From assembly GCA_035606615.1 (NCBI GenBank), contig DATNFA010000119.1:800-64799 (forward strand): DNA of 64,000 nt, in the 5' to 3' direction. The first letter of the stretch is position 1; each line of letters opens with the position of its first letter. The notes beneath the pieces are model-generated. The model ran no database searches. It had not been told where the DNA came from and saw only the letters and a program-made list of their open reading frames with translations. This document shows positions 1 to 64,000 of this stretch, piece after piece. The stretch comes from Steroidobacteraceae bacterium. Lineage in GTDB: Bacteria > Pseudomonadota > Gammaproteobacteria > Steroidobacterales > Steroidobacteraceae. The position numbers and the translations under genes were made by a program.

Positions 1-1
1 G

Positions 2-1960
2 CGCATCCGCTTTCTCGGTATCTCGTGCTCCAACCTCGACGAGTTCTTCGAGATTCGCGTCGCCGGCCTGAAGCAGCGCCTGGAGTTGGGATCGCTCGGC
101 GGCGGGCCCGATGGCATGAGCGTGCCCGAACAACTGGCAGCGATTCACAAGCGCGCGCTCGCCCTGGTCGAAGATCAGTATCAATTGCTCAATCAGCTGG
201 TCTTCCCGGCGCTCGGGGCACAGGGCATCCAATTCGTAAATGCCAAGACTGCGAGCGCGAAACAGCGCGACTGGCTCGCGGAATACTTCGCGAAGGAAGT
301 CGAGCCCGTACTGACGCCGCTCGGCCTGGATCCGGCACGGCCCTTCCCGCGCATCCAGAACAAGAGCCTGAATTTCATGGTGCGCCTCTCTGGCAAGGAT
401 GCATTCGGGCGCGATGCGGAGCTCGCCGTCGTGCAGGTCCCGCGCTCTCTGCCGCGCATCATCCGCCTGCCGCAGTCGAGCGCGTCCGAGCAGACGCACT
501 TCGTCTTTCTCTCGACAGTCATTTCGACATTCGTGGCACAGCTCTTCAGCGGCATGAAAGTCGAAGGGGCCTGGCAGTTCCGCGTGACGCGCAACAGCGA
601 CCTGTTCGTCGACGACGAAGAAGTCGACAACCTGCTGCGCGCAGTCGAAGGCGAGCTTGCGCAGCGCCGCTACGGTGCAGCCGTGCGCCTGGAAACATCG
701 CTGGACTGTCCGCAGGACATCGCTGATTTCCTCCTGCGTCATTTCGCGCTCGAGAAAGACGATCTGTACCAGGTCAACGGTCCGGTCAACCTGAACCGCC
801 TGATGGCGATCTACGATCTGGTCGAGCGACCCGACCTCAAATATCCGGCATTCACGCCGAGCGTGCCGAAGCGCCTGATCGTCAAAGAGGCCATCTTCGC
901 GGTCATGCGCGAGGGCGAGCTGCTCGTGCATCACCCGTTCGAATCGTTCGCGCCAGTGATTGATTTTCTGCGTCAGGCCGCGAGCGATCCCGACGTGCTC
1001 GCGATCAAACAGACGCTGTATCGTGCCGGTCCGCAGTCGCCAGTCGTCGACGCGCTGGTCGACGCGGCGCGTGCAGGCAAGGAAGTAACCGTCATCATCG
1101 AGTTGATGGCGCGCTTCGACGAGGCCGCAAACATCCGGCTCGCGACGCGTCTGCAGGAAGCGGGGGCGCACGTGATGTACGGCGTCGTCGGCTACAAAAC
1201 GCACGCGAAGCTCATCATGGTCGTGCGCCGGGAGAGCGGTAAGCTGCGTCGTTACTGTCATTGCGGCACAGGCAACTATCATCCGGACACAGCACGGTTC
1301 TACACGGACTACGGCCTGTTCACTTGCGACGATGCTGTAGGCGAAGACCTGCACGAGCTGTTCCTGCAGCTGACCAGTCCAACGCGCGTCGCGACGATGC
1401 AGAAGATTCTGCAGTCACCGTTCACGCTGCACGAGTCGCTGTTGGAGAAGACCAAGCGCGAGATCGCGTTGGCACAGCAAGGCAAGCCCGCCCGCATCAT
1501 CGCCAAGCTGAACGCGCTGGTCGAGCCGCAGATCATCCAGGCGCTGTATCACGCCGCGATGGCGGGCGTGAAGATCGACCTCATCGTGCGTAGCATCTGC
1601 GCGCTGCGCCCGGGCATTCGCGGCATCTCGGAGAACATCACGGTTCGCTCGATCGTCGGTCGCCTGCTCGAGCACTCGCGCGTCTACTACTTCCACAACG
1701 ACGGCAATCCCGAGATCTATTGCGCGAGCGCCGACTGGATGGAGCGCAACTTCTTCCGGCGCATCGAGGTCTGCTTTCCGATCGAGCGCAAGCAGCATCG
1801 CGATCGAATCATCGAAGACCTGCAGACATATCTAGCCGACAACACGCAGGCCTGGGCGCTCGGTCCCGACGGCAGCTACACGCGCGTGTCCGCCGACAAC
1901 GAGCCGTCAGTGAGTGCTCAGGAAACGCTGTTGCGCCGTTACGCGGACGCGTACGACTAG
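2..1960 (+). CDS. ppk1: Polyphosphate kinase 1 (5'-truncated by window edge)
   Basis: Frame is open from base 2 (RIRFLGISCSNLDEFFEIRVAGL). PPK1 motifs LVHHPFESF, IKQTLYR, KTHAK, SADWMERN. Confidence 0.97.
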   Translation, partial: RIRFLGISCSNLDEFFEIRVAGLKQRLELGSLGGGPDGMSVPEQLAAIHKRALALVEDQYQLLNQLVFPALGAQGIQFVNAKTASAKQRDWLAEYFAKEVEPVLTPLGLDPARPFPRIQNKSLNFMVRLSGKDAFGRDAELAVVQVPRSLPRIIRLPQSSASEQTHFVFLSTVISTFVAQLFSGMKVEGAWQFRVTRNSDLFVDDEEVDNLLRAVEGELAQRRYGAAVRLETSLDCPQDIADFLLRHFALEKDDLYQVNGPVNLNRLMAIYDLVERPDLKYPAFTPSVPKRLIVKEAIFAVMREGELLVHHPFESFAPVIDFLRQAASDPDVLAIKQTLYRAGPQSPVVDALVDAARAGKEVTVIIELMARFDEAANIRLATRLQEAGAHVMYGVVGYKTHAKLIMVVRRESGKLRRYCHCGTGNYHPDTARFYTDYGLFTCDDAVGEDLHELFLQLTSPTRVATMQKILQSPFTLHESLLEKTKREIALAQQGKPARIIAKLNALVEPQIIQALYHAAMAGVKIDLIVRSICALRPGIRGISENITVRSIVGRLLEHSRVYYFHNDGNPEIYCASADWMERNFFRRIEVCFPIERKQHRDRIIEDLQTYLADNTQAWALGPDGSYTRVSADNEPSVSAQETLLRRYADAYD

Positions 1961-3453
1961 CTGACGCGCAGCCGGAAGTTACCGGCCTTCAGATACTCGA
2001 TCTCGTTTTCCAGATCTGTCGCGGTCAAGGGATGCGCGTCGAGCCAGCCCTTCGGAAAGACGATCTCCAGCGAGCGGCCCTTCGCATGCAGCTCCAGCTT
2101 CGACAGCGCGGTGGCGCTGCGGCCGCGATGCAGCAGCACAGCCAGACGCAGCAGCACGATCAAGTACTCGGCCTTGAGGTGCCATGGCGGCGTCAGATCG
2201 TGCAGCGACTGCATGTGGACCTTGCGCCGATGTGAACCGACGACGGCCGCGAGGATCCGCTGCTCCTCCTGTGGGAATCCCGGCATGTCCGCATGCTCGA
2301 GCAGATACGCTCCATGCTTGTGATAGTGCGAGTGCGAGACGTCCAGACCGACCTCGTGCAGCCGCGCGGCCCACGACAGCACCAATTCGGCGAAGGGCTC
2401 GCCCAATTGCCATTCAGCGGTCGTTTGACGCAGGAAATCCAGCGCTGAAGCCTCGACTCGCTCTGCTTGCGCCGTGTCGACGTGATAACGCCCCTCCATC
2501 GCGCGCACGCTGCGAACGCGGGCATCCTCGTCGGTGAAGCGGCCGACCATGTCGTACAGCAGTCCCTCGCGCAACGCGCCGTCCGCGACGCGCATGCTCT
2601 TGATGTCGAACGCATCGAGGACTTCTACGAGGATCGCCAATCCGCCCGCGAACACGGGCAATCGTTCCTCGCTCAACCCAGGCAAGCGCAGCTTCGACAG
2701 ATCGCCCGCCTTGAGGGCGTGATCGATCAGCGACTCGACTGCGGCGGGCGTGATGGCGCCGTCGCCATTGTTACGCGCGCGGATCACGTCACCGACTGCA
2801 CGGATCGTTCCCGACGAGCCGACTGCCTGGTCCCAACCGAAATTGCGGAAACTCGCGCGCACCGGCTCGAGCTCGAGGCGCGCGGCGATCCGGGCCCGCT
2901 TGATGCGCTTGTCGGTGATGCCGCCATCGTTGAAGTAGCGCGCGCTCATACCCACGCACCCCATGTAGAGGCTTTCCAGTTTCTTGGCGTACTTCCCCTC
3001 GCCGATGATCACCTCGGTACTGCCGCCGCCGATGTCGACGACCAGCCTGCGGCCCGGCTCGCTTGGCATCGTGTGCGCAACGCCGAGGTAGATCAGACGC
3101 GCTTCCTCGATGCCGGAAATGATTTCGATCGGATGGCCCAGCGCGGAGCGCGCACGATCCAGGAATGCACCCTTGCGCCTCGCCCGACGCAGCGTATTCG
3201 TGCCGACGACGCGCACGCCCTCCGCCTTCATGTCGTGCAGGCGCTGACCGAATCGTTCGAGACATGCGAGCGCAGCCTCGATCGCCTCGCGCGTCAGCCG
3301 ACCCTGCTCGTCGAGGCCGGCGCCGAGCCGCACCATTTCGCGCAAGCGATCGAGGATGATGAGCTGCCCGTGCGAGTAACGGGCCACGACCATGTGGAAA
3401 CTGTTGGAGCCCAGATCGACCGCGGCGATGACGTCCGGGACTTTGCGGGCCAT
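1957..3453 (-). CDS. ppx: Exopolyphosphatase / Ppx-GppA family phosphatase
   Basis: AAVDLGSNSFHM, DIGGGSTE, GALREG and C-terminal HD-like ARLHEVG. Convergent with ppk1, 4-nt overlap. Confidence 0.95.
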   Translation of the reverse strand: MARKVPDVIAAVDLGSNSFHMVVARYSHGQLIILDRLREMVRLGAGLDEQGRLTREAIEAALACLERFGQRLHDMKAEGVRVVGTNTLRRARRKGAFLDRARSALGHPIEIISGIEEARLIYLGVAHTMPSEPGRRLVVDIGGGSTEVIIGEGKYAKKLESLYMGCVGMSARYFNDGGITDKRIKRARIAARLELEPVRASFRNFGWDQAVGSSGTIRAVGDVIRARNNGDGAITPAAVESLIDHALKAGDLSKLRLPGLSEERLPVFAGGLAILVEVLDAFDIKSMRVADGALREGLLYDMVGRFTDEDARVRSVRAMEGRYHVDTAQAERVEASALDFLRQTTAEWQLGEPFAELVLSWAARLHEVGLDVSHSHYHKHGAYLLEHADMPGFPQEEQRILAAVVGSHRRKVHMQSLHDLTPPWHLKAEYLIVLLRLAVLLHRGRSATALSKLELHAKGRSLEIVFPKGWLDAHPLTATDLENEIEYLKAGNFRLRVS

Positions 3454-3482
3454 GGGCGGAGCGGTGCGCTGCTAGCTCGCGC

Positions 3483-3842
3483 TCACATCGAAAACGACGA
3501 GCCGCAACCGCAGGTGGTCGCGGCGTTGGGATTGCGGATGACGAACTGTGCGCCCTCGATGTCCTCGCGGTAGTCAATCTCCGCGCCGGCGAGATACTGG
3601 ATGCTCATCGGATCGATCAGCAGCGTCACTCCACCGTTCTCCACGCGCGTATCCCCTTCTTCTGAGTTTTCGTCGAACGTGAACCCATACTGGAATCCGG
3701 AGCAGCCGCCGCCCTGCACGAACACTCGCAGCATCAGGTTGGGATTGGCCTCCTCGCGGATCAGCTCACCGACCTTGGCGGCGGCGGCATTGGTGAACAC
3801 CAGGGTGGGGGCAAGGCTCGGGATGGCGGCTTCGGGAGTCAT
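3483..3842 (-). CDS. erpA: Iron-sulfur cluster insertion protein (A-type carrier)
   Basis: [11 protein letters not shown] and CGCGSSF motifs, 119 aa. Confidence 0.93.
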
Positions 3843-3873
3843 GGCGGCAGCATGGGGATAGAACGGCCAGGGA

Positions 3874-4308
3874 TCAAGGGGCGCTGCGCTCGCCGGCCGC
3901 TTTCGCGTCAGTCACCGCCACTGCGGGCTCCTTGCGGGCCTGCCCGGCCTTGCCCGGCTCGTGAATCAGCTTGCCGTTGATCTCCGCACCCATCTCCATC
4001 TCGATCAGTGCGTAGTAGACATTGCCCGTCACTCGCGCCGTGGCGCCGAGCTCGACGCGATCGTGCGCGAGGATGTCGCCCTTCACGGTGCCATTGAGGA
4101 CGACGTTGGGCACCGCTACGGATCCCTCGACGACCCCGCTATCGCTGACACTGAGCGTAGCTCCAGAGTCAGCCGGCGCATCGACGTTGCCTTTGACGTG
4201 TCCGTCGACATGAAATCCGCCGGAGAACTGCACGTCGCCGATGATGCGCGTGCCCGCACCGATGAGCGTGTCGATGCGCTGGAGTTTGGGCTTACTGCTT
4301 TTGAACAT
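3874..4308 (-). CDS. Bactofilin (polymer-forming cytoskeletal protein)
   Basis: [29 protein letters not shown] ... GAEINGKL beta-helix repeats; usual neighbour of erpA. Confidence 0.92.
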
Positions 4309-5074
4309 CGGGTTGTCTTGGATCGGTGGCGGACGACGGCGGCGGCACGACCAGGCTCTCCGCCTGAACCTGCCAGGGATAGGATTCTCGCACAGGTGCG
4401 AGGCGAGTCGAGCGCACCTCGACGTTGACCGCTCGCGGCTCGAAGCCTTCCGGCAGGACGACGTCCTGCTCGAACTTCTGGAAGTAGCGGAATTTGAACG
4501 GCAGTTGCCCGTCGGCGCGAGCCGCGTCCGCCAGCTGCTGCAGACCGAGCTGCTCGGGCCGATTGGCGCGCACGCCCTCGATGTTGATGCTCACGGAGCC
4601 GGAGATGACAGCGTCCTCGCGCATCGACTGCTGCAGCACGAGCATCAGCCGGTAATGGCGCGGCGCGCCGCCGGACTGCACCTGAAAGCCTTGGACGCGC
4701 AGGCCACCGATACCGTCCTCAGGCGAGACGATGCCGCGGTAAAAGGTCAGCTCCTCGCGCTGCTTGAGCACTTGCGCCTGCAGGTCTTCGAGATTCTTTT
4801 CCACTACACCGTATGACTTGTTGTCGACGTTGCGCGCCAGCTCCGCTTTCGCGATGTCGCCGCGCAGCTTCTCGTTCTCCTGCTCCAGCGTCTCGATCTG
4901 CGCCGTCAGCTCACGCCGCCGCTGCACCTCGGCGAACTTGCTGTAGCCGCCTGCGAAGCGACCCCACTCGTAGATTGCGTACAGCAGCAGCAGGCCGCCG
5001 AGCAGGCCGACGATCGCAAGGCCGCGCCGCCGCCACGGAGACTGATACCGAACCACGAGCTGACCGGGGCGCAT
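4292..5074 (-). CDS. Membrane-anchored coiled-coil protein (DUF6776-like) upstream of bactofilin
   Basis: N-terminal TM helix, coiled coil, EELTFYRGIVSP and FKFRYFQ motifs. Family name recalled, not searched. Confidence 0.75.
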   Translation of the reverse strand: MRPGQLVVRYQSPWRRRGLAIVGLLGGLLLLYAIYEWGRFAGGYSKFAEVQRRRELTAQIETLEQENEKLRGDIAKAELARNVDNKSYGVVEKNLEDLQAQVLKQREELTFYRGIVSPEDGIGGLRVQGFQVQSGGAPRHYRLMLVLQQSMREDAVISGSVSINIEGVRANRPEQLGLQQLADAARADGQLPFKFRYFQKFEQDVVLPEGFEPRAVNVEVRSTRLAPVRESYPWQVQAESLVVPPPSSATDPRQPDVQKQ

Positions 5075-5190
5075 CGATCGATAAAACCGCTAGGAAGTCG
5101 TATACGGGCCGTGCGGAACTCGCTTAAATTACAGCACAGGCGCCGCAGGGCAATTGAGAGGCGCCGCAAGAATACCGCAAAGAGTCTCGC

Positions 5191-5604
5191 ATGCTGTGGC
5201 TGAAGGCCTTTCACATCGTGTTCGTGGTCACCTGGTTCGCCGGCATCTTCTACCTGCCCCGGTTGTTCATGTATCACGCTGCGGCTACGGACGCGCTCAG
5301 CATCGAGCGTTTTCAGACGATGGAGCGCCGTCTGTTCGGGATCATGACGATCGGGGCAACGCTGACGGTGCTCTTCGGCATTTCGCTGTTGATCGTGACA
5401 CCCGGCTTCCTGCGAGCCGGCTGGCTGCATGCCAAGCTCGCGCTGGTGCTGGTGCTGATCGGCTATCACGCGTGGTGCTATCGCCTGATGCGGGATTTGC
5501 GCGCCGGGCGCAAGCGCTCGTCGACTTGGTATCGCGTCTTCAACGAGGCGCCGACGCTGCTGCTGATCGCGATCGTGATTCTGGTGGTCGTGAAACCGTT
5601 CTGA
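5191..5604 (+). CDS. hemJ: Protoporphyrinogen IX oxidase HemJ (CopD/UPF0093 family)
   Basis: WLKAFHIVFVVTWFAGIFYLPRLFMYH, MERRL, WLHAKL, FNEAP. Confidence 0.88.
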   Translation: MLWLKAFHIVFVVTWFAGIFYLPRLFMYHAAATDALSIERFQTMERRLFGIMTIGATLTVLFGISLLIVTPGFLRAGWLHAKLALVLVLIGYHAWCYRLMRDLRAGRKRSSTWYRVFNEAPTLLLIAIVILVVVKPF

Positions 5605-5616
5605 CGACGGCTCGAT

Positions 5617-6192
5617 CTACTGTGGGCCGTCCGTCAGCCGTTTGCGTCTGCTGGCGATATTGCGCAGGTTCTTCTCCTGCTCGGACCATTCCGGCAGTTG
5701 CGGCGGATCGTCCGGAAACGCGCGGTGCGCCAGCTCGTCGAGCGCGCGCGCGTAGACGGCGCGCTTGAAGTAGATGACCTCGCGAACCGGCGTCCAGTAG
5801 TCGACCCAGCGCGAGCTCTCGAATTCCGGTTCCTTGGTCGCATCGAAGCGCACCCGGTCCTCGGAGGAAGTCAGTCGCAGCAGGAACCAGCGCTGCTTCT
5901 GCCCGATGCACGGCGGGTCGGTATTGCGACGGACGTATTGCCGAGGCAGGCGGTAACGAAGCCAGTTTCGCGTCGCCGCCAGCAGCTCGACGTCGGCGCG
6001 CTCCAGGCCGATCTCCTCCTGCAACTCCCGGTAGAGCGCCTCTTCGGGTGCCTCGTTCCGACGCACGCCGCCCTGCGGGAACTGCCAGCCGCGGCCGCCG
6101 GTCCGGCCGCCGAGCAGGACCTGCCGATCGTCGCGGATCAGCACGATGCCCACATTGGCGCGAAATCCTTCGGCGTCGATGAAATCTGTCAT
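5617..6192 (-). CDS. rppH: RNA pyrophosphohydrolase (Nudix)
   Basis: [17 protein letters not shown]...[14 protein letters not shown] Nudix box, GQKQRWF, YFKRAVY. Confidence 0.95.
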
Positions 6193-6285
6193 CAGGGCGG
6201 TCGATCAGTGGGCCGTCACGAGCGGATTGGCAACCGGATTGCCCGGGATTGTAACCTTCGAGACCATGAATCGGGATAAGCGTCC

Positions 6286-7263
6286 GTGCAAACCGCCAGG
6301 CGCGTGACCGCGGTCTGCACGGCGCTCGTGCTCCTCGCGCTCGCGGCATTCGTCGTATCGCTCATGAGCGGCAGCGTCGAGATGAGCCTCGCGGAACTGT
6401 GGCGCGGCTTGCGCTCGACCGATGCACTTTCTCACACACTGGTCTTCGAGCTGCGCCTGCCCCGCACGCTGACCGCCTTCGCAGCCGGCGGCGTACTGGC
6501 ACTGGCGGGCGTGTTGATGCAGGTCTTGCTCCGCAATCCGCTTGCCGATCCCTTCATCATGGGCGTTTCAGGAGGTGCCGCCGTCGCGGCGTTGTCGGCG
6601 ATGCTGCTCGGATTGAGCGGACTGCTCATCGACGTGAGCGCGACATTGGGAGCCCTCGGCACGACACTGCTGGTTTTTGCGCTCGCCCGCGGCGAAGGCG
6701 GCTGGACCGCGGCGCGGCTATTGCTGACCGGCGTAGTCGTGGCGGCCGGCGCGAGTGCCATCGTGAGCATGCTGCTCAGTCTCGGCGAGGAAACCAAGCT
6801 GCGCGGCATGTTGTTCTGGCTGATGGGCGACCTGTCGCTCAGCAGCCGTCCCGGTCCACTCCTCGCGGTCTTCGCGGCCGCGCTCGCTCTGGCTTTCCCG
6901 TTTGCACGTCATCTCAATCTGCTCGCGCGCAGCGAGCTGCAGGCACGCGTTCTTGGTGCGCCGGTCGAGACACTACGGATGGGCATGTTTCTCGTCAGCT
7001 CGATTCTGACTGCGGCCTGCGTGACCACTGCCGGCACGATCGGCTTCGTCGGCCTGGTGACGCCGCACCTGATTCGCAGAATGCTCGGCGCGGATCATCG
7101 CCTCGTTCTGCCGGGGTCGGCGTTGCTCGGCGGCACGCTGGTGATGATCGCCGACGTCTGTGCACGCACGCTGTTCGCGCCGCGACAGCTGGCGGTCGGA
7201 GCCCTGACAGCTATTGCGGGCGTGCCGCTGTTCTTGCTGTTGATGCGTCGTAAGCCGCACTGA
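6286..7263 (+). CDS. FecCD/BtuC-family ABC transporter permease (iron-chelate or cobalamin)
   Basis: LRLPRTL, RNPLADPFIMGVSGGA, GFVGLVTPHLIR. Start uncertain (GTG). Confidence 0.9.
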   Translation: MQTARRVTAVCTALVLLALAAFVVSLMSGSVEMSLAELWRGLRSTDALSHTLVFELRLPRTLTAFAAGGVLALAGVLMQVLLRNPLADPFIMGVSGGAAVAALSAMLLGLSGLLIDVSATLGALGTTLLVFALARGEGGWTAARLLLTGVVVAAGASAIVSMLLSLGEETKLRGMLFWLMGDLSLSSRPGPLLAVFAAALALAFPFARHLNLLARSELQARVLGAPVETLRMGMFLVSSILTAACVTTAGTIGFVGLVTPHLIRRMLGADHRLVLPGSALLGGTLVMIADVCARTLFAPRQLAVGALTAIAGVPLFLLLMRRKPH

Positions 7264-7276
7264 ACCGCCGCGGCAC

Positions 7277-8368
7277 TCAAGCAAGCTCGACGCGATTGCG
7301 ACCGTTCTGCTTCGCGCGGTACAGCGCCGAATCGGCATCGGCCAGCAAGCGCTCGGCGGCGGCTTTCAAATCCGCTTCATCGCGCGCGAGGACCGTGCCG
7401 GCGACGCCGATCGATACAGTCATCCCCAATTGCACGCCCGGCTGAAGCTCGAGCGGCGTTTCGCATACGGCCAGTCGGATGCGCTCGGCCAGTACCGCCG
7501 CTTGCTCCGGGGTGATGCCTGGCGCCAGCACGACGAACTCGTCGCCGCCAAATCGGGCAGCCGCGTCGCTGCCGCGAATGTGGGCGTCGACGCGTTGCGC
7601 AGCTTCGCGCAATGCCAGATCGCCGGCGAGGTGCCCATGCTGGTCGTTGATCTGCTTGAAGCGATCGAGATCGATCAGCAGGCAAGTGAGACTAGTGCCC
7701 TGTCGCTGCGCGCGCGCCAGCTCTTCCTTCAGGCGGGCATTGAGATAGCGGCGGTTGTGCCAGCCGGTGAGGAAATCCGTGAGGCCGCTGCGGACCAGTC
7801 GTGCACGGTTGATCGTGTTCTCGATCGAGAATGACGCGATGACGCCCAGGTGCGCGAGGAAATCGGTCGCGAGGTGTCGCGAGAAGCGGCGCTCGTCGAT
7901 GCTGCCGAAGTTCAGGCTGCCCTGCAGCCGATCTTGCCGGCGCAGCGGAATCAGCGCGACGCTGCGGATGCCGGCATTGCCCGGAAACAGCAGCTGATGG
8001 TCGCAGCCCATATATGGCCCGAGCCACGGCCGATGAAAGGAATTGAACTGCGGCGCGAGGCCGATGAGGCTGTCCGTGAACAGCACGTTCGGAAAGTCTT
8101 CGACGCGCAGATGATCGGCGATCAGCAGATGGCGGATCTCGTGCTGCGGGTCGAGCAGCAGCAGGGTCACCGATTCGAGCACGTACGACTCTTTGAGCCC
8201 GCCGCAGATGGCGTCGAACGTCTGCGCCAGATTCTCCGCCTTGAGCAGCTCCAGCTCGCGTTCCTGGCTGCGTTTGAGGAGCCGCTCGTTGTTGGTGGCT
8301 TCGTCGACCAGCGTCGCAATGCGCGCGCGCAGCTCGCGGATTTCGCCTTCCAGATCGCGCGCGGACAT
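7277..8368 (-). CDS. Diguanylate cyclase: N-terminal coiled coil + DUF484/GAF-like domain + GGDEF
   Basis: TDFLTGWHNRR, IDLDRFKQINDQHGH, RGSD I-site and RFGGDEF. Start placed at ATG 8368, which overlaps the upstream TGA. Confidence 0.9.
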   Translation of the reverse strand: MSARDLEGEIRELRARIATLVDEATNNERLLKRSQERELELLKAENLAQTFDAICGGLKESYVLESVTLLLLDPQHEIRHLLIADHLRVEDFPNVLFTDSLIGLAPQFNSFHRPWLGPYMGCDHQLLFPGNAGIRSVALIPLRRQDRLQGSLNFGSIDERRFSRHLATDFLAHLGVIASFSIENTINRARLVRSGLTDFLTGWHNRRYLNARLKEELARAQRQGTSLTCLLIDLDRFKQINDQHGHLAGDLALREAAQRVDAHIRGSDAAARFGGDEFVVLAPGITPEQAAVLAERIRLAVCETPLELQPGVQLGMTVSIGVAGTVLARDEADLKAAAERLLADADSALYRAKQNGRNRVELA

Positions 8369-9450
8369 CAGGCGCCCTCCGCGCGCGCGCGGCCGGCGAG
8401 GTACTCGCGACCCTTTTGCATCATCGCGGCGAACTGGCGGGCGTCGCCGGTCGTCACCGACTGCCATATCAGCTCTACGGCTGCGCGCAGCGCTTGCAGA
8501 GATTCGCGCCCATAGTCGTTGAGATGCTGGATCTCGAAATAGAGTTCCGGACTTTCGCCGGCCACTTTGGTCGCGACGTCGACTTGCGCGTCGTACGTCG
8601 TACTCGACAGTTGCGCGAGCCGCGGCGCCGCTTCACCGCTCCCTGCGAGCGCGGTGAAGAAGGCGATGTTCAGCGCGTGCGACAGTCCGAGCACGTAGGC
8701 AATCAACCGGTCGTGGTCGTCAAGCGTCATGACGACCTGCTCGGCCATCGTGGAGCCGAACAGCTCCCGCGCCTGCGTTACTGCCTGCGGACAACCGACG
8801 TCGATGAAAATCACGTGGCGACCCGACAGCAGCTCAGTATCCGGGCCAAACATCGGATGCACAGAGGTGACGTTGCATCCAGCGTTCTTGAGGGCGGTAA
8901 TTCCTGTACGCAGCGGTGTCTTCAGCGAGCCGATGTCGAAAATCGTGCCGCGCGGCCGCCGATCCGCCAGCTCGAGCAGGATGCCGTCGGCGATCTGCAG
9001 CGGCGTTGCGACTACGATGAGATCTTGATCTAGATTGCTGTCGTGCCAATCGGTGGCGACCGCCGGATCGGCTACGGTAACTGTGTAGCCCTGCGAAGTG
9101 AGGAAATCGCTGAACCAGCGGCCCATCTTGCCCGCGCCACCGATGACCAGTGCAGTGCGCCCGCTACCGCGCCCGCCGGCTGCGACGCGAATGCGTTCCT
9201 GAGCGGTCAACGAGCCGCGAATCAGCAGACGCAGCACAGATTCCGCGAGCGATGGCGAGATACCGAGCGACGTCGCAGCGGCTCGTGCCTGTAGCAGCAC
9301 GTCGCGCTCGCGCCGGAAGTCGCGCGTCGGACGGCCCTCGGCGCGCTTCACTTCGGCAACCTGGCGACTGAGCGCCTGTCGCTCGGCGATCAGTGTCAGC
9401 AGCTGCCGGTCGAGCGCGCTCAAACGTTCGCGTAGCTCATCCAGAGTCAT
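8368..9450 (-). CDS. tyrA: Bifunctional chorismate mutase / prephenate dehydrogenase
   Basis: [16 protein letters not shown] (CM type II), GGAGKMG Rossmann motif, DIGSLK, HPMFGP. Start trimmed to ATG 9450. Confidence 0.88.
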
Positions 9451-9592
9451 GCGCGGTTGGGTCCCGGTTGTATGCAAAATTGGCCTGACGCTTTGTACTA
9501 AGGCTAAACGACCCCCGCAAGCGCGGATGGCCGCTTCGGCCCTCGGAACCGCGCTATCGGGATGATTACACTGGCATAATTGCGGGCGCCGA

Positions 9593-10276
9593 GTGCTGGA
9601 CGCTACTGCCGTGACCACCGACCCGATGTTGCCCGAGCCATTGCCTGTCGATCCGATGCCGCTGTTCCAGGAGTGGTTTCGCGACGCGTCCGCGCGCCGC
9701 GCGCAGCCCAATCCGGACTCGATGATCGTCGCGACCACCGCAACCAGCGGCGAGCCTTCCGCACGCGTGGTCCTGTGCAAGCGCGTCGACGTTGGTGGCG
9801 GCTATGTCGTCTTCTTCACGAACTACGAGTCGCGCAAGGGACGCGAGCTCGCGGCGCGACCGCGAGCTGCCGCAGTCTTCCATTGGGATGCGCTGCATCG
9901 GCAAGTGCGAATCGAAGGCCCGGTGGTGCGCTCGCCCGAGAGCGAGAGCGATCAATACTTCGCGAGTCGCGCACCGGACAGTCGCGTCGCGGCGTGGGCC
10001 AGCGCCCAAAGCGAGCCGCTCGCCTCTCGCGCGGTCCTCGAGCAACGCGTGCGTGAGTTCGGAGCACGTTTCGGCATCGCGCCGGGCGCTACGAGCGGCA
10101 CGGTGCCGCGGCCGCCGCATTGGGGCGGTCACCGTCTGTGGGTCGATAGGATCGAGTTATGGACGGAGGGTGCCCACCGCGTCCACGACCGCGCGGTGTG
10201 GACACGGTCGTTGCAACGAGCTGACGATCATTCCTTCGTGGGCGGCTCCTGGCGGAGCACGCGCCTCAATCCCTGA
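9593..10276 (+). CDS. pdxH: Pyridoxamine 5'-phosphate oxidase
   Basis: [42 protein letters not shown]. Confidence 0.93.
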
Positions 10277-10290
10277 TTACCTGATCGCGA

Positions 10291-10710
10291 CTACTTGATC
10301 ACTTTGAGCGTCGGCTTGCTGCGCTTGCCTTCGCCGGTCGTCGTCGGTGCGGGCTCGCTCGGTGGTGCCGGCGGCTGCGGCGGCGAGTCCGCCTCCGAGA
10401 AGATCATCCCCTGCCCCGTCTCGCGCGCGTAGATTCCGAGCACTGCGACGATCGGCACGCTGACGTCGTACGTTGCCGCGCCGAAGCGCGCGCGGAAGCG
10501 CACGACCTCGTTGCCGAGGCTGAGCATGCTGGTGGCGTTGCTGCTGACGTTGAGGATGATCTTGCCGCCTTGCACGTATTGCCGCGGCACTTCCACGCCT
10601 TCGATCGAAGCGTCGACGACGATGTGAGGCGTCTGGTTGCTGTCGCTGATCCACTCGTGCATGGCGCGCAGCAGATACGGCCGGCGTGATCTAACAGGTG
10701 TGTCCGCCAT
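10291..10710 (-). CDS. sspB: ClpXP protease specificity-enhancing factor
   Basis: RPYLLRAMHEWI, TPHIVVDA, ILNVS, C-terminal KPTLKVIK ClpX-binding tail. Start trimmed to ATG 10710. Confidence 0.93.
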   Translation of the reverse strand: MADTPVRSRRPYLLRAMHEWISDSNQTPHIVVDASIEGVEVPRQYVQGGKIILNVSSNATSMLSLGNEVVRFRARFGAATYDVSVPIVAVLGIYARETGQGMIFSEADSPPQPPAPPSEPAPTTTGEGKRSKPTLKVIK

Positions 10711-10721
10711 AGTCCCCTTGG

Positions 10722-11324
10722 TTACGGGCGCATCTCCTGCTCGACGCGCGACAGGCTGTGGCGAAAGGCCGGCCGCGAGAACACCAGGTTTGCATATTTG
10801 CTGATGACCTGCGCCTGCGGCGGCAGGTCGATTTCCCAAACGGTCAGGCGCCACAGGATCGGCGCGATCGAAGCGTCCACCAGCGAGAACTCGTCCGACA
10901 GGAAATACGGCTTCGCTTTGAACACGTCGGTGCTGGCGAGAATGCTGTCGCGCAGGATCTTGCGCGCGCGTTGCCCCTGTTTGCGATCGGCGACGTCGTC
11001 GATCTGCTGCGCCAGGCTGTACCAGTCGCGCTCGATGCGATAGAGCGCCAGCCGGAACTGCGCGCGAGCGACCGGATCGACCGGCATCAGCGGCGGATGC
11101 GGGAAGCGCTCGTCGAGGTACTCGATGATGACGCGCGAGTCGTACAGCACGAGGTCGCGATCGACCAGCGTCGGCACGGTGTGGTACGGGTTCAGATCGA
11201 GCAGGTCTTCCGGCAGATTGCCGCCCTGCACGTCGATCGTCTCGACATGAATGCTCTTCTCCGCCAGGACGATGCGCGTGCGGTGGCTCCACGGATCGTC
11301 GGCCCTGGAGAAAAGGGTCATCAC
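10722..11324 (-). CDS. sspA: Stringent starvation protein A (GST-like)
   Basis: MTLFS, LNPYHTVPTLVDRDLVLYDSRVIIEYLDERFPHPPLMPVDP. Confidence 0.93.
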   Translation of the reverse strand: MMTLFSRADDPWSHRTRIVLAEKSIHVETIDVQGGNLPEDLLDLNPYHTVPTLVDRDLVLYDSRVIIEYLDERFPHPPLMPVDPVARAQFRLALYRIERDWYSLAQQIDDVADRKQGQRARKILRDSILASTDVFKAKPYFLSDEFSLVDASIAPILWRLTVWEIDLPPQAQVISKYANLVFSRPAFRHSLSRVEQEMRP

Positions 11325-11358
11325 GGCAGTGCGTTGCTGGCAGACGTGCGCTCGGGCG

Positions 11359-12138
11359 TCACTTCACGTCTTTCCAGTACTCCTTTTTGAGGAAATAGGC
11401 GAAGAGGAAAAAGACCAGAAGGAAGGTCAGTACTCGCAATCCAATGCTACGCCGTTCCAACTGCATAGGTTCCCCGATGTAGTCGAGGAAGTTCACAGTA
11501 TCGCGCACGAACTCGTCGAACTCTTTCGCCGAGTCGCTGCCCGGCCGGATCGAACGGAACTCCTTGAAGCGCTTGTGGACCGTGTTATGTTGCGCGTCGC
11601 TCTCGCCGTCGTAGACGGCTTCCTTCAGCCCCTCGCGCTCCCACAGAACGTGGGGCATTGCCGTACCCGGCAGCACCATGTTGTTCACCCCGGTCGGCCG
11701 ACTCGGGTCGACGTAGAACGACTTGAGGAACGAGTAAATGTAGTCGGGACCGCGGCTGCGTGCGATCAGCGTCAGGTCGGGCGGCGTCGTGCCGAACCAG
11801 CGCGCCGCATCCTCCGGGCGCATGCTCGTGCGCATCGTGTCGTGGATGCGCTCACCGGTGAACATGAGATTCTCGATGACCTGCTGCTCCGACAAGCCCA
11901 GGTCGGCGCCCAGCCGGCTGTAGCGCACGTAGCGCGCCGAGTGACAGCCCATGCAGTAGTTGACGAAGTTGCGCGCGCCGCGCTGGAGCGAAGCGCGATT
12001 GGTGATGTCGTTGTGCGCCGGCTTGATCACACCACCGGGCGCTTCCGAGGCGACTGCCGCGCCGGCCACCAGCGCACTCAGCGCCAACACCATCTGCCAT
12101 CCGCTGTGCGCCATCCGCTTCTTCTTATCAGTGCGCAT
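11359..12138 (-). CDS. petC: Cytochrome c1 of the bc1 complex
   Basis: CMGCH haem motif, PPDLTLIARSRG, C-terminal TM anchor and KEYWKDVK. Start could be 12114. Confidence 0.95.
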   Translation of the reverse strand: MRTDKKKRMAHSGWQMVLALSALVAGAAVASEAPGGVIKPAHNDITNRASLQRGARNFVNYCMGCHSARYVRYSRLGADLGLSEQQVIENLMFTGERIHDTMRTSMRPEDAARWFGTTPPDLTLIARSRGPDYIYSFLKSFYVDPSRPTGVNNMVLPGTAMPHVLWEREGLKEAVYDGESDAQHNTVHKRFKEFRSIRPGSDSAKEFDEFVRDTVNFLDYIGEPMQLERRSIGLRVLTFLLVFFLFAYFLKKEYWKDVK

Positions 12139-13393
12139 GATAGGTCACTCGCTCCGGCACCGGCTTCGTCTGGTCGGCCTTCGTGTACCAAGGCATCAGG
12201 ATGAAGAACGCGAAATACACCACCGAAAAGACGCGCGCGGCGTTGGTGTAGGTCGGCGTCGCCGGTTTCAGGCCCAGATAGCCGAGCGCCAGGAAGCTGA
12301 TCGCGAACGCGAACAGGAAGCCGCGGTACAGCCAGCCGCGATAGCGGATCGATTTCACGCGCGAGCGGTCGAGCCACGGCACGAAGAAGAATGCGAGTAC
12401 CGCGGTACCCATCAACACCACGCCGAACAGCTTGCTCGGCACGGCGCGCAGGATCGCGTAGAACGGCGTGAAGTACCACACCGGCGCGATGTGCTCCGGC
12501 GTCCGCAGCGGATCGGCCGGCTCGAAGTTCGCATGCTCGAGGAAGTAGCCGCCCATCGTCGGGGCGAAGAACATCACGGCGGCGAAGATCGCAAAGAACA
12601 CGACGACCGCGACGGTATCGTGCACCGTGTAATACGGGTGGAAGGGAATACCGTCGACAGGATGACCGTCCGGTCCCTTCACCTTCTTGATCTCGACGCC
12701 GTCCGGATTGTTCGAGCCGACTTCGTGCAGCGCCAGGATGTGCGCGATGACCAGGAAGATCAGCGCTATCGGCAGCGCCACGACGTGCAGCGCGAAGAAC
12801 CGGTTCAGCGTGATGTCGGAGATGTAGTAATCGCCGCGGATCCATTCGACCAGCGATTCGCCGATGCCGGGAATCGCGCCGAACAGCGACACGATCACCT
12901 GCGCGCCCCAGTACGACATGTTGCCCCACGGCAGCAGGTAGCCGAAGAACGCTTCCGCCATCAGGCACAGGTAGATCAGCATGCCGAAGATCCACACCAG
13001 CTCGCGCGGATTCTTGAACGAGCCGTACATCAGGCCGCGGAACATGTGCAGGTAGACGACGATGAAGAACGCCGACGCGCCGGTCGAGTGCATGTAGCGG
13101 ATCAGCCAGCCCCACTCCACGTCGCGCATGATGTATTCGACCGACGCGAATGCGTCCGCGGCCGAGGGCTTGTAGCTCATCGTCAGGAAAATGCCGGTGA
13201 CGATCTGCAGCACCAGCACCACCAGCGACAGTGCGCCGAAGTAGTACCAGAAGTTGAAGTTCTTCGGCGCGTAGTACTCGCTCGCGTGCTCCTTCCACAT
13301 GCGCGTCATGGGGAAGCGCGCGTCGATCCAGTCCACCAGCGCTCCGAGTCGCGAGCGCTCGCCCGACTGCGGGCTAGGCACAGTGGCGCTCAT
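12128..13393 (-). CDS. petB: Cytochrome b of the bc1 complex
   Basis: RYMHSTGAS, HMFRG, PWGNMSYWGA, RFFALH, PEHIAPVWYF. Confidence 0.97.
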   Translation of the reverse strand: MSATVPSPQSGERSRLGALVDWIDARFPMTRMWKEHASEYYAPKNFNFWYYFGALSLVVLVLQIVTGIFLTMSYKPSAADAFASVEYIMRDVEWGWLIRYMHSTGASAFFIVVYLHMFRGLMYGSFKNPRELVWIFGMLIYLCLMAEAFFGYLLPWGNMSYWGAQVIVSLFGAIPGIGESLVEWIRGDYYISDITLNRFFALHVVALPIALIFLVIAHILALHEVGSNNPDGVEIKKVKGPDGHPVDGIPFHPYYTVHDTVAVVVFFAIFAAVMFFAPTMGGYFLEHANFEPADPLRTPEHIAPVWYFTPFYAILRAVPSKLFGVVLMGTAVLAFFFVPWLDRSRVKSIRYRGWLYRGFLFAFAISFLALGYLGLKPATPTYTNAARVFSVVYFAFFILMPWYTKADQTKPVPERVTYHAH

Positions 13394-14007
13394 CAGCTGA
13401 CCTCCGAATCGACACCAATCTGCACCAGGCCTTCATTCATGAAGCGGTACGGCGGCACCTTCAGATTGAGCGGTGCCGGCACGTCCTTGAACACGCGGCC
13501 CGAGAGATCGAACTTCGAGCCGTGACAGGGGCAATAGAAGCCGCCCGGCCAGTCGGCGCCGAGCTCCGGATCCGCGGGCTGAAAGCGGTTCATCGGCGCA
13601 CAACCGAGGTGCGTGCAGACGCCGATCAGCACCAGCCACTCGGGATTGAGCGCGCGCGCACTGTTCTTCGCGTACGCCGGCTGCTCGGATTCTTTCGACT
13701 CGGGGTCTTTCAGCCGCGCGGTCAGCTCGGGGCTGTCCAGCTTGGCGCGCATTTCCGCCGAACGGTGCACGATGTAGATCGCCATGCCGCGCCACATCAC
13801 CTTGATCATCGCGCCCGGGTCGATCTTGCTGATGTCAGCCTCGACCGGAGCACCCAGCGCCTGGGCCCGCGCGCTCGGTTTCCACGACGCCAGGAACGGT
13901 ATTGCTGTCATCGCGGCGCCCGCGACGCCAGTGACAGTCGTAGCGACCACCAGAAAGTGCCGCCGGCCGCTGTCGACCCCACCATCCGCTCGATCCGCTT
14001 CGCTCAT
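13393..14007 (-). CDS. petA: Rieske iron-sulfur subunit of the bc1 complex
   Basis: Tat-like RRHFL, CTHLGC and CPCHGS. Confidence 0.97.
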   Translation of the reverse strand: MSEADRADGGVDSGRRHFLVVATTVTGVAGAAMTAIPFLASWKPSARAQALGAPVEADISKIDPGAMIKVMWRGMAIYIVHRSAEMRAKLDSPELTARLKDPESKESEQPAYAKNSARALNPEWLVLIGVCTHLGCAPMNRFQPADPELGADWPGGFYCPCHGSKFDLSGRVFKDVPAPLNLKVPPYRFMNEGLVQIGVDSEVS

Positions 14008-14101
14008 TCACGACCTCCGCGAGTAGCCGCCGGCGCCCCGCGCTAACGCGCTGTCGAAGTTCGCGGCAGACGCGTAGTTTCAAACCCTCAAGGAATTCCG
14101 C

Positions 14102-14107
14102 ATTATA
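14102..14107 (-). promoter_or_regulatory. Candidate sigma70 -10 box (TATAAT) for petABC
   Basis: Perfect TATAAT on the minus strand about 95 nt upstream of the petA ATG, in an AT-richer patch. No convincing -35. Confidence 0.45.
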
Positions 14108-14141
14108 CACACTTCAATCGCCGCACCCCGCCGCGCGTACC

Positions 14142-15299
14142 GTGCCCACACTGCGCCAGACCGCTGCCTTTCTGCTCCGCTGGACCATCGTCGGTCTGGC
14201 GTGCGCCGGCGTCGTCCTGCTGATCCGTCCCGGCCTGATTGCCAACACCATGACAGCGGCGTCGAGCAGCGGCGCCGCACCGCCAGGCGATTCCGTTGAG
14301 CCGCGGCGCTCGTTCGCCGACGCCGTGGGCCGTGCCGGCCCGGCGGTGGTAAACATTTATACGGCGCGAGTCGTCGACGCATCCGCCGCACGTCCGTCCG
14401 GGGCCAATCCACTGCTGCGGCAGCATCTGCCGGCCGTACGCCAGCGCGTCGAGGGCAGCCTCGGCTCCGGCGTAATCGTAGACGAGGCCGGTCACATCGT
14501 TACCAACTACCACGTCGTTCAGGGGGCGGATGAAATCCGCGTGCAGCTGGCCGATGGACGCATCGCCACGCCGGCGATCGTGGGCATGGATCCCGATACC
14601 GACCTGGCCGTGCTGCGCGTGCCGCTGAAAGATCCGCCGGTCATGCCGATGGGGCGCTCGGACGAGCTGCGCGCGGGCGATGTCGTGCTGGCGATCGGCA
14701 ATCCGTTCGGGCTCAGCCAGACGGTGACCCAGGGCATCGTCAGCGCCACCGGCCGTGGCCGGCTCGGCGTCACGGATTTCGAAGATTTCATTCAAACCGA
14801 CGCGGCCATCAATTTCGGCAATTCCGGCGGCGCGCTCATCAACACGCAGGGCGAGCTGATCGGCATCAATACAGCCGTGCTCGCGCAGAATCTCGGTACC
14901 GACGGGATCAGCTTCGCGATCCCCGTGAACATGGTGCGCGGCGTGATGGATCAGATCATCGCGCACGGGCGCGTGCGTCGCGGTTGGCTGGGCGTGACCA
15001 CGCAGGAAGTGCCGCGAGCGCAGGCAGCAGCGCTGAGTATCGATCCGCCTGTGGCATTGCGCATCAGCGAGGTGGTGCCGCAGGGACCGGCTGCTCTGGT
15101 CGGGTTACAACGCGACGATCTGGTGACACATTTCAACGGCCAGCCGATCGTCAACGCCCAGGAAGCGCTCAACCGGGTCGCGGCGATGGCGCCGGGCTCG
15201 CTGCTGAACATTCAAGCTCGCCGCGGCGCGCAGCGGTTGACGTTCAAGGCGACATTGGAAGAGCGCCCGCCAAGAGGCGACCGCCAAGCCGGCGGCTAG
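14142..15299 (+). CDS. HtrA/DegS-family serine protease with one PDZ domain
   Basis: N-terminal TM helix, TNYHV / DTDLAVL / GNSGG triad, RGWLGV PDZ entry. DegS/AlgW-like. Confidence 0.92.
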   Translation: MPTLRQTAAFLLRWTIVGLACAGVVLLIRPGLIANTMTAASSSGAAPPGDSVEPRRSFADAVGRAGPAVVNIYTARVVDASAARPSGANPLLRQHLPAVRQRVEGSLGSGVIVDEAGHIVTNYHVVQGADEIRVQLADGRIATPAIVGMDPDTDLAVLRVPLKDPPVMPMGRSDELRAGDVVLAIGNPFGLSQTVTQGIVSATGRGRLGVTDFEDFIQTDAAINFGNSGGALINTQGELIGINTAVLAQNLGTDGISFAIPVNMVRGVMDQIIAHGRVRRGWLGVTTQEVPRAQAAALSIDPPVALRISEVVPQGPAALVGLQRDDLVTHFNGQPIVNAQEALNRVAAMAPGSLLNIQARRGAQRLTFKATLEERPPRGDRQAGG

Positions 15300-15300
15300 G

Positions 15301-16792
<1,492 letters not shown>

Positions 16793-16848
16793 GTGGCAGC
16801 TCGACGGAAGGGGCCGCGATTTTAGCTCAACGCGCTATCATTCGCGGC

Positions 16849-17850
16849 ATGCAGTCCCGTCCCCGGTCCGCCGCCGCGCTCGATCCCGACCAGCTGCTCG
16901 CGCGCGGGCGACGCGTCCTGCAGATCGAGGTCGCCGCCGTCACGGCACTGCAGGACCGGCTCGGCACCGCTTTCATCGAGGCCTGTCGCCTCCTCCACGG
17001 CTGCACCGGCCGAGTCGTCGTGACCGGTATGGGCAAGTCGGGACACGTCGGCAACAAGATCGCCGCGACGCTCGCGAGCACGGGCACGCCCGCTTTTTTC
17101 CTCCATCCGGCCGAGGCCAGCCACGGCGACATCGGCATGCTGACGCCGGACGACGTGGTGATCGCCATCTCCAACTCCGGCGAAACCGCCGAGCTGCTGA
17201 CCATCCTGCCCGTCATCAAACGTCTCGGCATCCCGCTGATCGCGATGACAGGCCGTCCGCAATCGACGCTCGGCAAGGCTGCCGCAGCCATCCTGGACGT
17301 CGGCGTCGCCGAGGAGGCTTGCCCGCACAACCTGGCGCCGACCGCCAGCACCACGGCGACGCTGGCAATGGGCGATGCCCTCGCGGTCGCGGTGCTCGAA
17401 GCACGCGGTTTCAGCGAGCACGACTTCGCGCGCTCGCATCCGGGCGGCAGCCTCGGCCGTCGTCTGTTGCTGCACGTGGAAGACGTGATGCGGACCGGCG
17501 ATCAGGTGCCGCTGGTCGGTCCCGATGCCTCGCTGCGCGACGGGTTGCTGGAAATCAGCCGCAAGGGTCTCGGCATGACCGCGATCGTCGATACGGAGCG
17601 CCATGTGCTCGGCATCTACACGGACGGCGACCTGCGGCGCGCGCTCGATCAGCCGGGCGACTTCCGTACGCGACGCATGGGCGAGCTGATGACGCCCAAG
17701 CCGAAGACGATCGCGCCGCGACGCCTCGCAGCAGAGGCCGTGCACCTGATGGAGACCCACAAGATCACCCAACTGCTGGTCGTCGACGACCACAACGTCC
17801 TGGTGGGCGCGCTCAACGTTCATGATCTGTTCCGCGCCGGCGTGATGTGA
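16849..17850 (+). CDS. kdsD: Arabinose-5-phosphate isomerase (SIS + CBS)
   Basis: GMGKSGHV, STGTPAFFLHPAEASHGD, CPHNLAPT, HPGGSLG, CBS pair. Start trimmed to ATG 16849. Confidence 0.95.
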   Translation: MQSRPRSAAALDPDQLLARGRRVLQIEVAAVTALQDRLGTAFIEACRLLHGCTGRVVVTGMGKSGHVGNKIAATLASTGTPAFFLHPAEASHGDIGMLTPDDVVIAISNSGETAELLTILPVIKRLGIPLIAMTGRPQSTLGKAAAAILDVGVAEEACPHNLAPTASTTATLAMGDALAVAVLEARGFSEHDFARSHPGGSLGRRLLLHVEDVMRTGDQVPLVGPDASLRDGLLEISRKGLGMTAIVDTERHVLGIYTDGDLRRALDQPGDFRTRRMGELMTPKPKTIAPRRLAAEAVHLMETHKITQLLVVDDHNVLVGALNVHDLFRAGVM

Positions 17851-18353
17851 TGGATACCCTGGTCGAGCGCGCCAACGACGTCCGACTGCTGGTGCTCGAC
17901 GTGGACGGCGTGCTGACCGACGGACGCTTGTATTTCTCACCGCGCGGCGAGGAGTTGAAATGTTTTCACGTGCGCGACGGTGCCGGCATCGTTCAGGTGC
18001 TGCGCGCCGGACTGCAGGTTGCCGTGATCTCCGGCCGGCAGTCGCGTGCGGTCGAGCGTCGCATGAGCGAGCTCGGCGTGACCTGGATTCGTCAGGGCGT
18101 TCAGGACAAGCTGGCAGCGCTGCGCGAGCTGCTGGACATCCTGGCGCTCGGCCCGCAAGCAGTGGCCAGCATGGGAGACGACGTCGCCGACCTGCCGATC
18201 TTCGAGATCGCGCGCCTGGCGATCGCGGTCGCCGATGCGCATCCGAGTGTCAAGTCGCACGCCCATTTCATCACTCAGGCGCATGGCGGCACCGGCGCGG
18301 TGCGCGAAGTCTGCGACCTCATTCTCGAAGCCCAGCGGCGCAGCCAGCCATGA
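17850..18353 (+). CDS. kdsC: KDO-8-phosphate phosphatase (HAD)
   Basis: LVLDVDGVLTDG, FHVRDGAGI, GDDVAD, GAVREVCD. Confidence 0.93.
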   Translation: MDTLVERANDVRLLVLDVDGVLTDGRLYFSPRGEELKCFHVRDGAGIVQVLRAGLQVAVISGRQSRAVERRMSELGVTWIRQGVQDKLAALRELLDILALGPQAVASMGDDVADLPIFEIARLAIAVADAHPSVKSHAHFITQAHGGTGAVREVCDLILEAQRRSQP

Positions 18354-18360
18354 GGACGCG

Positions 18361-18927
18361 ATGAACTGGCGCTGGATCTCGCTCGCCGCCCTGCTCGGCG
18401 CGCTCGTCATCGGCTACGGCGCGCTGGTCGAGCGCAACCCGGCGCCGGCGGCGAGCGACGGGCAAGCCGAACAGCCCGGCTATTACCTGAAGGACGCCGT
18501 CATCACTCAGACTCAGCAGAACGGCTCGGTCGGCCTGCGGCTGATCGCAGATCGCATCGAGCAGCGACACGACAACGACAGCATCAGCCTGGACACGGTC
18601 CGCGTGAATTATTTTCAGTCGAGCCCCGGCGAGTCGGCGCAGCGCGAGTGGCTGCTGAGCGCGCGCCAAGGTTTGGTGCCCGCGAATTCACGCGTCGTAC
18701 AATTTTCCGGCGATGTAGTCCTGCGGCCGGCGGATGCGCAGCCGACGGCGTTTCTGCGCGCCGACGCGCTCGCGATCGACACGCAGACCAACATCGCTTA
18801 CAGCACCGCATCGCCGGTCCACGTGCGCTTCGGCGGGCACTCGATGGTGGTCAAAAGTTTTCGTGCGGATCTCAGTAACGAGAAGGTCCGGCTGGAGTCG
18901 GTGAATGGCCGCTTCGATCCGCAATAG
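18361..18927 (+). CDS. lptC: LPS export ABC transporter periplasmic protein LptC
   Basis: N-terminal TM helix plus beta-jellyroll-like sequence, in the kdsC-lptC-lptA-lptB order. Confidence 0.85.
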   Translation: MNWRWISLAALLGALVIGYGALVERNPAPAASDGQAEQPGYYLKDAVITQTQQNGSVGLRLIADRIEQRHDNDSISLDTVRVNYFQSSPGESAQREWLLSARQGLVPANSRVVQFSGDVVLRPADAQPTAFLRADALAIDTQTNIAYSTASPVHVRFGGHSMVVKSFRADLSNEKVRLESVNGRFDPQ

Positions 18928-19579
18928 CCTGGCGGGCACTATCGCTTCGCTGCTGCTCGCCGCGCTCAGGGCGACTGCGGGCGCCGCCGAACTGGTACAC
19001 CCAAACCCAAACGATGAGTTCAACTGGGACGCGAAGGTCGTCACGTCCGACTTCCGCACCGACACCCTGGAGATTTCCGGCGACGTGCGCGTGACCCAGG
19101 GGCCCATGTCGATCGAAGCCGGCGCAGCCAAGGCGAATGGCGTTCGCTCGCAGAACAGCCGCTGGACCTTCGAGACCGCTGTGCACATCGTCACCAGCGA
19201 AGCGGAACTGCAGTCGAATACCGCGAGCGCCGCAGTCGTCGGCGGACAGTTGGCGAGCGCGCGTGCGGAGGGCTCGCCGGCGCAATTCGCGCAGCGCGGC
19301 GGCCGCGCCGACGCCCAGGTGCGCGGTCGCGCGGGCGTGATCGAGTACGACATCACCGCCGGCATCGTGAAGCTGACCGACAACGTCTGGTTCAGCAACG
19401 GCAAGGATGAATTTCGCGGCGATGTCGTGATCTACAACGTGCGCGACGAGCGCGTCCAGATCAATCCGGGCGGCCAGGGACGCGTGCGAGGAATCATCCG
19501 GCCGCGCCAAGGCACCGCAGCGACCGCACCGGCGCCCGCTCCACCGCAGCCACCGCCGCAGCCCGAGAGCGGCGCATGA
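18905..19579 (+). CDS. lptA: LPS transport periplasmic protein LptA
   Basis: Signal peptide, [21 protein letters not shown]...RVRGIIRP; synteny. Confidence 0.85.
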
Positions 19580-20301
19580 GTCTCCTCCGCGTCGAGGGGC
19601 TCGCCAAAAAGTATCGCTCGCGCCAGGTCGTCAAGGACCTGTCGCTGGAAGTCGCGCGCGGCGAGGTCGTCGGGCTGCTCGGTCCGAACGGCGCCGGCAA
19701 GACGACCGCGTTCTACATGATCGTCGGACTGGTGCCGACCGACGCCGGCCGCATCATCATCGACGACCAGGACGTTTCGCGGCTGCCGGTGCATCGGCGC
19801 GCACGCCTCGGCCTGGGCTATCTGCCGCAGGAACCTTCCGTGTTCCGCAAACTGAGCGTGCGAGACAACATCTACGCAATCCTCGAAACGCGGCCCGAGC
19901 TCGATGCGCAACGGCGCGAAGCGATGCTGGAGTCGCTCCTCGACGAGCTGCACATCGGACATATTCGCGACAGCGTCGGCCAAAGCCTGTCGGGCGGCGA
20001 ACGAAGGCGCGTGGAGATCGCGCGGGCGCTTGCCGCAGAGCCGCAATTCATGCTGCTGGACGAGCCGTTCGCCGGCGTAGACCCGATCTCCGTGCTCGAC
20101 ATCCAGCGGATCATCCGCCACCTGAGCGCACGCAATATCGGAGTTTTGATCACCGACCATAACGTGCGAGAAACGTTGGGAATTTGCGCGCGCGCTTACA
20201 TCGTGAGCGGCGGTTCGGTGATTGCGGCCGGAACTGCGGAAGAGATCCTTGCAAACCGGCAGGTCCGTGAGGTGTACTTGGGCCAGGATTTCAAGCTCTA
20301 G
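19576..20301 (+). CDS. lptB: LPS export ABC transporter ATP-binding protein
   Basis: [45 protein letters not shown]. Confidence 0.97.
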
Positions 20302-20374
20302 TTCTTCGAAAGATATTTTGGGAGCGCGTGGCGCGAGTCGCCGCGCCCTTCAAGCTCCCGAAGTTGCGAGACGA

Positions 20375-21844
20375 ATGCTCAAGCCAGCCCTGCAGCTCAA
20401 ACTTGGCCAGCAGCTCACGATGACCCCGCAGCTGCAACAGGCCATCCGCCTGCTGCAGCTGCCGGTCCTCGAACTCCAGGCACAGATCCGCGAGGCGCTC
20501 GAGAGCAACGTGATGCTCGAGTCCGAGGATGAGGCCGCGAGCCTGGAAACCGCCGAGCTCGAAGCCCCGCAATTCGAAGCCGCCACGCCGACCGCGCAAA
20601 CCGCCGAGGCTCCCGCCAGCAGCGACAGCGAGCGCACCGAGCGCGAATCCGATCTCGATCTCGCCGAAGAGCAGGACTGGAGCGACACGCCGGTCACCGG
20701 CCCGTCGGAAGCACCTTGGTCGGGCGAGGACCACTCGCAGGATTTTTCCGCCGCCGGCGGCGAAACGCTGCAGGAGCATCTGACCTGGCAGCTGGAGATG
20801 TCGCGCCTGTCGGAGCGCGACATGCGCGTGGGCGCCGCAATCATCGATGCCATCAACGACGACGGCTACGTCATTGAATCGCTCGATGAGATCGCGCGCA
20901 ATTTGCAACCGGAGATCGTCGCAACGACCGCCGAGGTCGAGCGCGTGCTGGCGCACGTGCAGGCGATGGATCCTGCAGGTGTAGGCGCGCGTTCGGTCAG
21001 TGAATGCATCGAGTTGCAGTTGCGGCAATTGGACCCGCAGACCCCGGGACGGGATACGGCGCTGCTCATTGCCGCCAGCTTTCTCGACCAGGTCGCCGAT
21101 CAGCAGTACGCATTGCTGCGGCGGCAGTTGCGAGTCACCGAAGAAGAAATGGAGCACGCGCTGGTCCTGGTGCGCGCCTGCCAGCCGCGGCCCGGCTCCA
21201 GCGTTCACTCGGTGCCCGCCGAGTACATCGTGCCGGACGTGTTCGTCCGCCGCACCGAGCGCGGCTGGGCCGTCGACATCAATCCCGCGAGCCTGCCGCG
21301 CATTCGCGTCAACCAGAGCTATGCCGGGCTGATCGGCCGCTCGGCCGACCACGCGATGCTGCGCACGCAGCTGCAGGAAGCGCGCTGGCTGATCCGCAGC
21401 CTGGAAATCCGCAACGAGACGCTGCTGAAAGTCGCGCGCTGCATCGTGCAGCGGCAGTCGGCATTCCTCGAGCACGGCGACGAGTACATGCAGCCGATGA
21501 TTCTCAAGGACGTCGCGGAGGCCGTGCAGATGCACGAGTCGACGATCTCGCGCGTCACGACCAACAAGTACATGCACACGCATCGCGGCGTGTTCGAGTT
21601 CCGCTACTTTTTTTCCAGCCACGTGGCAGCCAGCGACGGCACCGAGATGTCGTCCACGGCGATCCGCGCCAAGATCCGCAAGCTGGTGTCGGCCGAAGAG
21701 CCCGACAAACCGCTGTCGGACAGCCGGATCGCCGAGATTCTGTCGCGCGAGGGCGTGCTGGTCGCACGCCGCACAGTCGCCAAATACCGCGAGGCGCTCG
21801 GCATTCCGCCGTCGAGCGAGCGCAAAAAGGTTCCAGTCAGGTAG
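20375..21844 (+). CDS. rpoN: RNA polymerase sigma-54 factor
   Basis: MLKPALQLKLGQQLTMTPQLQQAI, HESTISR, RpoN box ARRTVAKYRE. Start trimmed to ATG 20375. Confidence 0.97.
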   Translation: MLKPALQLKLGQQLTMTPQLQQAIRLLQLPVLELQAQIREALESNVMLESEDEAASLETAELEAPQFEAATPTAQTAEAPASSDSERTERESDLDLAEEQDWSDTPVTGPSEAPWSGEDHSQDFSAAGGETLQEHLTWQLEMSRLSERDMRVGAAIIDAINDDGYVIESLDEIARNLQPEIVATTAEVERVLAHVQAMDPAGVGARSVSECIELQLRQLDPQTPGRDTALLIAASFLDQVADQQYALLRRQLRVTEEEMEHALVLVRACQPRPGSSVHSVPAEYIVPDVFVRRTERGWAVDINPASLPRIRVNQSYAGLIGRSADHAMLRTQLQEARWLIRSLEIRNETLLKVARCIVQRQSAFLEHGDEYMQPMILKDVAEAVQMHESTISRVTTNKYMHTHRGVFEFRYFFSSHVAASDGTEMSSTAIRAKIRKLVSAEEPDKPLSDSRIAEILSREGVLVARRTVAKYREALGIPPSSERKKVPVR

Positions 21845-21866
21845 GTACAGCGCGAAGGAGGCTTCC

Positions 21867-22187
21867 ATGCAACTGAACGTCACCGGCCACCACGTCGATG
21901 TCACTTCGTCCCTCAAGGGATACGTCGAGAAGAAGCTCGACCGCATCGTCAGGCACTCGGACCACGTGATAGACGTTCATTGCATCCTTACCGTCGAGAA
22001 GCTGCGCCACAAAGCCGAAGCCACCGTCCTGCTCCGCGGCGGCACCGTTTACGCGGATGCGGTCGAGCAGGACATGTACGCCGCCATCGACACGCTGGCC
22101 GACAAGCTCGACCGGCGCGTCAAGAAGCACAAGGAAAAGCTCTCCGATCACCACGCCATCGAGGCGCAGAAGACCCGCCCGAGTTGA
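21867..22187 (+). CDS. hpf: Ribosome hibernation promoting factor (short HPF)
   Basis: MQLNVTGHHVDVT, DMYAAIDTLADKLDRRVKKHKEK. Confidence 0.93.
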   Translation: MQLNVTGHHVDVTSSLKGYVEKKLDRIVRHSDHVIDVHCILTVEKLRHKAEATVLLRGGTVYADAVEQDMYAAIDTLADKLDRRVKKHKEKLSDHHAIEAQKTRPS

Positions 22188-22261
22188 CCTAAGCCGTTCG
22201 ACTCAACCCGCTTCTGTCGTACCCGCGGTACGCTGCCGCGGGAATCGGCTATGCTCATTGC

Positions 22262-23134
22262 ATGCGTCTGGTGATCGTCAGTGGTCTGTCCGGCTCGGGC
22301 AAGAGCGTGGCATTGCATATGCTCGAAGACCTGGACTACTACTGCGTCGACAATATCCCGGCGGGACTCCTGCCGATGTTCATCTCGCACACGGTGCGCT
22401 CCAACGAGCCGACCTACGGCTACACCGCAGTCGGCGTCGACGCGCGCAACCGTCCCGCCGACATCGCCTCGGTGCCGCGCTTGGTCGCGGAGCTGAAGAA
22501 GAGCGGCGTGAACTGCGAGGTGCTCTTCCTGCGCGCGGACCAGGAAGCGCTGCTCAAGCGCTACAGCGAAACGCGCCGGCGTCACCCGCTCAGCCGCGAA
22601 GGGCTCGGCCTCGCCGAGTCGCTGCGCCTGGAGCGCGAGTTGCTGGAGCCGATCGCCGACGCCGCCGACCTGATCATCGATACCACGCGCACCACCGTGC
22701 ACGAGCTGCGCGAGCTGATCCGCCAGCGCGTCGGCGGCCGCAGCGAAGGCCGCATGTCGATCCTGTTCGAATCATTCGCGTACCGGCACGGCGTGCCCGG
22801 CGACGCCGACTTCGTGTTCGACGTCAGGAGCCTGCCCAATCCGTATTGGGAACCCGGCCTCTCCGCCCTGACCGGGCGCGACCCCGCGGTCGTCGAATAT
22901 CTCGAGCGCCATCCGATCGTCGCCAAGATGTTCGCCGACATCGTCGGCTTCCTCGAGCACTGGATTCCCGAGCTGATCCGCACCAACCGCAGCTATCTGA
23001 CGATCGCGATCGGTTGCACCGGCGGTCAGCATCGCTCGGTCTACCTGGTCGAGCGGCTCGCGCAGCACTTCTCCACCAAATACGCGCAGGTCCACGCGCG
23101 TCATCAGGTCGCCGGAACGACACGAAGCGGATAG
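22262..23134 (+). CDS. rapZ: RNase adapter RapZ
   Basis: SGLSGSGKS, CVDNIP, SETRRRHPL, FDVRSLPNPYW, GCTGGQHRSV. Confidence 0.95.
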   Translation: MRLVIVSGLSGSGKSVALHMLEDLDYYCVDNIPAGLLPMFISHTVRSNEPTYGYTAVGVDARNRPADIASVPRLVAELKKSGVNCEVLFLRADQEALLKRYSETRRRHPLSREGLGLAESLRLERELLEPIADAADLIIDTTRTTVHELRELIRQRVGGRSEGRMSILFESFAYRHGVPGDADFVFDVRSLPNPYWEPGLSALTGRDPAVVEYLERHPIVAKMFADIVGFLEHWIPELIRTNRSYLTIAIGCTGGQHRSVYLVERLAQHFSTKYAQVHARHQVAGTTRSG

Positions 23135-23153
23135 GTCCCGCTACACTGCGCGG

Positions 23154-24503
23154 ATGACCGAAGCCCCGGCACTCAAGACGAGCCGACTCGCAGCGCTGCG
23201 CAGCGCGCTCGAGCAGGGCTCCATGCGCCACGGTCAGCGCATGATCAACTCGATGCATCCGGCGGAGATCGCCTCGCTGATCGAGTCGCTGCCGCCGGCC
23301 AAGCGCGAGATCGTCTGGGAGTTCGTCGACCCCGAGATCGAGGGCGACGTGCTGATCGAGCTCAACGAGGAAGTGCGCGCCGAGCTGATCGGCGGCATGG
23401 ATGCCGAGGAGCTGATCGCGGCCACCGAGGGCATGGAGGTCGACGACCTCGCCGACCTGATCGGCGACCTGCCCGAGACGCTGAACCAGCGCGTGTTGCG
23501 CTCGATGGACGCGCAGGATCGCGAACGGCTGTCCGCAGTGCTCGGCTTCGAGGAAGACAGCGCCGGCGGCCTCATGAACCTCGACGCCGTGACCGTGCGC
23601 CCCGACGTCACGCTGGAAGTCGTGATGCGCTACATGCGGATGCGCGGCGAGCTCCCGGAGCGCACCGACCGCCTGTTCGTCGTCAACCGCCACGACAAGT
23701 ACCTCGGCGGGCTCGACATCACCCGGCTACTGACCGAAGACCCGGAGCGCACCTGCGGGGAGCTCATGTCGAGCCTCGAAGGCATCGCGCCGGAGACCCC
23801 GGCGCGCGAAGTCGCCAAATTGTTCGAGGACCGCGACTTGGTTTCGGCTCCGGTCGTCAGCCGCGACGGCAAGCTGCTCGGCCGCATCACGATCGACGAC
23901 GTGGTCGACGTCATCCGCGAAGAAGCCGATCACACGGTCATGGGCATGGCGGGTCTGACCGAGGACGAGGACATGTTCGCGGGCGTGCGCACCACTGCGC
24001 GGCGCCGCGCGATCTGGCTCAGCATCAATCTCGCGACCGCGGTGTTCGCCGCCAACGTGGTCGGCCTGTTCGAAGCGACGATCGAGAAGGTGGTAGCGCT
24101 CGCCGTGCTGATGCCGATCGTCGCCAGCATGGGCGGCATCGCCGGCAGCCAGACGCTGGTGCTCATCATCCGCGGTATGGCGCTCGGGCAAATCGAGCAG
24201 TCAAACGCGCGCTGGCTGCTGGCGCGCGAGATCGCAGTGGGATTGTTGAACGGGCTGATGCTGGCGGGCCTCGTCGGCATCGCGGCGGGCCTCTATTTTC
24301 ACAAGTGGACGATCGGCGCGATCATCTTCGCCGCGCTGCTGATCAACCTGTTCGCGGCGGCCCTGGCAGGCGTCGGCGTCCCACTGATCCTGCGGCGTCT
24401 GGGCATCGACCCGGCACTCGCCGGCGGCGTAGTGCTCACGACGGTCACGGACACTGTCGGCTTCGCCTCGCTATTGGGCCTCGGCACGCTGTTCCTGACG
24501 TAG
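23154..24503 (+). CDS. mgtE: Magnesium transporter MgtE
   Basis: HPAEIA N-domain, CBS pair, MGGIAGSQT, DPALAGGVVLTTVTD. Confidence 0.95.
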   Translation: MTEAPALKTSRLAALRSALEQGSMRHGQRMINSMHPAEIASLIESLPPAKREIVWEFVDPEIEGDVLIELNEEVRAELIGGMDAEELIAATEGMEVDDLADLIGDLPETLNQRVLRSMDAQDRERLSAVLGFEEDSAGGLMNLDAVTVRPDVTLEVVMRYMRMRGELPERTDRLFVVNRHDKYLGGLDITRLLTEDPERTCGELMSSLEGIAPETPAREVAKLFEDRDLVSAPVVSRDGKLLGRITIDDVVDVIREEADHTVMGMAGLTEDEDMFAGVRTTARRRAIWLSINLATAVFAANVVGLFEATIEKVVALAVLMPIVASMGGIAGSQTLVLIIRGMALGQIEQSNARWLLAREIAVGLLNGLMLAGLVGIAAGLYFHKWTIGAIIFAALLINLFAAALAGVGVPLILRRLGIDPALAGGVVLTTVTDTVGFASLLGLGTLFLT

Positions 24504-25709
24504 CTGAAAGCGACGCATGATCTGCGTCGCGCCGGTCTTGTCGACCGTGAACCCGCCGAGGAACGCCAGCAGGTCGTCCGAGCGCTTCATCGCGTCCTGA
24601 TAGCCGAGCGCGATCAGCTCGCGCGTGTAGCTGTCCTGGAACAGCAGGTAACTCATGAGCTGGCCGCCGCCGGCGTTGAGCGCACCCATCGTGCGCAGCA
24701 GGACGCGCAGCGCGCGCGGCAGCGAGGCCGTGTGATGCCGGGCGATCTCGGAAAGATCGCGGCTCGGCATGATGACCAGGATGTCGATGCGGTTCAGCTG
24801 CACGCTGTTCTCGCCGACGCTCGCCAGCGGTCCAACGCGCTCGACGATGTGATTGATCTGCGTCAGCCGCTCCAGGTCCGCGTACAGGCCGTCCGAGAAC
24901 AGCGCGTCGAGCATGTAGCCGAAGATCTGGCCGAAGGTCGGAGTGATCGGCGGCAGCGGCGTCTGGGGTCGATTCTCGTTGCGCGTGCCGACGACCAGCA
25001 GGCGGTTCGCGCCGAGGTGGATCGCCGCGCTGAACGGATTCGCTTCGCGCATCGCGCCGTCGCCGTAGTACTCGTCGCCGAGCGAGACCGGCGGAAACAG
25101 GAACGGCACCGCCACGCTCGCCATCACGTGATCGAGCGACAGGTCCGCCGGCTCGCCGGTCCGGCGCGTGCGGCTCCACGGCTCGCAGCCCGGCTTCGAT
25201 TCGTAAAACGACACCGAGCGGCCGGTCATGTAGCCGGCCGCGGACATCGCGATCGCATCGAGATGCCCGGCCTCGATCGAGCGGCGGATGCGCGAGAAGT
25301 CGAATTGACCACGCAGCAGCTCGCGCAGCGGCGAGTTGTCGAACAGCGAGCGCGGCGGCGGCAGCAACCAGCCGCCGGACAACATCGCCAGCGCCCAGTG
25401 CAGGCCCGAGCGAAACACAGTGCCGGTATCGGCGCGGAACACCTGGCCGACCTGGAAATTGCGCCAGACCCGCTCCAGGTTGCCGACCGCGACCCGGAAA
25501 CGATCCGCATGCACCGCGATTGCAGTTGCATTCACCGCCCCGGCGGAGGTGCCGGTGACGACTGGAAATGGATTGGCCGATCGTGCCGGCAGCAGATCCG
25601 CGACGGCCCGCAGCACGCCGACCTGGTAGGCCGCCCGCGCACCGCCACCAGGCAGCACCAGCCCGACCCTGGGCGGCACAGCGGGCTGCGTTTCGCGCTC
25701 GGTGGTCAT
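24471..25709 (-). CDS. Patatin-like phospholipase
   Basis: GGGARAAY oxyanion motif, GTSAG nucleophile elbow, DGA catalytic Asp. Confidence 0.92.
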   Translation of the reverse strand: MTTERETQPAVPPRVGLVLPGGGARAAYQVGVLRAVADLLPARSANPFPVVTGTSAGAVNATAIAVHADRFRVAVGNLERVWRNFQVGQVFRADTGTVFRSGLHWALAMLSGGWLLPPPRSLFDNSPLRELLRGQFDFSRIRRSIEAGHLDAIAMSAAGYMTGRSVSFYESKPGCEPWSRTRRTGEPADLSLDHVMASVAVPFLFPPVSLGDEYYGDGAMREANPFSAAIHLGANRLLVVGTRNENRPQTPLPPITPTFGQIFGYMLDALFSDGLYADLERLTQINHIVERVGPLASVGENSVQLNRIDILVIMPSRDLSEIARHHTASLPRALRVLLRTMGALNAGGGQLMSYLLFQDSYTRELIALGYQDAMKRSDDLLAFLGGFTVDKTGATQIMRRFQLRQEQRAEAQ

Positions 25710-25825
25710 GAAGTTTTATGAAGCGTGAACTGCCGGCGGTCAGTACCGGGTCTAATCTCCCTGGATTAGTATGGCACAGCGCCTACATCGCCTTTTCAGG
25801 CGTCATTTTCTCGCATGAGGGACCC

Positions 25826-26374
25826 ATGAAACGCATACGCAGTCTCCGTTATCTGCTGCTCCCGCTGCTGCTCGCATGGCTGGTGGGCGCCGCTGCCGAC
25901 GGCACGGGACCGGCCCTGGGCGCGACCGCGCCAGACTTCAAGCTGCAGGACCAGAATGGCAAGTGGCATGAGCTGAAGGACTATCGCGGCAAGTGGGTCG
26001 CGTTGTACTTCTACCCGAAGGACCGCACGCCGGGCTGCACGACCCAGGCCTGCGAGTTCCGCGACAACATCTTTGCGTTCCGCGACGCCGGTGCACAGAT
26101 CCTCGGCGTCAGCGTCGACGACGTCGAGTCGCACAAGGGTTTCTCGGAAAAGCACGGCCTGCCGTTCCCGATCCTCGCCGACTCCACCAAGGAGGTCACG
26201 AAGAAGTACGGCGTGCTCAAGACCTACCTCGGCACGATGGAGCTGGCGAAGCGCGACACGTTCCTGATCGACCCGCAGGGCAAGATCGTCAAGCACTACC
26301 CCGACGTCGACCCGAAGGGTCACTCGCAGATCGTGCTCGCCGATATCAAAGCATTGCAGCAGAAGAAGAGTTAG
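25826..26374 (+). CDS. Peroxiredoxin, BCP/PrxQ type, with N-terminal signal peptide
   Basis: YFYPKDRTPGCTTQAC, GVSVD, RDTFLIDPQG. Start trimmed to ATG 25826. Confidence 0.9.
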   Translation: MKRIRSLRYLLLPLLLAWLVGAAADGTGPALGATAPDFKLQDQNGKWHELKDYRGKWVALYFYPKDRTPGCTTQACEFRDNIFAFRDAGAQILGVSVDDVESHKGFSEKHGLPFPILADSTKEVTKKYGVLKTYLGTMELAKRDTFLIDPQGKIVKHYPDVDPKGHSQIVLADIKALQQKKS

Positions 26375-26383
26375 TGACCTGAG

Positions 26384-26401
26384 GTCGGGCTTCAGCCCGA
26401 C
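26384..26401. repeat. REP-like palindrome GTCGGGCT-TC-AGCCCGAC
   Basis: Perfect 8-bp stem between convergent genes; same family as four other loci in the window. Confidence 0.75.
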
Positions 26402-26404
26402 TCC

Positions 26405-27580
26405 TCAGTGCAAGGCCTTGATCGCCTGATCGAGGCCACCCAGCGTGAGCGGAAACATCCGGTGTTCCAGCAGCTCGCGCGTGATCTGTACCGAGGGCGT
26501 GTATTCCCAGCGCTGCTGCGGCTCGGGATTCAGCCACACGTGATGCGGCCACGTCTTCGCCAGCCGCTGCATCCATAGCGCGCCCGGCTCCTCGTTCCAG
26601 TGCTCGATGCTGCCGCCCGGCTGCACGATCTCGTACGGGCTCATGGTCGCGTCGCCGACGAAGATCAGCTTGTAGTCGTGGCCGTAGGTGCGCATGACTT
26701 CCAGCGTCGGAATCTTCTCGACGTGCCGGCGCCGGTTGTCCTTCCACAGGCTCTCGTACACGAAGTTGTGGAAGTAGAAGTATTCGAGATGCTTGAACTC
26801 GCTGCGCGCGGCGGAGAACAACTCCTCGCAGACGCGCACGTGATCGTCCATCGAGCCGCCGACGTCGAGAAACAGCAGCACCTTGATTGCGTTGTGCCGC
26901 TCGGGCACGAACTTCAGATCGAGCAGCCCGGCATTGCGCGCGGTCGAGTCGATGGTGCCGTCCAGGTCGAGCTGGTCGGCTGCGCCCTCGCGCGCGAAAC
27001 GCCGCAGCTTGCGCAGCGCGATCTTGATGTTGCGCGTGCCGAGCTCGATCTGATCGTCGAGGTTGCGGAAGTCGCGGCGATCCCACACCTTCACCGCGCG
27101 GCGGTTGCGGGACTCGTCCTGGCCGATGCGGATGCCTTCGGGGTTGTAGCCGTAGGCGCCGAAGGGCGAGGTGCCCGCGGTGCCGATCCATTTGCTGCCG
27201 CCCTGGTGCCGCTTCTGCTGCTCTTCCAGCCGCTTCTTCAGCGTCTCGATCAGCTTGTCCCAGCCGCCGAGCGCCTCGATCTTCGCTTTCTCTTCCTCGG
27301 AAAGCGTCTTCTCCGCCATGCGCTGCAGCCATTCGTGCGGAATGCGCGCGAGCAGCGCCTCGAACAACTCCTCCGCACCCTTGAAGTGCGCGGCGAAGGC
27401 GCGGTCGAAGCGATCGAAATGCCGCTCGTCCTTGACCATGCAGGCACGCGACAGGAAATAGAAATCCTCGGCGCTCGACTGCGCGAGATGCGCCTCGAGC
27501 GCTTCGAGCAGCGTCAGAAATTCCGTGATCGAGACCGGTACGCCGGCCTCGCGCAGCTTGAAGAAGAACGGGATGAGCAT
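26405..27580 (-). CDS. VWA-domain protein (CoxE-like partner of MoxR ATPase)
   Basis: KWIGTAGTSPFG, LFLDVGGSM MIDAS-like motif, FVGDATMSPYE. Confidence 0.88.
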   Translation of the reverse strand: MLIPFFFKLREAGVPVSITEFLTLLEALEAHLAQSSAEDFYFLSRACMVKDERHFDRFDRAFAAHFKGAEELFEALLARIPHEWLQRMAEKTLSEEEKAKIEALGGWDKLIETLKKRLEEQQKRHQGGSKWIGTAGTSPFGAYGYNPEGIRIGQDESRNRRAVKVWDRRDFRNLDDQIELGTRNIKIALRKLRRFAREGAADQLDLDGTIDSTARNAGLLDLKFVPERHNAIKVLLFLDVGGSMDDHVRVCEELFSAARSEFKHLEYFYFHNFVYESLWKDNRRRHVEKIPTLEVMRTYGHDYKLIFVGDATMSPYEIVQPGGSIEHWNEEPGALWMQRLAKTWPHHVWLNPEPQQRWEYTPSVQITRELLEHRMFPLTLGGLDQAIKALH

Positions 27581-27596
27581 GCGCCGCGCCCGCCGC

Positions 27597-28451
27597 TCAA
27601 CGCCCCTGCTGCCGGCGGTGCAGGAACACGAGCTGCTCGAACAGGTGCACGTCCTGCTCGTTCTTCAGCAGCGCGCCGTACAGCGGCGGAATGGCTTTCT
27701 TGGGATCCTGGTCGCGCAGCACTTCCGGCGGAATGTCCTCGGCGAGCAGCAGCTTGATCCAGTCGAGCAGCTCGGACGTCGACGGTTTCTTCTTCAGGCC
27801 CGGCATCTCGCGCACTTTGAAGAAGCTCGTCAGCGCCTCGGCGAGCAGCTCCTTCTTCAGGTTCGGGAAGTGCACGCCGACGATGCGCTCCATCGTCGCG
27901 GTGTCGGGGAAACGGATGTAGTGGAAGAAGCAGCGGCGCAGGAACGCGTCCGGCAATTCCTTCTCGTTGTTGCTGGTGATGACGATGATCGGCCGGTGCG
28001 TCGCCTTGATCCACTGGCGCGTCTCGTAGACGTAGAACTCCATGCGGTCGAGCTCGTGCAGCAGGTCGTTCGGGAATTCGATGTCGGCCTTGTCGATCTC
28101 GTCGACCAGCAGCACCGGCTGCACTTCGCTCTCGAACGCCTCCCACATCCGGCCCTTGATGATGTAGTTGGCGACGTCGTGCACTTTCTCCTCGCCGAGC
28201 TGCGAATCGCGCAGCCGCGACACGGCGTCGTATTCGTACAGCCCCTGCTGCGCCTTCGTCGTCGATTTGATGTGCCAGCGGTAGAGTGGCCGTTGCAGCG
28301 CGCCAGCGATCTCCTCCGCGAGCTGCGTCTTGCCGGTACCGGGCTCGCCCTTCACCAGCAGCGGGCGACCGAGCGTCACGGCTGCGTTCACGGCCATCAT
28401 CAGGTCTTCGGTGGCAACGTAGCTGTCGGTGCCGTTGAAACGTGCGGACAT
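27597..28451 (-). CDS. MoxR-family AAA+ ATPase
   Basis: KGEPGTGKT Walker A, LLVDEIDKAD Walker B, TSNNEKELPDAFLRRC. Confidence 0.93.
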   Translation of the reverse strand: MSARFNGTDSYVATEDLMMAVNAAVTLGRPLLVKGEPGTGKTQLAEEIAGALQRPLYRWHIKSTTKAQQGLYEYDAVSRLRDSQLGEEKVHDVANYIIKGRMWEAFESEVQPVLLVDEIDKADIEFPNDLLHELDRMEFYVYETRQWIKATHRPIIVITSNNEKELPDAFLRRCFFHYIRFPDTATMERIVGVHFPNLKKELLAEALTSFFKVREMPGLKKKPSTSELLDWIKLLLAEDIPPEVLRDQDPKKAIPPLYGALLKNEQDVHLFEQLVFLHRRQQGR

Positions 28452-28470
28452 GAAGTCTCCAGAGAAGCTG

Positions 28471-30882
28471 CTATTTCGAGTCTACAGCAGCCGGGCGCAG
28501 CGTCAGCGTGTGCTTCGCGGCGCCGGGCCGGAGCGGCGTCGGCTCGCCGCGCGCCCACGCCTCGTGGCCCGCACCGTAGAACGGTGAGAGCGGATGATCG
28601 ACCGGGCCGCCGGGCATCTGCAGCGAACCTTGCGCTTCGCGACCCGGCGATACGACCAGGCGCTGCGACGCGCCGAATGCGGTCCCCTGCACTCTCGGCA
28701 TCTGCGCATCGCCCGGCAGCTCCTGCGCAGGCATGTCGAGCCAGTGGCTGGCAAACGGCAACGCCGACGACAACGGATGTCTCATCTGCAGGACGTTGCC
28801 TTTGCCCCAGGTGCAGCGTCGCAGCTCTTTGCAGTCTTCCTGCAAGCTCGCGAGCGCGCGATCGAGCGAGCCGAGCAGCGCCGCCTCCCACGACTCGTAA
28901 CGCGGATCCAGCAGATGTCGGGGACGTTGCGTGACCAGTTGCCACAGCGGCCCTTCGAACTGCGCCGAAGGCGTGAACTTCGTCGACGGATAGCGTTGCC
29001 GCGCGAGCGCGGTGAGCGACTCGTAAACGTCTTTGCGAATCTGCGCTCGCGCTGCGCGCACGATGCGATAACCCGCATCGTCCACCGCCGCACGACCGGA
29101 CCAGTGCTCGATCAAGTCGCGGGCCTGCGTGCGCAGCGGATTCATCCTGACCTGGCTCGCAGAGAGCAGATCGAGCAGCAAGTCGCGCCAGCGCGTCAGG
29201 AACAATGCGCGATCGTCGAGCTGAATGTTCGTCATGTCGGCGGCAGTCGCAGTCGGCAGCGCGAACAGATCGTCGCGGATCTGCGCCGCGCGCGCGCCAA
29301 GGTCGTAACCGCCGTCGCCCATGAACGCGAGCCACGTTTCCGTGTCGAGGGTGCGTGCATTGGCCGTCCACAATCGGCCCGACGCCGGATCGATGACGCG
29401 CGGATATTCCTCGGGTGTGCGCCAACCGGTCCAGCCACCGCCCGGCTCGCGCCAGGAATGCGGCAACGTCGAGTCGTAGCTCGCACGCACTGGCACCTGC
29501 CCCATCAGCGACCAGCCGATATGGCCGTCCGCGTCCGCCACCATCAGGTTCTGCACCGGGCCGCCGGCGCGATTCGCCACGCGCAAAGCGTCTTCGACGT
29601 TCTTCGCCGTCTCCAGGTCGAACATGCGCAGGTTGGTGGCGCTCGGATCGTGCGCGGTCCAGCGCAGCGCGAGCGGCCGACCGGCGGAGTCGTTGTCGAT
29701 GATCGGGCCCCAGCGTGTGCTCTGCACGACGAGGTAGTCCTTGCCGCCGCCGCGGATCGCGATCGTCTCGTCGCGATTCTTGAACGGCTCCGAGCCGCTG
29801 TCCGTCAGGTATTTCTCGGGATTTTCCGGGTCCGGCTCGACGATGACGATGTCGGAGAAGTCGCCGTAGCTGTTCGTATAGCCCCATGCGACATGACCGT
29901 TGCTGCCGGCGACCAGCATCGGCAGACCCGGCAATGTCACGCCGACGAGATCGCGCGGCGGCTCGGCTCCGGACTCGACCAGCAAGCGAGCGCGATACCA
30001 GATGTGCGGCAGTCGCAAAGTCAAATGCATATCGCTGGCGAGCAGCGCAGCGCTGTCCTTGGTGCGCGCACCTGCAACTGCCCAGCCGTTGCTGCCAACG
30101 AACGGTTCGTCCTCCATGGCGCCTGGCGACGGCGGCGTATTGAGCGCGGCAGTGCGCGCAGCGGTCGAACGCAGGGTGAAAACGTCCGCGCCAGGGATCG
30201 CCGGTGTCTGCACGCTGCTGCCCACGATCGGCGCGTCCCATTCCGTACCGAGCGGATACAGGAAGTGATAAAGCGGCCGCGGTAGCGTTTCGCTCAACTG
30301 CGCGCGGGCCAGCTCCTCGGCGCCGCTCGAGTCGTTGAGATTGAGGTACATCGAGAACGCGACCAGCACCGAGTCTTCGACGCGCCACGGCGCCGGCTCG
30401 CTTCGCAGCAGCGTGTATTCCCAGGGCCGCGCACCGGCGTGGGTCAGAGCGAGATTCACTCCGGCGGTGTACGCCTCGAGCAGGTCGCGATCGAGCGCGG
30501 GGCTGTCCTTTACGATCGCGCGCGCGATACGGCGAAAGTCATGGATGCGGTATTTCTCATCGAGCTCCAGCACCGGCTTGCCGAGCAGCTCGGCGAGCTC
30601 GCCCGCAGCGGCGCGGCGCATGAGATCCATCTGGAAGAAGCGATCCTGACCATGCGCATAGCCGGTCGCGAACGCCAGGTCGCGGCGCGAGGTCGCGCGA
30701 ATCGTCGGCGTGCCCTGCTCGTCGCGTACGATGGTCGCACCGGCCTTGAGAGTCGGAGCAGCAACTTCGCCGTCGATCTGCGGGAGGCTCGCGCGCAACG
30801 TCAGGTAGGCCGCAAGAGCGGCGACTACCGCAAGGGTGGCAATCGCAAGCGCTGTGTAGCTGGCGATTCTGAGCGGACGCAT
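28471..30882 (-). CDS. Penicillin acylase family Ntn-hydrolase (S45)
   Basis: GYAHGQDRFFQMDLMRR, GSNGWAV with Ser nucleophile, WTANAR, PGGPVDHPLSPFY; N-terminal membrane anchor. Confidence 0.92.
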   Translation of the reverse strand: MRPLRIASYTALAIATLAVVAALAAYLTLRASLPQIDGEVAAPTLKAGATIVRDEQGTPTIRATSRRDLAFATGYAHGQDRFFQMDLMRRAAAGELAELLGKPVLELDEKYRIHDFRRIARAIVKDSPALDRDLLEAYTAGVNLALTHAGARPWEYTLLRSEPAPWRVEDSVLVAFSMYLNLNDSSGAEELARAQLSETLPRPLYHFLYPLGTEWDAPIVGSSVQTPAIPGADVFTLRSTAARTAALNTPPSPGAMEDEPFVGSNGWAVAGARTKDSAALLASDMHLTLRLPHIWYRARLLVESGAEPPRDLVGVTLPGLPMLVAGSNGHVAWGYTNSYGDFSDIVIVEPDPENPEKYLTDSGSEPFKNRDETIAIRGGGKDYLVVQSTRWGPIIDNDSAGRPLALRWTAHDPSATNLRMFDLETAKNVEDALRVANRAGGPVQNLMVADADGHIGWSLMGQVPVRASYDSTLPHSWREPGGGWTGWRTPEEYPRVIDPASGRLWTANARTLDTETWLAFMGDGGYDLGARAAQIRDDLFALPTATAADMTNIQLDDRALFLTRWRDLLLDLLSASQVRMNPLRTQARDLIEHWSGRAAVDDAGYRIVRAARAQIRKDVYESLTALARQRYPSTKFTPSAQFEGPLWQLVTQRPRHLLDPRYESWEAALLGSLDRALASLQEDCKELRRCTWGKGNVLQMRHPLSSALPFASHWLDMPAQELPGDAQMPRVQGTAFGASQRLVVSPGREAQGSLQMPGGPVDHPLSPFYGAGHEAWARGEPTPLRPGAAKHTLTLRPAAVDSK

Positions 30883-30892
30883 GCGCGGCCTG

Positions 30893-32323
30893 TCAGGCCC
30901 GCACTTCGAGGATCTTCATCGCGTTGGTCTTACCGGACACGCCCGTCAGCTCCCCTTTCGTGAGGATGATGCGGTCGCCCGGGTCGACCATCTTGGTGCG
31001 CAGCATGAGCTTGAAGATGTCCGCGTACAGCGCCTGCGCGTTGGTGTGCGTGATGTCGAAAGTCACCGGGTAGACGCCTCGATACAGCATGACCCGGCGC
31101 CGCGTCACTTCGTGGCGCGTGAATGCGTAGATGGGAATGTCCGAGCGGATGCGCGACATCCACAGCGGCGTCGAGCCCGACTCGGTCAGCGCGACGATCG
31201 CCCGCACCTTGAGATGATTCGCGGTGTACATCACCGCCATCGCGATCGCCTCGTCGGTCTTCTCGAATACGCCATGCTCGGCGCGGTGGCGCACTGGCGA
31301 GTGCGACGACTCGTACTTCTCGGCGCCGAGGATCACCTGCGACATCGCTTCGACGGCTTTGACCGGATACTTGCCGACCGCGCTCTCGCCCGACAGCATG
31401 ACCGCGTCCGTGCCGTCCATCACCGCGTTCGCGACGTCGGAAACCTCCGCGCGCGTCGGCAACGGATTGTGGATCATCGACTCCATCATCTGCGTCGCCG
31501 TGATCACGACGCGATTGCGCTTGCGGGTCGCCGCGATGATGTGCTTTTGCAGCCCCGTCAGCTCGGCGTATCCGACTTCGACGCCCAGGTCGCCGCGCGC
31601 GACCATGACTGCATCGCTCGCCTGGATGATGCGATCCAGATTCACCAGCGCTTCGCTGCGCTCGATCTTCGCCACCAGGTAGCCGTGCCCGCCTTCCTTG
31701 CGCAGCAGCTCGCGCGCCTCGTCCATGTCTGAGCCGTCGCGCGCGAACGAGACCGCGAGATAGTCGACGCCAAGCTGCGCCGCGAGCTTGATGTCGGTGC
31801 GATCCTTGTCGGTCAGGGCACCGGCCGACAAGCCGCCGCCCTGCTTGTTGATCCCTTTGTTATCCGACAACTCGCCGCCGATCACGACGCGCGTGTCGAT
31901 GCGCGGGCCGTTTACACCCGTGATGTCCAACACGAGCTGCCCGTCATTGAGCAGCAGCGTGTCGCCGGCACGCACGTCGTTCGGCAGATTCTTGTACGCC
32001 ACACCGACTGCGGACTGCGTGCCCGAGCGCGCGTCCAGCGAACAATCCAGCGCAAACGCATCGCCTTCGTTCAGCACGACCTTGCCGTCCACGAAGCGCT
32101 CGATGCGGATCTTCGGGCCCTGCAGATCGCCGAGCACCGCGACCCATTTGCCGACCTGCTCGCCGACCGAGCGCACCATCTCGACCCGCTTGGCGTGCGC
32201 CTGCGGCTCGCCGTGCGAGAAGTTGACGCGGACGACGTCCGCGCCGGCGCGAATCATGTCCGCCAGCACCTTGGGATTGTCGGTGGCCGGGCCGAGCGTC
32301 GTGAGAATCTTCGTTCGTCGCAT
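30893..32323 (-). CDS. pyk: Pyruvate kinase
   Basis: RRTKILTTLGPA, DLQGPKIR, MVARGDLGVE, ATQMMESM, DAVMLSGE. Confidence 0.97.
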   Translation of the reverse strand: MRRTKILTTLGPATDNPKVLADMIRAGADVVRVNFSHGEPQAHAKRVEMVRSVGEQVGKWVAVLGDLQGPKIRIERFVDGKVVLNEGDAFALDCSLDARSGTQSAVGVAYKNLPNDVRAGDTLLLNDGQLVLDITGVNGPRIDTRVVIGGELSDNKGINKQGGGLSAGALTDKDRTDIKLAAQLGVDYLAVSFARDGSDMDEARELLRKEGGHGYLVAKIERSEALVNLDRIIQASDAVMVARGDLGVEVGYAELTGLQKHIIAATRKRNRVVITATQMMESMIHNPLPTRAEVSDVANAVMDGTDAVMLSGESAVGKYPVKAVEAMSQVILGAEKYESSHSPVRHRAEHGVFEKTDEAIAMAVMYTANHLKVRAIVALTESGSTPLWMSRIRSDIPIYAFTRHEVTRRRVMLYRGVYPVTFDITHTNAQALYADIFKLMLRTKMVDPGDRIILTKGELTGVSGKTNAMKILEVRA

Positions 32324-32325
32324 CG

Positions 32326-33504
32326 TCAGCTCTGTGCCCGCTCTTCCAGCACTGCCACGGCCGGCAGTTTCTTGCCTTCGAGGAATTCCAGGAAAGCGCC
32401 GCCACCCGTCGAGATGTACGAGATGTCGTCCTCGACGCGGTACTTTTCGATGGCTGCCAGCGTGTCGCCGCCGCCCGCGATCGAGAACGCCGGGCTGCGC
32501 GCGATCGCCTGCGCCAGGATGCGCGTGCCTTCGCCGAACTGATCGAACTCGAACACACCGACCGGGCCGTTCCAGACGATCGTGCCGGCATCGTGCAGCA
32601 TGCGCGCGAAGCGCTCGGCGGTGTCGGGGCCGATGTCGAGAATCATTTCTTCGGCAGCCACGTTGCCGACCGATTTGACGTCGGCCTCGGCACTCGCCGC
32701 AAACTCCTTCGCGACGACTACGTCGGTGGGCAGCGGAATCTCGACCTTGAGCTCCGGGGCTTTCTTGAGCAGGTCGCGCGCGATGTCGATCATCTCCGCT
32801 TCGACCAGCGACTTGCCGACGCCGTAGCCCTCTGCGAGCAGGAACGTGTTGGCAATGCCGCCGCCGACGATCAGCTTGTCGACCTTGCCGAGCAGGCTCT
32901 CCAGCACCGTCAGCTTGGTCGAGACCTTCGAGCCGGCGACGATCGCAATCAGCGGTCGCTTCGGGTTCTCCAGCGCCGTTTCCAGCGCAATCAGCTCGTT
33001 CATCAGCAGCGGGCCGGCGCAGGCGACTTTCGCGAAGCGCGCGACGCCGTGCGTGCTCGCTTCAGCGCGGTGCGCGGTGCCGAATGCGTCCATCACGTAG
33101 ATGTCGCACAGCTCGGCCATGCGCTTGGCGAGATCTTCCTTGTCCTTCTTCTCGCCCTTGTTGAAGCGCACGTTCTCCAGCAGCACGACTTCGCCGGCGG
33201 CAACTTCGACGCCGCCGAGCCAGTCCTTCTCGAGACGCACTTTGACGCCGAGCAACTCCTCCAGGCGCTTCGCGACCGGCGCCAGCGAGAACTCTTCGTC
33301 GTACACGCCTTCCTCGGGGCGGCCGAGGTGCGACATCAGCAGCACGCGCGCGCCGGCATTGCGCGCGTGCTGAATCGTCGGCAGCGACGCGCGAATGCGC
33401 GCATCGCTGGTCACGACGCCGTCCTGCACCGGCACGTTCAGATCCTCGCGGATCAGCACACGCTTGCCGCGCAGGTCGAGGTCGGTCATCCGCAGAATGG
33501 GCAT
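32326..33504 (-). CDS. pgk: Phosphoglycerate kinase
   Basis: [33 protein letters not shown]. Start trimmed to ATG 33504. Confidence 0.97.
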
Positions 33505-33509
33505 TTCGC

Positions 33510-34517
33510 TCAAACCTTCGACCACGCCAGGGTGGTGTCGAGCATGCGGTTCGAGAAGCCCCATTCGTTGTCGTACCACGCGCAGACCTTGACGGTCGTG
33601 TCGATGACCTTGGTCATGGTCGCGTCGTACACCGAGGAATGCGGATCGTGGTTGAAGTCGACCGACACCAGAGGTCCGTCGGTGTACGCGAGGATGCCTT
33701 TGAGCGGGCCGCTCGCCGCCGCCTTCATCGCGGCATTGATTTCGTCGATCGTGGTCGCGCGCTTGGCCTGGAAAGTCAGGTCGACCAGCGACACGTTGAT
33801 CGTCGGCACGCGCACCGAGAAGCCGTCGAGCTTGCCGTTGAGCTCCGGCAGCACCAGGCCGACTGCGGCGGCCGCGCCGGTCTTGGTCGGGATCATGGAC
33901 TGCGTCGCCGAGCGTGCCCGGCGCAGGTCCTTGTGGAACACGTCGGTGAGCACCTGGTCGTTGGTGTAGGAGTGGATGGTCGTCATGATGCCGGAGGCGA
34001 TGCCGATCTTCTCGTGCAGCACCTTGGCGAGGGGCGCCAGGCAGTTGGTGGTGCACGACGCATTCGAGATCACCGTGTGGCTCGCCTTCAGCGTGTTGTG
34101 ATTGACGCCGTAGACGATCGTCGCATCGACGTCCTTCTCGCCCGGCGCGGAGATCACGACGCGCTTTGCGCCGCCGTTGATGTGCAACCCGGCCTTGGCC
34201 TTGCTGGTGAACAAGCCGGTGCTCTCGAACACGTAGTCGACGCCCAGCTGGCCCCACGGCAGCTTCGCCGGATCTCGCTCGGCCAGCACCTTGATGCGGT
34301 CGCCGTTGACGATCATGGAATCGCCTTCGACCTGCACTTCGCCCTGGAACTTGCCGTGCACGGTGTCGTAGCGCGTCAGGTGCGCATTGGTCTGCGCATC
34401 GCCGAGATCGTTGAGCGCGACGATCTGGATCTCCTTTTGACGATTGGCCTCGTACAGCGCGCGCAGGACGTTGCGGCCGATGCGGCCGTAACCGTTGATT
34501 CCGACTTTGATGGGCAT
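33510..34517 (-). CDS. gap: Type I glyceraldehyde-3-phosphate dehydrogenase
   Basis: [28 protein letters not shown]. Confidence 0.97.
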
Positions 34518-34537
34518 ACTCGCTTTACCTCAGGTAC

Positions 34538-36535
34538 TCACAGCCGCTCGGCGACCGCGACGACGTTCTCGGGGGTGAACCCGAAATGTTTGAACAAATC
34601 CTTGGCGACGCCGGAGGCGCCGAACGAATGCATCGCGACGATGGCACCGCGCGTCCCGACGTAGCGGTACCAGGTATCGGGTGCCGCCGCTTCGATTGCA
34701 ACCCGGCGTTCGACCTGCTTCGGCAGCACTCGTTCGCGATAGCTTTCGTCCTGTGCGTCGAACAGGCTCGTGCACGGCATCGAAACTACACGTACGCGGC
34801 GACCCTTTTGTTGCAGCAGGCGCGCGGCCTCGACTGCCAGGCCGACTTCCGAGCCGGTGGCGATCAGAATCAGGTCCGGCGTGCCCTCGGAGTCTTTCAG
34901 GATGTAGCCGCCGCGGCGAATCGCAGCAACCTGCTCGGCGGTGCGCTGCTGCCCCGGCAACGTCTGACGCGTCAACGCCAGCACCGTGGGCCCTCCACTA
35001 CGCTCGATCGCGTCCGCCCACGCCTGCGCCGTCTCCGTGACATCGCACGGCCGCCACAGGGTCATGTTCGGAATGATGCGCAGGCTCGGCACATGCTCGA
35101 CCGGCTGGTGAGTCGGGCCGTCCTCGCCGAGACCGATGGAGTCGTGCGTCATCACGTAGATCACGCGCTGCTTCATCAGCGCCGACATGCGCAGCGCGTT
35201 GCGCGCGTAGTCGGTGAACACCAGGAACGTGCCGCCGTACGGGATCACTCCGCCATGCAGCGCCATGCCGTTCATGGCAGCGCTCATGCCGAACTCGCGC
35301 ACGCCGTAGTGCAAGTAATTGCCGGACGGATCGTCGCCCGTGAACGTCTTCGAATCCTTGCGATTGGTGTTGTTGGAGCCGGTGAGGTCGGCCGAGCCGC
35401 CGAGCAGCTCCGGCACCTTCGGCCCGAAAGCATTCAACGTCTGCTGCGAGGCCTGGCGGGTCGCAACGCTGGCGTTCGCTTGCACGGTCTGTGCTACGAA
35501 CCCGTCGACGATGTCGCGCCACGCGGCCGGCAACTCGCCCTTCATGCGCCGCTCGTACTCCGCGGCCAGCTCGGGAAACTTCGCGCGATACGCGTTGAAC
35601 TGCTCGCGCCACTTTCCTTCCAGCGCAGCACCACGCTGGCGCGCGTCCCAGTCCTTGGCAATGTCGTCCGGAATCACGAACGGCTCGTACGGCCAGTTCA
35701 GCTCGCGACGCGCAGCCGCGACTTCTTCGGCGCCGAGCGCCGCGCCGTGCGTCGCCTCGGTGCCCTGCTTGTTCGGCGCACCGAAGCCGATGATCGTCCT
35801 GCAACAGATCAGCGTCGGACGCTCCTTCTGCGCCAAGGCCTCGGTGATCGCAGCCTGCACGGCGGCGGGATTGTGACCATCGATCGAACGGACCACGTGC
35901 CAGCCGTACGCCTCGAAACGCTGCGGCGTGTCGTCGGTGAACCAGCCCTGCACCTCGCCGTCGATCGAGATGCCGTTGTCGTCGTAGAACGCCACCAGCT
36001 TGCCGAGCTTGAGGGTGCCGGCCAGCGAGCAGGCCTCGTGTGAAATTCCTTCCATGAGGCAACCGTCGCCCAGGAACACCCACGTCCGATGATCGACGAC
36101 GTCGAAGCCCGGACGGTTGAACGTTGCGGCCAGCCATTTCTCCGCGATCGCCATGCCGACGGCGTTCGCGATGCCCTGGCCCAGCGGCCCGGTCGTGGTC
36201 TCGATGCCCAGATGCGGCTCGTGCTCCGGGTGCCCCGCAGTGTGCGAGCCGAGCTGCCGGAACGCTTTGATGTCCTCGATGGTCAATGGGTAGCCGGTCA
36301 GATGCAGCAGCGCATACAGCAGCATCGAGCCGTGGCCATTGGAAATCACGAAGCGGTCGCGCTCCGGCCATTGCGGATTGCCGGGATTGTGGCGCAGGTG
36401 GTCGGCCCACAAGACTTGCGCGATGTCGGCCATGCCCATCGGCATGCCGGGATGGCCGGAGTTGGCTTTCTGGACGGCGTCCATCGCGAGGGCTCGGATC
36501 GCATTGGCAAGCTGCCGGCGGCGCGATGTCTGCAT
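34538..36535 (-). CDS. tkt: Transketolase
   Basis: [37 protein letters not shown]. Confidence 0.97.
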
Positions 36536-36766
36536 CGGGTGGTCATCCCCTCAGGTCGTTCAGGGAGCGGGTCGGAAGGCCGCGCATTTTGGACCAAGGC
36601 CCCCGGTGGGGCAATGCAGCTCAAGGTGAGACACACCGCAAATAATCCGACAGTGGAACACGGGGTCGGCCGTCCTTAAGACGCTGGTCACCTTTTTGAC
36701 CCCCCGGGCGTTGCTAGATTGCCGGCGATTATGTAGTCAGGTTTCGCTTAGGAACCCGTTCAAGCG

Positions 36767-37540
36767 ATGCAGTCAGTCCGCCTCATTCAGTACACCGACA
36801 TGCACCTGTTTGGTGATGCCGCCGGCCGCTTGCGCGGCGTGGCGACATTGCCGGCATTGCAGGCCGCGATTGCCGACGCGCAGCGCCGCTGCAGCCGTCC
36901 GGACGGCATCCTGCTGACCGGCGACCTGGTGCAGGACGATCCGGACGGTTACCGCTGGATCAAGCACATCTTCGGTGCATCGCCGGTACCGGTGCTGTGC
37001 CTGCCCGGCAATCACGACCTGCCCGACCACATGCAGGTTGCGCTCGGCAGCGCGCCGTTCGAAGTCTCCCGTCATCGCCAGTTCGGCCGCTGGCTGGTCG
37101 TCATGCTCGACTCATGGCTCGCCAACAGCGCCGGCGGCGAGATCGGCAGCGAACAGCTGGCGCAGTTGCGCACCACGCTGCGCGCGCACCGCAACCAGCA
37201 CGTGCTCCTTTGTCTGCACCATCAGCCGATCGCGATGCGCAGCGACTGGCTCGATCAGGTGGGTCTGAGCGACTCGGAAGAGTTCACTGCTGTGATCCGC
37301 GAGCACTCCAACGTGCGCGGCGTCCTGTGGGGACACGTGCATCAGTCGCTCGACAGCTTCGTGCACGGCGTGCGCTTCATGGCCACGCCCGCAACCTGCG
37401 CTCAGTTCCTGCCCGGCAGCGCCGACTTCGCCATCGACAATCGTCCGCCCGGGTATCGTATGCTGGAGCTGATGCCGGACGGCGCAATTCAGACGGAAGT
37501 CTGCTGGCTGGAAAGCTACGCGCAAAGCGTCGTCGCGTAG
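36767..37540 (+). CDS. cpdA: 3',5'-cyclic-nucleotide phosphodiesterase (CpdA-like metallophosphoesterase)
   Basis: TDMH, TGDL, PGNHD, LHH, WGHVHQ and C-terminal PGYR. Confidence 0.85.
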   Translation: MQSVRLIQYTDMHLFGDAAGRLRGVATLPALQAAIADAQRRCSRPDGILLTGDLVQDDPDGYRWIKHIFGASPVPVLCLPGNHDLPDHMQVALGSAPFEVSRHRQFGRWLVVMLDSWLANSAGGEIGSEQLAQLRTTLRAHRNQHVLLCLHHQPIAMRSDWLDQVGLSDSEEFTAVIREHSNVRGVLWGHVHQSLDSFVHGVRFMATPATCAQFLPGSADFAIDNRPPGYRMLELMPDGAIQTEVCWLESYAQSVVA

Positions 37541-37562
37541 CCCGCGACACTTTCGAGATCCC

Positions 37563-38441
37563 ATGAAGCACTTTTTCGCGCGCTGGGGCAGCGTCTGCGC
37601 CGCGCTGCTGATGTGGTCGGCCGGCGTCCACGCCGACGAGCAGCACCACATCCTCTGGTCGCTGCAAGGCAAGACCAACAAGGTCTATCTGCTCGGCTCC
37701 GTGCACCTGCTGAAGGAAAGCGAGACGCTGCCCGCGGCGATCGACTCCGCCTATGCGGATGCCGAGAAGCTGGTGATGGAGATCGACATGGACGATCTCG
37801 ATCCGGCGGAGATGCGCCAGGCCGTAACCGATCTCGCCATGCTGCCGGCGGACCAGACGCTGCAGCAGCAGCTCGGAGCGCAAACCTACGAGCAGTTCAC
37901 GACCAAGGCGCGGGCGATGGGCATCGAGCCGGCCATGCTCGATCACTTTCGGCCGTGGTTCGCGGCGATCACACTGGTGCAGCTGCAACTGATGAAGATG
38001 GGCCTCGATCCGGAGTCGGGCGTGGAGCGGCGGCTGACTGCCCGCGCGGCGGGCGACGGCAAACCGATAGAAGGCCTGGAGACCGCGCGCGAGCAGCTCG
38101 AGATCATGGCGCGCTTGCCGGAGAAGCAGCAGCGCGAGTTCCTGCTGTACAGCGTCGAGGACGCGGAGCGCATGGCGAGCGAAGTCGACAAGCTGGTCGC
38201 CGCCTGGCGCCGCGGCGACGCGACGCAGATGGCGAAACTGCTGCAGGAAGGCTTCGATGAATACCCGGACCTGTACCGGCCGTTGACGGTCGACCGCAAT
38301 CGCAAATGGATTCCACAGATCGAGCGCCTGCTCGAAGGTCGCGACGACTATCTGGTGGTGGTCGGCGCGCTGCACCTGGTCGGCACGGACAGCGTCATCG
38401 ACCTGCTCGAACGCAAAGGCTACAAGGTCAACCAACTCTAA
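37563..38441 (+). CDS. TraB/GumN-family protein (secreted, Tiki-like fold)
   Basis: Signal peptide, YLLGSVH, GLET, DRNRKW, VVVGALHLVG. Confidence 0.9.
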   Translation: MKHFFARWGSVCAALLMWSAGVHADEQHHILWSLQGKTNKVYLLGSVHLLKESETLPAAIDSAYADAEKLVMEIDMDDLDPAEMRQAVTDLAMLPADQTLQQQLGAQTYEQFTTKARAMGIEPAMLDHFRPWFAAITLVQLQLMKMGLDPESGVERRLTARAAGDGKPIEGLETAREQLEIMARLPEKQQREFLLYSVEDAERMASEVDKLVAAWRRGDATQMAKLLQEGFDEYPDLYRPLTVDRNRKWIPQIERLLEGRDDYLVVVGALHLVGTDSVIDLLERKGYKVNQL

Positions 38442-38451
38442 TTCGAGCCCT

Positions 38452-38473
38452 GTAGGTCCGGCTTTAGCCCGAC
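38452..38473 (+). repeat. REP-like element GTAG-GTCCGGCT-TT-AGCCCGAC
   Basis: GTAG tetranucleotide followed by an imperfect stem (one mismatch), between convergent genes. Confidence 0.75.
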
Positions 38474-38483
38474 ATCCTCAGCC

Positions 38484-38648
38484 TCATACTTCCACCATTT
38501 CAAAGTCCTCTTTGCCTGCGCCGCAGTCCGGGCAACGCCAGGACAGCGGCACGTCATCCCAGCGCGTGCCCGGTGCGATGCCTGATCCGGGATCGCCTTT
38601 TTCTTCTTCGTAGACGTAACCGCAGATCACGCACATGTAAGCTTTCAT
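38484..38648 (-). CDS. Rubredoxin
   Basis: CVICG and CPDCG, 54 aa. Start trimmed to ATG 38648. Confidence 0.95.
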
Positions 38649-38755
38649 GAAGGAGCGCAACGCCGGGCAGGAAGACTGGGGGCCCGGATTATAGGACAAG
38701 CGCGCCGGTCGGCTATGCTTCTCCCGCTTTCAACTGCGCGACGGAGTTTCCGCAC

Positions 38756-40021
38756 GTGTCCCTGTTCAGCGATGCCAGCCGCTACATCCCGGGCGGCGTG
38801 AATTCCCCGGTGCGCGCCTTCCGCGCAGTCGGCGGCGAGCCCATTTTCGTCGAGCGCGCCAGCGGCGCGTACGTGTTCGGCGACGACGGCCGCCGCTATG
38901 TCGACTATGTCGGCTCGTGGGGCCCGATGATCCTCGGGCACGCCTACGAGCCCGTGATCCGCGCCGTGCAGGAGCGCGCGGCGCTCGGCCTGTCATTCGG
39001 CGCGCCGACGCAGATCGAAACGCGGCTGGCGCGCCGCATCTGCGAAGTGATGCCGTCGATCGAGCTGGTGCGCATGGTCAGCTCGGGCACCGAAGCGACC
39101 ATGAGCGCGATCCGGCTGGCGCGCGGCTACACCGGCCGCGACAAGATCGTGAAATTCGAAGGCTGCTATCACGGCCATTCCGATTCGCTGCTGGTCAAGG
39201 CCGGCTCGGGCGCCCTCACCTTTGGCGTGCCGACTTCGCCCGGCGTACCCAAAGAGCTCGCCGCGCAGACGCTGACTCTCTCTTTCAACGACAGCGCGCA
39301 GGTGCAGGAACTGTTCGCCTCGGTCGGTGAGCAGATCGCCTGCATCATCGTCGAGCCGGTTGCCGGCAACATGAACTGCGTGCTGCCCGCGCCGGGATTT
39401 CTCGAAACGCTGCGCACAGTGTGCGACCGGCACGGCAGCGTGCTGATCTTCGACGAAGTGATGACCGGCTTTCGCGTCGCGCTCGGCGGTGCGCAAGCGC
39501 TCTACGGCATCAAGCCGGACCTCAGCACGCTGGGCAAGATCGTCGGCGGCGGCATGCCGGTCGGTGCCTTCGGCGGGCGCCGCGAGATCATGGAGCAGAT
39601 CGCACCGCTCGGCCCGGTGTATCAGGCCGGCACGCTCTCGGGTAATCCGCTGGCGATGGCAGCCGGTGAAACGACGCTGGCAGGTGTCAGCGCGCCGGGC
39701 TTCCACGCCAGTCTCGCAGAAAAGACCACACGCCTGATGGACGGCTTGAACGCCGCGGCGCGCGCCGCGGGCGTCCCGTTCACGACCAATCATGTCTGCG
39801 GCATGTTCGGTCTGTTCTTCAGCGACCGGCCGGTGCGCTCGTTCGCGGACGTGATGGCTTGCGACGTGGAGCGCTTCAAGCGCTTTTTCCACGCGATGCT
39901 TGCGGATGGCATCTACCTGGCGCCGTCGGCGTTCGAAGCGGGATTCATCTCCGCTGCACATTCCGCCGCCGACATCGACGCGACGATCGCTGCTGCGCGA
40001 CGAGCGTTCAGCAGCCTGTAG
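38756..40021 (+). CDS. hemL: Glutamate-1-semialdehyde 2,1-aminomutase
   Basis: [43 protein letters not shown]. Confidence 0.97.
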
Positions 40022-40028
40022 CGCGCCG

Positions 40029-40832
40029 ATGCAGCAGCGCGCACTGTCGAGCGTGCACATGTTCTGGCACGGTCCGCCGCTGTCGCGGATCGAGCGGCTG
40101 TGCATGAGCTCGTTCGTTGCACACGGTCACCCCGTGCATCTGCACGTGTATGAGGAACCGAAGCGCGTTCCTCCCGGCGTCACGCTTCGCGATGCGACCG
40201 CAGTGCTGCCGCGCGCGGAGCTGTTCGTGCATCGCTCGTCCGGCTCGCTTGCCGTGTTCGCCGACTGGTTCCGTTATCGCCTGCTTGCCGAGCACGGCGG
40301 GCTGTGGGTCGATACGGACGTAGTGTGCCTGCGGCCGTTCGAGCACGCGGGGCCCGAGATCTTCGGTTGGCAGGACCAGTCGACGATCAACAATGCCGTG
40401 CTCGGTCTGCCGCAGAACCATGCGCTCGCGCGCTGGATGCTCGCGTGCTGCGAGCAGCCGAATCGTTTCCTGCCGTACGACTCGTTGCGGACGCGTCGAC
40501 GCAAACTCGTGCGCCGGCTGCTCGGCCGCGGTCGCGCCGCGAGCAAATGGGGAGAGACCGGACCTGCAGGGCTCACTGCAGCCGCCAGACATCTCGGCTG
40601 CGCCTCGCAAGCCCAGCCGTTCTGGCACTTCTATCCGATCCACTACCAGAACTGGCACACGGTGTTCGACACGACGCTGCGCGACCGCTCCGGCCTCATC
40701 GACGGCAGCTATGGGCTGCACCTGTGGAACGAGATGGCGCGCCGCCAGACGGGCTTCGACCGCGACGGACGCTTCCCGGACGGCTCGCTGTTCGAGCAAC
40801 TGTGGGCGCGCTACGTCACCAGCGATAGCTGA
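40029..40832 (+). CDS. GT-A glycosyltransferase with DxD motif (GT32 / capsular polysaccharide synthesis-like)
   Basis: FWHGPPLS, ADWFRY...GGLWVDTD, WGETGP, LHLWNE. Start trimmed to ATG 40029. Confidence 0.82.
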   Translation: MQQRALSSVHMFWHGPPLSRIERLCMSSFVAHGHPVHLHVYEEPKRVPPGVTLRDATAVLPRAELFVHRSSGSLAVFADWFRYRLLAEHGGLWVDTDVVCLRPFEHAGPEIFGWQDQSTINNAVLGLPQNHALARWMLACCEQPNRFLPYDSLRTRRRKLVRRLLGRGRAASKWGETGPAGLTAAARHLGCASQAQPFWHFYPIHYQNWHTVFDTTLRDRSGLIDGSYGLHLWNEMARRQTGFDRDGRFPDGSLFEQLWARYVTSDS

Positions 40833-42807
40833 GCGAAAGCGTCGCGCCGGTCAGATCGTAGAAGCTGTCCGGCCGCTTCTCGCTGGGCCCATCGCTCGGC
40901 AGCAGCTTGTCGCGCGCGATCTTGTCGCCGTAGCGCAAGTCGAGACTCAGATCGATGCCCGGGAACAGATTGCGCCACTGCACGCCGGCGCCGTAGTAGT
41001 AGCCGTAAGCCGGCGTCGCAAGGTCGAGGCGCGACGCGCCGAGGAAAACGGACACAGCCAACGGATTGTGGAAACGATAGCGATAGTCGAGTGCGCGCAC
41101 GCTGAACAGCAGATCGCCGTCGATGTCGTCGAACTCGGCCCGCACGCCCAGGTCGCTGCGTTCCGTTACGGCGCGGCGCGCGCCGATCGCGAAGTGCGCA
41201 GCGGCGCCCAGACTTTCGGTGTGCGCGGGGCTGCCATCGAGCCGGATCGCCAACTCCGAGAAGTTGATGCCGGCGTCGACGAACAAGTCCGCCCCGCGCG
41301 GCCGCTCGACGTTTTCGGCCCAGCCATCGGCCACACCCCGCGTCTCCCAGTCGTCGCCGAAGCGCACGAAGCCGGCGATGCGGCTGAAGCTCTCGCCGAA
41401 CACATCGCGCCCGCCCAGCACTTCGGCGCCGACAGTGAAGCCGTACATGCCGCGCGAATAGCTCAGCGCCGCGTCGTAGCCGCGCTCGTAGTCATTGCTG
41501 CCATAGCTCTCGTTGGCAACGGTGCGCGCCTGCAGTTGCAGGTATCCGCCGAATGGCGGATTCCAACCGATGCGCAGCATGTGAGTCTGCGCGCCCACAG
41601 CATCCGCGAACACGCGCCGGTCGGCGCCCCAGTGACCCAGCACATGGCCGTCGTTGGTCATGCCGTCGAGGTAGATATCGTGCACGTACCAGCCGTTCTG
41701 CCACTCGCTGGCTTCGTACGTGAGATCGAAGCGCCGCCACAGGCGCGGGAAAGTGATGCCGACCGACAGCGCCGCATTGCCGAGGCGGTAGTTGCCTTCG
41801 TAGGAGCTGTCTTCGCCGGCGTATTCGAGATACGCAGCGAACGGCGTGCGCCCCGGAAAAATAAAGCGGCTGGTCCACGCGGCGATCTGGTTGCCGAACT
41901 CATCCGTGCCTTCGCTGTTGTCCTTCTGGTGCGGCTTGGTCAGCGCATCGATGAAATCGCCGAACGAGCTGCCGCCGCGCTCGCCGCCGCCGAACTGCAT
42001 CAGGCGATTGGCGCTCAGCGACCAGCCTGGCGTCGGCTCGATGGAGAAGCGCAGGCCGGCGAGGCGCGGTTTGCCCGAGGTGCGGTCGTCCGCGTCGATC
42101 GCCGGGTCCGCGTCGTTGTTGAAGACGATCCGATCCGAGTGTTCCATCTCCGCCAGGAACACCTCGTAGCTGAAGCCCAGGCCCGTGAGCGGGCGATAAT
42201 TCGAGAGCGTCACCGACGGCAGCGTGCGCGCTTCGGTGCTGATGATCATCGCGCTGTCGGTGAACGGCGAGAACCAGTGGTCGCGATAGCCGACATCGAG
42301 CTGCGCGAAATCGAAGCCGGCGCTGAGCATCGAGCCGGTCGCGACGGCATCGTCGGCGTCGCCCGCGCCGCCGAGACTGACGACGAGGTAGTCGCTCGGT
42401 TGCCAGTAGCCCTGCGCGCTCGCCACCCATTCGCTGTCGCTGCTCGCGCCGTGCCGGTTCGGCAGCGTCGTGACTGCGCCGTCGTACGCGACAACCTCAA
42501 CGCTGGCGTGCGTCAGCCCGATCTTGCGCATGTACCCGTCGAGATAACGCCGCACGCGAGTACACAGCGCCGCATCGATGCGACACGCGGCGGGCAAAGC
42601 ATCGAGCACCGTTGCAGCGGCAATCGGCCGCGAGGTGATCGGCTTGTCCGCGAGAATCAGCACGCGCTCGATCTGCCGCTCGATCTCGGGCGACAGGTTC
42701 AGCGGCAGGTAGGGGCTCGCGCCGCGCGCCCAGCCCGCCGGAGTAGCGGCGGCGAAGAGCAAACAGGCGACCAGAGCTCGGGCGGTGGCAGGACGGGACA
42801 CGCTCAC
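40816..42807 (-). CDS. Capsule assembly Wzi-family outer-membrane protein with extra C-terminal beta-rich domain
   Basis: Signal peptide, helical N-segment, LDVGYRDHWFSP, DSAMIIS, QFGG motifs, terminal YRW. GTG 42807 overlaps the GT7 stop (TTG 42810 is the alternative). Confidence 0.8.
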   Translation of the reverse strand: MSVSRPATARALVACLLFAAATPAGWARGASPYLPLNLSPEIERQIERVLILADKPITSRPIAAATVLDALPAACRIDAALCTRVRRYLDGYMRKIGLTHASVEVVAYDGAVTTLPNRHGASSDSEWVASAQGYWQPSDYLVVSLGGAGDADDAVATGSMLSAGFDFAQLDVGYRDHWFSPFTDSAMIISTEARTLPSVTLSNYRPLTGLGFSYEVFLAEMEHSDRIVFNNDADPAIDADDRTSGKPRLAGLRFSIEPTPGWSLSANRLMQFGGGERGGSSFGDFIDALTKPHQKDNSEGTDEFGNQIAAWTSRFIFPGRTPFAAYLEYAGEDSSYEGNYRLGNAALSVGITFPRLWRRFDLTYEASEWQNGWYVHDIYLDGMTNDGHVLGHWGADRRVFADAVGAQTHMLRIGWNPPFGGYLQLQARTVANESYGSNDYERGYDAALSYSRGMYGFTVGAEVLGGRDVFGESFSRIAGFVRFGDDWETRGVADGWAENVERPRGADLFVDAGINFSELAIRLDGSPAHTESLGAAAHFAIGARRAVTERSDLGVRAEFDDIDGDLLFSVRALDYRYRFHNPLAVSVFLGASRLDLATPAYGYYYGAGVQWRNLFPGIDLSLDLRYGDKIARDKLLPSDGPSEKRPDSFYDLTGATLSLSYRW

Positions 42808-43697
42808 CAACGCACGCGGATCTTTTCGTAGTCGGCGTGCTCGACGTGCTCGAGCACCTGGTACTTCACGGTGCTGAGCCCGTCCTCGGCGGGATCCGCC
42901 AGGCCGCGCAGCAGCAGGCTGCGGCGCCGGCGGTTCTGCTTCACATAGGAGCGCAACGGCGCGCCCTGAGCTTCAGGATTCGGCAGGTCGCGGAACGTGC
43001 CTTCGGCGTCGAAGTAGCACAAATAGCCGGCGAGCAGCAGCCGGAAAAAGAAGTCGTCGTCTTCCTTGCCCCAGCCCCAGTATTCGTTTGAGAAGCCATT
43101 GGCCGCGAACGCCTGGTCCTTGCGAATCGAGACCGCGCCCGAGAAGTAATGGCAATTGCGCTGCCGGGTATCGACCGCGCCATCGCCGCTGAGCAGTCGC
43201 GTGACGAGGCGCAGCGGTTGCGACGGGCACGCGTAGTTGGCGAGCACCGGCACGGCATCGACATCGTGCAGGCAGTAGTAGTCGGTGGCGTCGGCAGTCA
43301 GCTGCATGCCGATGTTGAGCAGACGCCCGCGATTGAACGGCAGCCCGTCCTCCTGCTCGACGACCACGATCCGCCGGCGCACGCCCTGCTCGCGCAGCGT
43401 TGCAGTGAGCGCCGGCACGAGTTGCGCGAGATGCTGCGCGCGGTCGCGATAGGGAACGACGATCGTGAGACGGCGATCGGCGGTGAATGACAACGGGCGG
43501 AACACGCGGCCGGCCAGCAGCGTGCGAGCCATGCCGGGAATCAGTTTCCAGTTCGCGATGCTGACGGGCGCGTAGCGGCCCTCGACGCTCAGTCCCTGAA
43601 GCGGATCCGTGCGCAAGCGCTTGCTCGGCAACCAGCGGTTCAGCCATCGCGGACCCCGCGACGGCTCGACCGGGTCGAGAAAATACGGGACGGACAA
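42804..43697 (-). CDS. GT7-family (beta-1,4-galactosyltransferase-like) glycosyltransferase
   Basis: VVPYRDR, FNRGRLLNIG, HDVD, YFSGAVS, NGFSNEYWGWGKEDDD. TTG start has AGGAG 7 nt upstream. Confidence 0.85.
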   Translation of the reverse strand: MSVPYFLDPVEPSRGPRWLNRWLPSKRLRTDPLQGLSVEGRYAPVSIANWKLIPGMARTLLAGRVFRPLSFTADRRLTIVVPYRDRAQHLAQLVPALTATLREQGVRRRIVVVEQEDGLPFNRGRLLNIGMQLTADATDYYCLHDVDAVPVLANYACPSQPLRLVTRLLSGDGAVDTRQRNCHYFSGAVSIRKDQAFAANGFSNEYWGWGKEDDDFFFRLLLAGYLCYFDAEGTFRDLPNPEAQGAPLRSYVKQNRRRRSLLLRGLADPAEDGLSTVKYQVLEHVEHADYEKIRVRW

Positions 43698-43874
43698 GAT
43701 TGCACTCCTGCGGGTCGGCCTACAGTTTAACGATTCGTTCCGCCGGCCGTCACTCCCGGCCCTTCAGGTCCGCGGCCGACCAGAAAACCAGGTATGCAAC
43801 GCAGGCTTTCGCCAGTGCGCATAACGCGGCATGCTCGCGGCCGGTTGCACCGGAACGGAGAGCCCCAGGCGTAG

Positions 43875-44684
43875 ATGCGCACCTGCCTGATCGTAACGAC
43901 ATACAACTGGCCCGAGGCCCTGCACCTCACGCTCGCGAGCGTGGCGAGGCAGACGCAGCGGCCGGACGAAATAATCGTCGCCGACGACGGCTCGGGCCCC
44001 GCCACGCGAGCCATGATCGACCAGTGGCGCGCAGCCGGCCTGCCGCTGGAGCACGTCTGGCAGGAGGATCAGGGCTTTCGCCTCGCTCGCTCCCGCAACC
44101 GCGCGATCGCGGCTACGCCCGCCGAGTACATCCTGCTCGTCGACGGTGACATGGTCCTGCATCCGCACTTCGTCGCGGACCACGTGCGCTGCGCGCGACC
44201 GGACTGCTTCATCCAGGGCGCGCGCCCGCAGCTCTCTGCCACAACCACTGCCCAGCTGTTGCAAGGCAGCGGCCCGACCGACCTGGGCCCGCTCACGCCG
44301 GGATTGCACCGACGCGCCTACGCAATGCGCAGCCCGCTGCTGAGCCGCGTTTTCTCCCGGACCAAGGGCACGCTCGGCGGCGTGCAGGGCTGCAACCAAT
44401 CCTTCTGGCGCAGTCACGCGCTTCAGGTGAACGGCTACGACGAGCGTTTCACCGCGTGGGGACCGGAAGATCGCGAATTCGTCGCCCGCCTCCTGCACGT
44501 CGGGCTGCGGCGCCGCTACGTGCGTCACATGGCAATCGCCTTTCATCTGCATCACGCATCGCGTGCGCCGACCGCGCCGAATCCGTTCGATCGGCTGCTG
44601 GACGAGACGCTCGCCAGCGGTACGACGTGGACCGAGCAAGGCCTCGCCGCCCACCTGGACACGACCCGCGCTCGTCACGCGTGA
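43875..44684 (+). CDS. Glycosyltransferase family 2
   Basis: LIVTTYN, IIVADDGS, RSRNRAI, VDGD, NGYDERFTAWGPED. Confidence 0.9.
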   Translation: MRTCLIVTTYNWPEALHLTLASVARQTQRPDEIIVADDGSGPATRAMIDQWRAAGLPLEHVWQEDQGFRLARSRNRAIAATPAEYILLVDGDMVLHPHFVADHVRCARPDCFIQGARPQLSATTTAQLLQGSGPTDLGPLTPGLHRRAYAMRSPLLSRVFSRTKGTLGGVQGCNQSFWRSHALQVNGYDERFTAWGPEDREFVARLLHVGLRRRYVRHMAIAFHLHHASRAPTAPNPFDRLLDETLASGTTWTEQGLAAHLDTTRARHA

Positions 44685-45676
44685 GGTAGCTCGAGCAAAG
44701 CGGCTTCAAGGCGGCCCGTGAAACCGCTCTTGTTGTCGGCAAACCAGGCGCGCGCGCGTGCCCCGAGCTGACTGCACTCCGCATCGCTCATGGCGAGGGT
44801 GCGCTCGATCGCCGCCTCCAACCCTGCCTCATCGAACTGATGCGTCGTCGCGAGCCGCTGCGTGCCAGTCGCGCGATACGGCACGAGCACGCCGCGGTCC
44901 GCAGTGACCAGCTCGTTCATCGGACGGGCATCGACGGTGATCGTCACCGCCCCGACGCCCATCGCTTCCGCGATGTAATGCCCCCAGCCTTCGGTCAGCG
45001 ACAGGCAGAGGTGGAACACGCTTTCGTTCTGCAGCTGGCGCAATTCCTGGTCGGACATGTAGCCGACGCGCGCCTCGATGTTCGGCGCGACCGGCGGCAC
45101 CGGCGCGCCGTCCTTGTGTTGCACGAGGATCAGGCGCGGCCATTCCGGATGCCGCTGCCAGACCTGGACCAGGCGATCCGTGCCCTTCATCGTGCTCTTG
45201 CCGGCCAGATGGAAATAAGTGCGCTGCTTCGCGATCCCGCTTTCGTAGCGATCGTCGCTGTCGAAGCCGATGTAGGTGGTGTTGCAGCCGAGCGCGCGGA
45301 ACAGCTCGCGTGTGTAGGTGGTCTTCGCCCAGACGTTGTCGACCTCCGCCAGGAATCGCCGATCGTGCCGGTCGAACCACTCGGGATTCGGTACGGCGAC
45401 GTTGATAGGCGCCGTCGACAGGTACTGCAGCCAGACGTGCTCGAGCATGAGGTTGACATCGGCACGCGACGTCTGTGCCTTGCCACCCGCCCCGCCCCAC
45501 GCCAGCCGCGCGCGCGTCGCGAACTGCGCCAGCGGCGAGCGACGGCGCCGCGCCTGCACCGCGTCGATGATCGTGACGTCTACCTGATGACCCGAAGCCT
45601 GCAGCGCGCTGGCGAGCAGATCGATATCCCGCGCCAGGCCGACGCCGTTGGACTTGCCGATGATGTTGACGCGCAC
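44675..45676 (-). CDS. GT-B fold glycosyltransferase (GT4 / Glycos_transf_1-like)
   Basis: VPNPEW, HLAGKSTMKGT, TEGWGHYIAEA (E-x7-E), PMNELV. Start uncertain (GTG 45676 or 45688). Confidence 0.8.
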   Translation of the reverse strand: MRVNIIGKSNGVGLARDIDLLASALQASGHQVDVTIIDAVQARRRRSPLAQFATRARLAWGGAGGKAQTSRADVNLMLEHVWLQYLSTAPINVAVPNPEWFDRHDRRFLAEVDNVWAKTTYTRELFRALGCNTTYIGFDSDDRYESGIAKQRTYFHLAGKSTMKGTDRLVQVWQRHPEWPRLILVQHKDGAPVPPVAPNIEARVGYMSDQELRQLQNESVFHLCLSLTEGWGHYIAEAMGVGAVTITVDARPMNELVTADRGVLVPYRATGTQRLATTHQFDEAGLEAAIERTLAMSDAECSQLGARARAWFADNKSGFTGRLEAALLELPHA

Positions 45677-45762
45677 CGTGCGCCGCACGGAGGCAGCATC
45701 CGGAAGTGGCGGCGGTTGAAGAGAGGCGCTGCACATACGAGCGCGGCGCATTGTACAGCCGT

Positions 45763-46569
45763 TCAGCCAGCTGTATCCGCCGGCGCTCCTGGCGCTCGGG
45801 CCGCCGCGGCATCGCTGTGCGTCAACGACCGCCGCCGCCTGCGAGAAACCTTGGCCCAAGCGCGGGCGAATGCGAGCCCGCGGCGGCTCCCGACCATCCT
45901 GACCAGCCCTGGGCTGATGCGCTCCCTGGAGAACACGTGCACGTTCCGCCCGTTGCTCGACAGCTGCATGCCCAGGCGCTCGGCGGCGATCTGCAGCGCG
46001 CGCGCCGAGAAAAAGCTGATGTGCTGACCGCCTTCAGGCGCGTAGTACCACCATTCGCCCGGACGATTGCGCACTGCCGGCAGCTGCTCGGTGCCGATCA
46101 GCACCGTCGGAGCAAGCTGCGCGAGCTCCTGCAGGACGGTCATGGGGTCGACGATGTGCTCGATGACCTCGATGCTGGTCGCGAGATCGAAGCGCTCGCC
46201 CGCCCGCGCGTCGAAGCCCACTGCGAAGATGTTGTCGCAATATTTGTCCTGCCGGTAGAAATCGTAGCCGCGGTCGCGCATGAGCCGGACGAACAGGCCG
46301 GCGCCGCCGCCGAAGTCGATGCAGCGGCGCGCCTGCGGCAGCCCGAGATCGATCAGCGTGCCGACCAGGTCCGCGAACCGCAGGTTGCGGACGACGATGC
46401 CGGTATCGGCCGCTGCAATCGGCAGCTCGTAGGCTTGCTCCAGCCAGGTCGGCTGCTCGACGAACACGAACCCGCAGCGCGTGCAGCGCAGATAACGTGC
46501 AGTGAAGGTCTGCAGAACCTGCTGCTCGCCGAAATGCTCCGTCGCCGATTCGCATATTTTGCAAAGCAT
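45763..46569 (-). CDS. Class I SAM-dependent methyltransferase with N-terminal Cys pairs
   Basis: CKIC...CTRC, IDFGGGAG motif I, IEVIEH, GQHISFF; type seen in polysaccharide loci. Confidence 0.85.
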   Translation of the reverse strand: MLCKICESATEHFGEQQVLQTFTARYLRCTRCGFVFVEQPTWLEQAYELPIAAADTGIVVRNLRFADLVGTLIDLGLPQARRCIDFGGGAGLFVRLMRDRGYDFYRQDKYCDNIFAVGFDARAGERFDLATSIEVIEHIVDPMTVLQELAQLAPTVLIGTEQLPAVRNRPGEWWYYAPEGGQHISFFSARALQIAAERLGMQLSSNGRNVHVFSRERISPGLVRMVGSRRGLAFARAWAKVSRRRRRSLTHSDAAAARAPGAPADTAG

Positions 46570-46599
46570 TGCGACATTGGAGCAGATCGGCCTGCGAAC

Positions 46600-47031
46600 T
46601 CAAGGTCCGCCCCGCCCACCGTCCAGGCGCGATTGCAGGGAGGCGCCGTCATGTCGCCACTTGCCGGGCCCGCCGATCGGCCGACTGCCCTCGGGCGCGA
46701 GCCGGCCATGGCGGATGAGCCGCGCCTGAATGCCGCCGCGGGTGCGGCCGTGCGCCTGCGCCAGCTGCGCGAGCGGCCGGCCGCCATCGAAGGCAGACAG
46801 CAGCTGACGATCCTCCTCTTCCGTCCACGGCTTACCAGCGTTGTTCGATCCCGCATCCTGCCCGCGAGTGCGCCGACGACTCGCAGCTTCGAGCGACCTC
46901 ACCGCGCAATACAGCGCGCGGATCACGTCCGGCGATTGGTAAGGACTATCGGCTGCAAACAGCTCGCCGGTGAGCGGATTGACCCCGTTGGCGAGCGCCG
47001 ACACGATCGCGTGTGCTCTGGCTTCTTCCAT
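46600..47031 (-). CDS. Hypothetical protein with Myb/SANT-like helix-turn-helix segment
   Basis: NGVNPLTGE N-segment and AGKPWTEEEDRQL...HGRTRGGIQARL; GGAG upstream of the ATG. Confidence 0.7.
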   Translation of the reverse strand: MEEARAHAIVSALANGVNPLTGELFAADSPYQSPDVIRALYCAVRSLEAASRRRTRGQDAGSNNAGKPWTEEEDRQLLSAFDGGRPLAQLAQAHGRTRGGIQARLIRHGRLAPEGSRPIGGPGKWRHDGASLQSRLDGGRGGP

Positions 47032-47101
47032 GACAGATCTCCCTATGTGCGCGTCTTCAGCATGCGCAACGATTGCGCGGTCCCACGCAGTTTAGGCAGG
47101 T

Positions 47102-48055
47102 GTGGTACTGTCGCCGCCGCGAGAAATCCGGCCTTTCATCGAAAAATTCGCAGCCAACTCGCCGTACGTGCGCACTTTCGCCCTGTTCGTCGCTCTGCTC
47201 GCCTGCTCGCTGCTCCTCGCAGCGGCCCTCACCTATCCGGCCTGGCTGCTCGTCGGCACGGTTTCGGTCGAGCCCGTGCATCGCGTGATGAACCGGCTCG
47301 CGATGCTGATCGCGGTCGTCGGCCTCGTGTTGCTCACGCGCAGGCTCGGACTATCGAATCGCGCGGCGCTCGGCTACCGGCTGCCGCGCGCGGAATTCCT
47401 GCGTCAGCTCGGCATCGGCTGGGCTGCCGGTATCGGCCTGATGTTGCCGCTGGTCGCATTGCTGCTCGCGCTCGACGTGCGGCAGATCAAGCCGGGGCTT
47501 GATGGCGAACTGCTGCCGCTGGTCGGGCAAGGTCTGCTCTCCGGTCTGGTCGTCGCGTTCATCGAAGAGACCTTCTTCCGCGGGATCCTGTTCACCGCCG
47601 TGGCGCGCACCTCGGGCATCCGCGCCGCTATCGTCGCGCCGAGCGTGTTGTACGCGGCACTGCATTTCCTTGGCGGCAAGCTGCGCGTGCCGCCGGAAGA
47701 AGTGTCATGGGTACACGGCTTTCAGGTGCTGAGCCGGCTGTTCGAGCGCTACGCGCAGCCGCTGACCTTCATCGATTCTTTTCTGGCTCTGGTCGCGCTC
47801 GGCATCGTGCTCGCGCTGGTGCGGCTGCGGACCGGCGCGATCGCCGCGTGCATCGGCCTGCACGCCGCCGGTGTTTGCATGATTTTCATTCTGCGCGACG
47901 CGACGACGATCAACGGCAACGCGAAGCTGGCGGGAATCGTCGGCACGTATGACGGCGTGATCGGTTGGGCAGCGTTCGTGTGGCTCGCTGCGATCGCCAT
48001 CGCATTTACGTTTTATCAGTTGTCGGAATCGGAGTCGTCGTCGCGCGATTCCTGA
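47102..48055 (+). CDS. CPBP/Abi-family intramembrane glutamic endopeptidase
   Basis: EETFFRG, YAALHF, IGLHAAG motifs; multiple TM helices. Start uncertain. Confidence 0.88.
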   Translation: MVLSPPREIRPFIEKFAANSPYVRTFALFVALLACSLLLAAALTYPAWLLVGTVSVEPVHRVMNRLAMLIAVVGLVLLTRRLGLSNRAALGYRLPRAEFLRQLGIGWAAGIGLMLPLVALLLALDVRQIKPGLDGELLPLVGQGLLSGLVVAFIEETFFRGILFTAVARTSGIRAAIVAPSVLYAALHFLGGKLRVPPEEVSWVHGFQVLSRLFERYAQPLTFIDSFLALVALGIVLALVRLRTGAIAACIGLHAAGVCMIFILRDATTINGNAKLAGIVGTYDGVIGWAAFVWLAAIAIAFTFYQLSESESSSRDS

Positions 48056-48636
48056 ATGTCCAGCCGCGACTGCAGCCATTGCAGCCGTTCCGGTCCGTCT
48101 GACAGCTCGAGCAGCTCCTGTCGCTCGACCGGGGCGAGCGGCAGGATTTCGGCGAGCCGCATCCCGACCCAGGTTGCATCTTCGTAGGCGGGCGTGACTT
48201 CGCCATAGGCCGGCCCGATCTGCTCCAGCGCGCGCCGCAGCAACTCGGCGAGCACCGCGCACTGCGGCGGCACTTCAGCCCGGACCTCGTCGTCGAGCCA
48301 CTCGACCTGGGCCACGTTCAGACCGTCGCTCTCCTGATGGACGTGCACGATGCGAAAGCGCCGTTCGCCGCGCGCAGTGATGCCGAGCAACCCGTCCTCG
48401 AGCTGCTCGAAATCGACGATGCGCGCCAGAGTGCCGACCGCCACGGTCTGCGCCGCCCCGCCCGCTTCGCGCCCTGCGACGATGAGCGCGACCCCGAAAC
48501 CGGAATCCTCGCGCATGCAGCGGCTGATCATGTCGAGATAACGCGGCTCGAAAATCCGCAAGCGCAGCGGCCCGCCCGGAAACAGCACGGTGTTCAGCGG
48601 GAATAGCGGAAGACTTGCGTGGGTCGCGCTACGCAT
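48016..48636 (-). CDS. Stand-alone Lon N-terminal substrate-binding domain protein
   Basis: PLFPLNTVLFPG, IFEPRY, VGTLARI; no AAA or protease domain. Confidence 0.88.
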   Translation of the reverse strand: MRSATHASLPLFPLNTVLFPGGPLRLRIFEPRYLDMISRCMREDSGFGVALIVAGREAGGAAQTVAVGTLARIVDFEQLEDGLLGITARGERRFRIVHVHQESDGLNVAQVEWLDDEVRAEVPPQCAVLAELLRRALEQIGPAYGEVTPAYEDATWVGMRLAEILPLAPVERQELLELSDGPERLQWLQSRLDIQESRDDDSDSDN

Positions 48637-48655
48637 GGATATGGGGCAGTCGAGC

Positions 48656-50026
48656 TTACTTCTTGGCGAGCCGCTCCAGGAGTTTCTTGTGAATGCCGCC
48701 GAAACCGCCGTTCGACATGATGAGCACGTGATCGCCGGCGCTCACTGTCGCGCCCAGCGTCGCGACCAGCTGATCGAGATCTTTTGCGACCGCTGCGCGC
48801 TCGCCCAGCGCCGCAACCGAGCCGGCGACGTCCCAGGTCACGTTCGGGCCCTGGTACAGCCAGACGCGGTCGGCGCGCTCCAGCGCCTTCGCCATCGCTT
48901 CGCGATGCGTGCCGAGCTTCATCGTGTTCGAGCGCGGCTCGAGCACGGCGATCAGTCGTGAGCTGCCGATGCGCCGGCGCAGCCCGTCGATCGTCACCTC
49001 GATCGCGGTCGGATGATGCGCAAAGTCGTCGTAGACGGTGACGCCGCCGACCACACCGCGCACTTCGAGCCTGCGGCGCACCCCGCCGAACTCCTTGAGC
49101 GCGGCAATCGAAGTCTCCAGGGCGACGCCCGCGTGACGCGCGGCGAGCACTGCGGCCAGCGCGTTCTCCGCATTGTGCCGTCCGAGCATCTGCCACTGCG
49201 CTTCGACGATGCGCCGATTGCCTTGCATGATCGCGAACGACGTGTAGTCGCCGCCAGGCGGCGCAGCGGCATACCAATTCGTGTCGCCGCTGACGGTGCC
49301 GGCAAAACGCTCGACTGGCGTCCAGCAGCCCATGTCGATCACGCGCATCACGTTCGCATCGCCCGCGTTGGCGACGACCTGGCCGTTGCGCGGCACCATG
49401 CGCAACAGCTGGTGGAACTGCCACTGGATCGAAGCGACGTCAGGATAGATATCGGCGTGGTCGTGCTCGAGATTGTTCAGCACTGCCGTGCGCGGCCGGT
49501 AGTGAACGAACTTGGCGCGCTTGTCGAAGAACGCCGTGTCGTACTCGTCCGCTTCGACGACGAAGTACCGGCCGCCGCCGAGCCGCGCCGTGACGTTGAA
49601 ATTGCCGGGGACCCCGCCGATCAGAAATCCCGGTTCGAGGCCGGCGTACTCGAGGATCCACGCGAGAATGCTCGAAGTCGTGGTCTTGCCGTGCGTGCCG
49701 GCGACCGCGAGCGTCCAGCGGCCGGCGAGCACGTGCCGCGCGAGCCATTCCGGGCCGGACGTATAGGGAATGCCGCTTTCCAGCAGCGCCTCCACCAGCG
49801 CGTTGCCGCGGCTCATCACGTTGCCGACGACGACGACGTCCGGCCGCAGCTGCAACTGTTGCGGGTCGTAGCCTTCGATCAGCTCGATGCCGAGCGCGGC
49901 GAGCTGGTCGGACATCGGCGGATAGACGTTCTGGTCCGAGCCGGTGACTCGATGGCCGGTCGCGCGCGCCAGCGCGGCGATGCCTCCCATGAACGTGCCG
50001 CAGATCCCGAGAATGTGAACGTGCAT
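48656..50026 (-). CDS. mpl: Murein peptide ligase
   Basis: HILGICGTFMGG, GTHGKTTTSS, EADEYDTAFFDKR, DDFAHHPTA, EPRSNTM. Start trimmed to ATG 50026. Confidence 0.96.
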   Translation of the reverse strand: MHVHILGICGTFMGGIAALARATGHRVTGSDQNVYPPMSDQLAALGIELIEGYDPQQLQLRPDVVVVGNVMSRGNALVEALLESGIPYTSGPEWLARHVLAGRWTLAVAGTHGKTTTSSILAWILEYAGLEPGFLIGGVPGNFNVTARLGGGRYFVVEADEYDTAFFDKRAKFVHYRPRTAVLNNLEHDHADIYPDVASIQWQFHQLLRMVPRNGQVVANAGDANVMRVIDMGCWTPVERFAGTVSGDTNWYAAAPPGGDYTSFAIMQGNRRIVEAQWQMLGRHNAENALAAVLAARHAGVALETSIAALKEFGGVRRRLEVRGVVGGVTVYDDFAHHPTAIEVTIDGLRRRIGSSRLIAVLEPRSNTMKLGTHREAMAKALERADRVWLYQGPNVTWDVAGSVAALGERAAVAKDLDQLVATLGATVSAGDHVLIMSNGGFGGIHKKLLERLAKK

Positions 50027-50054
50027 AATTGCGGCGGATTGTACACGCACGCAC

Positions 50055-51188
50055 ATGTCAGCCACGCCGCCGCTCACCACCTCCGCTGATCTCTCCGACG
50101 CGCTCGCTCGGCTCGCGCCCGGCGATTTCGTCGCGCTCGACACCGAGTTCATGCGCGAAAGCACCTACTTCCCGAAGCTGTGCCTGATCCAGGCGGCGAC
50201 GTCGGACGCGTGCGCGGTGCTCGATCCGCTGGCACTTCCCGACCTCGGGCCGCTGTGGCAATTTCTCGCGTCGCGCGAGCGAATCAAAGTGCTGCACGCG
50301 GCACGGCAGGACCTGGAGGTGCTCACGACCGTGACGCCGGGTCAGCCGGTGCCGGGACCGATCTTCGACACGCAGATTGCAGCGGCGCTGCTCGGTCATC
50401 CGGCGCAGATCGGCTATGGCTCGCTGGTAGCCGAGCGTCTGGGCCATACGCTCGCGAAGGGCCACACGCGCACCGATTGGACGCGCCGGCCGCTCACCCC
50501 GGAACAGCTGCAGTACGCCGAAGACGACGTGCGCTATCTCGTGCCGCTGTACCTCGATCTGCGCGACGCATTGGCGGCCGCGGGACGACTCGAGTGGTTG
50601 TACGAAGAGACGCGCGAGCTCGAGGATCTCGACCTGCACCGGACCGATCCGGATGCCGCGTGGCGCCGGCTCAAGGGACTTGATCGCCTGCAGCCGCAGC
50701 AGCGCGCGACGGCGAAGTTGCTGGCGCAATGGCGTGAAGCGATGGCGATCAAGCACGATAAGCCGCGCGGCTGGATTCTCGCCGACGACGCGTTGCGCGA
50801 AATCGCGGAGCGGCTGCCCGGCACGATTCGGGATCTCGAATCGATCCGCAATCTGCCGCCCGGTGTGGTGCGCCGACGCGGCGATGAACTGATTGCGTTG
50901 ATAGAGCGCGGCCGCGGCGAAGCGGCCAACGAAGCTGCCGCGAGCAATCCGCCACGGCCTCAGCCGCACCAGTTGGCGCTGGTGTCGAAGTTGATGAACA
51001 TCGCGCGCGAAACCGCGCAGCACGCGAAGATCAACGCCGAGGTGCTGGCCACGCGACGCGATATCGAGCAACTGGTTTTCGCACGCCGCACCGAGCACCT
51101 GCTGAGCGGCTGGCGACGCGAGATCATCGGTGAGCCGCTGCTCGCCGCTGCGCGGGAATCGGGCTTGGAGATTGGAGAGTCAGGCTAA
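50055..51188 (+). CDS. rnd: Ribonuclease D
   Basis: ALDTEF, CLIQ, LHAARQD, FDTQ, YAEDDV, HRDC region, GWRREII. Confidence 0.93.
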   Translation: MSATPPLTTSADLSDALARLAPGDFVALDTEFMRESTYFPKLCLIQAATSDACAVLDPLALPDLGPLWQFLASRERIKVLHAARQDLEVLTTVTPGQPVPGPIFDTQIAAALLGHPAQIGYGSLVAERLGHTLAKGHTRTDWTRRPLTPEQLQYAEDDVRYLVPLYLDLRDALAAAGRLEWLYEETRELEDLDLHRTDPDAAWRRLKGLDRLQPQQRATAKLLAQWREAMAIKHDKPRGWILADDALREIAERLPGTIRDLESIRNLPPGVVRRRGDELIALIERGRGEAANEAAASNPPRPQPHQLALVSKLMNIARETAQHAKINAEVLATRRDIEQLVFARRTEHLLSGWRREIIGEPLLAAARESGLEIGESG

Positions 51189-51196
51189 AGCCTGAC
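51179..51196. repeat. REP-like palindrome GTCAGGCT-AA-AGCCTGAC
   Basis: Perfect 8-bp stem overlapping the rnd stop codon, between convergent genes. Confidence 0.75.
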
Positions 51197-51198
51197 AA

Positions 51199-52032
51199 TC
51201 AGCGTCGCCGCGCGCGCGTCGTCTTGCGCTTTGCTGTGCGCTTGGCGGTCTTGCGACGGACCGGTCGCTTCGCGGCTGCCTTGCGTGCGGGCTTGCGGCG
51301 GACTTTCGACTTCTTCGCAGCGGCCTTCTTCTTGCGCGCGACGGGTCGCGTCTTGCGCGTCGTCACCTTCATCTTCTCCGCCGGCACTGGCTTCGCCAGC
51401 GCCGCTGCTTCCATGCGCTCGAAAACTTCTTCCAGCGCGCCCTCGCCCGCCACGACCCGCAGCAACCCGAGCTTGGAGTAGTGCTCGATCAACGGCTGTG
51501 TCTGCGTCTGGTAGACCTCGAGGCGCTTCGCGACGACGTCTTCCTTGTCGTCGGGACGCTGGTACAACTGCGCACCGTCGCGCGAGCACGTACTCACACC
51601 CGGCGGCAGCGAGTGAATGTTGTACACGGTGCCGCATGTCGGACACGTGCGTCGTCCTGCGAGCCGCTTCATCAACGTCTCGCGGCGCACGTCGAGCTGC
51701 AACACTGCATCGATCGGCTGGCCGAGCTCCTGCAGCAGCGTGTTGAGGGAATTCGCCTGTTCAGCGTTGCGGGGAAAGCCGTCGAGGATGAAGCCGCCTG
51801 CGGCATCCGGCTTGCGCAACCGATCGCGGATCAGGCCGAGCACGATGTCGTCCGAGACCAGCTGTCCGGAGTCCATGACCGACTTCGCCTTGCGGCCGAG
51901 CTCGGTCCCGCGTGCGACAGCATCGCGCAGCAGATCGCCGGACGAGACTTGCGGCACGCCGTACTTGGCCTGCAGGCGTTGCGCCTGCGTTCCCTTGCCC
52001 GATCCGGGCGCCCCCAGCAACACGATCCGCAT
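51199..52032 (-). CDS. adk: Adenylate kinase with Zn-type LID and Lys/Arg-rich C-terminal tail
   Basis: LLGAPGSGKGT, LDGFPR, RRTCPTC...CSRD, QRPDD. Start trimmed to ATG 52032. Confidence 0.95.
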   Translation of the reverse strand: MRIVLLGAPGSGKGTQAQRLQAKYGVPQVSSGDLLRDAVARGTELGRKAKSVMDSGQLVSDDIVLGLIRDRLRKPDAAGGFILDGFPRNAEQANSLNTLLQELGQPIDAVLQLDVRRETLMKRLAGRRTCPTCGTVYNIHSLPPGVSTCSRDGAQLYQRPDDKEDVVAKRLEVYQTQTQPLIEHYSKLGLLRVVAGEGALEEVFERMEAAALAKPVPAEKMKVTTRKTRPVARKKKAAAKKSKVRRKPARKAAAKRPVRRKTAKRTAKRKTTRARRR

Positions 52033-52156
52033 AGTCGATCCGGCCCTCCCCAAAGGAGGCGCTACCCTACAGAAAAGAGGGACCGCTGGGTACTGGGCAA
52101 GCCCTTCCTTGATATCCTTCCGCGCCCCGAATCTGGCCAAGAACAAGGTCCCAGCC

Positions 52157-53428
52157 ATGCCCTCCGCCAAGCCCCGCAACGCCTTCTATGCCCAGTCCGG
52201 CGGCGTCACCGCCGTGATCAATGCCTCTGCCTGCGGCGTCATCGAGACTTGCCGCAAGCACAAGAATCGCATCGCCAAGGTGTATGCAGGCCGGCACGGC
52301 ATCGTCGGCGCACTGACCGAGGACCTGATCGACACCAGCAAGGAATCCGCGGCGGCGATCCGCGCCCTGCGCCACACGCCGTCCGGCGCGTTCGGCTCGG
52401 CGCGCTACAAGCTGAAAAAATTCGAGGACAACCCGGCGCAGTACGAGCGGCTGATCGAGGTCTTCAAGGCGCACGACATCGGCTATTTCTTCTACAACGG
52501 CGGCGGCGATTCCGCCGACACCTGCCTGAAGGTCGCGCAGCTCGCCGACCAGCGCGGCGTCGCGATCCAGGCGGTGCACGTGCCGAAGACGGTCGACAAC
52601 GATCTGCCGATCACCGACTGCTGCCCGGGTTTCGGCTCGGTCGCAAAATATGTCGCAGTGTCGATTCGCGAAGCGGGCTTCGACGTGGCCTCGATGGCCA
52701 AGACCTCGACCAAGGTGTTCATCATGGAAGTGATGGGCCGGCACGCCGGCTGGATCGCCGCGGCCGGCGGTCTCGCTGCAGAAAAAACCGGCGATGCGCC
52801 GCACATCATCCTGTTTCCGGAAATCAAGTTCGACGAAGAGAAGTTCTGCGCGCGCGTCAAGGAGTGCGTCGAAAAGTACGGCTATTGCGCGGTCGTGGTT
52901 TCCGAAGGCGTGAAGAACGCCGAAGGCAAATTTCTTTCGGACGCGGGCCTGCGCGATGCATTCGGGCATGCACAGCTCGGCGGCGTCGCCCCGGTGATCG
53001 CGCAGCTGGTGAAGTCGAAGCTCAACTACAAATACCACTGGGCGGTTGCCGATTATCTGCAGCGCGCCGCCCGCCACATCGCTTCGAAGGTGGACGTCGA
53101 GCAGGCATATGCCGTCGGTAAGGCCGCGGTCGAGCTCGCGCTCAAAGGCCAGAACTCCGTGATGCCGACGATCGTTCGCACTGCAGACAAACCGTACAAG
53201 TGGAAGATCGGCGTCGCGCCGCTGGCCCAGGTAGCGAACCAGGAAAAGATGCTGCCGCGTGACTACATCAGCGAAGACGGCATGCACATCACCACCAAGG
53301 CGCGCCGCTACCTGCTGCCCCTCATCAAGGGCGAGGACTACCCGCCGTACAAGGACGGTCTGCCGCAGTACGTGACGCTGAAGAACGCCCCGGTGCGCAA
53401 GAAGCTCGCCGAACCCTTTGTGGTATAG
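52157..53428 (+). CDS. 6-phosphofructokinase, probably pyrophosphate-dependent
   Basis: AQSGGVTAVIN, NGGGDS, PKTVDND, MGRHAGW. Start trimmed to ATG 52157. Confidence 0.92.
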   Translation: MPSAKPRNAFYAQSGGVTAVINASACGVIETCRKHKNRIAKVYAGRHGIVGALTEDLIDTSKESAAAIRALRHTPSGAFGSARYKLKKFEDNPAQYERLIEVFKAHDIGYFFYNGGGDSADTCLKVAQLADQRGVAIQAVHVPKTVDNDLPITDCCPGFGSVAKYVAVSIREAGFDVASMAKTSTKVFIMEVMGRHAGWIAAAGGLAAEKTGDAPHIILFPEIKFDEEKFCARVKECVEKYGYCAVVVSEGVKNAEGKFLSDAGLRDAFGHAQLGGVAPVIAQLVKSKLNYKYHWAVADYLQRAARHIASKVDVEQAYAVGKAAVELALKGQNSVMPTIVRTADKPYKWKIGVAPLAQVANQEKMLPRDYISEDGMHITTKARRYLLPLIKGEDYPPYKDGLPQYVTLKNAPVRKKLAEPFVV

Positions 53429-53488
53429 TTCCGCGCCTTTTTTCAGGCATCCCAACACAACGCAGCCCCTTAAGAGGGAGGAAATTTG

Positions 53489-55525
53489 ATGTCCACTGAT
53501 GTCGCGCTTTGGCTCGCGATCGGCGCCGGCGTGCTCGCCGTGGTGTACGGCTTGTTCTCGGTCGCCTGGATCAACAAGCAGTCCGCCGGCACTGCGCGCA
53601 TGCAGGAAATTGCCGCCGCCATTCAGGCCGGCGCGCGCGCCTACCTCAATCGCCAGTACACGACGATCGGCATCGTCGGTGTCGTGCTGCTCGTCGTGCT
53701 CGGCTTCGCGCTCGACTGGCAGACCGCTGGCGGCTTCGCAGTCGGCGCCGTGCTCTCGGGCCTGGCCGGCTTCATCGGCATGAACGTCTCGGTGCGCGCC
53801 AACGTGCGCACGGCGCAGGCAGCCAGCGTCGGCTTGAATCCGGCGCTCGCAGTTGCGTTCCGCGGCGGTGCCATCACCGGCATGCTCGTCGTCGGTCTCG
53901 GCCTCATCGGCGTCGCGGGCTACTTCGGGCTGCTCGGCGCGGACAAAGACGCGTTGCACGCTCTGATCGGCCTCGCCTTCGGCGGCTCGCTGATCTCGAT
54001 CTTCGCGCGACTCGGCGGCGGCATCTTCACCAAGGGCGCCGACGTCGGCGCCGACCTCGTCGGCAAGGTCGAAGCCGGAATTCCCGAGGACGACCCGCGT
54101 AACCCCGCGGTCATCGCCGACAACGTTGGCGACAACGTCGGTGACTGCGCCGGCATGGCGGCGGACCTGTTCGAAACCTACGCGGTCACGATCGTCGCAA
54201 CGATGGTGCTCGGCGGCCTGATGTTCACGGCTGCCGACGGCGGGCTCGACATGCGTTACGTGTTGTTCCCGCTCGTGCTCGGCGCAGTGTCGATCGTCGC
54301 CTCGATCGTCGGCACTTTCTTCGTGAAGGCGAGCGAGGGCGGCAAGATCATGAACGCGCTCTACCGCGGCACCGCCGTCTCCGGCGTGATCGCGCTCATC
54401 GCGTTCTTCTTCGTCACGCCGCGCGTGATCGGCGAAGGTTCGATGAATCTGTTCTGGTGCGCCGTCATCGGTCTCGGCCTCACCGCCGCGCTGATCTGGA
54501 TCACCGAGTACTACACCGCGACCGAGTACAAGCCGGTGCGCGGTGTCGCCGCTGCTTCGCAGACCGGCCACGGCACCAACGTGATCGCAGGCCTTGCCGT
54601 GTCGATGCGCTCGACCGCCTGGCCGGTGCTCGCGGTGTGTGCTGCGATCTGGGGTTCCTACACGCTCGGCAACCTGTATGGGATCGCGATCGCCGCGACA
54701 GCGATGCTATCGATGGCCGGCATGATCGTCGCGCTCGACGCCTACGGCCCGATCACCGACAACGGCGGCGGCATCGCCGAGATGTCGGGTCTGCCGAAGG
54801 AAGTGCGCAAGATCACCGACGCGCTCGATGCAGTCGGTAATACGACCAAGGCTGTGACCAAGGGTTACGCGATCGGCTCGGCCGGCCTTGCGGCGCTCGT
54901 GCTGTTCGCCGACTACACGCACAACCTCGATGCGCTGGGCAAGTTGCAGGCGTTCAGCCTGTCCGACCCCGCTGTCATCATCGGCCTGTTCATCGGCGGT
55001 CTCGTACCGTACCTGTTCGGCGCGATGGCGATGGAAGCAGTCGGCCGCGCGGCCGGCTCGGTCGTCGTCGAAGTGCGCCGTCAGTTCCGCGAGATCAAGG
55101 GCATCATGGAAGGCACGGGCAAGCCCGACTACTCGAAGGCGGTCGACATGCTGACGCGCGCGGCGATCAAGGAAATGATCGTGCCCTCGCTCCTGCCGAT
55201 CCTGGTGCCGGTGATCGTCGCCTTCGGCATGAACTTCCTGATGGGCGAAGGCGCCGGCGTGCGCGCGCTCGGCGGCCTGCTGATCGGCACGATCGTCACC
55301 GGCCTGTTCGTCGCGATCTCGATGTGCACCGGCGGCGGCGCGTGGGACAACGCGAAGAAGTACATCGAGGAAGGCAACTTCGGCGGCAAGGGCTCGGAGA
55401 CGCACAAAGCCGCGGTCACGGGCGACACGGTCGGCGATCCCTACAAGGACACCGCGGGCCCGGCGATCAACCCGCTGATCAAGATCATCAACATCGTGGC
55501 CCTGCTGCTGGTGCCATTGCTCTAA
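53489..55525 (+). CDS. hppA: Membrane H+-translocating pyrophosphatase (K+-independent type)
   Basis: [44 protein letters not shown]; GGAGG 7 nt upstream of the ATG. Confidence 0.96.
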
Positions 55526-55532
55526 AGATCGA

Positions 55533-55593
55533 AGCCCGACCTACTCGTTGCAGTGTAGGTCGGGCTCTCTTGTGGGTCAGGCTTCAGCCTGAC
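55533..55593. repeat. REP cluster: inverted pair AGCCCGACCTAC / GTAGGTCGGGCT plus GTGG-GTCAGGCT-TC-AGCCTGAC
   Basis: 12-bp perfect inverted repeat (55533-55544 / 55555-55566) followed by a full palindrome (55572-55593). Confidence 0.8.
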
Positions 55594-55603
55594 TCCTGAA
55601 TCT

Positions 55604-57022
55604 TCAGCGAGTAATCGCCCGCTCTTTCAGAAACGCGTTGATCTTCTCCAGATCCGCCCGATCGAGCGTCCCCGTAGCGATCTGCAACTGCAGGACGTTC
55701 AAGATGTAGTCATAGCGGCTACGTGAGTACGTGGTCTGCGCGTCGAACAGCTGGCGACGAGACTGCAGCACGTCGACTGTGGTGCGAGTGCCGACTTCGA
55801 ATCCAGCTTCGGTCGCTTGCAGCGCCGTGCGGCTGGATTCCAGCGCCTGCTTGGACGCTTTCACGCGCGACATCTCGCTCAGCACTCCGAGATACGCATC
55901 GCGCGCGGCACGCTCAGTCTCACGATTGGTGCGTTCGAGCCGCTCGCGCGCCGCACGATGCAGATACACGCGCTGGCGCACGCGCGATGAGGTCGCGCCG
56001 CCGGAGTAGATCGGCACTGTGACCTGGATGCCGATCGAGTCGGTCGTTTGCGTCTGATCTGCCGGACTGCCGATCGGCGCGCCGTTGACGTTGCGGCTGA
56101 CCTGATCGCCGTCGAAGTCCTGGTCGTCGCGGCTCGCAACGATATCGAAGCTCGGCAGATGACCGGAACGCGCCACTGTCACGTCCTGCTTCGCAATGTC
56201 GGTGGCGAGCCGCGCGGAAACCACACGTAGGTTCTGATCGAGCGCGGAAGTGACCCACTGCTCTTCGTCCGCGGGACTCGGCGATTCGAGTGGCAGATCG
56301 TCGATCGGACCGGCGAGGCTGTCGAACGATTCACCTGTCAGCTCACGCAGGAGCTCTTGTGCAGTAGCCAGAGCGCGCTTCGCTGCAATGACAGCCGCGG
56401 CGGCTTGATCGTGCGCGGCGCGCGCTTCCTGAACGTCGGTGATCGCGATCAGACCGACCTCGAAGCGCTTGTCCGCCTGCTCGAGCTGGCGCGAGAACGC
56501 TTCGAGTGTCGCCTGCGCGGCATCGACGGTGTCCTGGGCCGCGAGCACATCGAAGTAGCGCTGAGACGTGCGCAGGATCAGGTCCTGTTGCGCAGCCTGG
56601 TAATCGGCTTCCGCCTGAGCAACTTGCGCGTCGGCGCGGCGCAGAGCTGCCCACTGATCCCAGTGGAACAGCGGCTGAGTCAGCGTCACGTCGTACCGGC
56701 GCGCCTTGTAATCACTGTCGGTGCTGATGTCGCGCGCGGCGAGATCGCTGTTCGGATCGGCAGGATTCTCCGGCGTGAGCGTCGTCCGCGAGAAATCCTG
56801 GCTCACGTCGCTGTACGAGCCGGTCGCGTTCAGCTGCGGCAGCAGCGCGGCCAACGCCTGCGGCTTCGACTCGCGACTGGCCAGCCGGTTCGCGTCGGCT
56901 TCGCGGATCTGCGGATCGTTCTGCAGCGCCCGCTCGTAGACGCTCAAAAGGTCGGCGGCCTGAAGGACGCCAGCGAACAGCGAGAGACCGCAAGCCGCAA
57001 GGATCCGCGCACGTAACGTCAT
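55604..57022 (-). CDS. tolC: TolC-family outer-membrane channel
   Basis: Signal peptide, RYFDVLAA, FEVGLIAITDV, SGHLP, GFEVGTRTTVDVL. Start trimmed to ATG 57022. Confidence 0.93.
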   Translation of the reverse strand: MTLRARILAACGLSLFAGVLQAADLLSVYERALQNDPQIREADANRLASRESKPQALAALLPQLNATGSYSDVSQDFSRTTLTPENPADPNSDLAARDISTDSDYKARRYDVTLTQPLFHWDQWAALRRADAQVAQAEADYQAAQQDLILRTSQRYFDVLAAQDTVDAAQATLEAFSRQLEQADKRFEVGLIAITDVQEARAAHDQAAAAVIAAKRALATAQELLRELTGESFDSLAGPIDDLPLESPSPADEEQWVTSALDQNLRVVSARLATDIAKQDVTVARSGHLPSFDIVASRDDQDFDGDQVSRNVNGAPIGSPADQTQTTDSIGIQVTVPIYSGGATSSRVRQRVYLHRAARERLERTNRETERAARDAYLGVLSEMSRVKASKQALESSRTALQATEAGFEVGTRTTVDVLQSRRQLFDAQTTYSRSRYDYILNVLQLQIATGTLDRADLEKINAFLKERAITR

Positions 57023-57188
57023 TTTGTTTGTTCCCGTCGGCGCCTCGCGGGCGCCGGTTGCAAGACAAAGTCGCGCAATGATGACACGACCGCGATTTAA
57101 TTTTAGGAGCGACCGGCCAACAGCAAGCTGCAGCCGGCGACCCGCGCGTTCGGACACCTCGGACACCGACCGTCCGCAGTTGGACGCG

Positions 57189-57509
57189 TCAGTACGTCGG
57201 GATGGTTGCATCCAGCTCGCGGGACCAGGCCAGGATGCCGCCGGCAAGATTGACCGCCTGGAAACCGTTTTGTTGCAGGAAGTTCGCGACCTGCAAGCTG
57301 CGGCGACCCGAGCGGCACAGCACGACCACTTCGCGAGTGCGATCGAGCTCGCCGAGCCGATCGGCAACCTCGCCCATCGGAATGTGGACGACGTCCGGCA
57401 CGCTGGCCACGCCCAGCTCCCACTCCTCACGAACGTCAAGCAACGTCAGCGACTCGCCGCGCGAGCGGCGTTCGACGAATTCGGTCGGAGTGATTTCGGC
57501 AACGGCCAT
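57189..57509 (-). CDS. Single-domain rhodanese
   Basis: LLDVRE, HIPM, CRSGRRS active loop, NLAGGI. Confidence 0.92.
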   Translation of the reverse strand: MAVAEITPTEFVERRSRGESLTLLDVREEWELGVASVPDVVHIPMGEVADRLGELDRTREVVVLCRSGRRSLQVANFLQQNGFQAVNLAGGILAWSRELDATIPTY

Positions 57510-57554
57510 GACGAATGAAGTGAAAGACCCGGCTGGGGGCGGAAGGTTACAGGA

Positions 57555-58205
57555 TCAGAACACGAATGCCGATGGCCGCGGCGCGTTGACGAGCGGCTCG
57601 ATCACCGTCTCGAACAGCGCCTGGCGCTGCCACTCGCGCTCGCCGACGCGCACCACGCGCCATGCTTCCATGATCGGCGGCTGACCGACCACGACGAACA
57701 GCCGCCCGCCGATACGCAACGCCTGCTGGAAGCGCTCGTCGTAAGTCGGCAGCGAGCCGGTCACGGCTATGACGTCGTAGGCGGATTGCTCGTTCAGCTG
57801 CATGGCATCGGCCGCTTCCACCGACACGTTGTTGATCCGGGCCGCGAGCAGATTGGCGCGCGCCTGCTCGGCCAGCTCGGGAAAGATCTCCAGCGAGCGG
57901 ACGCGTGAGGCGAGCTTGCCGAGACACGCGGAGAGATAGCCGCTGCCAGCGCCGACTTCCAGGGCGACATCGCCATCGCCCACGGCTAGCGCCTGCAGGA
58001 TGCGCCCGTGAACCTTCGCCGGCAGCATCGTCTGGCCATGCGCCAGGGGGATCGCGGAGTCGGCGAACGCGACGTCGCGGTAACGCAGCGGCGCGAACTC
58101 CTCCCGCTGCACCTGGAGCATCGTCTGCAGGACTCGTTCGTCGAGCACGTCCCAGGTCCGGACCTGCTGCTCCACCATTTGTTCGCGCGCGGCTTCGAGA
58201 TTCAT
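57555..58205 (-). CDS. pcm: Protein-L-isoaspartate O-methyltransferase
   Basis: AREQMVEQQVRTWDV, LEVGAGSGY, YDVIAVTGS, GGRLFVVVG. Start trimmed to ATG 58205. Confidence 0.92.
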   Translation of the reverse strand: MNLEAAREQMVEQQVRTWDVLDERVLQTMLQVQREEFAPLRYRDVAFADSAIPLAHGQTMLPAKVHGRILQALAVGDGDVALEVGAGSGYLSACLGKLASRVRSLEIFPELAEQARANLLAARINNVSVEAADAMQLNEQSAYDVIAVTGSLPTYDERFQQALRIGGRLFVVVGQPPIMEAWRVVRVGEREWQRQALFETVIEPLVNAPRPSAFVF

Positions 58206-58501
58206 CGGCCAAGTCGGAATGCAAAACGAGGGCCGCAAAGGGTACGAACTTTGATTACGTCATACAAGTTTATGACCAACGCGAATTGTGGCCCTCCAGG
58301 CCGCCGATTCGTGTAAATGGCCGCGTACAATATGGTCAATCCGCGCGTTATCCAGCAGGAGCGTTCGTTATGCTCCCCGAACGAGAATCCAGATGTTGCG
58401 CGTGAGTTCGCTATTGCGGCTCAAGTTGTCGCGGTGCGGGGCGACAACCCAAAACAGGCCGCGCAAACGCAGGGGAAGCAGGACAAGACCGGCGGTTCAA
58501 T

Positions 58502-60820
58502 GTGGGCGCCCTTTTAGGGACTTTGGCTAGTGCTTTGGCTTTTGCGGTTGTGGTGCTGCTCGGCGTCCTCGTCTGGCGCGAGCGCCGTGCCGCCGCACTG
58601 ACGCGCGCCGCCGATCAGTTCGCCGCCATCGTGCGCGAGGGCCGCTTTGCCGACCGTGTGCACACGGGCAGCATCGCCGGCCGGCTGGCGGACAACGCCA
58701 ACCGCCTCCTCGAGCAGATGGCGATGCGCGACCTGATGATCAACGAGCGCGAGCGCTCGCTGGTCGGGCTGCTCGGCGGCCTGCACGAAGCGGTGGCGGT
58801 CCATCGCGAGCACGTCGTATTCGCCAACGACCGGTTCGCAGCCCTGGTCGGCAGCAACGACGGGCGACGGCTCGAAGGCAAGTCGCTCCCTGAGTTCGTT
58901 CATCCCGACTACACGGATCTGGTGCGCGAGCACCTGCGCCGCTCGCTCGCCGGCGAGCCCGGCCTCGAACGCCTGGAAGTCGAGTTGCACCCGCAGTCCG
59001 GACAAACCGCACGCGCCGAGTTGTCGGCGGTGCGTATCGATTACCAGGGCGGCCCCGCATTGCTGCTCAATCTCGTCGAAATGGGTCCGCGCGCGGCGGC
59101 TGTCCCGCTGCCCTCGCGCGCGCGCCCGACCGCGTGGGAGACGCTCGACTCGCTCGGCGAAGGCGTCATCACGACCGACGTCAGCGGTCGCATCGACTAC
59201 GTGAACCAGGTCGGCGAGCAGCTGATCGGCGTCAGCGCGGTCGATGCGATCGGCAAGAGCATCACCGACATCATCACGCTGCTCGACGAAGGCGACCGCC
59301 GCTCGCTCGGCGATCCCGTGCGACATTGCCTGACGACGCAGACGAAGGTGACCGTCGGCCGGCGCGGCCTGATGATCCTGCGCGGCGGCGGCGAGGAACG
59401 CTCGGTCGAGCTGACCGTCACGCCGCTGCGCTCGCAGAAGGGCGACCTGATCGGCACGGTGATCGTCGTGCGCGACGTCAGCGAGCTGCGCGGCATCACG
59501 CGCCAGATGTCGTACCAGGCGAGTCACGACGCGCTCACCGGCCTGGTCAATCGCCGCGAGTTCGAACGGCGCCTCGAAGAATCGCTCGAGCTGGCGCACT
59601 CCAACGAGGCGCGCCACGTGCTGTGTTATCTCGACCTCGATCGCTTCAAGGTCGTCAACGACAGCTGCGGTCACATGGCAGGCGACGGCATGCTGCGCGA
59701 AGTCGCCGCGCTCATCAAAGAGACGGTGCGCGATTCCGATACCGTCGGGCGCCTCGGCGGCGACGAGTTCGGTCTGCTGCTGGTCGGCTGTCCGCTGGAG
59801 AAGGCGCGCCAGATCGCCGACGACGTCGTCAACAAGGTCAACGATTACCGCTTCGTGTGGAAGGACAAGATCTTCAACATCGGCGTGAGCGTCGGCCTGA
59901 TCGAGCTGTCGCGCGAAAGCGGCGCGCCCGAAGAGGTGATGAGCGCCGCCGACTCCGCGTGCTACGTCGCGAAGCGCCAGGGCAACCACGTGCACGTCTA
60001 CTCGGCGCGCGACGAGGCCGTGGCGCGGCATCGCGGCGAGATCCAGTGGCTGCAGCGACTGCAATCGGCGCTCAAAGAGAACCGCTTCGAGTTGATGACA
60101 CAGACGATCGTCGCCACGACGCTGGATGCGAACGCGGGGCCGGCGCTGGAAATTCTGCTGCGACTGCAGGACGACAGCGTGCCCGGCGGCATCTCGCCCG
60201 CGGAATTCCTACGCGCCGCGGAGCGCTATCGATTGATGTCGGATGTCGATCGGTGGGTCGTGCAGACGACGCTGACCGCGCTCGGCCGCGGCGGCATCCG
60301 CCTGCCGCCGAACCGCAGCCTCGCGATCAATCTGTCGGGCCAGACGCTCGGCGATCCGACGTTCCTGGAGTACGTGGTCGACGTGCTCGATCGCACCGGC
60401 GTGCTGCCGACGCAGCTGTGCTTCGAGGTCACCGAGAATTCCGTGATCACGAACATCGAGCACGCGCAGCGCTTCATCGGCGTGCTGCACGGCATGGGCT
60501 GCCAGTTCGCGCTCGACGACTTCGGCCGCGGCCTGTCCTCGTTCGGCAACCTGAAGAATCTGGCGCTCGACTACCTGAAGATCGACGGCACGTTCATCCG
60601 CAACCTCGCCGTCGACTCCGTCAACCAGGCGATGGTCGCGGCGATGATCAAGCTCGCGCGCACGCTGAACTTCCAGGTGATCGCCGAGCAGGTCGAAGAC
60701 GCCGGCGCATTCGAAGCCGCGAAGCGCATGGGCGTGGATTTCGTGCAGGGTTATCACCTCGGCCGCCCACAGCCGCTCGCCCGTGCGGCTGCCACGCCCG
60801 CCACCCGCGCGCAGGCCTGA
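58502..60820 (+). CDS. Membrane-anchored PAS-PAS-GGDEF-EAL c-di-GMP enzyme
   Basis: N-terminal TM helix, two PAS-like segments, HDALTGLVNR, RDSD I-site and RLGGDEF, EILLRL, FEVTE, LDDFG, LKIDG. Confidence 0.93.
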   Translation: MGALLGTLASALAFAVVVLLGVLVWRERRAAALTRAADQFAAIVREGRFADRVHTGSIAGRLADNANRLLEQMAMRDLMINERERSLVGLLGGLHEAVAVHREHVVFANDRFAALVGSNDGRRLEGKSLPEFVHPDYTDLVREHLRRSLAGEPGLERLEVELHPQSGQTARAELSAVRIDYQGGPALLLNLVEMGPRAAAVPLPSRARPTAWETLDSLGEGVITTDVSGRIDYVNQVGEQLIGVSAVDAIGKSITDIITLLDEGDRRSLGDPVRHCLTTQTKVTVGRRGLMILRGGGEERSVELTVTPLRSQKGDLIGTVIVVRDVSELRGITRQMSYQASHDALTGLVNRREFERRLEESLELAHSNEARHVLCYLDLDRFKVVNDSCGHMAGDGMLREVAALIKETVRDSDTVGRLGGDEFGLLLVGCPLEKARQIADDVVNKVNDYRFVWKDKIFNIGVSVGLIELSRESGAPEEVMSAADSACYVAKRQGNHVHVYSARDEAVARHRGEIQWLQRLQSALKENRFELMTQTIVATTLDANAGPALEILLRLQDDSVPGGISPAEFLRAAERYRLMSDVDRWVVQTTLTALGRGGIRLPPNRSLAINLSGQTLGDPTFLEYVVDVLDRTGVLPTQLCFEVTENSVITNIEHAQRFIGVLHGMGCQFALDDFGRGLSSFGNLKNLALDYLKIDGTFIRNLAVDSVNQAMVAAMIKLARTLNFQVIAEQVEDAGAFEAAKRMGVDFVQGYHLGRPQPLARAAATPATRAQA

Positions 60821-60844
60821 AGAGTCAGGCTGAAGCCTGACTCT
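60821..60844. repeat. REP-like palindrome AGAGTCAGGCT-GA-AGCCTGACTCT
   Basis: Perfect 11-bp stem immediately after the EAL gene stop; may also act in termination. Confidence 0.78.
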
Positions 60845-60899
60845 GCTTTCACAAAAGCGGCGTATCATCGGGACACCCCGCTGTCACGAGACCTCGCCC

Positions 60900-61388
60900 A
60901 TGACGGAATTGTCGCTCACGGTCAACGGCCGGCGCTGCACTGTGCACGTCGACGCGGCGACCACACTCGTTGAAGTTCTGCGCGACGAGCTCGGCCTCAC
61001 GGGCACGAAGATCGGCTGCGACCGCGGTGCGTGCTCGGCGTGCACCGTCTGGCTCGACGGCGAAGTCGTCGCCAGCTGCATGACATTCGCCTTCGATGCA
61101 CGTGACAAGCAGGTCACGACGATCGAAGGACTTGCGAACGGCGAGCACCTTCATCCAGTGCAGCAGGCGTTCGTCGAGCACGATGCCATGCAGTGCGGGT
61201 TCTGCACGCCGGGCATGGTGATGAGTTGCGCGCATCTCGTGGAACGCAATCCCGACTGCACGCTCGATGACGTGCGCGGCGCAGTCAGCGGGCATCTGTG
61301 CCGCTGCGGCGCGTATCCGAACATCTTCAAGGCAACGCTGGCGGCGGCAGCGACGCTACGCCAGCGCAAAGACGGAGGCGACACATGA
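60900..61388 (+). CDS. (2Fe-2S)-binding small subunit of a xanthine dehydrogenase/aldehyde oxidoreductase-family enzyme
   Basis: GTKIGCDRGACSACTV, QCGFCTPG, HLCRCGAY. Confidence 0.95.
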   Translation: MTELSLTVNGRRCTVHVDAATTLVEVLRDELGLTGTKIGCDRGACSACTVWLDGEVVASCMTFAFDARDKQVTTIEGLANGEHLHPVQQAFVEHDAMQCGFCTPGMVMSCAHLVERNPDCTLDDVRGAVSGHLCRCGAYPNIFKATLAAAATLRQRKDGGDT

Positions 61389-63799
61389 GCGCTCCGGGCG
61401 AACGCCACAGCCGCACTGTTCTGACAGGCATCGTCGGCGACACGCTGCAACCCATTGCGCGCGACATTCCAATCGACGAGCCACCAGAGTTACCACCGAA
61501 CTCCGAGCTGCGCGTCATTGGCAAGCGCGTCAATCGTGTCGATGCCGTGCCGAAAGTGACCGGCCAGGCGCGTTACACGTTCGACGTGCGCCTCCCCGGC
61601 ATGCTGTACGCACGCATCGTCAGCAGCACCGTGCCGCACGCTCGGATCAAATCGATCGACACGTCCGCGGCCGAAGCCTATCCCGGCGTCAAGGCTGTGC
61701 ACATTGCCGATCGAGTGCTGTCGATCGCTCAGCTGCGCGATCCCAGCGTGGAAGCGAACGAGCGCTATCCGCTCGTGCGCTACAACGGTCAACCAATCGC
61801 TGCCGTGGCCGCGGTGAGCATGCGCGCAGCGAAGGCAGCCGCGAGGCTCGTGCGCATCGAATATGAGCGACTGCCGCACGTCACGGCGCTCGAAGCGGCG
61901 ATGCGCGACGACGCACCGGTCGTCTTCCCAGGACCGACGGAGCAAGCAGCGACCGCGGGCGGCGGCGGTGCCGCTCCGAACCTGCCGCAGAAAGGCAATC
62001 TGCGCGGACCGGCTCGTGGCGGCCTCGGCGGCGGTGGGCGCGGCGACGTGCAGCAAGGCTTCGCGCAAGCCGATTGCATCGTCGCGCGCGACTATCGCAC
62101 GCAGGTGCAAACCCATACGCCGATGGAAACTCACGGCCTCGTTGCGGATTGGCGCGACGAGGAGCTCACGCTCTATGCCTCGACGCAGTTCACGCTGAGC
62201 GTGCGCGACGAGGCGGCCGATGTGTTCGGGCTGCCGAAGGAAAAGATCCGCGTGATCAGCGAATACACCGGTGGCGGCTTTGGTGCGAAGTTCGGCATCG
62301 GCAACTACGGCGCGCTCGCGATTCATCTGTCGCGCAAAGCAGGCGCGCCAGTGCGCCTGATGCTCGACCGCCGCGAGGAGCATGTCAGCGTCGGCAATCG
62401 GCCGAGCAGTCTGCAGCGCGTCAAGCTGGGTGCGAAGCGCGACGGCACAGTGACGACGCTGCAAGTCGAGAGTTTCGGCACCGGTGGCGTGGCCGCCGGA
62501 GCTGGCGTCGGCTTTTGCCACACGGCGATGTATTCGATTCCGAACGTTGCCGTCGAGCACTACGACGTGTTCACCGATGCCGGCCCGTGCGCCGCGTTTC
62601 GCGCACCGGGGCAAGTCCAGGGAATCTTCGCGTTGGAACAGACGCTCGACGAGCTGGCGCACGAGCTCGGCCTGGACCCGCTCGCGGTTCGCGAGAAGAT
62701 CGACATGAATGACACCGACGACGCGCGCGCCCGCAAAGCCGAGCGGCGCATCGGCGCGGAGCGCGCCGGGTGGTCGCAGCGTCGGCCGCCTGGCACGGAC
62801 CAGGGTCCAGTGAAGCACGGCATGGGCGTGGCCCAATCCCAGTGGGCGTACATCGTTCATGGCACGACCACCTGCGAAGTCCGCATTCGCGGCGATGGGT
62901 CGGTCATTGCGCTTACCGGCGCGCAGGACATCGGCACCGGCACGCGCACGGTCATGGCGCAAACCGTGGCGGAAGAGCTGGGATTGCGTGCCGAGGACGT
63001 CGACACGCGCATCGGCGATTCGCGCTACCCCGCCGGTGCTGCCTCGGGCGGCAGCCGTGTCACGAGCTCCATCACTCCCGCGGCACGCAACGCTGCATAC
63101 CTCGCTGCTCGCGACCTCGCCGCTCGTGTCGCGCAGTCGCTCGGCGCGAAGCCGGACGAGATCGTCTTTCGAGACGGTCGCGTGTTCGCGCGCGGCCGTC
63201 CGGATAGCGGCAAGACATTCCTCGAAGCGGTGAAGCAGGCGAACTTCGACGAGATCGTACATCGCGCCGACCGGCGCGAAGACTACGACGGCTATCGGAT
63301 CAAGCTCGGCGACTTGCACATCAGCCGGCACGGCATCGGCGGCGTGCAGTTCGCGCAGATCGCGGTCGACACCGAAACCGGCGTCGTCAAAGTGGAGCGC
63401 ATCGTCGCGGTTCACGACTGCGGCCGGCCGATCAATCCGAAGCTGATCGAAAGCCAGATCTACGGCGGCGTGATCCAGGGCGTCAGCTACGCGCTGTACG
63501 AGGAGCGCCACCTCGATCCGGCGACCGGCGTACAGCTCAACGCCAACATCGATCAGTACAAGATCGTCGGGTCGCGCGAGACGCCGGCGATCGAAGTGCA
63601 TCTCATCGAGCAGCTGGGCCGCCAGTCTTCGACCGACGCGCGCGGCGTCGCCGAGCCGGCAAACGTCGCGACTGCGGCCGCGATCGCCAATGCCTTCTAC
63701 AACGCGACCGGCAAGCGGATCCGCACGCTGCCGATGACGCCAGCGAACGTGCTCGCCGCCCTGAGTGCCAAGGACCAGAGTGCCGGGGATCAGTCATGA
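61385..63799 (+). CDS. Molybdopterin-binding large subunit, xanthine dehydrogenase family (YagR/PaoC-like)
   Basis: RVDAVPKVTG, GGGFGAK, FRAPG, QDIGTG, SGGS, GGVIQG, RGVAE. Start trimmed to ATG 61385. Confidence 0.93.
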   Translation: MSAPGERHSRTVLTGIVGDTLQPIARDIPIDEPPELPPNSELRVIGKRVNRVDAVPKVTGQARYTFDVRLPGMLYARIVSSTVPHARIKSIDTSAAEAYPGVKAVHIADRVLSIAQLRDPSVEANERYPLVRYNGQPIAAVAAVSMRAAKAAARLVRIEYERLPHVTALEAAMRDDAPVVFPGPTEQAATAGGGGAAPNLPQKGNLRGPARGGLGGGGRGDVQQGFAQADCIVARDYRTQVQTHTPMETHGLVADWRDEELTLYASTQFTLSVRDEAADVFGLPKEKIRVISEYTGGGFGAKFGIGNYGALAIHLSRKAGAPVRLMLDRREEHVSVGNRPSSLQRVKLGAKRDGTVTTLQVESFGTGGVAAGAGVGFCHTAMYSIPNVAVEHYDVFTDAGPCAAFRAPGQVQGIFALEQTLDELAHELGLDPLAVREKIDMNDTDDARARKAERRIGAERAGWSQRRPPGTDQGPVKHGMGVAQSQWAYIVHGTTTCEVRIRGDGSVIALTGAQDIGTGTRTVMAQTVAEELGLRAEDVDTRIGDSRYPAGAASGGSRVTSSITPAARNAAYLAARDLAARVAQSLGAKPDEIVFRDGRVFARGRPDSGKTFLEAVKQANFDEIVHRADRREDYDGYRIKLGDLHISRHGIGGVQFAQIAVDTETGVVKVERIVAVHDCGRPINPKLIESQIYGGVIQGVSYALYEERHLDPATGVQLNANIDQYKIVGSRETPAIEVHLIEQLGRQSSTDARGVAEPANVATAAAIANAFYNATGKRIRTLPMTPANVLAALSAKDQSAGDQS

Positions 63800-64000
63800 A
63801 CAGCTTCCAGTGGATCGACGCCAAGTCGGTGGACGAAGCCGTGACGCTGTTGTCGGCGGATGAGCGCGGCAGCACGATCGCCAAAGCGGGCGGTATGGAT
63901 CTGCTCGATCTCATCAAGGAAGGCATCGTTGCGCCGGCGCGGATCGTGAATCTGCAACGCATCGATGCGCTGCGCGGCGTGCAACTCGACGATGCCAAAG
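63796..64000 (+). CDS. FAD-binding subunit, xanthine dehydrogenase family (3'-truncated by window edge)
   Basis: MNSFQWIDAKSVDEAV...KAGGMDLLDLIKEG...RIVNL; ATGA overlap with the large subunit. Confidence 0.85.
   Translation, partial: MNSFQWIDAKSVDEAVTLLSADERGSTIAKAGGMDLLDLIKEGIVAPARIVNLQRIDALRGVQLDDAK

Follow-up and report, generated by a model that had tools for sequence, protein, structure and literature searches.

A Wzi-glycosyltransferase block beside hemL in a Steroidobacteraceae genome reads as one allele of a serotype-like cassette, possibly of outer-core type

What purpose is served by a group of surface-glycan genes that has no export machinery beside it? Such a block occupies positions 40029-48055 of the window, the 64,000-nucleotide stretch of a Steroidobacteraceae genome (GCA_035606615.1) analyzed here. 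An earlier note on this DNA listed a GT32-like enzyme, a Wzi-like outer-membrane protein, GT7, GT2 and GT-B glycosyltransferases and a SAM methyltransferase, in the orientation +,-,-,+,-,-, followed by a small HTH-like protein (orf143) and a CPBP protease, between hemL and a LonN-mpl group, and proposed them as the best candidate for a new system in the window. The inventory and the orientation were both confirmed: third-position GC favored one coding frame per gene in the window (66% GC), and the frames in the block match independent JGI gene calls (Table 1). No foreign-DNA signature is apparent in the base composition of the window. The reported lack of export machinery in the block was likewise upheld by searches with Pfam and further profiles, which detected in 40029-48055 no wzx/wzy/wzc/wza, wzm/wzt or nucleotide-sugar genes and no initiating transferase, flippase, polymerase, PCP, OPX or ABC exporter. 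The same searches found no phosphatase in the block, and the Wzi-family gene thus stands without the wza-wzb-wzc module of group 1 capsules.

Table 1. Features of the block and its flanks, in window coordinates.
Feature	Coordinates	Strand	Evidence
hemL, glutamate-1-semialdehyde aminomutase	38756..40021	+	Aminotran_3 233.8 bits
GT32-like DXD glycosyltransferase, 267 aa	40029..40832	+	Gb3_synth 36.2, Gly_transf_sug 27.2, Caps_synth 25.0 bits
Wzi-family outer-membrane protein, 663 aa	40816..42807	-	Caps_assemb_Wzi PF14052 97.8 bits
C-terminal c12 domain of Wzi-like protein, residues ~500-663	40816..41313	-	AF2 and Foldseek
GT7 (beta-1,4-galactosyltransferase-like), 297 aa	42804..43697	-	Glyco_transf_7N 71.1 and 7C 49.2 bits
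GT2 glycosyltransferase, 269 aa	43875..44684	+	Glycos_transf_2 69.6 bits, plus 7C
Putative GT-B (GT4-like), 337 aa by JGI call	44675..45688	-	Glycos_transf_1 23.8 bits, cut-off 26.4
SAM-dependent methyltransferase	45763..46569	-	Methyltransf_23 73.6 bits
orf143, small conserved protein	46600..47031	-	No Pfam family at E<=0.01
CPBP (Rce1-like) intramembrane protease	47102..48055	+	PF02517 56.3 bits
Lon N-terminal-domain protein and mpl (murein peptide ligase)	48016..50026	-	TIGR01081 mpl 669 bits; JGI calls

The order hemL, cassette, orf143-CPBP-LonN-mpl is found throughout the genus Steroidobacter. We compared the 17 loci in which both hemL and CPBP flank the slot; its content ranges from 3.4 to 10.2 kb, with one soluble, cytoplasmic glycan-modifying enzyme besides Wzi in the smallest alleles and five or six in the largest. 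On the left, hemL is conserved (78-95% identical across the genus); on the right, the conserved CPBP gene, which probably lies outside the glycan function, is followed by the housekeeping genes LonN and mpl, also conserved. The small protein orf143 (46-88% conservation) is in every case transcribed away from CPBP, toward the cassette, and in the window allele its gene heads an orf143->MT->GT-B transcription unit; a faint Myb/SANT-like motif appears in it at a laxer threshold (E 0.04). Every examined Steroidobacter locus that shows the slot flanks holds a Wzi-like gene together with glycosyltransferases, which argues against a chance assembly as far as the grouping is concerned. Co-occurrence in relatives proved to be partial: the Wzi-like gene, present in 31 of 41 relatives, is the sole constant member of the cassette, whereas GT32, GT7, GT2 and GT-B vary between species and the methyltransferase is missing from all loci compared other than the window allele. 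Where this one has Methyltransf_23, an FkbM-type or Methyltransf_24 enzyme is found in other alleles.

The Wzi tree contains three starred clades, each of which matches a cassette content: GT32 or GT25 with GT7 and GT2 in clade I, GT-B only in clade II, and GT7, WbsX, ABC, MT and PhyH in clade III, whose ABC gene is of the PglK/MsbA exporter type. The tree of hemL and mpl is incongruent with it. The nearest flank relatives of the window, loci L091 and L022 (flank identity 90-94%), carry clade II cassettes, and their Wzi proteins are only 46-54% identical to that of the window. Since the Wzi clades follow the cassette content and conflict with the phylogeny of the flanks, Wzi and the glycosyltransferases have been swapped as one serotype-like cassette. 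The comparison shows that a Wzi type is passed on, and exchanged, along with its enzyme set, via recombination in the conserved flanks; the linkage between Wzi and glycosyltransferases proposed earlier thus holds, in that the two co-vary and move as a unit. We regard the block as one allele, carried by a soil Steroidobacter, of a hypervariable, serotype-like cassette in a fixed chromosomal slot.

All cassette enzymes lack membrane segments on inspection of their sequences. The GT32-like enzyme contains a DXD motif (WVDTDV), and its Gb3_synth, Gly_transf_sug and Caps_synth matches all exceed their Pfam cut-offs, the first two barely; the GT32 match is weak, so "GT32-like" is the safe label. Its gene starts 8 nt after the hemL stop, so that the two are probably on one transcript. 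It runs toward the Wzi-like gene, and the two overlap by 17 nt at their 3' ends; this tail-to-tail pair, including the overlap, is kept across genera, with a GT25 enzyme in the GT32 position in some species. The GT7 enzyme, with HDVDAV (DVD) and WGWGKEDDD motifs, matched beta4GalT7 (E 6.7e-32) and beta4GalT1 in the PDB; its gene is the first of a GT7->Wzi operon, in which the GT7 stop overlaps the Wzi start (translational coupling). The GT2 gene is divergent from GT7, and its product is matched by a chondroitin synthase K4CP domain (E 3e-18). The GT-B gene gives a weak family signal, below the Glycos_transf_1 cut-off, and no PDB relative of its product was found; its homologs adjoin Wzi in clade II cassettes. 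The methyltransferase, which we take for an O-methyltransferase, carries an N-terminal CxxC...CxxC and the motif IDFGGGAG.

Joint exchange could also arise with no functional coupling: phages or predators may impose diversifying selection on a surface-exposed outer-membrane protein and on glycan genes unrelated to it, and these would then hitch-hike at a shared recombination hot spot. The entire interval between the conserved flanks is indeed replaced at once, the transcription units are of mixed orientation, and the glycosyltransferase partner families are mutually unrelated (profile comparison of GT-B, c28 and c21, probability <10%). However, each independent context (the hemL slot, the OPX locus, a lon-folD slot and waa-type regions) places at least one glycosyltransferase next to the Wzi-like gene. 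This constancy, together with the GT7/Wzi overlap and the retention of the GT32/Wzi overlap across genera, makes a mere hot spot improbable.

The Wzi-like protein is the single PF14052 match in the whole genome, covering residues 151-394 only, at a score well over the cut-off of 30.1 bits. Its AF2 model (pLDDT 79, pTM 0.82) comprises a signal peptide, a helical plug at about residues 40-90 and Wzi-type barrel strands at 96-483, with Wzi itself (2YNK) as the best PDB match in Foldseek (E 2.9e-13, target-normalized TM 0.73); the predicted fold is that of 2YNK, a helical plug with an 18-stranded-type barrel. The C-terminal c12 domain (pLDDT 87) has eight long, transmembrane-length strands and a short hairpin and matched Ail, OmpX, OmpA-TM and NspA in Foldseek (TM 0.55-0.62). 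It is predicted to be an OmpX/Ail-like 8-stranded beta-barrel, a likeness at the level of fold only. No Pfam family was found for c12, and a standalone member gave OMP_b-brl at E 0.058. Such standalone members occur in Woeseiaceae, Oleiphilaceae and Psychrosphaera as a gene of ~180 aa with its own signal peptide, directly downstream of a 470-500-aa Wzi; the unnamed barrel family amounts to 273 representative clusters. The novelty of the locus is narrow: a Wzi fused to an OmpX-like barrel that is a separate gene in other lineages.

The locus would be autonomous, and a system not yet described, if this fusion served its own cassette as an outer-membrane translocon or as a device that displays the oligosaccharide made there, bypassing the Lpt and OPX routes. 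The fusion, like the strict pairing of Wzi and c12 genes, does constitute an unnamed, narrowly distributed architecture, and minimal modules of Wzi, c12 and one glycosyltransferase are found among pure housekeeping genes (lon...folD). Yet no inner-membrane or periplasmic component is conserved alongside, the modeled fold is that of an ordinary Wzi with a plugged barrel, and the genome is rich in standard pathways; we consider autonomy the least probable of the readings weighed here.

Genome-wide, those pathways supply an initiating transferase, a flippase, a polymerase, a PCP and an OPX outside the block; they include three OPX, three Polysacc_synt_3 (over cut-off), three Bac_transf and two Wzy_C genes (on contigs C20 and C50), as well as Wzz/GNVR. 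The OPX and PCP genes of the pgi-OPX-Wzz-pseudaminic-acid locus lie on contig C143, outside the window block, in a contiguous DegT-dehydrogenase-epimerase-pgi-OPX-Wzz-PseB/C/F/I arrangement that lacks a Wzi-GT32 pair. With two initiating transferases, a GT2, wzx-/wzy-like membrane proteins, a PCP and an OPX, the C143 locus looks self-sufficient from its gene content. The large OPX of this genome ends in a hydrophobic helix-like tail, so that it may need no porin partner. The picture differs in other Steroidobacteraceae genera, where at least 16 loci place the Wzi-like gene within three genes of an OPX of ~950 aa, typically in the order OPX-Wzi paralog-c28-Wzi-GT32-pgi-DegT-epimerase-sugar dehydrogenase. 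The Wzi-GT32 pair there sits between pgi and the OPX gene of a capsule-type locus, and a shorter Wzi paralog also adjoins the large Poly_export+SLBB OPX. The possibility that the block is the edge of a standard locus is therefore half right: the pair lies at the edge of the OPX locus in sister genera, but here that locus is on other contigs and without the pair.

These arrangements bring in our second choice, that Wzi and the glycosyltransferases are a detached accessory part of an ordinary Wzx/Wzy-plus-OPX capsule or EPS pathway. The enzymes would then build or decorate an undecaprenyl-linked repeat unit that the C143 or C20/C50 machinery flips, polymerizes and exports, and Wzi would tether the polymer as in E. 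coli K30. Besides the sister-genus loci and the pair missing from the contiguous locus of this genome, a second Wzi-like copy beside the OPX of genome G021 and the ABC flippase-like gene of clade III alleles would fit, as would the frequent synteny of Wzi-type barrels with OPX genes of all classes (PMC9603273) and the A. baumannii wzi, a gene outside the K locus whose types go with the first capsule sugar (PMC8571296). However, the C143 locus appears complete, and six or seven genomes keep the Wzi cassette with no large OPX orthologue, although short OPX proteins are present there. Moreover, the simpler ligand for Wzi is the product of the neighboring enzymes, with which the Wzi type co-varies. 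Outside Steroidobacterales the neighbors are of LPS-core type: in Oleiphilaceae, Wzi-c12 is surrounded by GT4s, a GT9 heptosyltransferase and HldE, and a GT25 adjoins the Wzi gene in Psychrosphaera. On this balance, a split locus is somewhat less probable than the outer-core reading that we prefer.

The two Wzy_C-domain genes also bear on another carrier, namely protein O-glycosylation via a PglL-type enzyme or a free glycolipid, with the Wzi fusion as glycoprotein or receptor. This option had been named in the earlier note, and the short-glycan logic of methylated GT7/GT2-type products would suit it. Against it, none of the 17 alleles links an oligosaccharyltransferase, initiating transferase or flippase, except for the clade III ABC gene, and no precedent is known that connects Wzi to glycoproteins; we judge it unlikely.

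Together, the variable gene set, the kinship with OPX loci, the abundance of machinery elsewhere and the precedent of the A. baumannii OC locus do not sustain the proposal of an undescribed system, and the locus is a variant of ordinary surface-polysaccharide genetics. The accompanying idea, that carrier and export route are encoded elsewhere and the Wzi variant acts on the product, fits the gene content seen here. Most likely, by analogy, the cassette enzymes finish a lipid-linked oligosaccharide that is exported in trans. Our preferred reading of the whole, which we hold tentatively, is an LPS/LOS outer-core-type locus with the linked Wzi as cognate lectin. Because the cassette brings neither an initiating transferase nor a flippase or polymerase, the acceptor would already be lipid-linked; at the cytoplasmic face, the enzymes would extend it with the outer sugars specific to the strain and cap it with a methyl group. 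That acceptor would most likely be lipid A-inner core, giving an LOS/LPS outer core. Flipping by MsbA and outward transport by Lpt would make a dedicated exporter unneeded. The Wzi-OmpX-like fusion could act as the cognate outer-membrane lectin for the strain-specific glycan, its putative recognition organizing or retaining surface polysaccharide.

Several features point toward an outer core. The inner-core locus is small (waaA, an lpxL-like gene, a Kdo kinase, a single GT9, one GT2 and one more transferase), which leaves outer-core enzymes unaccounted for. In sister alleles the place of GT32 is taken by GT25, which Pfam names "LPS biosynthesis protein" and whose characterized bacterial members act on LOS. 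The cassette also has the OC-type pattern of glycosyltransferases and modifying enzymes only, in alternative forms between housekeeping flanks and with no repeat-unit processing genes. The recognized core genes (waaL, GT9, GT25, kinases) are absent from the window allele; distant Wzi-c12 loci adjoin GT9/HldE or GT25.

Other observations run counter to an outer core. The inner-core genes lie ~36 kb from the block on the same contig, and waaL is missing from the block. In sister genera, and in its second copy in G021, the Wzi-like gene keeps capsule-type company, beside a large OPX and nucleotide-sugar genes. The clade III ABC exporter suits an undecaprenyl-linked oligosaccharide better than lipid A-core, and a Pfam family named "capsular polysaccharide synthesis" is among the matches of the GT32-like enzyme. 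Other alleles, not this one, supply the GT25 evidence, and the two GT25s share only 31% identity.

Among known systems, the LOS loci in Neisseria and Haemophilus, such as lgt and lic2 (GT25), assemble a variable oligosaccharide straight on lipid A-core with no flippase or polymerase, and are not known to contain an outer-membrane protein gene. The cassette resembles them in having a small number of soluble enzymes of GT-A and GT-B type, with GT25 in sister alleles, but the window allele has GT32 instead of GT25 and adds a Wzi-like gene. The sister-genus Wzi-like gene and its paralog, beside a large OPX, recall the OPX-paired barrels (Wzi, GfcD/YjbH and the myxobacterial WzpX/S/B; PMC9603273), whereas the Wzi-like gene here is unlinked from every OPX. 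With Wzi of E. coli K30/Klebsiella, the lectin of group 1 capsules (2YNK, PMC3791409), the protein shares the PF14052 match and the predicted plug and 18-stranded-type barrel. It differs from 2YNK in its 15% identity and in ~160 extra C-terminal residues that form the predicted second, OmpX-like 8-stranded barrel, and its gene is not adjacent to wza-wzb-wzc; its lectin role is putative. The wzi of A. baumannii falls into several deep sequence types that cut across the clonal phylogeny, the type being associated with the first sugar (PMC8571296). The Steroidobacter gene is similar in lying apart from a capsule locus and in having deep, glycan-associated types off the clonal phylogeny; however, wzi of A. 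baumannii stands alone and its variation is independent of the K locus, whereas Steroidobacter Wzi is linked to, and exchanged with, glycosyltransferases. The A. baumannii OC locus (OCL1-3) is an 8.8 kb slot, between two housekeeping genes unconnected with polysaccharides, that holds only sugar-synthesis and glycosyltransfer genes, in several alternative forms, with no repeat unit processing genes and no waaL (PMC3628348). The cassette is alike in its size (about 8-9 kb), its housekeeping flanks, its glycosyltransfer genes with neither processing genes nor waaL, and its alternative forms. The OC locus contains no wzi, which lies between lysS and cysD, whereas a Wzi-like gene is the constant, co-varying core of the Steroidobacter cassette, for which, unlike the OC locus, we infer the link to LOS. 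The closest precedent for the cassette is this glycosyltransferase-only OC locus of A. baumannii taken together with its unlinked wzi.

The window has a GC content of 66% and contains many spurious ORFs, and gene frames were picked by third-codon-position GC, with one frame per gene. The frames chosen in this way match the gene calls made independently by JGI on metagenome contigs of identical sequence, although the 80-aa minimum of our filter missed a 54-aa rubredoxin gene called by JGI between gumN and hemL. From the coordinates of the block at 40029-48055, transcription is laid out as hemL-GT32 forward, Wzi-GT7 reverse, GT2 forward, GT-B-methyltransferase-orf143 reverse and CPBP forward. 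The stop of the GT7 gene overlaps the start of the Wzi gene, and the GT32 and Wzi genes converge with a 17-nt overlap.

Genes of the block and its surroundings
Feature	Position	Strand	Remark
Rubredoxin	~38480-38700	opposite hemL	54 aa
hemL	38756-40021	+	left of block
GT32-like DXD enzyme	40029-40832	+	267 aa
Wzi-family protein	40816-42807	-	663 aa
GT7 enzyme	42804-43697	-	
GT2	43875-44684	+	
GT-B enzyme	44675-45688	-	assignable only weakly
Methyltransferase	45763-46569	-	Methyltransf_23
orf143	46600-47031	-	conserved 143-aa ORF without family
CPBP protease	47102-48055	+	
LonN, mpl, rnd, adk, pfk			in succession, right of CPBP
adk ORF	51199-52179	-	326 aa from first possible start
PPi-type phosphofructokinase	51617-53428	+	long ORF

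Catalytic motifs are readable in the translated cassette enzymes, and none of these enzymes has a membrane segment. Within the block there is no initiating transferase, flippase, polymerase, PCP, outer-membrane polysaccharide exporter (OPX), ABC exporter or nucleotide-sugar gene. The gene inventory without export machinery described in an earlier note is therefore borne out, and the block does not amount to a complete Wzy-, ABC- or synthase-dependent system. A promoter and terminator scan gave no signal over shuffled expectation. The composition check revealed no GC or skew anomaly, hence no trace of recent foreign origin; with composition this flat, the block is no mobile island either. Further right, the adk ORF is 277 aa by the JGI call, also far above the usual length, and overlaps the phosphofructokinase ORF.

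Homologues of the Wzi-like protein place the window's genome in Steroidobacter (Steroidobacteraceae, Gammaproteobacteria), with soil metagenomes as the source. We sampled 20 kb around the Wzi-like homologue in 18 Steroidobacter genomes, together with 62 further loci from a species-representative collection, mapped the window's proteins on these loci and clustered all neighbouring ORFs. The left flank (tkt-phosphoesterase-gumN-hemL) and the right flank (orf143-CPBP-LonN-mpl-rnd-adk-pfk) are conserved in the genus, and every genus locus that shows them has a Wzi-like gene in between; two further genus loci, that of G006 and the second of two copies in G021, are in other contexts. The interval between the flanks measures 3.4 to 10.2 kb, and all of its content except the Wzi-like gene varies. 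The variable content comprises a GT32 or a GT25 'LPS biosynthesis' enzyme beside hemL, GT7, GT2 and GT-B enzymes in varying combinations, a WbsX-type transferase, the family-less protein clusters c43 and c64, an FkbM or Methyltransf_24 methyltransferase and a PhyH dioxygenase; some alleles include a PglK/MsbA-type ABC exporter. The window's own methyltransferase was found in none of the other loci compared. This comparison shows that the four-family combination singled out in the earlier note is one allele only, and a fixed set of four glycosyltransferase families is ruled out for the cassette. A single family as conserved Wzi partner was also rejected, as profile-profile comparison found no relationship of GT-B to another neighbouring cluster, c28, or of either to the remaining ones; c21, c39, c110 and c125 were mere generic GT4 relatives. 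In several long-read MAGs (G007:C19, G032:C1, which is L030/L071, L087 and L089) the Wzi-like gene and its neighbours occur in many frame-shifted pieces or with an in-frame stop (in G032, a single TAG), which looks more like faulty assembly than like pseudogenes. No annotated context was on record for the S. denitrificans Wzi-like protein (P0068), and a search for literature on Steroidobacter surface glycans returned nothing.

The maximum-likelihood tree of the Wzi-like proteins contains three well-supported clades that coincide with cassette content: clade I, which includes the window, with GT32 or GT25 plus GT7 and GT2, with or without extras; clade II with GT-B only; and clade III with GT7, WbsX and ABC genes and others. 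The tree of the concatenated flanking proteins hemL and mpl is incongruent with it. Clade II cassettes are present in both of the loci nearest to the window by flank (L091 and L022, 90-94% identity), whose Wzi-like proteins are just 46-54% identical to the window's, whereas species with flanks 78-80% identical carry clade I cassettes and Wzi-like proteins 62-70% identical; in the flank tree, moreover, clade I loci L017-L019 are nested among clade II loci L023-L025. The match between Wzi clade and cassette, taken with this incongruence, shows that the Wzi-like gene and the enzymes are replaced together between conserved flanks. Serotype loci of the O, K and OC types behave in this way. Joint replacement speaks against an assembly by chance and in favour of a functional link.

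The GT7 enzyme recurs in most clade I and clade III cassettes of the genus and matches animal beta4GalT7 and beta4GalT1 structures (E 1e-32 to 1e-25); it is bacterial, yet unusually close to these animal enzymes (E 7e-32; DVD and WGWGKEDDD motifs). Searches of Pfam and NCBIfam gave no family for orf143, c28, c43 or the C-terminal domain of the Wzi-like protein, here called c12. Like CPBP, orf143 is a conserved flank gene; because it always faces into the cassette and, in several alleles, is the first gene of the operon, it may have a regulatory role.

What is most original about the locus is the fusion within the Wzi-like protein. Pfam matches only residues 151-394. In an AF2 model (34 sequences, pLDDT 79, pTM 0.82), a signal peptide is followed by a bundle of helices at about residues 40-90 and by a large barrel that reaches residue 483; after a linker modelled with low confidence (488-499) come eight more long strands at 507-662. 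The best PDB match, covering the first ~500 residues, is Wzi itself (2YNK; E 2.9e-13, TM 0.73 normalised to Wzi, 15% identity). Some lineages, among them Woeseiaceae, Oleiphilaceae and Psychrosphaera, have the protein in two parts, with a ~180-aa c12 gene directly after a Wzi of 470-500 aa. Standalone c12 has its own signal peptide, aligns to residues ~505-663 of the window's protein with 32-51% identity and shares the conserved motifs TPAYGYY and ARD..LP.DP with it. A model of the domain by itself gives, with good confidence (pLDDT 87), an 8-stranded barrel resembling Ail, OmpX, OmpA-TM and NspA (TM 0.55-0.62). Given the TM-score of the Wzi part, the low-confidence linker and the existence of the split form, we judge a single 26-stranded barrel unlikely. 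A profile search of 1.84 billion representatives recovered only 273 c12 clusters, most of them standalone proteins of 175-200 aa, with about ten fusions of 650-690 aa among the best 150 matches. That the two barrels are fused, or strictly adjacent when split, suggests that they act together, and they may form a physical complex. By Rosetta-stone logic, an unnamed 8-stranded barrel family fused to or directly downstream of Wzi hints at an outer-membrane complex of two barrels, which to our knowledge nobody has studied. In five loci of Woeseiaceae-like genomes (L052, L065, L071, L074, L079), Wzi, c12 and one GT4 lie between tig-clpP-clpX-lon and folD/PPIase, with no further glycan genes within 10 kb.

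One explanation for the block is that Wzi and the enzymes are a split part of an OPX-type capsule or EPS pathway. This accords with canonical Wzi biology (PMC3791409), with the cataloguing of Wzi-type barrels adjoining OPX genes (PMC9603273), with the ABC flippase-like gene of clade III alleles and with the company of the Wzi-like gene in sister genera. In other Steroidobacteraceae genera the typical order is OPX-shorter Wzi paralogue-c28-Wzi-like-GT32-pgi-DegT aminotransferase-epimerase-nucleotide-sugar dehydrogenase-rnhA, the OPX being ~950 aa with Poly_export and SLBB repeats, and the Wzi-like gene lies at most three genes from a large OPX in at least 16 loci; within Steroidobacter, the second Wzi-like copy of G021 lies beside its own OPX. 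The shorter paralogue (~480-510 aa, about 25% identical, without the c12 domain) adjoins the large OPX, besides the fused Wzi-like gene, in the sister-genus loci L038-L040, L043, L049, L062 and L088.

In the window's own genome, the orthologous OPX is on contig C143, 57% identical to the cluster representative and directly beside pgi. It is followed by a Wzz/GNVR PCP, PseB/PseC/PseF/PseI-type genes, amidotransferase/HisF and a GT2, and further on by two multi-pass membrane proteins without assignment, two Bac_transf initiating transferases, CapD and ugd. C143 and contig C164, whose end carries DegT, dehydrogenase, epimerase and the beginning of pgi, overlap at their ends by 439 nt with 96.8% identity, so the two are neighbours broken inside pgi, probably through strain heterogeneity. 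Together, C143:20-58.7 kb and C164 make up a large variable polysaccharide locus, with an OPX of 999 aa, PMM and a second short OPX. The earlier note had named, among the findings that would count against it, that the block is the margin of a standard locus broken up by rearrangement, and this is in large part the case: sister genera pair Wzi-GT32 with the OPX-pgi locus, and the present genome has that arrangement minus the pair. Standard export machinery is plentiful outside the block, including two short OPX genes, Polysacc_synt_3 flippases on C20, C50 and C95, and Wzy_C genes on C20 and C50. The large OPX occurs in 20 of 26 good genus genomes; those without one retain the cassette and have short OPX proteins, so that presence and absence in these 26 did not discriminate whether the cassette depends on the large OPX. 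Because the genes downstream of OPX are hypervariable too, a few genomes were not enough to assess their co-variation with the cassette. We consider the capsule explanation somewhat less likely than the outer-core reading that follows.

The reading that we favour, though still short of an even chance, is that the cassette enzymes build the outer core of LPS or LOS. The block consists of nothing but transferases, sister alleles have GT25 in alternation with GT32, and the genome has a small inner-core locus on the same contig ~36 kb away, with waaA, an lpxL-like acyltransferase, a Kdo kinase, a GT2, one more transferase and the genome's single GT9. This cluster (C119:80.4-87.7 kb, ~16-23 kb past the window's right end) comprises a Kdo/WaaP-family kinase, the GT9 heptosyltransferase, a Glyphos_transf-like protein and DUF6165. 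Outside Steroidobacterales, too, the Wzi gene has neighbours of LPS type: GT4s, a GT9 heptosyltransferase and HldE surround it in Oleiphilaceae, and in Psychrosphaera it accompanies GT25, a PF05159 protein and a GT4 between mutM and radC-coaBC-slmA, which in E. coli are the surroundings of the waa cluster. Orthology of the Steroidobacter and Psychrosphaera GT25 enzymes is not supported (31% identity across half the length). Since Wzi type tracks the adjacent enzymes, the Wzi ligand would most simply be their product. A bolder proposal, which we consider improbable, is that cassette and two-barrel protein form a matched glycan-plus-receptor unit, in which the protein recognises the strain's own LPS-core-type oligosaccharide and the pair is co-exchanged for compatibility; if so, Wzi proteins would help to organise the outer leaflet independently of capsules exported through OPX, and the c12 barrel would be a new obligate Wzi partner.

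Together, these observations make it probable that the pathway is an ordinary one completed in trans, whether as outer core or as split capsule. The reading in the earlier note thus holds in part: the locus is real and functionally linked, and its carrier and export are encoded elsewhere; its billing as a new system is unsupported, and as such it carries little weight, the logic being familiar from variable surface-polysaccharide loci with export supplied in trans. It is a serotype-like glycosyltransferase cassette, of OC-locus or capsule-accessory type, with a captured, putatively cognate Wzi fused to an unnamed small barrel. For Steroidobacteraceae, which are widespread in soil and sediment, this is the first map of such a locus, and it is usable for typing MAGs. 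A Wzi physically linked to and co-exchanged with glycosyltransferases is also evidence from natural genetic variation for a match between the specificity of Wzi and one particular glycan, a match still in question for Klebsiella and Acinetobacter. The nearest described locus type, which also supports the outer-core reading, is the OC locus of A. baumannii, 8.8 kb of transferases only, flanked by ilvE and aspS (PMC3628348).

Follow-up and report, generated by a model that had tools for sequence, protein, structure and literature searches.

When a bacterial protein carries the motif set of the animal beta-1,4-galactosyltransferases, two questions follow: does it truly belong to their family, GT7 of the CAZy classification, and, if so, on what would it act? 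The animal GT7 enzymes are membrane proteins of the Golgi. The case considered here comes from a 64,000-nucleotide stretch of a Steroidobacteraceae contig (hereafter, the window), where the initial annotation had drawn attention to such a protein. A bacterial GT7 enzyme is not in itself a novelty: CAZy listed 23 bacterial GT7 sequences around 2019, and relatives of this protein are named 'galactosyltransferase-related' or 'GT family 7' by NCBI and JGI. Nevertheless, in a 2020 survey of GT-A enzymes all GT7 members with a known donor came from animals, the sources checked list no characterised bacterial GT7 enzyme, and literature searches on Steroidobacter surface glycans returned nothing relevant.

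A full-length GT7-type enzyme

The gene and its translation signal are as follows:

42804–43697, reverse strand: GT7-type glycosyltransferase gene, 297 amino acids, TTG start and TGA stop (from the list of open reading frames)
43705–43708, reverse strand: GGAG Shine-Dalgarno sequence (ribosome-binding site), 7 nucleotides 5' of the TTG, read from the sequence

In the alignment, the homologues start at the same position. Both halves of the Pfam family are recognised in the product: Glyco_transf_7N (PF13733) matches residues 58-151 with 71.1 bits against a cut-off of 27 (E = 8.7e-20; 73.1 bits in the whole-genome scan), and Glyco_transf_7C (PF02709) matches residues 178-225 with 49.2 bits against a cut-off of 23 (E = 4.2e-13). 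Since both halves exceed their cut-offs, the objection that only the C-terminal half might match falls away. NCBIfam offers no fitting family-level model, its sole match, MftF, being far below threshold (25 bits, where 280 are required).

Comparison with single sequences leads to the same family. The best phmmer match in the PDB is Drosophila beta4GalT7 (6.7e-32), human beta4GalT1 gives 2.2e-25, and a profile built from the bacterial clade finds beta4GalT1 with E = 2.6e-55, the match spanning the entire domain up to the C-terminal DGLxxLxY motif and the last strand. The animal enzymes are, however, only 26-30% identical to the bacterial protein (26-29% for beta4GalT1). The AF2 model (pLDDT 83.6, pTM 0.84) extends the likeness to beta4Gal-T1, formerly read from motifs, to the fold: the top 30 Foldseek matches in the PDB are all beta4GalT1 or beta4GalT7 (E about 1e-17, TMt 0.66-0.78), with E about 5e-18 for the GT-A fold of beta4GalT1 (B4GALT1, CAZy GT7; PDB 1fgx, 1o0r, 2ae7, 6fwu) and the highest target-normalised TM-scores, 0.74-0.78, for beta4GalT7 (Drosophila 3lw6/4lw6, human 4irp/4irq). 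The next family, the chondroitin synthases, follows at 5e-8 to 1e-6, after a gap of ten orders of magnitude; these enzymes share a GT-A clade with GT7 (Taujale et al. 2020) but are far more distant, being two-domain polymerases whose partner GlcA-transferase domain is absent here. Thus, the protein is a genuine full-length GT7-type enzyme, and the match is far above chance.

The protein differs from its animal counterparts in topology. There is no transmembrane helix (the highest Kyte-Doolittle mean over any 19 residues is 0.89) and no signal peptide was found, so that the absence of an anchor, as originally described, is borne out and the protein is predicted to be cytoplasmic. The type-II Golgi topology is typical of animal GT7 enzymes, but CAZy does not demand it for membership. 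Whereas beta4GalT1 has a type-II anchor and a stem and resides in the Golgi lumen, the bacterial protein has at its N-terminus a soluble, conserved motif some 40 residues long, and no alpha-lactalbumin context. This region contains:

43602–43649, reverse strand: residues 17-32, RWLNRWLPSKRLRTDP, specific to a 'long-form' bacterial clade

Among 64 homologues, R17, W18, L19, P24, S25, R27, D31 and P32 vary little or not at all, and PSxRxxxDP is retained in the wider alignment. The motif occupies the place of the anchor and stem of the animal enzymes; residues 1-28 have low pLDDT in the model. Mammalian B4GalT1 produced in E. coli forms inclusion bodies, or else requires Origami strains and chaperones. 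A bacterial GT7 protein that is soluble by nature, cytoplasmic and equipped with the complete catalytic machinery thus becomes a practical option for glycan synthesis.

Catalytic residues, metal site and donor

The six motifs each occur once, in the order in which they were first listed. Their positions, with the bovine beta4GalT1 equivalents, are:

43440–43454, reverse strand: PYRDR, residues 82-86, equivalent to PFRNR (R189/R191, UDP binding)
43308–43337, reverse strand: FNRGRLLNIG, residues 121-130; R123 corresponds to R228
43257–43268, reverse strand: HDVD, the DXD metal/UDP motif, residues 144-147; D145 corresponds to D252 and D147 to D254
43128–43148, reverse strand: YFSGAVS, residues 184-190; Y184 corresponds to Y289 (gate for the donor N-acetyl group) and G187 to G292
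43053–43100, reverse strand: NGFSNEYWGWGKEDDD, residues 200-215; W209 corresponds to W314 (mobile loop), E212 to E317 and D213 to D318 (catalytic base)
42972–42995, reverse strand: FRDLPNPE, residues 235-242, the changed second metal-ligand segment; D237 corresponds to Met344 and N240 to His347 (the GT-A 'C-His')

The five motifs on which the original assignment was built are thus all in place, and the bovine set quoted beside them (PFRNR, FNRAKLLNVG, SDVD, YFGGVS and NGFPNNYWGWGGEDDD) can be read off the HMMER alignment to PDB 1fgx. Each of the beta4GalT1 motifs PFRNR, FNRxxLLN, DVD, YFGG, WGWGxEDDD and DGLNSL has a counterpart, the WGWGxEDDD loop being W207-G-W209-G-K-E212-D213-D-D with G210 at bovine G315, and C142 and C157 preserve the two cysteines of the C247-C266 pair; with beta4GalT7 the protein has in common the DVD and FWGWGxEDDE-type motifs and the catalytic Asp. 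Family-wide residue counts over 202 domain sequences show how strictly the site is kept: Arg occupies the position of R84 in 200 and that of R86 in all 202, each Asp of the DXD motif (D145, D147) is present in 201, Trp is found at W209 in 196, Glu at E212 in 201 and Asp at D213 in 202. In the set of 64 close homologues, R84/R86, R123, D145/D147, Y184, G187, W209, G210, E212 and D213 are invariant. The B4GALT motif GWGxED, which has been reported as absent from the bacterial counterparts LgtB/LgtE and WfeD (PMC4202792), is present here.

The metal site departs from this pattern. The HMMER alignment agrees with the by-eye placement of FRDLPNPE against Met344 and His347, and the site does differ from that of beta4GalT1, as had been surmised: Asp237 and Asn240 replace the two ligands. 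Within the clade (64 homologues) N240 is invariant and D237 nearly so, whereas the His347 position is His in 145 of the 202 relatives. The raw counts for D237 together with N240 (53/57 against 12/145) suggest co-evolution, but this idea had to be dropped: the tree has this state arising about once, which leaves an independent-pairs test without power, so that the co-occurrence is a clade trait and carries no statistical weight for a replacement of the lost ligand by Asp237. Other GT-A families are documented to have lost the C-His, with Asp or water making up for it, and the change is a case of ligand variation rather than a family-defining trait. With Asp237/Asn240 in place of Met344/His347, the enzyme may prefer a different metal, for example, Mg2+.

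The same substitution bears on whether the protein is an enzyme of this kind at all. One could suppose a GT2-like protein with a 7C-type C-terminal half, given that 7C alone is matched by many GT2 proteins (the neighbour at 43875-44684 among them), or an inactive pseudoenzyme that lost metal binding along with the histidine, His347 having become Asn. Such a reading appears extremely improbable. The GT2 version founders on the 7N match, which rules out a '7C-only' protein, and on the lack of any match to the GT2 Pfam family (PF00535, Glycos_transf_2) at E<=0.01; as to the pseudoenzyme, the DXD motif, the catalytic base and all UDP contacts are invariant, purifying selection is evident, with more than 1,400 homologues, and other active GT-A families tolerate loss of the C-His.

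An active enzyme can be envisaged to work as follows. The PYRDR, FNRGR and HDVD elements would hold a UDP-hexose, together with a divalent cation on D147; the W209 loop would close over the donor; and D213 would serve as the general base on the acceptor hydroxyl, yielding a beta linkage. Since the sources checked contain no activity data for a bacterial GT7 enzyme, donor, linkage and acceptor are predicted from homology to the animal enzymes. At 26-30% identity, this homology points to inverting transfer with a beta linkage, which, to our knowledge, is beta-1,4 in all characterised GT7 enzymes.

The donor is expected to be a UDP-hexose, most likely UDP-galactose. In beta4GalT1 structures, the residues that match Y184, R123, D145, G187, G210 and E212 contact galactose or gate N-acetyl sugars; all six are retained here and invariant in the clade, the Tyr before FSG being the equivalent of Tyr289, as the initial annotation proposed, a position at which Leu would admit UDP-GalNAc. 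The genome also encodes galE (433 bits), so UDP-Gal is available. A GT7 fold that is not a galactosyltransferase and uses UDP-Glc, UDP-GalNAc, UDP-GlcNAc or another UDP-sugar is possible, if on balance unlikely in view of those retained residues. The grounds for it are that the known donors of GT7 enzymes include UDP-GalNAc and UDP-GlcNAc besides Gal, and that the Tyr289 equivalent varies across the bacterial family (Y 109, F 48, other residues, namely C/N/L/H/I/A, 45); moreover, G291 of YFGG is Ser here, and the changed metal site could shift the donor geometry.

On the acceptor side, likeness to the animal enzymes fades. In the GlcNAc pocket of beta4GalT1, the alignment places Asp at F280 and Asn at Y286; the long-loop region (R359, F360, I363) is gapped and poorly aligned, with pLDDT 73, and residues 170-190, the counterpart of the acceptor-pocket region, have pLDDT 64-74. 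The tyrosines of beta4GalT7 that bind xylose and the aglycone (human Y194, Y196, Y199; Drosophila Y177, Y179; PMC4367269) fare no better: the phmmer alignment sets R180 and C182 against Drosophila Y177 and Y179, so that the protein lacks a conserved xyloside-type acceptor site. The protein is, in addition, a natural experiment on how the metal and acceptor sites of this family can be rebuilt.

Distribution and descent

The gene is patchily distributed: it occurs in 15 of the 24 genomes of the genus but in 1 of 400 across the phylum, and GT7 was found in about 207 of 185,579 prokaryotic species genomes, the hosts of the relatives being mostly soil and freshwater MAGs. The survey further counted 4,457 GT7 clusters at 50% identity, as well as no fewer than 534 viral contigs (IMG/VR). 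Beyond the animals, the family is thus far more extensive than the CAZy counts suggest, which bears on the origin of the animal beta4GalTs.

In the LG+C20 tree, a nested series of well-supported (starred) bacterial clades, with 14, 21, 26 and 37 rows, encloses the query; none of them contains a metazoan or viral sequence, and the metazoan T1-type sequences form a separate starred clade. Sizeable as it is, the bacterial clade includes no member that the sources checked describe as characterised, so the enzyme does not fall into a well-characterised bacterial group. Outside the 37-row long-form clade stand short-form GT7-like proteins of bacteria and giant viruses, for example those of Azospirillum chromid genes and of Megaviridae, Aureococcus anophagefferens virus and Mimivirus LCMiAC01 (a 'galactosyltransferase'). 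They have the catalytic domain and motifs in common with the protein studied here (32-47% identity) and are likewise soluble or fused to other domains, but begin at about residue 75, without the N-terminal extension, and retain His at His347. A phage origin was considered and rejected: tblastn against 50,697 GenBank phage records gave no match, the IMG/VR relatives are short-form and the closest viral structures come from giant viruses.

Could a recent transfer have brought the gene in from an animal, or from some other eukaryote, and could its product make LacNAc-type epitopes that mimic a host? The motif set is that of beta4GalT1, and the glycosyltransferase island around the gene encodes a GT32 protein with an A4GALT-like two-region architecture. 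Still, this appears very unlikely. Since the bacterial clades include no animal or viral member, the gene is not a recent animal import, and recent transfer from animals is ruled out by the tree together with the conserved chromosomal locus, which is kept across the bacterial family; the low identity to the animal enzymes, the GC content of the gene, which shows no anomaly, the unconserved GlcNAc-pocket residues and the soil and freshwater hosts all argue in the same direction. The LacNAc-like, eukaryote-mimicking product that the initial annotation had suggested is left without support, given the lack of conservation at F280, Y286 and the xylose-pocket tyrosines, the habitat of the host lineage and a gene context that points to a lipid-linked bacterial surface glycan.

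Gene neighbourhood and the likely acceptor

The following genes surround the GT7 gene:

39900–40832, forward strand: GT32-type glycosyltransferase with Gly_transf_sug and Gb3_synth regions, a variable member of the island
40816–42810, reverse strand: Wzi-like outer-membrane protein, 664 amino acids, signal peptide; Pfam Caps_assemb_Wzi 8.8e-28
43875–44684, forward strand: GT2 glycosyltransferase, divergent neighbour; PF00535 and 7C, no 7N
44675–45859, reverse strand: GT4-like (GT-B) glycosyltransferase with weak Pfam matches; true start probably downstream of 45763
45763–46569, reverse strand: SAM-dependent methyltransferase (Methyltransf_23)

The Wzi-like gene, the only Wzi-family gene of the genome, lies directly 3' of the GT7 gene, and its TTG/GTG start overlaps the GT7 stop codon TGA (TTGGTGA). 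The order GT7, then Wzi-like, recurs in 12 of 12 loci from the genome search and in almost all named Steroidobacteraceae loci, whereas the rest of the island (GT2, GT4, GT32, WbsX, methyltransferase) is variable; roughly one in two of the related loci carry GT32. The GT4-like frame, which overlaps that of the methyltransferase, stays below the gathering cut-offs (Glycos_transf_1 23.8 bits against 26.4; Glyco_trans_1_4 20.9 against 27). For the biology of the bacterial cell surface, the findings connect a GT7 enzyme with a Wzi-like protein and with genes for the LPS core, in a soil family that has been studied little; its cultured carriers of the GT7 gene include Peristeroidobacter soli JW-3, Steroidobacter agaridevorans SA29-B and S. 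flavus.

We favour, with moderate confidence, a soluble, cytoplasmic, inverting GT-A enzyme of family GT7 that acts as a UDP-Gal beta-glycosyltransferase on a lipid-linked surface glycan, probably the LPS outer core. The acceptor would probably be the oligosaccharide chain of a surface glycan that is being assembled on a lipid anchor at the inner face of the cytoplasmic membrane; the outer core of LPS/LOS on lipid A-core would fit best because this route needs no dedicated flippase or polymerase, and the translationally coupled Wzi-like protein may be a surface receptor for the glycan. In four more distant relatives, LPS-core heptosyltransferase (GT9) genes adjoin GT7, namely in a Coxiellaceae MAG, gammaproteobacterium RGIG665, genome G495 and a Chromatiales MAG. 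Against the LPS reading, such adjacency is not universal: the sole GT9 gene of this genome lies about 40 kb from GT7 on the same contig, and none was found near GT7 in the long-form relatives L082, L086 and L092 (contigs matched by number).

A Wzi homologue classically points to capsule rather than LPS, Wzi being the anchor of the capsule polymer in E. coli K30. The same chemistry might be directed to an undecaprenyl-pyrophosphate-linked repeat unit of a capsule, exopolysaccharide or O-antigen, with export encoded elsewhere and the Wzi-like protein anchoring the polymer. The coupling and synteny of the Wzi-family gene with GT7 speak for this, as do two Wzy_C/O-antigen-ligase-type genes elsewhere in the genome and, in a Thiotrichaceae MAG, a polysaccharide pyruvyl transferase close to GT7. 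We nevertheless regard it as unlikely: no wzx, wzy, wza or wzc was found in the GT7/Wzi-like island, an initiating transferase, flippase, polymerase and Wza/Wzc are absent from the island in all loci inspected, GT9 LPS-core genes adjoin GT7 in the four lineages named above, and genomes of the genus that lack GT7 retain the Wzi-like gene beside other glycosyltransferases.

The preferred role, addition of galactose to the LPS core, would have a parallel in the characterised bacterial beta-1,4-galactosyltransferases LgtB/LgtE (GT25) and WfeD (GT26). These belong to unrelated families, but their cellular role is probably analogous, as cytoplasmic enzymes that transfer beta-Gal onto LOS/LPS core or an O-unit on a lipid carrier, and their genes, too, lie in small variable glycosyltransferase islands.

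A far more speculative proposal, which we consider a long shot, concerns the island as a whole: GT7 and the A4GALT-like GT32 could cap the LPS core with a Pk/Gb3-like Gal-alpha-1,4-Gal-beta-1,4-R structure, with the Wzi-like protein as a lectin tuned to the cap and Asp237/Asn240 as an adaptation to cytoplasmic Mg2+. Animals make globotriaosylceramide with the same two families, GT7 (Gal-beta-1,4) and GT32 (Gal-alpha-1,4).

Family assignment and active site of the GT7 protein

The open reading frame at 42804-43697 on the reverse strand (the GT7 gene) has a TTG start, with a GGAG sequence readable 7 nt upstream, and codes for 297 residues. The initial annotation assigned to its product the motif set of animal beta-1,4-galactosyltransferases, and the five motifs are indeed there, each once and in the order PYRDR, FNRGRLLNIG, HDVD, YFSGAVS and NGFSNEYWGWGKEDDD, with FRDLPNPE further downstream. 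The profile check suggested there gave matches over the curated Pfam cut-offs for both halves of the family. In particular, Glyco_transf_7C reaches 49 bits (cut-off 23), and the alternative that only this half matches is rejected by the score of Glyco_transf_7N (PF13733), 71 bits against a cut-off of 27; no GT2 family of Pfam matches the protein at E<=0.01. Since the neighbouring gene at 43875-44684 is of the ordinary GT2 type that matches 7C without 7N, the two cases can be told apart. The protein is a true GT7.

Among PDB sequences, the best phmmer match is Drosophila beta4GalT7 (6.7e-32), with human and bovine beta4GalT1 at about 1e-25. A profile of 35 bacterial relatives matches beta4GalT1 at 2.6e-55 over the whole catalytic domain, as far as DGLxxLxY near the C-terminus and the last strand. 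Similarly, with an AlphaFold2 model built from 64 homologues (mean pLDDT 83.6, pTM 0.84), the best 30 Foldseek matches in the PDB are beta4GalT1 or beta4GalT7 throughout, with E from 4e-18 to 5e-15 and TM-scores, normalised to the target, of 0.66-0.78; chondroitin synthases follow only at 5e-8. The residues of bovine beta4GalT1 were mapped onto the protein by HMMER alignments.

Residues of bovine beta4GalT1 and their counterparts in the GT7 protein
R189 / R191: R84 / R86
R228: R123
D252 / D254: D145 / D147
Y289: Y184
G292: G187
W314: W209
G315: G210
E317: E212
D318 (catalytic base): D213

All these counterparts are invariant in 64 close homologues, and nearly all of them also across 202 bacterial, viral and animal domain sequences. 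Cys142 and Cys157 (residues 142-157, window 43230-43274) align with C247 and C266, which form a disulfide pair in the bovine enzyme; they are invariant and nearly invariant, respectively, in the clade, despite the predicted cytoplasmic location of the protein.

This location is predicted since the protein has neither a signal peptide nor a transmembrane anchor, the maximal mean hydropathy over 19 residues being 0.89, in line with the initial annotation; the enzyme would thus reside where UDP-sugars occur. Its first 40 or so residues bear a pattern, RWLNRW-PS-RLR-DP, that is clade-specific in the homologue alignments and falls into a low-confidence region of the model. The suspected change in the metal-binding segment is also borne out, as the Met344 and His347 ligands of beta4GalT1 correspond in the HMMER alignments to Asp237 and Asn240 within FRDLPNPE. 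A His is found at the His347 position in 145 of 202 relatives, and an Asp or Glu three residues upstream in 53 of the 57 His-less sequences versus 12 of the 145 His-bearing ones. Because the loss of the His together with the upstream acidic residue represents essentially one event on the tree, the Asp/Asn segment is to be taken as a clade character and not as statistical evidence of compensation. In other GT-A families, loss of the "C-His" is documented to be offset by water or Asp (Taujale et al. 2020, PMC7185993). We infer that D237 may stand in for the lost ligand and may move the metal preference to a harder cation such as Mg2+.

As for the acceptor, F280 and Y286 of beta4GalT1 align with Asp and Asn, and the tyrosines that form the xylose pocket of beta4GalT7 (PMC4367269) with Arg and Cys; within the model core, confidence is also lowest in this segment (pLDDT 64-74). 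The pocket is different from those of both enzymes, and the acceptor cannot be deduced from homology. D252, G292, G315 and E317 of beta4GalT1 are galactose contacts; their equivalents are all kept, as are the Tyr at the Tyr289 position and the Arg equivalent to R228, so that UDP-Gal is favoured. It is the Y289L/Y285L mutations that open the animal enzyme to UDP-GalNAc (PMC13439607), and the genome carries a bona fide galE (433 bits, cut-off 262). Hence, of the initial proposal that the Tyr before FSG indicates UDP-Gal, the part concerning the residue stands, Y184 being the counterpart of Tyr289 and invariant in the 64 homologues. UDP-Gal itself is favoured only, since GalNAc and GlcNAc are also among the known GT7 donors (Taujale et al. 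2020, PMC7185993), and we lean, if by a small measure, towards UDP-Gal.

Those bacterial beta4-galactosyltransferases that have been characterised fall into GT25 (LgtB), in agreement with the initial annotation, and GT26 (WfeD); the GWGxED motif is reported to be missing from them (Brockhausen 2014, PMC4202792), unlike from the true GT7 described here. Databases already contain bacterial GT7 sequences: of the GT7 entries in CAZy around 2019, 1 was archaeal, 23 were bacterial and 309 eukaryotic, wider mining in the same study yielded apparently about 62 bacterial sequences among 4,372, in a table available without its column headers, and all 26 of the 26 GT7 enzymes with a known donor were from animals (Taujale et al. 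2020, PMC7185993). As literature text searches found no characterised bacterial GT7, the protein is to be seen as an additional, uncharacterised member of a family already known, notable for its N-terminal motif, its Asp/Asn metal segment and its Wzi and LPS-core context.

Relatives, distribution and phylogeny

A word-indexed protein search returned 1,436 proteins, the best 120 of which all possess 7N and 7C, are 60-93% identical to the window's protein and, where named, are "galactosyltransferase-related protein" from MAGs of Steroidobacteraceae, Steroidobacter or Povalibacter. An exhaustive search of 1.84 billion cluster representatives gave 4,457 clusters at E<=1e-3; at the stricter E<=1e-30, the number is 75. 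Metagenomic proteins make up the majority of the relatives. Within genome sets, carriers were counted as genomes with a PF13733 match over the cut-off.

Genomes with PF13733
Own genome: 1 copy
Genus, own genome excluded: 15 of 24
Same family: 11 of 150 genomes; 4 of 40 genera
16 other families of the order, one genome each: 0 of 16
Same phylum: 1 of 400
Control genomes: 0 of 14

When 185,579 species genomes were scanned by pattern, 207 relatives were identified, the closest (95% identity) in a Steroidobacteraceae soil MAG. They include three cultured carriers, Peristeroidobacter soli JW-3, Steroidobacter agaridevorans SA29-B and S. flavus CGMCC 1.10759, and scattered ones in Thiotrichaceae, Chromatiales, Corallincola, Thiovulum, Coxiellaceae, Simkania, Pseudolabrys, Azospirillum, Gemmatimonas, Bryobacteraceae and others. 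Besides the long-form clade, with its N-terminal extension, there are short-form relatives that begin near residue 75. These are present on seven Azospirillum chromids (A. argentinense and A. brasilense NZ_CP032322.1, NZ_CP007794.1, NZ_CP012915.1 and others, 1.7-2.0 Mb), where the gene, about 35% identical over residues 41-283, is unannotated in the plasmid table; the host strains are cultured and genetically tractable. Short-form proteins, some of them 500-aa fusions, are also encoded on at least 534 IMG/VR viral contigs of 10-370 kb, often with 25-35% GC; none was found in 50,697 GenBank phage records. The nearest viral structures (BFVD) are from giant viruses, namely Megaviridae, Aureococcus anophagefferens virus and a Mimivirus relative.

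The phylogeny proposed initially, with eukaryotic, viral and bacterial GT7, was inferred from 101 catalytic domains (IQ-TREE, LG+C20 PMSF, SH-aLRT support) and is unrooted. It places the protein in nested starred clades of 14 (Steroidobacteraceae and genome G495), 21, 26 and 37 rows, with bacterial or metagenomic members only; human and bovine beta4GalT1, two arthropod sequences and two tandem-domain proteins make up a separate starred clade. A FastTree of 202 rows agrees. Since the backbone is poorly supported and the tree has no root, we go no further than to claim that the GT7 gene was not recently acquired from animals, and call no lineage ancestral; GC around the gene is unremarkable.

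Two or three catalytic domains occur in tandem in the cluster representatives P0129, P0142, P0149 and P0144, of which P0142 and P0149 group with metazoan beta4GalT1-type sequences and P0144, from an ENA metagenome contig, has three domains in 1,686 aa. Two tandem GT7 genes lie upstream of a Wzi-like gene at L052:3595-5586 (Gammaproteobacteria MAG CR_Sed_300A_bin.95), and at G018:C473:4171-5562 a single contig has a pair of 7N matches spaced by about 850 bp, which suggests local duplication of the GT7 module. An "uncultured Singulisphaera sp." MAG (L067, 8.7-kb contig, planctomycete bin) holds a Steroidobacteraceae-type GT7 with 57% identity that falls within the Steroidobacteraceae clade, and a short-form GT7 occurs in a MAG labelled "Bordetella parapertussis" (L090); both look like binning or labelling artefacts and not transfers.

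The glycosyltransferase island and the proposed pathway

The TGA stop of the GT7 gene overlaps the TTG/GTG start of a Wzi-family gene (TTGGTGA), the only one of its family in the genome.

40816-42810, reverse strand: Wzi-like outer-membrane protein, 664 aa (Pfam covers residues 151-394 only)
39900-40832, forward strand: GT32-type glycosyltransferase, Gly_transf_sug and Gb3_synth both over Pfam cut-offs

The two-region layout of the GT32 protein is that of animal A4GALT/A4GNT, and its gene recurs in roughly half the related islands of Steroidobacteraceae, as well as in gammaproteobacterium RGIG665. GT2, GT4-like and SAM methyltransferase genes complete the surroundings of the pair, and the island is bordered by a class-III aminotransferase (hemL-like) gene and by an Rce1-like/Lon-N/mpl housekeeping block. 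The same position and the order GT7-then-Wzi-like were found in 12 of 12 loci from the genome search, as well as in nearly all named Steroidobacteraceae loci with long enough contigs; the accompanying GT2, GT4, GT32, WbsX and methyltransferase genes vary. In genomes of the same genus without GT7, the Wzi-like gene still adjoins other glycosyltransferases, so that GT7 is one interchangeable module. The island is hypervariable, and the Wzi-like protein is its constant element. No flippase, polymerase, Wza/Wzc or initiating transferase was found in any island inspected.

In more distant long-form relatives, GT7 directly follows genes of the GT9 heptosyltransferase family in four cases.

Coxiellaceae MAG: PIG-L, GT9, GT9, GT7
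Gammaproteobacterium RGIG665: GT9, GT7, GT2, GT4, GT4 ... Wzi
Genome G495: GT9 gene less than 2 kb from GT7
Chromatiales MAG: four GT9 genes apparently within 10 kb, if contig 43 of the search is the locus record

In three other relatives, no GT9 was found on the contig that, by its number, apparently bears GT7. The only GT9 gene of the window's genome (C119:84573-85250) lies about 20 kb past the window end, on the contig that bears the island and about 40 kb away from it. GT9 enzymes are those that build the inner core of LPS. By CAZy entries, GT9 is essentially confined to prokaryotes, with 25,547 bacterial, 33 archaeal and 0 eukaryotic ones (Taujale et al. 2020, PMC7185993).

Taken together, the GT9 neighbours and an island of glycosyltransferases plus a methyltransferase only are best accounted for by assembly on lipid A-core. 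The enzyme, cytoplasmic and inverting, would move a hexose, probably Gal, from a UDP donor to the terminal sugar of a lipid-anchored oligosaccharide, probably in beta-1,4 linkage, the product being an outer-core or LOS extension. The chief competing reading is a capsule or O-unit linked to Und-PP, with its export genes elsewhere; two Wzy_C-type genes do lie elsewhere in the genome. The Wzi-like protein may serve to bind the completed glycan on the cell surface, on the model of E. coli Wzi. The Wzi homologue of RGIG665 (L077) has 471 aa, compared to 664 aa in the window.
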